The notes: generated by a model from the letters alone, not told the origin. A stretch of 27,100 bases of DNA from an uncultured archaeon (GCA_964508365.1 CAZDTP010000054.1:1-27100), one strand, 5' to 3'; counted from the first letter of the stretch, positions 1-27,100 are shown. Translations and numbers: made by a program.

Positions 1-219
1 AAGAGAACTCATTAAAATGGTCTCAAAAGATTCACCTATACCTCCAGGCGTTAATTTACTAAAATTAGCAAACAAAATTGTATACATGATTATTAAAAGA
101 ATTAGTATAGAATATTGAGATTTAACCGATCTATATTCCCTTACTCTTGAGATGTAAAAGGGAATAGTTATTATGAATACTATTAAACTCAGAATAAAAT
201 AAATCTCTAAAAAAAACAT
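1..219 (-). CDS. Possible membrane protein, 5' part only (runs off the left edge)
   Basis: Manual translation: ATG at 219 opens a 73-codon hydrophobic frame (MFFLEIYFILSLIVFIITIPFYISRVREYRS...ILILLIIMYTILFANF...) with no stop before position 1. Not in the ORF track. The same frame upstream has two stops, so it could be a pseudogene. Confidence 0.4.
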   Translation of the reverse strand, partial: MFFLEIYFILSLIVFIITIPFYISRVREYRSVKSQYSILILLIIMYTILFANFSKLTPGGIGESFETILMSSL

Positions 220-462
220 ACAACCTTATTCTAATAATAAATTTTTAAAATACACTAATTGATCAAAGGTGAATCCCATGATAATCTATTGGAGAAATAA
301 AGAGAATAAAAAGATTAAGCAATGGAGTCCTACTATGAAAATATCAACTTGATATACCTTTTAGCAAAAATAATACATAAAAATAAATTAGTGTATAGTT
401 TTTTTATACTTAAATATCAAGGAACTGCTAAGAATTAAAATTAAATCAACCTCGTACCTTTT

Positions 463-1887
463 ATGACTGACCAAGAAACTTATAATGAGACTTTACGCGA
501 AATCAGCGGACTTTTTTCGTTTCTTACGGAAGGACAACCATCGCCTGATGATGAAATTGAAGCGAAAGACAAACTCATTAATTATTTTACTAACTTAAAA
601 AACGATAGTTCAGATTCAGAACGGAAAGTTTTTATCGAGGAAATTCTTAAAAAGTTGGATGATTGGGATACGCTTGATCTTTGGTTTTCAGAAACAACAT
701 TACCTGCCGATATAAGAAACATAATAAATATTCCAGATGATGTAAAATTAAATGGGGAACAGATTCAAGAAAGAATTGCGGAATCCACAATTGTATCTAA
801 GAATGGAGATTCAGAAATAGATTTAACTGACATATTTAACAAAGTTTCAGACCAATTCAAAGGTGAAATCGAAAGTTTAAAGGGTAAAATAGATGGCCTT
901 AAAAAAGAGTTGGAGAAGAAAGATAAGGATATTCAGAGTGTGACTACCAAGCGAGAAGTTCACAAGATTACTCCCCGCAAAAATGTAAAACTTGTTCCTC
1001 CTAAAATAAGGATTCCTGTTATAAAGAGAATGATAAAACCACCCCCAACTTCAAAACAGTCAATTCCTAAAACTCCAATTATACCTAATAAAACCGTAGA
1101 AAAATCAGTTGTTCTAAAACCAATAGATGTAAATTTGGAGCCGTCGAAAGAACAGTTATCTCCTATTCCTTTGGAACCATTTGAAAAACCAATAATCTTG
1201 GATAAGCCTGATTTAACTCCCATTCCTAAAAAAACACCAAAAATTAGCCCAGTTGTGATAGAGGAATCCGTAGATATTCCCATAGCAGCAGAAAAAAGGA
1301 AAATAACGCCAATAATAACTGAAGAGCCCGAAGAGATACTATCATCAGAAACCTCTGATGTTATGTCATTTTTAACAGAGAAACCAAAAATTTCCGCCAT
1401 GAGGATTGAGGAGATTGAAAGCGAATCAATTGTTTCTAGTGCATCTGACTTATTTAATGTATTTTCTTCTATGGGAAATAAAACCTCAGAAAAACCAAAA
1501 GAAGCAACTGGCTTTTCGGAGATACCCGCCAAAGTAGAAGTCAAGAAGAAGGAAGAAAAGAAGAACAAACCCAGTAAAGATGTTCAAGAGGCAGATGTTA
1601 TGCCTTTTATTGATTTTAATAAAGTAGATGTTAGTATGGAATCGACTTTTGATTCTCCAAATTTAGACAATATTTCAGATGATAAAGACACTCTATATCA
1701 AGAATTGATTGCTCTTGAGGGAAAGCGTTATTCGTTAGAAAGGAGTTTTAAAGATTTAGAGAGAGGCTTTAATAAAGGTTCAATGTCAGATTCAGAGTTT
1801 AAAAGTCAAAATAACGATTTGAAAAATAAACTGAATGAAATTACTTCCCGCATTAATAAAATTAGAAGAATAATTTCCAGTTTGTAG
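463..1887 (+). CDS. Hypothetical protein: helical N-terminal domain, coiled coil, long Pro/Glu/Lys-rich linker, C-terminal coiled-coil/SHOCT-like hairpin
   Basis: 474-aa ORF. Heptad-like segments EIESLKGKIDGLKKELEKKDKDIQ and LYQELIALEGKRYSLERSFKDLERGFNKGSMSDSEFKSQNNDLKNKLNEI; Pro-rich centre. Confidence 0.8.
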   Translation: MTDQETYNETLREISGLFSFLTEGQPSPDDEIEAKDKLINYFTNLKNDSSDSERKVFIEEILKKLDDWDTLDLWFSETTLPADIRNIINIPDDVKLNGEQIQERIAESTIVSKNGDSEIDLTDIFNKVSDQFKGEIESLKGKIDGLKKELEKKDKDIQSVTTKREVHKITPRKNVKLVPPKIRIPVIKRMIKPPPTSKQSIPKTPIIPNKTVEKSVVLKPIDVNLEPSKEQLSPIPLEPFEKPIILDKPDLTPIPKKTPKISPVVIEESVDIPIAAEKRKITPIITEEPEEILSSETSDVMSFLTEKPKISAMRIEEIESESIVSSASDLFNVFSSMGNKTSEKPKEATGFSEIPAKVEVKKKEEKKNKPSKDVQEADVMPFIDFNKVDVSMESTFDSPNLDNISDDKDTLYQELIALEGKRYSLERSFKDLERGFNKGSMSDSEFKSQNNDLKNKLNEITSRINKIRRIISSL

Positions 1888-1902
1888 AGTAAGCTATAGA
1901 TA

Positions 1903-2664
1903 TTAATCTCTTACATTAAACATTGAAGGCATCATTAACTTGTGTCTCGCTGCACTCATCAATTCTCGTACTTTTTGAATATCTTCATCATTTAAACCGT
2001 CAAAATTAATATTATAATCAATTCTATAAAGAATTTCATCTAATATATCATATGTTAATCCTATTTCGTCTTCATCGGTTTGTCCTGTCCAGAGACCTGC
2101 GCTAGGGGGCTTGATAATTATTCTTTCAGGAATACTCAAAATTTTAGCTAACGTTCTAACTTCTTGTTTATAGAGAGAAGCCAACGGTTCAAAATCTGCG
2201 GCTCCATCTCCATATTTAGTGAAATATCCAATAGCCAATTCAGCTCGATTACTTGTTCCAGCAATCAAGCTTTTTCCCTTTGTTTGACCATAGAAGTATA
2301 ATGCTGTCATGCGTAACCTAGGTTTGAGGTTAGCGCTAGCTAAGTTATTTCTTTTATAGTTAGAACCAATTATACTTAAGAATTTTTCGTAGACGGGATT
2401 TAAATCTAATTCAGTGAAATCAATTTCTAAGGATTTAGCTACTAATTTAGCATCTTCTAAATCTTGAGAAATGGAACCACAAGGTAAACCCAATCCAAAA
2501 ATATTTTTATTCCCAAGCGCTTTTGTACATAAAGCAGCCGTAACTGCGCTGTCTATCCCACCACTAAGACCTACAATAATATTCTCAGCATTTGCAGACT
2601 TAGCATAATTAAATATCCAATTCTGAATATCGAGAATTATTTTTTCATAAACGAGTTCTCGCAT
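1903..2664 (-). CDS. nadE: NH3-dependent NAD+ synthetase
   Basis: GLSGGIDSAV PP-loop, NLKPRLRM, GYFTKYGDG and KPPSAGLWTGQTDE motifs. 253 aa, no glutaminase domain. Confidence 0.96.
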   Translation of the reverse strand: MRELVYEKIILDIQNWIFNYAKSANAENIIVGLSGGIDSAVTAALCTKALGNKNIFGLGLPCGSISQDLEDAKLVAKSLEIDFTELDLNPVYEKFLSIIGSNYKRNNLASANLKPRLRMTALYFYGQTKGKSLIAGTSNRAELAIGYFTKYGDGAADFEPLASLYKQEVRTLAKILSIPERIIIKPPSAGLWTGQTDEDEIGLTYDILDEILYRIDYNINFDGLNDEDIQKVRELMSAARHKLMMPSMFNVRD

Positions 2665-2817
2665 AATGTGTATTAATCTTTTTTTTATTAAAAATTCATT
2701 TATGGTTAAACCAAAAAGATAAGATTCAAATAAGATTTCTAAGATTATAAATAAAAAAAAAAACTCTTTATTATCATATAACTATATTATAAGAAAATTA
2801 GAGCAAATTGAACTAGA

Positions 2818-3231
2818 ATGACAGACTTCAAAGCGATTGTGGAATCATCGTACGATAACGGAACACCACTTTGGATTTACACAAGTGATTATATTTTTGG
2901 AATGGTACCTGTGGATGCAAATGGAGCTCGTTGGAAAGAAATCTCCTATACTTTTGAAGAACCTGATAATCCTCTTTTTGTAACTGAAAGAACCGCAGAT
3001 TTATCATTTCAATTTTTATTGGAAGAGGTCGAGAAAGGTGTATCTTTCTACGTTGAAGATCTTAAAATCCCTATGGTTAAAGAATATTCTAAAACTCTTG
3101 AGGGTATACCTGGTCCTGAAAAAATCAAAGCATTTATCACTGAATTAATTAACAATTCCACTAAATATTCTTCTAATTTACCAATTATTAAAAATAAAGA
3201 TGAAATTGGGACCTTAATAAGTAAAGTTTAA
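2818..3231 (+). CDS. Hypothetical protein (acidic, 137 aa)
   Basis: Clean ORF with protein-like composition; no family recognised. Confidence 0.75.
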   Translation: MTDFKAIVESSYDNGTPLWIYTSDYIFGMVPVDANGARWKEISYTFEEPDNPLFVTERTADLSFQFLLEEVEKGVSFYVEDLKIPMVKEYSKTLEGIPGPEKIKAFITELINNSTKYSSNLPIIKNKDEIGTLISKV

Positions 3232-3331
3232 AAATTTCTGCGAGATTTTAGATTTGTACTTTATCTTTAATCCTTTATATCAAAAAAGAAATTAGATTTT
3301 TTAATCTTAGTTTTAAGATAAATAGATTTTT

Positions 3332-3835
3332 TTAGATGTATAAATTCTTTCTTTGAGGATGTTTTCTAGTGAATTCCTCATCGATCCTCTTTACCATTTG
3401 AGGACCTAAGTTGGCATCTCTTTCGCTAATAATCTTCTTTAAATAATCTCCATGTTGCTGAGAATATTTTTCGATACCTGCAGCAACTATATTCTGATCC
3501 TTTTTGATAGGAACAATCATTCCAAACAAGCGAAGCATTTCATCAGGAGTTAAATTTTTCCCAATTCCCAGTGAATCATCTATATCACGGTCAATGTTAC
3601 GAACAATCGAGCCCATACTTAAAGAAGAATAAGGACTTAACATTTTTGACTTAAGCCAATACGCATTGGGTTTTTTTGTAATAAATGTGTCTGAATTTCC
3701 ATGATCGTCTTTAGATCCAATCACTCTCCAATCGTTTGGATCTTTATCATACTCTCTTTTCAATTCTTTTATAATCGGCTTGATTGGAGCAACTCCGTCT
3801 TTTTCTTCTTCGTTATTTGTCATGCTTCTGATCAT
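3332..3835 (-). CDS. Hypothetical protein (167 aa)
   Basis: Clean ORF convergent with the previous gene; no family recognised. The start could be the second Met. Confidence 0.75.
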   Translation of the reverse strand: MIRSMTNNEEEKDGVAPIKPIIKELKREYDKDPNDWRVIGSKDDHGNSDTFITKKPNAYWLKSKMLSPYSSLSMGSIVRNIDRDIDDSLGIGKNLTPDEMLRLFGMIVPIKKDQNIVAAGIEKYSQQHGDYLKKIISERDANLGPQMVKRIDEEFTRKHPQRKNLYI

Positions 3836-3961
3836 ATTAAATAATTACAACTATAAAAACATAAAGAATATACCATATAAGAGTTGAAATATAATTAAAA
3901 CACCACATTCATTCATAATACCTAAATTAATTTGAACTGAAGAAGAATAGAAGTTGCAATA

Positions 3962-5827
3962 ATGAACGATAAGAAAAATAATCTAAGTATTGACTCATTA
4001 TTCGAGATTTTTCTAAATTCTATTGAAACTGGAAATCATAAGAAAACAACGGAGTGTTTGAGTTCAATTCCTAGTATTGAATCAAATTTTCTAAGAGTAT
4101 ATCATAATAGGAAAAAAGAAGGCGCATTTTATACTCGTGATTCAATAGCTTATTTTATAATTACCCATGGTTTAATTTTATTCTTCAACAACTATTTAAA
4201 AAAGTACAAGATTGATAATATCGACGATATTTACAAGTTGAATAAAGAGGGAAAAGACAAAATCAAAAAAAAACTGGTGAATTTTACTATTCTTGACCCT
4301 GCTTGTGGGACGGGAGTTTTTCTTCGTAGTGCAATTAAAATTATCGTGGGATTATTAAGAACTCTTGAACCAGACTCTGACTTTGAAGAAATCAAATTTC
4401 ATGTATATAAGAATCTTTTTGGTTCTGAAATCAACCAAAATGCGAGAAAACTTTGCATTTTAAAATTATTTAAATTATTTAATGATAGTAACAATTCTTT
4501 TGATTCAAAGCTCTTATCAATTCTAAATTCTAATATCACACTTGAAGATAGTTTAGTGAGAAAAAGAGATTTTAAATTCGATTTAATTATAGGAAATCCT
4601 CCTTATGGAAACATACTCGATAATACTCAGAAAGAGAGATTAAAATCTGAAAATATTTTTTATAATGATATTTACTGTGCTTTCATATTAAAATCTCTGA
4701 GTTGGACAACTGGTATTATCGGGTATCTGGTTCCTAAGAGTTTCCTACTCAGGCAAGGATATGTTAAATTTAGAGAGAATTTGTTTTCCAGAGCTAATTT
4801 ACTCAAAATATACGATATCGGCCCAAATATATTTGCTAAAGCTACAAATGAAGTACAAATTTTATTGTATGAAAATAAAAGTGAGATAGTTAAAGATTTA
4901 GAAGTATTTCAGTATCCTAATACCGAAGTTGTTAGATACACCAGTCAAGAGGTTGATACTTTAAGAATTTGTTTTAATAAAATTTGCCCTTTAAGTGTTC
5001 ATGCTAAAAAAATTTACGCATATGTTTATGATCTAAACTGTCCATACTGTAATTCTAAAACTTTTGCTTTAAATCGCATCAGAATTAAACCAGATAAAAA
5101 AATATTGAATCTTATAAATAAAATTGAAAAATCAGGAGATGTAAATTATCTTAATATCAATCGATTCCCCAACATGATTAGGGGAGAAGAAGATAAAGGG
5201 TTAAAACATGTTAGAACTCTCATTGAACAAAATACAAGTAATAATTGCTATTTCATAAAGGCAAAAGGAGATTTTAATTATTACTTTTTTAATAAAGAAA
5301 AATCGTTTGACATCGAAAAAGCAGATCCAAGAATTTTAAAGGGCACTAATTTCGAATTTTATACTAATCCAAAGCTATTAATTAAGCACAATAGTATTTT
5401 TCCTCAATCAGTTTTCAGTAAAGAAGAGGTATGTTTTACATCTTCAATCTATTCAATAATTAACGATGATCATGTAGAGTTAAAGTACATCAACGCAATT
5501 ATAAATTCTTCTCTTATGCAATATTATTGCCTTTACGGAATAAACAATCAACAAAACACGACGATAAATCTAAACCAATATATGATCCGGCACTTACCAA
5601 TTAAGAACGCTTCCCCAGATGAAAAAAATATTTTAAACGAAAAGGTTCAGGATGTAATTAACGCTCTCCTAGATTCTAATGGAAAACTAAACGGAGAAAT
5701 AAATAATAAATTAAGACAGATTGAAGGTAAAATTTTTGAACTATATGAAATAGACGGGAATGAACGAGAAATGATAGTTTCAGACATCAAAAATCGAATC
5801 GATTTCTATAAGACGGTTTATCAATAA
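3962..5827 (+). CDS. N6-adenine DNA methyltransferase (Eco57I/TaqI-like, gamma class) with C-terminal target-recognition region
   Basis: Motif I ILDPACGTGVFL precedes motif IV IIGNPPY. N-terminal GAFYT motif, YLVPKSFL, and TaqI_C-like KLLIKH...F / LKYINAIINSSLM...Y. Confidence 0.9.
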   Translation: MNDKKNNLSIDSLFEIFLNSIETGNHKKTTECLSSIPSIESNFLRVYHNRKKEGAFYTRDSIAYFIITHGLILFFNNYLKKYKIDNIDDIYKLNKEGKDKIKKKLVNFTILDPACGTGVFLRSAIKIIVGLLRTLEPDSDFEEIKFHVYKNLFGSEINQNARKLCILKLFKLFNDSNNSFDSKLLSILNSNITLEDSLVRKRDFKFDLIIGNPPYGNILDNTQKERLKSENIFYNDIYCAFILKSLSWTTGIIGYLVPKSFLLRQGYVKFRENLFSRANLLKIYDIGPNIFAKATNEVQILLYENKSEIVKDLEVFQYPNTEVVRYTSQEVDTLRICFNKICPLSVHAKKIYAYVYDLNCPYCNSKTFALNRIRIKPDKKILNLINKIEKSGDVNYLNINRFPNMIRGEEDKGLKHVRTLIEQNTSNNCYFIKAKGDFNYYFFNKEKSFDIEKADPRILKGTNFEFYTNPKLLIKHNSIFPQSVFSKEEVCFTSSIYSIINDDHVELKYINAIINSSLMQYYCLYGINNQQNTTINLNQYMIRHLPIKNASPDEKNILNEKVQDVINALLDSNGKLNGEINNKLRQIEGKIFELYEIDGNEREMIVSDIKNRIDFYKTVYQ

Positions 5828-5853
5828 TTTATCGTTTAAATCTAACGCTTTAC

Positions 5854-6882
5854 TTATTCCTCTAGATTGAGAATAAAATCGCACACTGAATCCCCTAAAC
5901 CAATGAATTTGTCTCTTTTTATTTCGATTTTAGGATTAAACTCCCTAATAACGGGTTTTAAATATGGAATACACATTTCTTTGCAAATTGATTCAATTCT
6001 GATGTGTCTATCTGGATTTCTCTCCATCGCTTCTATGTAAGGGCATTTATTGATATTTATAGTGGCAATTTTATTTCCAATTTGAATAATTTCATGCGTA
6101 TTCCCTTCGCAATTCCACACAAAAGAAAGGATTTCAATTAAATCAATTAATGAATTTCCCGTGATGTTCAAATACTTAATCACCCTGCGAAATACAATCT
6201 TATATAATCTCTGCCACACCATTATATCAAGCTTTAGTGTGGAATCCCAACCTAATTCCTTCTCTGTTTCTATTACCCATAATCCATCGAGTGTTCTAAA
6301 ATTCTTTTCAAAATAAAAAAGCTTATCAGCGTTACTGATTTTTCTTGCCTTTTTAATAGGTACGCCTTTTTCTGCTTTATGTAAAGATTTTCCTTCAAAG
6401 GAAAATGTAAAATCGCAATAATCGTCTCCTAAGCCCATATATCTTGTCCTTTCGATTGCTATATTCTCATTAAAATCTTTTATAATAGCTTTATAGAAAG
6501 GGATGCACATGTTTTTACATATTAATTGTTGTTTTTCTTTCCGTTCTGGATTACGATCCATTGTGGATTTATAAGGACATTGATTTACTAAAATCTTAAC
6601 TCTATCTTCATTAACTTGCTGTATTTCATACTTCCAACCTTCTATAGACCACCGGAAAGTAAGAATCTCGATTAAGTTAGCAATATCGTTCTTTTCTAAA
6701 TTTAAATATTTTTTCAATCTACGAATTATAACCTTAAGCAACTTTTTCCATACAATTAGATCAATCTTTAACGCAGTCTCCCAATTGGTCATTTCTTCAA
6801 TCTCAATCATCCAGAGTCCATCTAAAGTAAAAAAACTTCTTTCAAAGAAGAAAATTTTATCATCTTGTTTTACTTTTCTCAT
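5854..6882 (-). CDS. Tandem-domain DUF6125 / ATC-hydrolase (V4R-like) family protein
   Basis: Two internal repeats, each with F.TLDGLW, CPY..M.RNP, C..MCIP and GLGD..CDF. Confidence 0.75.
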   Translation of the reverse strand: MRKVKQDDKIFFFERSFFTLDGLWMIEIEEMTNWETALKIDLIVWKKLLKVIIRRLKKYLNLEKNDIANLIEILTFRWSIEGWKYEIQQVNEDRVKILVNQCPYKSTMDRNPERKEKQQLICKNMCIPFYKAIIKDFNENIAIERTRYMGLGDDYCDFTFSFEGKSLHKAEKGVPIKKARKISNADKLFYFEKNFRTLDGLWVIETEKELGWDSTLKLDIMVWQRLYKIVFRRVIKYLNITGNSLIDLIEILSFVWNCEGNTHEIIQIGNKIATININKCPYIEAMERNPDRHIRIESICKEMCIPYLKPVIREFNPKIEIKRDKFIGLGDSVCDFILNLEE

Positions 6883-7132
6883 TAAAAAATCCTAATTCAA
6901 ATATTAAATTTTTAAATATGGAAATGCATCAATATTATTAATAGTATCAATAAAATTATTAATACCCGTAAAAATTTTCAAAACTTTTCCTTTCGTAAAA
7001 TCTTGATGATTTACTGAATCCTATAAAGGTTTATTTATACATTTTGGTTATTAATAGGAATTGTGGAAGATTTAGATTTCAAAACTTTTAAATATTGACA
7101 ATTATTTAATTAATTTTGATTTACCTAAATTA

Positions 7133-8050
7133 GTGATTACTACATTGGGAGATATTCTATTTGCACTCTTTCTAAGCTTACTTGCTGGATTATCAACCAC
7201 AATTGGAAGTGTTATTGCTTTTATTGTAAAAAAGCCTAATCCCATATTTATTTCCTTTATTATGGGTTTTTCAGCAGGAGTAATGATACTGATCGCATTT
7301 GTGGAATTACTGCAAGAAGGCATTAAATCCATAGGGTTATTAGGAGGTTCACTGTTTTTCTTCTTGGGGATGTTGATTATGTTCGGTATTGATGCATTCA
7401 TCTCTCACGAGTATGAATTCGAAGATTCGATAGAAATTTTAAAGAATAACAATGGATCCTGCAAACCTCATCCACATCATGTCCTGTATCATAAAAAATC
7501 TAAAAATGGAAGGCATCGAGCTCGTCAAGGGCTTCGTCAAGGAACAAGAGACGGGACCAGAAACCAACCTCTCGATGGAAATGGACGTATATCTGAAATC
7601 AATCTAGTAAAAACATCTATTTTTACATTTTTAGGCATTTTCATTCATAACTTTCCCGAGGGAATGGCTACATATATAGGAACAATTACAAATATTCAAA
7701 TAGGACTTATTTTGGCAGTAGCTATAGCCCTTCATAACATTCCTGAAGGAATTGCCGTCTCCGTACCTATTTATGCATGTACAGGAAATAAAAAAAAAGC
7801 GTTTAAGTGGTCGTTTCTTTCTGGAATAAGCGAACCATTAGGTGCCGTTGTTACTTGGATAGTTTTAACTCCTTTTATTACCCCATTTTTATTAAGTGCG
7901 ATGCTTGCTATCGTTGGAGGTATAATGATTTACATTTCGTTAGACGAGTTATTACCTGCTTCAAGATCACTAGGAAACGAACACATATCCATTTTTGGGA
8001 TAATTATAGGCATGTTTGTCATGACACTCAGTTTAGCATTATTAGGTTAA
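7133..8050 (+). CDS. zupT: ZIP-family zinc/divalent metal transporter (ZupT-like)
   Basis: GFSAGVM, IFIHNFPEG and AIALHNIPEG metal-site motifs, SGISEPLG and YISLDELLP. GTG start. Confidence 0.92.
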   Translation: MITTLGDILFALFLSLLAGLSTTIGSVIAFIVKKPNPIFISFIMGFSAGVMILIAFVELLQEGIKSIGLLGGSLFFFLGMLIMFGIDAFISHEYEFEDSIEILKNNNGSCKPHPHHVLYHKKSKNGRHRARQGLRQGTRDGTRNQPLDGNGRISEINLVKTSIFTFLGIFIHNFPEGMATYIGTITNIQIGLILAVAIALHNIPEGIAVSVPIYACTGNKKKAFKWSFLSGISEPLGAVVTWIVLTPFITPFLLSAMLAIVGGIMIYISLDELLPASRSLGNEHISIFGIIIGMFVMTLSLALLG

Positions 8051-8090
8051 AAAGAAAAAAGTGGAATATTAAATATTTAACAGAAGCTAT

Positions 8091-9230
8091 TTATCTTAGC
8101 CTAGGAGGTGGCACATATACTTTTCGCATACCTTCTAGCAATGTTATAGCGTTTTCGGGACAAAAATGAGCACAAACCCCACAACCAATGCAATATTCAG
8201 CATTAACTTCGGCAATATCACTTTCATTCAATTCTATAGCGTCAACGGGACATTTTTCGACGCAAGTTCCACAACCACTACATAAATCCGGATCTATTTG
8301 CGATAGATGATTAGTTGAGTTAATTAAAGCGACTATTCCCATTCTCCACCATTCCAAAGTGCCACAACAATCCTTACAGCAATTACATATGCTAGTCTCT
8401 ACTTTTGTGATATCAGAATGGGGATGAAAAGCTTTGTGAACTAAGCCATCATCTTCAGACTTTTTCATTATCTCTAAGGCTTCCTCTTTGGAAATTGAAC
8501 GTCCAAATCCTTGTTCTGCTACGTACTTTGCAGATTTACCGAATGTAAAACAATTTTCTCTGAGATTAGTCTGTTTACATGGCTTACCCAATAAATCTTT
8601 ATGATGTCGGCAAAAACAATGCGCTACAGAAATGTTTTCAAATTTTTCAATTAACTCTTCAACTTTTTGAGTAGGTATTATAACTTCTTCGGGAACTTCT
8701 ATTTCTTCATTGATAGATAGACTGATCTCGTCTCCTTGAATAGTATCCGCTAAAATTGGCACGGTTCTATCAATCGGAAGCATATTTTCAAAAATAGGTA
8801 AGATCTGGTCGTAATTTGCTTGAATAAAATCCTGAGTTTCTTCGAAGTAATCTAAAAACATTTTTGCTAGTTTCTTATTATCTTCATTATATTCTATTTT
8901 TTTCATGTAAAGATATTCAAATGCTCCGACCATAAGCAATGGCATTAGCCTGTAAATCATTACACCTTCTGAACTTGGTTGGTTAAAAATGAACCCTTTC
9001 TTTGCTAATCTTTCAACGAATGATAATATTTGAACTTCGGGTAATTTACTAGTTCTTTTTAATTCTTCCATCTTTTGAGAAGTTTTCCTCTTGAATGCAT
9101 TGATAAAATCCAATTCGTCCTCGCTCAGTAGTAATTTCAATATCTCTATTAAAGTTTTGTTTACTGGCGTAGGGAGACTTCCAGCCTTAGTTATTAAGAA
9201 AGCTGCTTTTTTATATTTTTCTTCAGACAT
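8091..9230 (-). CDS. 4Fe-4S dicluster (ferredoxin) domain protein with N-terminal helix-turn-helix-like region
   Basis: C-terminal CSGCGTCVEKCP and CIGCGVCAHFCP; additional CFCR, ENCFTFG and ICNCCKDCC Cys clusters. Confidence 0.88.
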   Translation of the reverse strand: MSEEKYKKAAFLITKAGSLPTPVNKTLIEILKLLLSEDELDFINAFKRKTSQKMEELKRTSKLPEVQILSFVERLAKKGFIFNQPSSEGVMIYRLMPLLMVGAFEYLYMKKIEYNEDNKKLAKMFLDYFEETQDFIQANYDQILPIFENMLPIDRTVPILADTIQGDEISLSINEEIEVPEEVIIPTQKVEELIEKFENISVAHCFCRHHKDLLGKPCKQTNLRENCFTFGKSAKYVAEQGFGRSISKEEALEIMKKSEDDGLVHKAFHPHSDITKVETSICNCCKDCCGTLEWWRMGIVALINSTNHLSQIDPDLCSGCGTCVEKCPVDAIELNESDIAEVNAEYCIGCGVCAHFCPENAITLLEGMRKVYVPPPRLR

Positions 9231-9368
9231 TTATATCATTTGAAATTTTAAGGTTTAATAATATTTAAAAAAGTTCAAAATTAAAAAGTTTTAATCAATG
9301 AGCAATAACTAAAGCATTTATAAAAAACTAATATTATAAAATATATTCTTAAAACCGAGGAGAACGAT

Positions 9369-10178
9369 ATGGAATTTAAAAATATTTTGTATAAAAAGGA
9401 GGATCAAGTAGTAATAATAACTATTAATCGTCCTGAGGTTCGTAATTGCATAAATAACGAAACGAATTTAGAATTACAAGAAGCGTGGAAATCTTTTCGC
9501 GATGATGATGACGCCTTAGTTGCTATTTTCACGGGAGCAGGCGATAAAGCGTTTTCTGCAGGGTGGGATCTCAATGATGCCGCTGCAATTGAAAGAATTG
9601 AAAATTACGATCAATTTCGCGTTGCAGTCCATGACATTGATGGATTTTGTGGATATACCAAAAAGTTTGACATTTTTAAACCAATTATAGCAGCTGTAAA
9701 TGGTTACACTTATGCAGCGGGCCTTGAAAATTGTCTAATAGCAGATATTCGAATAGCCTCAGAAAAAGCTAAATTTGGGGTCACAGAAAGACGTTGGAAC
9801 ATTGTAGCTGGTGATGGTCTTTGCGTTCGATTACCTCTTGTAATTGGATATTCGCGCGCAATGGAACTCATTATTACCGGTCGAGTAATTGATGCTCAAG
9901 AAGCCTATCGAATTGGCTTAGTTAATGAAGTAGTCCCTCACGATCAACTAATGAAAAGAGCTAAAGAATTAGCATTGTCCATTTGTAAGCTGCCTCAGGG
10001 AGCGATTCGAACAGACAAGGAGACGGTAGTAAGATGCGTTGGTCGAACAGTTGAGGAAAGAACTTTTATTGAAACCGAAGGCGTTATGTCTATGTTTGTT
10101 AGAAGAGATAAACATACCGAAGGCGCTAGGGCATTTCTTCAGAAGAGAAAACCAGAATGGAAGGATCGAGGTATTTAA
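9369..10178 (+). CDS. Enoyl-CoA hydratase/isomerase (crotonase) family protein
   Basis: ITINRPEVRN, AFSAGWDL oxyanion motif, KPIIAAVNG, IDAQEAYRIGLVNEVV. GAGGAG RBS just upstream. Confidence 0.93.
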   Translation: MEFKNILYKKEDQVVIITINRPEVRNCINNETNLELQEAWKSFRDDDDALVAIFTGAGDKAFSAGWDLNDAAAIERIENYDQFRVAVHDIDGFCGYTKKFDIFKPIIAAVNGYTYAAGLENCLIADIRIASEKAKFGVTERRWNIVAGDGLCVRLPLVIGYSRAMELIITGRVIDAQEAYRIGLVNEVVPHDQLMKRAKELALSICKLPQGAIRTDKETVVRCVGRTVEERTFIETEGVMSMFVRRDKHTEGARAFLQKRKPEWKDRGI

Positions 10179-10199
10179 GACTAAAATTTAATTGTAAAA

Positions 10200-11489
10200 G
10201 TGAGCAAAATGAGTAGCAAAAAAGGAAAAGTTCAATGTATTAACGATGAAATTCTCGAAAAACTCTCGCTAAAGACCCGAAATAAATTTTTAAATTACAA
10301 TTTGATGAGTTTTCTGGATTCTAAGAATATAAATTTCCTAAAAGAAGCTCAGAAGTTTTTTGAGGATTTTGAAAAAACTAATAACATAAATCATAACGAA
10401 GATTTCTACGAATGGATGCCAGAAATAGGAAAAAATGGATATATTTCACGATTGCATAAATTTGAAGATATTGGTTTAAACTATGAATCTTACGGGATGA
10501 CTACTGAATTTATGAGACAATTAGCTATGGACTTTTTCGATCCTCAGTTAGCAATGGCTACTGGAGCTACCGCAATATCTGTAAATCCGATTTTACTTCA
10601 TAATGAAGGTGTTGATATCCGATTGAGAGCAGTAAAGGAATTAATAACGGGGAAAAAAATAGGATGTATTTGTATTACAGAACCAGAAAGAGGATCTGAT
10701 GCAGTTCATATGCAGTCAACTTGTAAGGAACAAGATGACGGGGGTTTTATTCTCAACGGAGAAAAGATATATCAAACTAACGGTAGTAAAGCAGATTGGG
10801 CGGTTTTGTATGCTGTTACCGAAAAAAATAACGGCAATACTATGGCACAGTTCTTGGTTGATACTTCTTGGGATGGTTGGACTGCTGAACGTGTTAACAT
10901 TCCTTGGACTCCAAGGATGCACGTTAGCAAGGAGACATTTACTGATTTAAAAGTTCCTTTTAATTGCGTGTTAGGCAAACCAGGCGATGGGAGATCACAC
11001 CTATTCGAAGGACTTAATTTAGAACGATTAACGATCGTATGCTTGAACACCGCAGAAGCGTGGAACGCTATTACTCACGCAGTTATTTACGCCAATATGA
11101 GAAAACAATTTAATAAGGAAATCTTAAAATATCAGGGAGTTGGATTTCCATTAGCCGATTTATGGGCACAGACAATGAATATGACATTATCTACTCTAAA
11201 TGTGTGTCAAATGATAGACGAAAAAATGAAGAAATTCGGTACTCTACCAAAAGACTTTAATTTAGCTCTTGGAACAACCGCTTCTCAACTAAAATATTTA
11301 AGTGCCAAATTGTGTGAACGCGTAGTTTATGAGTCTGCTAACTTAATGGGGGGGGCTGGAGTTTGCGATAATACTTTAATGCATGACTTATTAGGGATTA
11401 CTAGATTACAAGAGATTGGAGGAGGGACGAGACAAGTACAATCTCATATTATGAGCTCAGCATTAAGACAATTGTTTAAATTATTATAA
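10200..11489 (+). CDS. Acyl-CoA dehydrogenase family protein
   Basis: CITEPERGSD, FILNGEKIYQTNG, RKQFNK.I..YQGV.F.LAD, GGAGV, EIGGGTRQVQ. Confidence 0.93.
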   Translation: MSKMSSKKGKVQCINDEILEKLSLKTRNKFLNYNLMSFLDSKNINFLKEAQKFFEDFEKTNNINHNEDFYEWMPEIGKNGYISRLHKFEDIGLNYESYGMTTEFMRQLAMDFFDPQLAMATGATAISVNPILLHNEGVDIRLRAVKELITGKKIGCICITEPERGSDAVHMQSTCKEQDDGGFILNGEKIYQTNGSKADWAVLYAVTEKNNGNTMAQFLVDTSWDGWTAERVNIPWTPRMHVSKETFTDLKVPFNCVLGKPGDGRSHLFEGLNLERLTIVCLNTAEAWNAITHAVIYANMRKQFNKEILKYQGVGFPLADLWAQTMNMTLSTLNVCQMIDEKMKKFGTLPKDFNLALGTTASQLKYLSAKLCERVVYESANLMGGAGVCDNTLMHDLLGITRLQEIGGGTRQVQSHIMSSALRQLFKLL

Positions 11490-11511
11490 AAGATATTACA
11501 TTGATGATATT

Positions 11512-12471
11512 TCAAAATGCTACAAATAAAACATTGATTGCTATAAAAATAACAAAGAAACCCATTAAAATTAGCCCATCTCTTTTTATAAACTGTTCTT
11601 TTTTAGAAGAAAAATTCAAAAATAAGGTTAAGAGAAATAGAATTAGCCAATTCCATAGTAATATAAATTCAAAAGATAGATCCTTAATAAAAATCCCACT
11701 TATTCCGAATGAAATTGTTAAATTCCAGATTAATTTGCCAATCATTCCCCCGAAACCGATCTCAACAGCCTCTTTCTTTACAGATTTTAATATTAAGGTT
11801 AATTCTTCTACATTTGTAACGAAAGCTATAATAATAAACCCAAAAAACTCTTCAGGTATATGAAGGATATCCATAATTTGACCAGCAGATAAAATTAGTG
11901 ATTCACCACCAATAAAAATAAACACTAGCCCTAATGATGTTAGAATGATCTTCTTCATCTTAGGTGATTCCTTTAATCCCATTAGCTTTCTTTCGGCATA
12001 ATCTAAAGGTTCTCCTATTTTTTCTTGTGTATGATGCTTAAGATTTCTCAATACATAGATTATATACATTCCAATCGCAATGAATCCAGATACAAACATT
12101 CCACCACTAAAGATGAAGCTAAATAGAAGATTGATTAACAAAATATATAATACTACAAAATAAAATTTAGAAATCGACTTAAATTTCAAAGTATAGAATA
12201 AAACAGTTAAAGAAATTGGTAAGGTCATCGCAATTATAGAATTGCCTACCACATTTCCAAAAGAAATATAAGGTAATCCATTAATAGCAGCAATAATGGA
12301 TGCGATTGATTCTTCAGGATCAATTCCAAGAATCAACATCCCAATTATAAAAGGGGATAGGTTGTAAATGAGACATAAATCTTTTAAATTATCTAAAAAT
12401 AAATCCGCAGCAAAATAAATAACAATATAACTGCCTATAAATAATGTTAGCCAGACAATCAGAATCAACAT
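11512..12471 (-). CDS. Sodium/calcium exchanger (CaCA, YrbG-like) membrane protein
   Basis: Two inverted halves with alpha-repeat-like ILGIDPEE...GNVVGNSI and AFVTNVEE...GGMIG; about 10 hydrophobic segments. Confidence 0.85.
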   Translation of the reverse strand: MLILIVWLTLFIGSYIVIYFAADLFLDNLKDLCLIYNLSPFIIGMLILGIDPEESIASIIAAINGLPYISFGNVVGNSIIAMTLPISLTVLFYTLKFKSISKFYFVVLYILLINLLFSFIFSGGMFVSGFIAIGMYIIYVLRNLKHHTQEKIGEPLDYAERKLMGLKESPKMKKIILTSLGLVFIFIGGESLILSAGQIMDILHIPEEFFGFIIIAFVTNVEELTLILKSVKKEAVEIGFGGMIGKLIWNLTISFGISGIFIKDLSFEFILLWNWLILFLLTLFLNFSSKKEQFIKRDGLILMGFFVIFIAINVLFVAF

Positions 12472-12561
12472 TGAATTCTTATAATATATTGAAATTTAAA
12501 AATAATTTTAAAATGAGTTAGATATCCAGATAACTATCTGGTCAAGTCTATAGATAATAAA
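12452..12561. repeat. Direct repeat copy 1 (~110 bp): start and promoter region of the exchanger gene
   Basis: Aligns without gaps to 13163-13272; about 91/110 identical by hand count. Confidence 0.9.
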
Positions 12562-12633
12562 GGTATTGTTAGATTAGAAAACTTCTTTTGAAATTTCAAA
12601 AATATTAAATAATCTTACTAAGACAATGATCTC

Positions 12634-13047
12634 ATGTCTAAAACAGAATTTGATATAAAAAAGATCGAAGCAGAAAATAGGCTATCTCTGTTTGAAGGTG
12701 TAATAATTGGAATATACGGTAATTGGTTAGTTACATTGATCCAAATGATATCGTTTATTTCCCCCTTTATTATAATTCAAATAGTTTTAACAACAATATC
12801 TTTGCTTTCTTTTGTTGCGCTTGTAGCTGTTGGAATATTCGGAGGAAAATTAGGAAATAAATATGAAGTAGTTATCTTATCAATCGGGCATTTTCTACCT
12901 AATTGTATAACACTCATAATGGAAAGACTCCTGGTTCAAGACGCGTTTTTTCTTTTTGTTGGTGGTTTGATATTTTATATGATTTTCCACGCAGAGTACG
13001 TAAGAGTTCACAAATACACTTTGAAGAAAAAAACTGATAATACATAG
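12634..13047 (+). CDS. Small multi-pass membrane protein (137 aa)
   Basis: ORF with about 4 hydrophobic segments, lying between the two ~110-bp repeats. Confidence 0.7.
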   Translation: MSKTEFDIKKIEAENRLSLFEGVIIGIYGNWLVTLIQMISFISPFIIIQIVLTTISLLSFVALVAVGIFGGKLGNKYEVVILSIGHFLPNCITLIMERLLVQDAFFLFVGGLIFYMIFHAEYVRVHKYTLKKKTDNT

Positions 13048-13119
13048 GTAGTTCCGATAATTTACCCTAAAAAATCATTTTGCGTTTTTATAGAATACTT
13101 TTTTGTAAAAAAAATTGGA

Positions 13120-13182
13120 TAAAACAAAATATATAACAGTATAACTTCCTAAAAATAGTAGTCAGACAATCAGATTCAGCAT
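13120..13182 (-). pseudogene. Remnant of the 5' end of a second Na+/Ca2+ exchanger copy
   Basis: Translates MLNLIV*LLFLGSYTVIYF versus MLILIVWLTLFIGSYIVIYF in the intact gene: a TGG>TGA change plus a one-codon deletion. Confidence 0.8.
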
Positions 13183-13272
13183 TGAATTCCTATAATATAT
13201 TGAAATTTAAACACAATTTTAATCTAATCTGGATCTCCAAATAGCTATATAGTCAACTTTATAAATAATAAA
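13163..13272. repeat. Direct repeat copy 2 (~110 bp)
   Basis: cagacaatcagattcagcattgaattcctataatatattgaaatttaa... matches 12452-12561. Confidence 0.9.
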
Positions 13273-13291
13273 GAAAAGGAAAAAAAAGCGT

Positions 13292-13456
13292 TTAATCTTT
13301 CCTTAGAAGAGTACTAAGTTCAATTTTAAGTAGATCACGAATTGCGACGCGAATAACTTCTGAACGATTAGGATACATGTTCATGTTAACTAGTTCTTCA
13401 ATACCCTTCAAATAAGCCTCTGGAATATGACATGTTATGAGTTTTATTAAAACCAC
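13292..13456 (-). CDS. Ribbon-helix-helix (CopG/CdrS-like) DNA-binding protein, not in the ORF track
   Basis: Manual translation (V)VLIKLITCHIPEAYLKGIEELVNMNMYPNRSEVIRVAIRDLLKIELSTLLRKD*. It has the RHH beta-strand plus the PNRSE.IR.A.R.LL signature. Start is GTG 13456 or ATA 13447. Confidence 0.85.
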   Translation of the reverse strand: MVLIKLITCHIPEAYLKGIEELVNMNMYPNRSEVIRVAIRDLLKIELSTLLRKD

Positions 13457-14118
13457 CTTATGAACTGTTAAAACGATTATATTTAATATTTAGACGATAA
13501 AACAGAATAATATATTATTATAATACTAGAATAATATACTCAAAACACTCATAGATTTCACGAATAATATATCTAAGCGTATTATTCTATTTTAAAGAAG
13601 TGTGTTCGATTGATTTAAAGAAAAAATCTCTTCAGAAGTATCTATCTATAAATTCTAAAACTCTTTTCTTTTTCTTACCATTTAAATTTTATTTTTTTTA
13701 ATTAGGGGCAATAATTCAAATCTTTTCCTGTTATTTTTGAATTAAATTAACGCTAAAGTATTCAGATTAACCCCGCCAATAGATTTATGATTAATAGGTT
13801 GGACCAATCTTTGAATGATGATATATCTTCTTTCTTTCCATAAATATTTAAAATGTTGTGGTAGATATTAGGTATATTGATCACTTCTGAGTTTTATTAA
13901 GTACATCATAAAACAAGCTCAGATTTAAAAATGAAGGGAGAGTCAACCTGATAAATTGGTAAAAAAAAAGAAATTTAAAATATTGGTAAAAATCTTCTCG
14001 TCTAATCCAAAAGAAAAGATTTAAATTCGTCTAGAAAATCTTCAAAATCTTGCCCATCTGGTAGATCGTCTTTTAGTAAGTTATAATGAATAAACAATAA
14101 AGACGCTTCTTGTTCTAA

Positions 14119-14160
14119 TTTTCCATAATAAACTGGAAATTTTCCAAAATAAACTGGAAA
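14119..14160. repeat. Two tandem 21-bp units, each an inverted repeat TTTCCA-N8-TGGAAA
   Basis: ttttccataataaactggaaa followed by ttttccaaaataaactggaaa (1 mismatch). Confidence 0.8.
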
Positions 14161-14362
14161 AAATGTAACTTTCTAAATTTATTTTTCCATGTAATTTACT
14201 TTCCATACACTCTTCTTACATTTAAATAACACCGAACAAACTGTAATAATAATTTGTTAGACCTTTTTTTATATTAAATTTGCAAATAAAAATGAAACAG
14301 GATGAATTTCAAAAAGTTAGAAATGCTACCATTCGAGAAGGTTAAAGAATTATCTTTAAATT

Positions 14363-15079
14363 TTAACCTAAAACTATCCGGCAAGCAACATCCATTACTT
14401 TTGCTATATCCGTCATATACCTTGAAAATTCCTGATCCGAGCAGTCTGTAATCCAACCAAGGAGTTTATTCTCGTATTTAGCCCGTAATCCATCCATTTT
14501 TTCGCTAAATATTTCCAAATCTACGAAAGATATGTTATTTTCCTTGAATTTAATAAAATTGTCTTTAATAATAGAATTGCTTTGCTGCCAACGTTCTTCG
14601 CATATATATTCAAACTTGTCGTGTTCTGCTTTGAATTTGGCGGCGTTAAGAAGTTTCTCTAATAATCTAATCCAAGGAGACACACCACTATTTTCAGACT
14701 CGTTATTAGATGTATCACTTTTTGAGTCTAAAATAAATTTAGACATTGTTTTTAAAGAATGGTACGGTGTTGCCCAATCGGTAATGTAATGAAAAACCCA
14801 TCCGAGCCAACGAGACCAAGACTGATCACCTGAATTATAAGCTTCATAGGTTTTATTAATGTGTTGGATCGACAATTCCTTCGCTCTATCAGTATGACCA
14901 GCAAACCATCCGATTGAAGTCATTACCGCTTCGAGCATACCCTTACGCAATCCCTCTCTTTCTATTTCGTCCGGTTCTACTGATTTAGACACGAGTATTT
15001 GCAAGTTTTCGGAATCTATAGCATGAGATCCGTATAATCCTACTAATCGAGCTAACCCTTTATGCGTGATCTCTCTCAA
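14363..15079 (-). CDS. Zinc-dependent phospholipase C / S1-P1 nuclease fold protein
   Basis: N-terminal ITH, HYITDWATPYH (H-x3-D-x5-H) and EHDKFE (H-x3-E) match the tri-zinc ligand pattern. TTG start; no signal peptide seen. Confidence 0.75.
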   Translation of the reverse strand: MREITHKGLARLVGLYGSHAIDSENLQILVSKSVEPDEIEREGLRKGMLEAVMTSIGWFAGHTDRAKELSIQHINKTYEAYNSGDQSWSRWLGWVFHYITDWATPYHSLKTMSKFILDSKSDTSNNESENSGVSPWIRLLEKLLNAAKFKAEHDKFEYICEERWQQSNSIIKDNFIKFKENNISFVDLEIFSEKMDGLRAKYENKLLGWITDCSDQEFSRYMTDIAKVMDVACRIVLG

Positions 15080-15254
15080 TTTACATCTTTTTTATGTATT
15101 TTTATTACCCTGAATTTAATTCTAGATTTTAGAATTTGGTTAATTAAAATAACATGATAATCTTTATTAAATTGTCTTTAGCAATTCTTAGAAGAAATAT
15201 TAACGTTAAACTTTTCTATTTTCTCGTATTAAGAAAAATATAATCATCAAATAA

Positions 15255-15719
15255 TTATGGAAAAATAAACAGAAGCTTTGGATAGACCTTTCAGGGTGTA
15301 AACCGCTTATCCAAAAGATGCTTATTCCCGTAATATTTCTCAACTTACTAAGATTTACCGACTATTATGGACCTCCGGAGAATTATTGGCATTTAAACGG
15401 CGTCGTAATTATAAACGAGGCGGAAAAATTGTTTGCGTTAGTGCCTTGGGAACGATATAAAGCTCGTTATAACCAGAGAAGACGACATTGGGAACTCTTA
15501 AAATACCAAAAATTATTTTTAACCAAAGAACAGATGGTTGAGGCTTACGGAGAACCATCCATCCTCTTTAAAAGCCAATTAGAGACGTATTATCACGATA
15601 TTTTGGCTGATGAGTTCCGTTTTCGAAACATAACGCTCTTTACTGGAACAAGCGATGAGAAGACTGTCCAAAATTTTATCACTGACTTTTCTCAAGTAAG
15701 ACTTGTTCAAAATGAATAA
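15255..15719 (+). pseudogene. C-terminal fragment of a HerA/VirB4/FtsK-like ATPase
   Basis: The frame extends upstream of the track ATG (LWKNKQKLWIDLSGCKPLIQKMLIPVIFLNLL) and contains a Walker-B-like VVIINEAEKLF and DEFRFRNITLFTGT. No Walker A; stop at 15252. Confidence 0.5.
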
Positions 15720-15802
15720 ACTAACTTTGAATGTACCAAAATCAACACCAAAACCGACGAATGATTTTTTCAGCTCTCAGACTTAAGTTTTATCTCTTCT
15801 AA

Positions 15803-15997
15803 GATATCGTCGAGAAAGAACACGTGTTCTTTTCGTATCTCCCAGATCAAAACTTGGATGAACTCTTAGTAGCATGCGTAAGTTCTCCAAAACCTAATAA
15901 TTCTATTCAAACGAAGGATGAAAATCCCATCGTAAAATCTCCTCAAGTTGAACTCTGGAGGCATTACTTCCCCGAAGGACCTCCCGTAGTAAACTGA
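15803..15997 (+). pseudogene. Start-less remnant of the C-terminus of a TFB-like paralogue
   Basis: NLDELLVACVSSPKPNNSIQTKDENPIVKSPQVELWRHYFPEGPPVVN* is 30/48 identical (hand count) to the C-terminus of 20721-21929. Confidence 0.88.
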
Positions 15998-16008
15998 AGG
16001 TTCAACTA

Positions 16009-16078
16009 AAACCAAGACTCCTACATTATCGTCCATCCTTTTGGTTAGAAGTATTTTTCACCGCTGCAATGTACAGGT
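16009..16078 (+). other. Conserved non-coding motif downstream of the TFB-like tail, copy A (candidate structured RNA or element end)
   Basis: AAACCAAGACTCCTAC (16009-16024) and CATCCTTTTGGTT (16034-16046) are identical to, and spaced as in, copy B. Confidence 0.65.
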
Positions 16079-16181
16079 TTACATTTTTAATATGAAGTGA
16101 TATTATTAATTCGATCTGTCCTCTTATTTAAATAGAAGAGACTATATATCCATTTTTAAATAAAGGACAATATATAAAGAA

Positions 16182-17189
16182 ATGAGCAAGCAAATTACAA
16201 AAAGACAACATGTTGTATCTCAGTTTTATTTGAAATCTTTTGCCGTTCAAACCAAACCTGGTCACTTCAAAATATTTTGTTATTTTAAACAACAAAAAAA
16301 TAAAATAGAAAGGCTTGAAGTGAAAGATGTTGCTGTTAAGAAATTTTTCTACGACGATAATAAACTCCCTCAACCAATTGAGAGTTTTTTATCGTTTACA
16401 GAAAAAGATTTATCCAGAACTTACTATAAAATTGTAAAAGAAAAATCTATAAATAACTTAAATGAGAAGGAAAGAAAATATCTAGTTTACTTTACTTATT
16501 TCCAATATGTCCGAACAGAATATACAAGAACTAAAGCAGAACAGATATTAAAGGATATTATAGAAAAAGAGAAATCTAATTACTTGAAAGATCATACAAT
16601 TGAAGAATGGAATGAATTTAAAGAGTTCGGCACGACTAAGCATCCAATCAGACTTCAAAAATTATTAATTGTTGTTGATGATAATTACTTAGAATATTGG
16701 AGGGATAAAGTAAACTTATCTACATTAAATATTATAAAAACAATTCTGAAACTTAAAACTAAGATATTGAATACTTTTTTTAATCTAAATCAAATTCTAT
16801 TAGAGATTAAGCAGAGCAATATGGAATTTTATACAAGCGATCATCCAGTTTTATTTTATAGCAAAAATACTCGAAAAGATGATGAAGGAAATGCTTTTCT
16901 AAATATTCACGATTCCCAAACACAGATATATTATCCCCTTTCTCCCAAATTATGCTTAAATTTCTATAATAGCAAAATCTTTAGCGATTATAGACAAAAA
17001 TATCCTTACATGAAAAAGGAATTATATAAATCTGATGTAAACGAGGTGAATCTTATTAATAAGTTAGTAACTCACGAAGCTTACCGAATGATTTTTTCTA
17101 GATCAGGGAGATTTAATATTGCGCAGAGTTATTTAGATCAGAATCCAAAGTTCAGAGAGATAAATCTAAGGAGATTCTATAAAACATAA
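16182..17189 (+). CDS. DUF4238 family protein
   Basis: N-terminal QHVVSQFYLKSF, FFYD...IE, FQYVRT, FYTSDHPV and YYPLSPKLCL motifs. Confidence 0.85.
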   Translation: MSKQITKRQHVVSQFYLKSFAVQTKPGHFKIFCYFKQQKNKIERLEVKDVAVKKFFYDDNKLPQPIESFLSFTEKDLSRTYYKIVKEKSINNLNEKERKYLVYFTYFQYVRTEYTRTKAEQILKDIIEKEKSNYLKDHTIEEWNEFKEFGTTKHPIRLQKLLIVVDDNYLEYWRDKVNLSTLNIIKTILKLKTKILNTFFNLNQILLEIKQSNMEFYTSDHPVLFYSKNTRKDDEGNAFLNIHDSQTQIYYPLSPKLCLNFYNSKIFSDYRQKYPYMKKELYKSDVNEVNLINKLVTHEAYRMIFSRSGRFNIAQSYLDQNPKFREINLRRFYKT

Positions 17190-17433
17190 AGTCTGTAATT
17201 CCACGATTGTATCTATTAATTTAAATAAAATCAAATTTTTCAGGATGTGATAGATTATAAAATTTAATTTTACTTACCACTTTTGAGGGTATTTTAATCT
17301 TTTTTATTATATTTCTTTTTCTTATTATTTAATCCTTGGGAAAAGAAGTAAAAATACTCAAAGAAATTATAAGTTTTATTAACTAAGAGAGTTTAAAATT
17401 TCTATGATAATAGGGGTGGAAATTCATCAATTA

Positions 17434-18375
17434 TTAATCATCTAGATTATATTCAAATATACGGTTCCTTTCTGGATCTTTAAGTTCTGGGAAATTACCT
17501 AAACATGATTTTACAAATTGAAAATCGTTTGTTCTTGCAAATACAGTACGATGTGCCATAGCAATAATCTGAGTATTTATCCAATTTAATTCAGCTTCTT
17601 TCACGATTCTTTCTGTTTTTACTTTTCTATATTCCGATCTATTTTTATCATATAATATTAAACAAAGTTTAGGATTGAGGGGGAAAAAAATCTCGACACC
17701 TTCGGCTCTATAGGAAGCAGTACCATAACCAACAATCTCGTCACCGCTATAGATTGGATTGAAAACAACTACAGGATGATCTGAGGTATAAAATTCTTTA
17801 GATAAAGTACTTTTAGTTAGGTTCCACTCTAAATCTGAGATATATTCAATCATTTCACTTGAAGATTGAACATTTCCATCTTCATCTTGAAAGACATTAA
17901 ACATTATATTGAATTGTGCCATCTGCCCTCGACTTTCAAGCAACCATTCTTGGTATTTAGGGGGTAAGTTATCAAATTTAGGAAAATCCTTAACTTTTTC
18001 AAATTTTTTATAGACTTCCTTAACTATTTGTACATATCGCTCCCTGGTAGATCTGGTTCGTTCATTTTGAATAAACACATACTCACACATACAATATCTT
18101 TCTGAAGCACTTAGATTTTTAATAGATTCATTTTTAATGATTTTATGGTAGACTTTTGAATGCTTCTTTTCTTTTTGGGAGAATAATTTTTCAATTTTAG
18201 GGGGAGCTCCTACATCATAAAAATGATTCTCCATACAAACCTGACCCACACTTCCTACAAACTCCTTTCCAGTTTCTTTATTGAAACATTTGACTGTAAA
18301 ACCACTTTTTTTCTTTAATCCAAATTTTCTTAAATAAAACTGAGGTACATAATGCTGTTGTATATACTCTTTCAT
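17434..18375 (-). CDS. DUF4238 family protein
   Basis: QHYVPQFYLRKF, HFYD...IEK, IQNERT, FYTSDHPV and FFPLNPKLCL motifs. Confidence 0.88.
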   Translation of the reverse strand: MKEYIQQHYVPQFYLRKFGLKKKSGFTVKCFNKETGKEFVGSVGQVCMENHFYDVGAPPKIEKLFSQKEKKHSKVYHKIIKNESIKNLSASERYCMCEYVFIQNERTRSTRERYVQIVKEVYKKFEKVKDFPKFDNLPPKYQEWLLESRGQMAQFNIMFNVFQDEDGNVQSSSEMIEYISDLEWNLTKSTLSKEFYTSDHPVVVFNPIYSGDEIVGYGTASYRAEGVEIFFPLNPKLCLILYDKNRSEYRKVKTERIVKEAELNWINTQIIAMAHRTVFARTNDFQFVKSCLGNFPELKDPERNRIFEYNLDD

Positions 18376-18457
18376 GATCTTACATTTCTACTTCTTTTTT
18401 AAATAAACTCAAAAATAAAAGATTATTAATTGTTATTGAGATTTTATGAAATTATAA

Positions 18458-20287
18458 TTATTTATCTAAGACATATTTCTCCATATATTTACAACAAAAT
18501 TCAAAAAACTTTTCAAAAAATTCGGAAGAAAGTTTTTTTCCTTTGATTAATTCACAAATCTCTTTTAATTGGATTAATTCAGGATTCTTTTTTTCGTTGT
18601 AAATAGAATCGTCATCTGTCAGAAAATAATACAATATAATTATTAGATTAAATGAAACCCATGACTGTCCTCTATAAGTGTTGTTTAAATGAGGTTGAAT
18701 GTCTCTATTTTTCAATAACTCTCTCTTTTGAGTTGTGCTTATCACTTTTTCTAATTTAGGAAATATTACCATATCAATAAAAAGATGTAAGATGATCGAG
18801 ACATGTTTAGCTACTAAGAATTGTTGTTCTTTTGGAAGGATTGAATTGTAAATTAATTCCTGATTAGGTGAATTTCTTAGATTTATTAATTTTTTGAACA
18901 ACTCTTTGCTAATGGAGTTATTTATTTCAAGGAATACTAAATATTCCAGATATAAAAAAAAAAAATTATAATAATACAAAAGATTTTGAAAGAGATTTTT
19001 TTCTTCAATCCACATATACAATCCTTCAATAAATAACTCAGGCGAATTTGTTATAAATAGGATTCCTGAAAAATCTCGAAATGGAAATCTACATATAAAT
19101 CCATTCTCGGGATTAAATTCAAATTCTTGAGGAATCCATAAAGGTTTATCTTGTTGAATGGATATTATTTGTTTATAGTACAATTTAACCCTTCTATTTT
19201 CACTACTTCTTTCAGAAAGTCTAAAGTTTTTTGCAGCGATTAAATTTCTAAATTTATCAACCTCATAGAGTCTTTCAAGAGGTAATATTATTATAGGATT
19301 TTCTAATAAATCTTGATAATCTGGAAAGATTTGTTTCATGATATCTAAATATTCTTTTGGTATTGAATAAAATTCGCGATAATACTCTTCATTCCAAAAA
19401 TCTGAAGCGAATTCTCTGATTGAATTCTTAATATCTTTGTATCTAGCTAAAAAAGTTTCAGCTTTGTTCAATTCATTCATATGTTCATAAAAAACATATA
19501 ATTTTTTATATAGTTCTGCACGTAAATCCTTATTTTCTAGTTGATTAGCAATATAAAGTGCATTACTGTATTCTTTTTTAATTGATCTATTATCATTCTC
19601 TTTGAATAATTTCTCACATTGTAAAATATGGTGATTAATGATTTTTTCTAGAATGGAATCTATTAATTTAGAAATTTCGATTAAAATTGCTGTAATATTA
19701 ACTATAATATTTAAAGCATCTAAGCGAAAAAATTCTCGTTTCATCTTATGATAACTTTCTTCGGCATGTAAATGAATAAAATCATACCATTCTTTTTGAT
19801 CTTTCTTTATATTTGCATGAGCATAATGTCCAAAGATAAAACAATCAAATATCTCTTCGTTAATCTTAAATTCTTTTGTTTTATTTCCTCTAGTTAATTT
19901 AAGATTAACCATTGGTGGTGATTGTAAAAATTGATTAATTACTTTTCTAAAATTCTTGAAATTTTTCACTTCATCTTGAAAAAATGGTTCTAAAGCTGGA
20001 AGAACTTCATCTCCAAGATATTGAAGGGAAGATCTTTCATTTCCTATTATAAAAAAACGAAAATCCAAAATAAAGGCTTTTATTGACTCTTCAGGAGGTT
20101 CACTAATACCAATTCTCCCTACCCAACCATTCTGAACTTTCTTAGCTTCTGCTTTGAGCTGTAATTGAATATTTTCTTTAAAATAAAATTTGAAAAAATT
20201 TGAATTTTCTAATTCTTTTATTTTTTGGTGGTAATGAATTATAGCGTCAATATGCTTTGACTTAATTTTTAAATTCTTAATGATCAT
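18458..20287 (-). CDS. Hypothetical 609-aa protein: N-terminal helical domain (FRFF..NE..S / FGHYAHAN), central TPR-like helices, unknown C-terminus
   Basis: Long clean, very AT-rich ORF. TPR-like EYSNALYIANQLENKDLRAELYKKLYVFYEHMNELNKAETFL. Domain calls are tentative. Confidence 0.75.
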   Translation of the reverse strand: MIIKNLKIKSKHIDAIIHYHQKIKELENSNFFKFYFKENIQLQLKAEAKKVQNGWVGRIGISEPPEESIKAFILDFRFFIIGNERSSLQYLGDEVLPALEPFFQDEVKNFKNFRKVINQFLQSPPMVNLKLTRGNKTKEFKINEEIFDCFIFGHYAHANIKKDQKEWYDFIHLHAEESYHKMKREFFRLDALNIIVNITAILIEISKLIDSILEKIINHHILQCEKLFKENDNRSIKKEYSNALYIANQLENKDLRAELYKKLYVFYEHMNELNKAETFLARYKDIKNSIREFASDFWNEEYYREFYSIPKEYLDIMKQIFPDYQDLLENPIIILPLERLYEVDKFRNLIAAKNFRLSERSSENRRVKLYYKQIISIQQDKPLWIPQEFEFNPENGFICRFPFRDFSGILFITNSPELFIEGLYMWIEEKNLFQNLLYYYNFFFLYLEYLVFLEINNSISKELFKKLINLRNSPNQELIYNSILPKEQQFLVAKHVSIILHLFIDMVIFPKLEKVISTTQKRELLKNRDIQPHLNNTYRGQSWVSFNLIIILYYFLTDDDSIYNEKKNPELIQLKEICELIKGKKLSSEFFEKFFEFCCKYMEKYVLDK

Positions 20288-20632
20288 TTCCTAAAAGCAA
20301 TAAAATACTACTATCTTGATTCTATTTTTATATACAATTATGTCTCTAAATAATGTAAAATATAAAAATTTTTTAAGTTTAGCATTAATTTGCAGACATA
20401 TTTATTAGATTATTAATAGTCTATTAAATTATTAATTTTTTTCAGTTTTATTAGTATTAAAATTTACAGGTATATTTATAAGTCCCGACAAAACTCTATT
20501 TAAGTGTAATTGATATCATAAATTAATTTCCAGATATGTCCATATTGAGTATACTTAAATTAACAGTAACTAAAAACAATCTAAAAAGTATAAGAAAGCT
20601 TGTTACTTAGATGAAATAGATGCAAAAAAGAC

Positions 20633-20709
20633 GACTCCTACCTTACCTGCGCGAAATTGCAATTCTCTTTCAACCAAAAGGATGTAATGTAGGGTAGGAG
20701 TCTTGGTTT
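20633..20709 (-). other. Conserved non-coding motif downstream of the TFB-like gene, copy B, with a 14-bp inverted repeat followed by a T-run
   Basis: Arms 20633-20646 and 20689-20702 match at 13/14 positions. On the minus strand the stem is followed by GTCTTTTTT. Shares 16-nt and 13-nt identical blocks with copy A. Confidence 0.7.
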
Positions 20710-20720
20710 ACGCTAAATTT

Positions 20721-21929
20721 TCAGTTCGCTAATGGGGGTCCTACGGGCGAGTAATACTTCCAAAGCTCAACCTGAGGAGAAGTTACGATGGGATTTTCGC
20801 GCTTCGGTTGAGAAGAGTTATCCAGTCTTGGAGAGCTTATGGACACCACTACTAGCTCGTTTAAGTTTCTAACGAAAAAATAGTATTCAAGATCGTTGTT
20901 GGCGTTAAACACTGGCGACGCAGATCCCAGCGTAATTTGTATCAGTTTTTTCTCCTCAAGTCTTTCTTTGTTCTCAAAAACACCCAATTTAGCCATTATT
21001 TTTTTCAGGAGACCAGCAGATTTGACTAAACTTCTAAAGCCAGCTACTCGATACCGGTCAAATACTCTTTTTTCAACTTGTTTTTGGATAGCTGACATTT
21101 CTATTCCCAAGATATCGCACAGATTAGAAACCCGACAGGTCGCGTTTCGAGTACAGAGTAAGGTAATCGAACACACCAATCCTACTATGATATCATCCTT
21201 AGTGTTCTTGATGTTCTCGTAAAATGTGTTCAGAATTTTCTTAGATTGATAGAAAAACGGCATCCCTAGGTTAAAGTGTTCTGTCATCGCTAAAATCCTG
21301 CGGACCACGTATTCTTTGCGATTTCTCTCCTGATATTGCGGCCATATACGGATAATTGAAAGCTTAAACGAGTTAAAATCCTTTTTTGAGATGTGTGCAA
21401 CGTCCAACAGCTTTCTCTCGTGAATAGGTTTGCTATTTTCTTTGTAAAAGGCGTAAATAACGCTCGGAACCAGCATTGTTGGGTTTCTATACTTGGTTCC
21501 CGTAGCGATTTGAGAACGTATGAATTTGAACCGCTCCAATAATGGATATATGTCTTTGTTTGGGAGCTTTAAAGCGGTTATAATGCGCTTAATTTCGGCT
21601 CTAGCCGCGTTTACTACTATTTCCTCGTACGAACGGCGTGCATCTAGCTTATTCAAGGCTTCAATCCTAACCGAATTACTTACGCCAAACCTTTCTTTCT
21701 TGGTTCCTATTTGAGTCTTATTCATAACAGCGTATTGCAGGATGTCTTTGTCGTACGGTCTATGGTATTCTAATTTTTGTAACTCCAAAACTATTCCACA
21801 ATTTTGGCACGAAAATCCTTCGTAAGTTTCTATAATGTCCATTGAACCGCACATATCGCATCGTTCCGAAGAATCTAACGTGGAACTTGCGTCTAACGAG
21901 CCAATTTTAACCAAATTGTAGCTTGCCAT
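20721..21929 (-). CDS. Divergent transcription factor B (TFIIB)-like protein with a C-terminal extension
   Basis: Zn ribbon CDMC...CQNCGIVL, TQIG...ER linker, two cyclin-like helical repeats, and an extra ~90-aa tail ending in GPPLAN. Confidence 0.82.
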   Translation of the reverse strand: MASYNLVKIGSLDASSTLDSSERCDMCGSMDIIETYEGFSCQNCGIVLELQKLEYHRPYDKDILQYAVMNKTQIGTKKERFGVSNSVRIEALNKLDARRSYEEIVVNAARAEIKRIITALKLPNKDIYPLLERFKFIRSQIATGTKYRNPTMLVPSVIYAFYKENSKPIHERKLLDVAHISKKDFNSFKLSIIRIWPQYQERNRKEYVVRRILAMTEHFNLGMPFFYQSKKILNTFYENIKNTKDDIIVGLVCSITLLCTRNATCRVSNLCDILGIEMSAIQKQVEKRVFDRYRVAGFRSLVKSAGLLKKIMAKLGVFENKERLEEKKLIQITLGSASPVFNANNDLEYYFFVRNLNELVVVSISSPRLDNSSQPKRENPIVTSPQVELWKYYSPVGPPLAN

Positions 21930-22474
21930 TTATTTTTACCTTACAATTCCAATATATTAAGTAAAGTATGGGCACCAGTTTGCTATTTGAATCTTGTGAC
22001 TCGAGTGTAAAATATCAGAAACGCAGGAGGCATGGGAGTTTACGATTAGATTTACGCCGATCACCTGCCCTATTTTTTGTTTCCTCTACAAAACTGTCTG
22101 AATGAGAATAAGACGGGAAACATAGAACGCGCATTTTTTGCGAAAAATCATAATTTTGCAATTCGATTAGGAAGTACGTTGCAAGTCAAATTAAGGAGAA
22201 GATACATACAACAATAACACGAAGATTTTAAGGAATTTGTAATAGAGATATCGCATTATAACTTATCTTTTTCTCTTTGGGCTGAAAATCTCGGAGTTCT
22301 CCTTAGTCTTCGACGGTAATTGAAAGATACGAAAACAAATTAACTTATAACTGGGAGTCATTGAGAATTAAACAATATAAACAGCTCTTAAAAAAATTTT
22401 TCTTTTAAAAAGAAACACTATCTGGTAAATGTAATTTGATGCTATGGTCGTGTTTTATTGTGAGAGAGAAAAAA

Positions 22475-22600
22475 ATGGAAAAAGAAACTGAAAAAAAGAA
22501 CAAAGGGCTCTCTCGTAAGCCTGAGGAAGCCAAAAGAGTATTGTTTCGTCCTTGTAATCCTTTTATTTTTTCCATAAGAATTTGTATACAAAAGAGGTGA
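22475..22600 (+). CDS. Possible 41-aa small protein
   Basis: Manual translation MEKETEKKNKGLSRKPEEAKRVLFRPCNPFIFSIRICIQKR*. Its stop overlaps the GAGGTGA RBS of the next ORF. Confidence 0.3.
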   Translation: MEKETEKKNKGLSRKPEEAKRVLFRPCNPFIFSIRICIQKR

Positions 22601-22607
22601 GAGAATC

Positions 22608-22721
22608 GTGAAACGAAGATTGTGGAGTAATCTGGTTTTATCGGTCGGCGTTGTATCTCTAATTGCGATAGTAGCTATTCTTCTGACTGTTAACGGAATT
22701 GCGTTTCGACCGTTCTTTTAG
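22608..22721 (+). CDS. Small single-pass membrane protein (37 aa), not in the ORF track
   Basis: GTG start with GAGGTGA just upstream. MKRRLWSNLVLSVGVVSLIAIVAILLTVNGIAFRPFF*; followed by a T-rich tract. Confidence 0.65.
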   Translation: MKRRLWSNLVLSVGVVSLIAIVAILLTVNGIAFRPFF

Positions 22722-22840
22722 CCATTAATCTACCCTTTTTTTTCTTTTTAAAGGAAGGTAGGCTTAAATAGTAAAACTTCAAAATAATATTATCCAAAAA
22801 AGTAAAATTCGAAGCTAAAAAAAAATACAGGTGAGAAATC

Positions 22841-23596
22841 ACGAAATTAAAGAGTATAATTTTATTATACCTGTGTCTTCTATTAGCGATAGGGCCTGTA
22901 ATGATTACTTCACCTGTAAAAGGGGTTGTGCAACAAAAAACGAGTATTACAGTAGCAGATAAAGACTCTCATGTCGATTACGCAGTTCAGGGAAGAAATC
23001 GTGGAAATGATGTTAGGTTGAGAGTAGGGGGAATGTATAGGGGACACCCCCTATATGAAGCTTACATTCACTTCAACTTAACTAACAAACCATCTAATCT
23101 CATCAAAGCCGAGCTTACCTTATATATCTGGTCCGTTGAAGTGACAACAAATTATACGCTGTCTACAACTGATGAAAACTGGGACGAAATGACAATAATC
23201 TGGAGCAATAAACCTGCTCTCCTGCAAACTCTAGGGGAAATTACGGTTTCAGCCAATGATACCTATAAAATTGACCTTACATCATTAATCAATGCAAGCA
23301 CGACAATTTCTTTTTGCATTAGCAAATCGGCTGGGGATGTATTTGAAGATGTGATCAGCATAGCATCAAGAAATAGAGCTTTTGACAAACCTAGAATAGT
23401 TTGGACCTATGAAGAAACGGTTCCATACGAATTTCCTGGTTTCGATGTTCCATTTGAAATTACTTTCTTGATTATAATCATCGCCGGTATTATTGGCGTT
23501 TTAATTGTGGTTTACATACTATGGAGAAGAGACTCCCGAGTGAATAAGTTAAGTTTAATTAGTAAAACAACAAGAATGATTAATTATGAACGATGA
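22841..23596 (+). CDS. DNRLRE-domain (CBM96-like) secreted, C-terminally membrane-anchored protein
   Basis: DSHVD...N.G...LRVG, YEAYIHFNL, KAELTLY, WDEMTIIWSNKP and a C-terminal TM helix. The in-frame upstream sequence gives a signal peptide starting at ACG 22841 (track start 22901). Confidence 0.8.
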   Translation, partial: TKLKSIILLYLCLLLAIGPVMITSPVKGVVQQKTSITVADKDSHVDYAVQGRNRGNDVRLRVGGMYRGHPLYEAYIHFNLTNKPSNLIKAELTLYIWSVEVTTNYTLSTTDENWDEMTIIWSNKPALLQTLGEITVSANDTYKIDLTSLINASTTISFCISKSAGDVFEDVISIASRNRAFDKPRIVWTYEETVPYEFPGFDVPFEITFLIIIIAGIIGVLIVVYILWRRDSRVNKLSLISKTTRMINYER

Positions 23597-24395
23597 AAGT
23601 CGCGATAAAAAGAAGATTTATGATGTAATCGCGAAAAATCGATTTATTTTTGCTCTCGCGGGTAGTATTATTACTATAATCGCTTTTTATTTTCCTATGT
23701 TACAGTTTGTGTGGTATGACAGCGATCTCGGTGTACACGGGCGAGAATCACTCTGGGTGTACGGATATTATGAGGAGTATGGGATTATGGGCGATGTTGT
23801 GCTCTGGGATTCTAGTGCATGGTTTGGTGCGCTTGACGAACAAAAGTTTGGGATTGCGATGTTCTCTATAGCGTCAACGGCTATACTGCTTGCACTGGTC
23901 TGGGGAACAATTTTTATAGCCAGTAATATCTTAATAAGAAAGAGGAAGGAAGGGGTGTATTCTTCCAGATTATTTCTCTGTTTTTCTATAGGAATCTATG
24001 CTGTTGCGAATATATTTGTATTTTATTTCCCATTTATTGGAAATTGGCATCATCCACCTGATGTGTACCAAAACGGGCCACTTCTTTTCAATATAGGAGC
24101 TGTTTTAATACTTATAGGATATACCGTGAACATCAAGTCGATATTAAGAATCGTTTCTCTCTATGTAGCTGGAGTCTTGGTTCTTTTCGCTGGATATGCC
24201 TTATTCCAATTCCTATGGATGATTTTATGGTCTGGATATCCATTGGATCCATCGGGTGTTGAGTTTCAATTCAACCGCCTTGTAATACCTGCAGCTATAG
24301 CTATACTCTGGGCTCTTGCGATAGTGATAGTCAACCTGTTTATCCTAATTCTACGAAGAAGGATTAAAAGAAAATCACGTGTATTGAATAGATAA
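23586..24395 (+). CDS. Multi-pass membrane protein of unknown function
   Basis: 269-aa ORF with about 6 hydrophobic segments. Overlaps the upstream gene by 11 nt, so the two probably form an operon. Confidence 0.8.
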   Translation: MNDESRDKKKIYDVIAKNRFIFALAGSIITIIAFYFPMLQFVWYDSDLGVHGRESLWVYGYYEEYGIMGDVVLWDSSAWFGALDEQKFGIAMFSIASTAILLALVWGTIFIASNILIRKRKEGVYSSRLFLCFSIGIYAVANIFVFYFPFIGNWHHPPDVYQNGPLLFNIGAVLILIGYTVNIKSILRIVSLYVAGVLVLFAGYALFQFLWMILWSGYPLDPSGVEFQFNRLVIPAAIAILWALAIVIVNLFILILRRRIKRKSRVLNR

Positions 24396-24498
24396 CAAAT
24401 TTTTTTTTGGCAAAAAAGAATCACCTCTTTTGAGCGCGTTGCTTACCTTGCTTGTCCTCTATACTTAAAAAAAAGGTAATAACTTTTCTTTCTGTCAT

Positions 24499-25731
24499 CT
24501 ATATGAACGCATTGATGCCCCGAGCATTAAACCTTGCTAAAAGACTTTTTGGATCTACAAATAGATTTCGTTCTAAATGTATTTCTCTGAGTTCATGTAA
24601 AGCGAATATATTTTGTGGAAGGTCCACCAATAAGTTGTCTCCTAAGTAGACTTCTTCTAAAGATACCATATTTTCGATGCTTCTGGGTAAGGATTCTAAG
24701 GAGTTATGGGAAAAATCAATTTGCTCGAGATTTACTAAATTCCCTAATGAAGCTGGAAGTTCTTTTAAATGCGAATGTTCAACAACTAAGATCTTTAGGT
24801 TTCTTAATTCGCCAGCCGATGAAGGAAGTTTACTCATTTCGGTGTTATTAATTAGTAAGCGCTCCAAGTGTTTTAACTTGCTCAATTTAGTAAAAACTTC
24901 AGCCCAAATGGCATTATCTGCAAATTCACACCAGTGAAACACTACGCCTGTTATCTTATTGTAAGATATTTTAAACCATAGCATATTATCATCCTTATCG
25001 TCAAGAAGAGACGATTTCGGAAAATAGGCTTTAAAACTATGTTTTTGAACGGAATACTTATTTAAATATAGTTCAATATCTAGTAATTCTGCTATTTCTG
25101 GAGGAAATAGACTCAAATATTCTCCTCTCGTCAAACTATTAAGTTTGTCGAGAATTAGGTCTAATGAGTTATCCTCGAAATCACCTGAGAATTCTTGAAT
25201 AATTTTTCTTAACGAAATTAGATCGTTTTTCCCCGTTTTTTTTGATTCGATAGCCTTTACCTGTTCTATAGAAAATTCGTTTAATTCTCGTTCTTTAGCT
25301 TTCACGCTACCAATTAAGTAGGCTTTTATGTCTTCTACCTTTCTTTCAATTATATTAAGAAATCTCTCATTATTCTTTGTCTTTTTGTGATATAAATAGT
25401 AATATTCGAAGTTTTCGTAAACCCTTGCAGCTCCTTTAAGAGTTAAGGTAGAGAATTTACGATCCCTCCCCTCTGCGTAGTGATAGTGTATCTTTATTAA
25501 TCCTAATTTTTGGAGTTCTTGTAATCGCTTTGAATAAACATCTGGGTTATGTAAGAGCCTATTCAGTACCGCGTTTAATTTACCATCCTCTGTTTGTATC
25601 TCTTTAAACTTACTAAATTTGATGGTATTTCCCTCCGAAAATAAGTGAATGATAAGGATTAATTCGTGTCTTTTGGAAGCACCACCCTTGTTAATATAGT
25701 TCAGATAAGTTATGGGTATGAAATTATACAT
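24499..25731 (-). CDS. Winged-helix plus leucine-rich-repeat fusion protein
   Basis: N-terminal wHTH-like (YSKRLQELQKLGLIKIHYHYAEGRDRKFSTLTLKG). C-terminal ~23-aa LRRs (LKILVVEHSHLKELPASLGNL, LEQIDFSHNSLESLPRSIENM, LEEVYLGDNLLVDLPQNIFAL). Confidence 0.85.
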   Translation of the reverse strand: MYNFIPITYLNYINKGGASKRHELILIIHLFSEGNTIKFSKFKEIQTEDGKLNAVLNRLLHNPDVYSKRLQELQKLGLIKIHYHYAEGRDRKFSTLTLKGAARVYENFEYYYLYHKKTKNNERFLNIIERKVEDIKAYLIGSVKAKERELNEFSIEQVKAIESKKTGKNDLISLRKIIQEFSGDFEDNSLDLILDKLNSLTRGEYLSLFPPEIAELLDIELYLNKYSVQKHSFKAYFPKSSLLDDKDDNMLWFKISYNKITGVVFHWCEFADNAIWAEVFTKLSKLKHLERLLINNTEMSKLPSSAGELRNLKILVVEHSHLKELPASLGNLVNLEQIDFSHNSLESLPRSIENMVSLEEVYLGDNLLVDLPQNIFALHELREIHLERNLFVDPKSLLARFNARGINAFI

Positions 25732-26100
25732 ATTTAATATTATTTTTTTGTAGTTTTAATCTTTTTAGTATACTAAATTCTAACATAAAAGTCTTAACTG
25801 AAATACATAAAACACATATAGACTTTCCCAAAGGACTTCATCCTTTTCATCCTAAGTATGAATATCTCCTACCCCTTGAATGGTCTTTAGAACGATTTAT
25901 TAAGAGTTTAGGAAATTATGAGAGTAATCATATAAAACATATTTTGAAAGAGTATCTAGAAAAACATAATTAACTAGTTATATTTCTGCTGATATTAATA
26001 AATCTCAAACATCTGATTTTCTCTTAAAGATTTGTTTTAAAGTCCAAAATTTAATTAGTCTTAATTGTGGTTTGTTTAGTAACTATCAAAAGATAATTCG

Positions 26101-26793
26101 ATGATTATGCAAGAAAAATTAAAATGGAACGCAATAGGCTTAGTAAGAAAAACCCAATCGCTTCAAGATTACATTCAAAGAGAAAAGGATGCAATCCCTG
26201 TCGATCACACGAGTAAACACACGAAAAGAGAGAATTATTTAGCTGAATTAAATCATTTGCTTGAACGGATGGAAAAGATCGAAAAAATCCTTATCCCTAA
26301 ACTCGAAGGTATTTTTCGCTTAAAGTTTACGACTCCTGAATTAATTATGTTTGCGCTGTCGAACACCAGTATCCGCAATATCTTTGAAGATTTGAACACG
26401 CTATTTATTAACGACCCCAATAGACCGTTAAAAAAAGAGGAATTGATTGAATTGGCAAGCTCTGGAGACGCTGCGAAGGTATTAGCGTTGATTGGGGATG
26501 CAGCTCTTGATTTAGCAATAGTCCAATTATTGTGGGATTCTTCGTTATCTACTACCGGTAAACTCACTGAAAAAAGGAAGGAAGTAGCGTCTAATCTCAA
26601 TTTGGCGAAGTATTGCGATGAATGGGGATTATTTGGTTGCCAGCTTAACAGATTTAGAGCTATTGAGCACGAAGATACGAAACCTGAAACCATAATTCAC
26701 GATAAAGACACGCTTGTAGAGTCTATCCTGGGAGTAATATATCTTGAATTTGGTCTAGAGGTGTTATTGAGGATAGTTCCATTAATTCAATAA
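26101..26793 (+). CDS. Ribonuclease III catalytic-domain protein lacking a dsRBD (Mini-III-like active site)
   Basis: LEGIFRLKFTTPELIMFALSNTS (RNase III first helix), LALIGDAALDL signature, GKLTEKR...SNLNLA and TLVESILGVIYLEFG. Confidence 0.85.
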   Translation: MIMQEKLKWNAIGLVRKTQSLQDYIQREKDAIPVDHTSKHTKRENYLAELNHLLERMEKIEKILIPKLEGIFRLKFTTPELIMFALSNTSIRNIFEDLNTLFINDPNRPLKKEELIELASSGDAAKVLALIGDAALDLAIVQLLWDSSLSTTGKLTEKRKEVASNLNLAKYCDEWGLFGCQLNRFRAIEHEDTKPETIIHDKDTLVESILGVIYLEFGLEVLLRIVPLIQ

Positions 26794-27100
26794 TAAGGCG
26801 AAGTAGATCTGTAAAAGTTGTAATCGTGAATAGAATCAGTGTGATATAGGAAAAAATTAATGCTGTATGATTGACAATATTCACGAAGAAAAATATCCCG
26901 CAAAACTAGAAAGCTGATACAGTTGTAAAAAAAATCTACCACAATTCTTCTAGAATTTGTATTAAAATTTTCCTTTAAATAATTCCTTAAAATGAAAAAA
27001 AAAAATTTTAAAGCTTTTTTAAATGGGATGGAAAATGTCTAGGTCCATAGGGGGGTTGGTAATACATGGTTATAACACCTTTGTAATGCCAATTAGTAAA

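Follow-up and report, generated by a model that had tools for sequence, protein, structure and literature searches.

A strain-variable gene island beside a divergent TFB-like module in a Lokiarchaeon: probable cassette turnover at a defence-island-like hotspot

When two TFB-like gene ends face each other across a set of cargo genes, does the mirror symmetry reflect an organised genetic element or is it a by-product of gene turnover? The question is raised by a locus in a Lokiarchaeon genome of 4.07 Mb, of which a stretch of 27,100 nt was analysed as a whole (the window). The sequence-only reading had proposed a family of Asgard elements whose divergent TFB, together with a conserved 3' motif, would mark, and perhaps transcribe, a slot for defence cargo, two such elements having met tail to tail. 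Every component that it had described is indeed in place. We favour the explanation that cassettes turn over at a hotspot resembling a defence island and adjoining a sporadic TFB module; this we regard as probable, with considerable room for doubt.

The island and the adjoining TFB-like module

The symmetry stems from an inverted repeat of 202 nt (arms at 15850-16051 on the plus and 20667-20868 on the minus strand), which is 74% complementary and reached E = 3e-31 in a BLASTN search of the genome; the same search revealed no third copy. The right arm consists of the last ~50 codons of a 402-aa ORF and ~100 nt of non-coding DNA, the left arm of a 57-61-codon open fragment and part of the non-coding stretch. 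As a whole, the truncated left copy spans 15812-16051, with a TFB-like tail on the plus strand at 15812-15997 (last ~55 codons; E = 4e-14 to residues 346-402) and, at 16006-16095 of the same strand, a degenerate copy of the 3' stem-loop. Between the arms lie two DUF4238 genes, #1 at 16182-17189 on the plus strand (PF14022, E = 6e-37) and #2 at 17434-18375 on the minus strand (E = 9e-45), and a 609-aa ORFan without recognisable domain (18458-20287, minus strand). The GC content amounts to 26.9% in the island and 40.3% in the TFB-like gene, at a genome mean of 31.8% (sd 2.0% in 5-kb windows). A tRNA or tmRNA serving as att site was not detected in the window by ARAGORN.

The intact 402-aa gene (20721-21929, minus strand) is predicted to encode a very divergent TFB/TFIIB protein comprising an N-terminal Zn ribbon and two cyclin-like repeats. 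Its family alignment matched the seven canonical TFBs of the same genome (hhalign, 95.6%, E = 1.2e-8), with residues 19-282 aligned to TFB residues 4-289, and the best Foldseek matches of its low-confidence model (pLDDT 52) were TFIIB chains (E = 4e-6). In Pfam, PF00382 was unreported at E up to 10 and the Zn ribbon profile PF08271 gave 15.3 bits (E = 0.014; cut-off 29), while the canonical TFBs of this genome scored 52-88 bits. The protein carries a C-terminal extension of ~120 aa, ending in ELWKYYSPVGPPLAN, that is common to a near-universal 424-aa Lokiarchaeial paralogue. Orthologues of the 402-aa protein are 65-92% identical and all derive from metagenomes or from MAGs outside the species set. 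As the best protein relative from 185,579 species genomes reaches 55% identity, and the DNA of the 3' end with its motif matched relics only, which were confined to four of the other 134 genomes of the family, we regard the TFB module as accessory.

Upstream of the gene lies a non-coding leader of ~430 nt (21930-22400, minus strand), which is conserved across nine lineages at about the level of coding sequence and features a TATA-like box near 22371-22378; downstream lies the conserved 3' element (20617-20712, minus strand). Leader, divergent TFB/TFIIB paralogue and terminal stem-loop with U-tract would together constitute one module (about 22400 to 20617, minus strand), in which stem-loop and U-tract most likely form the 3' end of the TFB-like transcript. 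TFB homologues are encoded by Asgard viruses and mobile elements (bioRxiv 10.1101/2021.07.29.453957), and the locus described here shares with them a patchy TFIIB-family protein in variable DNA. Unlike these homologues, however, the 402-aa protein is too divergent for the Pfam TFIIB profile, bears the ~120-aa extension and has no relative in IMG/VR. A viral origin of the module was rejected, since IMG/VR contains neither the gene family nor the motif.

Strain comparison and the origin of the left arm

A sister strain (L005-L007) with 94% DNA identity is collinear with the window at 20622-22014 and 15255-15715, and carries 492 unrelated bases in place of the 4.9-kb segment found here (15716-20621), in line with the presence/absence between strains that had been anticipated. 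On the right side, the last 150 codons and the motif are identical in both strains (pS 0.00) next to unrelated DNA, which marks the change as recent. Along the 402-aa gene, pS against L005 runs from 0.48 over 0.10-0.18 to 0.00; the gene is, judging by this profile, a recombination mosaic. On the left side, the segment borders on the remnant of a 354-aa gene (15255-15719, plus strand, with a 133-aa ORF at 15318-15719), which is intact in the sister strain; 15255-15715 matches L005:1886-2346 with 98% DNA identity, and the protein is 95% identical over 133 aa. At this left junction the break is illegitimate and falls within another gene, and the compared junction sequences featured no target-site duplication. 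In the intact-gene lineages that were read, and likewise in the L050 and L059 relics, the downstream sequence diverges right after the U-tract, and each lineage examined has different DNA behind the hairpin. A fixed junction with variable cargo, as proposed earlier, is therefore supported.

The left arm is more similar to L050 (84% DNA identity) than to the resident gene (74.6%). Its tail shows changes of four otherwise invariant residues (ELWKYYSPVGPP to ELWRHYFPEGPP) and a dN/dS of 0.64 against L050, its nearest relative. The left hairpin reached 35 bits with model R1, compared with 109 bits for the right-arm copy; besides the left arm, ten of 12 copies scored 93-109 bits and the two most divergent ones 62-63. 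Moreover, the left copy folds no better than shuffled sequences (z +0.66 vs -3.0 for the right-arm hairpin and a range of -3 to -3.9). By these measures the left arm is a decaying copy of foreign, L050/L059-like origin, and with a decaying foreign scrap at the left end the mirror symmetry looks incidental rather than designed. The reported resemblance of the two tails (30/48 identical, many synonymous differences) was confirmed, with 31/54 residues, pS 0.55 and pN 0.22. The conclusion that they had diverged as working genes is not supported, however, as invariant residues are missing from the left tail, which evolves at the dN/dS given above, and its hairpin is no longer stable. Nor is there support for two members of one family meeting here tail to tail, given that the left arm has no TFB body and that its tail and hairpin are degenerate. 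An inverted segmental duplication was likewise rejected: the tails share 57% of protein and 70% of DNA positions vs 27% for the DUF4238 pair, and the 609-aa gene has no partner.

Cassette turnover, the reading we favour, would make the region a recently remodelled part of a strain-variable zone that abuts a small conserved accessory module. About 0.5 kb, as in the sister strain, has been replaced here by 4.9 kb bringing the 609-aa ORFan, two unrelated DUF4238 genes and the far-end scrap of another lineage's TFB module. This scrap might be a passenger relic, in that DUF4238 #1 could once have been located behind a donor TFB module and have moved together with that flank; a donor with the order TFB, motif, DUF4238 #1 was not found. 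The scrap is now decaying, and the mirror symmetry would be a by-product of cassette shuffling through recombination, and neither a purposeful palindrome nor a duplicated inverted block nor a pair of active elements. The closest described counterparts may be defence islands and variable hotspots with conserved anchor genes at their flanks, such as those of P2/P4 (PMC9122126), where unrelated, partly antiviral, gene-sized cassettes swap at a junction fixed beside a conserved gene; presence/absence between close strains and an atypical base composition are common to both. Unlike there, the anchor belongs to an Asgard archaeon and is not a prophage gene but a sporadic TFB paralogue module with a terminal stem-loop RNA. 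The island also contains what is left of a second anchor, and neither a phage nor a satellite nor an integrase was recognised in its context.

Cargo genes and their neighbourhoods

The proteins of both DUF4238 genes are full-length members of the Pfam family (PF14022; 128 bits for #1 and 153.6 for #2, profile positions 1-280 of 281, curated cut-off 27), with 27% identity to each other in BLASTP. Protection of E. coli from T7 is conferred by one DUF4238 protein on its own (PMC9122126), and by analogy the two genes would act as single-gene antiviral factors. Like Rst_DUF4238 of E. coli P2-like prophages, they encode stand-alone proteins with the DUF4238 domain from end to end; they differ in being archaeal and very distant, and in that two divergent copies lie side by side. 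PADLOC named only a methyltransferase among ten window proteins, and for the DUF4238 pair a search of PADLOC-DB v2.0.0 at E up to 10 returned solely an unrelated Cmr4 (E = 0.008, #1), a release which may lack a DUF4238 model.

The sequence-only reading had further regarded TFB and cargo as belonging together, and here the wider distribution of the cargo argues otherwise. Orthologues of DUF4238 #1 (78-88% identity) occur in unrelated contexts without TFB or motif, and its homology to L132 is confined to 16162-17200. In G106, the DUF4238 #1 cassette adjoins the 5' leader of the module, suggesting that the association of the two may exceed chance. For the 609-aa ORF, neither Pfam nor PADLOC gave a match and a protein-atlas search gave only sub-threshold TPR-like hints. 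Among 5.8 billion proteins it has only four homologues, with identities of 26-45% and again in contexts without TFB or motif; two of them have a gene for a PemK toxin or for a large helicase as neighbour. AT-rich, TATA-like sequence precedes both DUF4238 #1 and the 609-aa gene, as read by eye, and the cargo genes probably work on their own.

As to the expected enrichment of the cargo in defence genes, the outcome was mixed. Defence-like neighbours comprise PemK, a large MZB-domain helicase, Nmad2, PRTase, PDC-M50A and a PD-(D/E)XK-HerA protein, the latter two being located behind the L050 relic, and DUF4238 itself adds to this side. Most cargo in other lineages is unannotated, however, so that the term "defence-like" rests on few genes.

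The 3' element, a related RNA and alternative explanations

The 3' element consists of a 14-bp stem (GACUCCUACC.../...GGUAGGAGUC), a conserved loop (CCAUCCUUUUGGUU...) in which CCUUUUGGUU is invariant, and a U-tract. It follows every intact 402-type gene examined and is absent after the widespread 424-aa paralogues ending in ...ELW..Y.P.GPP; hence, the suggested link between this protein ending and the motif stands for the 402-type genes only. The stems pair in 97% of cells and changes compatible with G-U pairing occur on the sense strand only. Statistical covariation was not detected in the hairpin, as 213 of 500 shuffles reached the observed score, and the structure thus rests on conservation and folding energy. 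A possible pseudoknot stem (AACCAA/UUGGUU) can pair in 95% of cells and is almost invariant; by eye it is unconserved in the larger RNA family described below. A pattern scan of metagenomes gave 32 matches, only seven of which are true copies of the motif; most are either chance matches or belong to an unrelated family of hairpin RNAs whose 10-bp stem is the same.

The element is akin to a structured RNA of ~140 nt, found in 126 of 135 family genomes and present in multiple copies, with a closing stem (GACUCCU(R)CC/GG(Y)AGGAGUC), an internal CUUUUGGU block, a 3' U-tract and a near-perfect Sm-site-like GGAUUUUUGU. Model R2, which was built without the window copy, scored 29.8 bits at 20617-20712 on the minus strand (E = 2e-7 in 77 kb); full-length members reach 89-165 bits, which identifies the window copy as a reduced relative and an atypical member. 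Rfam contained no family for the motif or for the ~140-nt RNA (window at the gathering threshold; 11 loci at E up to 0.1). Dispersed copies of this RNA are often located at contig ends, and one features a 2.3-kb insertion just 3' in comparison to a paralogous copy. The ~170 nt upstream of the dispersed copies had been considered as TFB tails; this was rejected in favour of a non-coding promoter or leader.

Such observations bear on the possibility that the locus is the scar of integrative elements, the stem-loop RNA and the gene 3' end serving as att site in the manner of tRNA genes. The 4.9 kb would then have been integrated as one element or as two, with the left arm as an element-borne copy of the att site. 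The junction falls exactly at the RNA 3' end in all lineages, and both the contig-end positions and the 2.3-kb insertion of the ~140-nt RNA would fit. Units of "tail plus hairpin" of similar length also recur without gene body: the truncated copies (left arm of the window, L050, L059, G098 and G093) begin within ~75 nt of one another, near codons 340-365 of the 402. Such clustering would not be expected of random deletions, and something consequently selects for or generates this unit. In addition, G098 and G101 each have one half of the motif, the two halves being complementary and the break falling at an identical position (+/- 1 nt), which hints at a site-specific process; both patterns also tell against the turnover reading. 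A homing-endonuclease intron was rejected as the cause of the split in G098, where the LAGLIDADG piece is 5'-truncated and no 3' half-motif follows downstream.

Integration at the 3' ends of tRNA or small-RNA genes offers parallels, in that variable DNA begins at the 3' end of a structured RNA and partial target copies are scattered in related genomes. The copies considered here are, however, inverted, diverged and ragged, and the copied stretch includes a protein-coding tail of ~165 nt. Contrary to the linked integrase that had been envisaged, Pfam detected no recombinase domain in ten ORFs of at least 130 aa (14363-25731), nor do the precomputed Pfam annotations for contigs of the sister strain and of the orthologues list one. 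Instead of direct repeats such as attL and attR there are inverted ones with 74% identity, the outer left junction lacks a repeat altogether, and the break there is illegitimate, inside another gene and without duplication. Furthermore, the relic 5' ends are ragged over the ~75 nt mentioned, the half-motif of G098 abuts a truncated LAGLIDADG fragment at a random-looking junction, and gene family and motif are unmatched in IMG/VR. Taken together, we consider an integrative scar unlikely, while giving it a real if small chance. A wider conjecture, to which we likewise assign only a small chance, is that in Lokiarchaeia the RNA family with the GACUCC stem, comprising the ~140-nt RNA and its miniature copy behind the TFB paralogue, plays the part of tRNA genes: defence and other accessory cassettes would preferentially integrate or recombine at its 3' end, and TFB tail and hairpin would form a functional unit (3'-UTR-derived small RNA or translation-coupled terminator) that is kept, and travels with cargo, even after loss of the TFB body.

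Selection might also have retained tail and hairpin, after the gene body was lost, simply as a regulatory or RNA unit, with ...W.YY.P.GPP as a ribosome-stalling or termination-coupled signal and the stem-loop 30 nt downstream as terminator or 3'-UTR-derived small RNA. The repeated retention of just these two parts would agree with such a role, as would a loop conserved beyond the needs of a terminator, the strand bias of the G-U-compatible changes and the kinship with an independently transcribed RNA family. However, synonymous divergence in the tail (pS 0.26-0.58) is as high as elsewhere in the gene, so that extra RNA-level constraint was rejected; the 424-aa paralogues have the same peptide ending without hairpin, the left copy in the window is decaying and the hairpin lacks statistical covariation. 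This role is hence quite improbable in our view.

Still more doubtful is the model of the sequence-only reading, in which the divergent TFB would mark and transcribe the cargo slot of an Asgard element. Variable cargo at a fixed junction, the defence-like genes behind two "tail plus motif" units (DUF4238 #1; PDC-M50A in L050/L059) and the TFB homologues of Asgard viruses and mobile elements (bioRxiv 10.1101/2021.07.29.453957) speak in its favour. Nevertheless, the left "element" has no TFB body and a degenerate tail and hairpin, its cargo genes recur at other places where TFB and motif are missing, most other cargo is unannotated, the 424-aa paralogues share the C-terminal signature without the motif, and DUF4238 #1 and the 609-aa gene seem to have TATA-like sequences of their own. 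Finally, a programmed inversion, in which the arms recombine and thereby swap the C-terminal tail of the TFB and the following gene, is highly improbable: inverted repeats do flank the segment, behind either arm lies a gene of matching orientation, and a full-length gene faces an inverted truncated 3' end a few kilobases away as in the R64 shufflon or the G segment of phage Mu, but the arms match at only 74%, four invariant residues and the hairpin are gone from the alternative tail, no invertase was found in the ten Pfam-screened ORFs (14363-25731), and the whole segment is absent in the sister strain.

If cassette turnover is the correct explanation, the island represents an ordinary turnover of accessory genes. 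It would show, too, that hotspots akin to defence islands arise in Asgard archaea from gene-sized cassettes, here DUF4238 genes, which different lineages share at 78-88% identity. The by-products of this analysis are more useful than the island itself, among them the ~140-nt RNA, an undescribed, near-universal and multi-copy RNA of the family, a reduced copy of which ends the TFB-like gene. Its Sm-site-like motif raises the question of Sm-protein-bound RNAs in Asgard archaea.

Architecture of the repeat and its TFB-like gene

The symmetry claimed in the sequence-only reading was confirmed as a 202-nt inverted repeat of 74% identity, in which 15850-16051 (+) pairs with 20667-20868 (-) (BLASTN, E 3e-31 within the genome), and BLASTN found no third copy in the 4.07 Mb of this Lokiarchaeial (Promethearchaeota) genome (149 contigs). 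The window takes in all 27.1 kb of contig C54. The right arm covers the final part of a 402-aa ORF that is intact (20721-21929, -) and ~100 nt past its stop codon; in the left arm, an open fragment of 57-61 codons (15812-15997, +) is followed by part of that non-coding sequence. Between them lie two DUF4238 genes, #1 at 16182-17189 (+; PF14022, E 6e-37) and #2 at 17434-18375 (-; PF14022, E 9e-45), and a 609-aa ORF (18458-20287, -) without any match in Pfam or PADLOC. A block (inverted) duplication was ruled out, as identity between the two DUF4238 proteins is no more than 27% and nothing in the arrangement pairs with the 609-aa gene.

The 402-aa protein is a predicted TFB, but a remote one. 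Pfam detects the zinc ribbon of TFIIB below threshold (E 0.014) and the TFIIB repeat not at all; on that repeat, the canonical TFBs of the same genome (roughly eight) score 52-88 bits. A profile of 36 family members matched an alignment of seven own-genome TFBs with 95.6% probability (E 1.2e-8) over residues 19-282, i.e., ribbon, linker and both cyclin folds; the AlphaFold model is poor (pLDDT 52) and its top PDB matches are TFIIB chains (E 4e-6). A C-terminal extension of ~120 residues beyond the core closes with ELWKYYSPVGPP and three more residues. The family as a whole, with ~310 members in Lokiarchaeota and Hermodarchaeota, falls into a near-universal ~424-aa group (55% identical to the 402-aa protein, own-genome copy on contig C51) and a rare group of the 402-aa type. 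The other proteins of this rare group share 65-92% identity with the one here and stem from metagenome contigs and from MAGs that the species set does not include. In 185,579 species genomes the closest relative reaches 55% identity, and when the 3' end of the gene was searched as DNA together with the motif, nothing but fragments was matched, in 4 of the 134 other family genomes. The 402-type gene looks accessory. Both other TFB-like paralogues of this genome (sites G000:C51:3644-4411 and G000:C48:25182-25940) adjoin an M50-like membrane protein of ~255 aa that carries an HExxH motif, a linkage missing at the 402-type gene.

Two further genes of the contig deserve mention. A 621-aa type II/IIG-like DNA methyltransferase (3962-5827, +; PADLOC MTase_II, E 3e-21) lies in a left part otherwise made up of housekeeping genes. 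The segment 14284-15217 (238-aa ORF 14363-15079, -), with a weak Zn-dependent-phospholipase-C-like match (E 0.011), shares 88-94% DNA identity with its copies in several congeneric species vs 80-87% for neighbouring core genes, occurs more than once in some genomes and lies 1.6 kb from another DUF4238 gene in genome G103; it looks like a recently transferred cassette.

The 3' hairpin and its RNA relatives

Every 402-type gene is followed, 18-29 nt past the stop codon, by a stem, loop and U-tract. The 14-bp stem (GACUCCUACCuuac / guaaGGUAGGAGUC) closes a loop with the invariant CCUUUUGGUU, and intact hairpins fold 3-3.9 sd better than shuffled sequence. Upper-stem substitutions (C-G to U-G and U-A to U-G) keep pairing on the sense strand alone, and pairs are formed in 97% of cells. 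Shuffles equalled the observed covariation score in 213 of 500 cases, so that no real covariation was found in this test and the structure rests on conservation and folding energy. The motif had been expected across the family ending in ...GPP, which holds for the 402-type genes but not for the 424-aa paralogues, which share this ending and lack the hairpin.

R1, our covariance model of the motif, unexpectedly matched ~140-nt elements in other genera, which make up a clear structured RNA. They show compensatory changes at eight base pairs, two hairpins with such changes, a closing stem GACUCCUGCC/GGCAGGAGUC, a CCUCCUCCCCC run and an invariant 21-nt block, CCUGGAUUUUUGUCUUUUGGU, which includes a near-perfect Sm-site-like AUUUUUG; copies carry their own TATA-like box upstream and a U-tract at the end. 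R2, a second model made from the ~140-nt elements only (relatives at loci L104-L141), detected this RNA in 126 of the 135 family genomes, all 36 high-quality ones among them, at 1-18 copies each, two of them in the present genome (C7:12125-12265, +, and near C23:54174-54314, +). One copy is syntenic and adjoins a 569-aa “TTSICPECL” protein, and shorter classes (~107 and ~85 nt) have the closing stem alone in common with the ~140-nt RNA. R2 also detected the window motif (29.8 bits, E 2e-7), and neither RNA nor motif has a match in Rfam 15. Given these cross-matches and the absence from Rfam, the motif is most plausibly a reduced relative of a widespread, so far undescribed RNA; it lies in the 3' UTR of the TFB-like gene.

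An unrelated-looking hairpin RNA was seen at loci L049, L052, L054, L056 and ~20 other metagenome loci (Ga03079xx), with the same 10-bp stem (AAGACUCCUACCUCUGCAGACC...CAGAGGUAGGAGUC), then a second hairpin. The sequence upstream resembles a promoter, and Rfam gave no match; this may be the counterpart by descent of the Lokiarchaeial RNA in a different lineage, or the likeness may be due to chance.

A strain-specific island and its cargo

A sister strain (three contigs; 94% DNA identity across the gene) is collinear with 20622-22014 and 15255-15715 and holds 492 unrelated bases in between. The island at 15716-20621 is therefore strain-specific, in line with the presence/absence between strains that had been anticipated; it was inserted, or replaced other DNA, where the hairpin RNA ends. 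Its right junction lies directly after the U-tract, its left junction within a 354-aa gene, nine codons from the end. The sister strain has that gene intact, and a 133-aa remnant is left of it here; comparison of the strains gave no duplication or repeat at these outer junctions. Between the TFB-like gene and its sister-strain counterpart (20721-21929 vs L005:86-1294), pS amounts to 0.48 over the first 50 codons, 0.10-0.18 over codons 50-250 and 0.00 further on, hairpin included. This unevenness marks the gene itself as a recombination mosaic, and since the two strains do not differ at all in the last 150 codons or the motif, the change at the island is recent.

All lineages have in common a ~1.75-kb module of leader, gene and hairpin. 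The sequence after the U-tract differs in each lineage with an intact gene, which bears out the idea of a fixed junction with changing cargo; the flank upstream of the module varies as well. The ~430-nt non-coding leader (21930-22400, -) is conserved in nine lineages about as strongly as the coding sequence, has a TATA-like box near 22371-22378 and includes AGAATTGCAA, the same 10-mer as in the hairpin loop, which could be a shared binding site. GC contents of 26.9% (island) and 40.3% (TFB gene), vs 31.8% (sd 2.0%) for the genome, agree with a foreign origin.

The cargo genes behave as free-moving cassettes. Orthologues of DUF4238 #1, 78-88% identical, occur in other Lokiarchaeial contigs next to, e.g., Nmad2, PRTase, nucleotidyltransferase and a 1771-aa helicase-nuclease, with no TFB or motif in any of their contexts; with one context, homology covers the ORF and 10-20 nt either side and no more. 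For the 609-aa ORFan, 5.8 billion proteins yielded four homologues (26-45% identity), one adjoining a PemK toxin gene and one a large helicase. The L050/L059 relic of the module, from another lineage, is followed by a PADLOC candidate PDC-M50A (E 5e-10) and a PD-(D/E)XK-HerA protein. A DUF4238 protein of E. coli is active against T7 (PMC9122126). PADLOC gave no credible match for either DUF4238 protein here, and the link is therefore one of common Pfam family only. Some cargo genes (DUF4238, PDC-M50A, PD-(D/E)XK-HerA) are defence-like, as suggested, and most others downstream of the module are unannotated.

Origin of the left arm and of the arrangement

Sequence comparison identifies the left arm as a decaying relic of foreign origin. 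Its DNA is 83-84% identical to the L050/L059 copies vs 74.6% to the resident gene, four residues invariant in all intact genes are changed (ELWKYYSPVGPP to ELWRHYFPEGPP), and dN/dS against L050 is 0.64 (0.17-0.48 between intact genes). Its hairpin has no folding advantage over shuffled sequence (z +0.66), and its R1 score is 35 bits, where 10 of the 12 other copies reach 93-109 and the two that diverge most 62-63. The high synonymous divergence between the arms (pS 0.55), earlier taken as divergence of working genes, therefore reflects descent from two gene lineages and does not demonstrate two active genes here.

An alternative that we regard as unlikely is an att-site scar, with the 3' end of the RNA as recombination site. 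Loci L087 (G098:C43:20116-20382) and L090 (G101:C105:4220-4279) hold complementary halves of the 3' hairpin, both broken after UUUUGGU ±1 nucleotide; the half from G098 runs into a piece of a LAGLIDADG endonuclease gene that lacks its 5' end, and this junction looks accidental. In genome G106, one of two paralogous RNA copies with common flanks (L137, G106:C10; L139, G106:C9:340794) has a 2.3-kb insertion (765-aa ORF) directly 3' of the RNA, the same position as the window's cargo. Against this stand the lack of a recombinase domain in ten ORFs screened with Pfam (14363-25731), contrary to the linked mobility genes once predicted, of direct repeats at the island and of viral relatives of TFB family or motif in IMG/VR.

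It is rather doubtful that tail and hairpin form a functional unit kept by selection. Relics elsewhere do retain the same piece, i.e., tail and hairpin in G098 and L050/L059 and leader, 15 codons, tail and hairpin in G093, with all tail starts within ~75 nt of each other, a clustering unlikely by random deletion given three to five independent events; the tail, however, is without extra synonymous constraint. Taken together, the clustered relics, the half-motifs, a DUF4238 #1 fragment adjoining a leader copy in G106 and the dispersed RNA copies, often at contig ends, keep both the recombination-site and the selected-unit idea alive.

The original model, two elements of TFB and motif with defence cargo meeting here, is very improbable: the left-arm tail and hairpin are degenerate and of foreign lineage, and DUF4238 #1 has orthologues elsewhere without TFB or motif, so that neither two working elements nor a TFB-cargo unit emerges. 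An inversion switch between the arms is scarcely credible.

We lean towards cassette turnover in a defence-island-like hotspot beside a sporadic TFB module. Cargo cassettes would turn over at this hotspot adjoining the module, and the left arm would have been carried along as a hitch-hiking relic.
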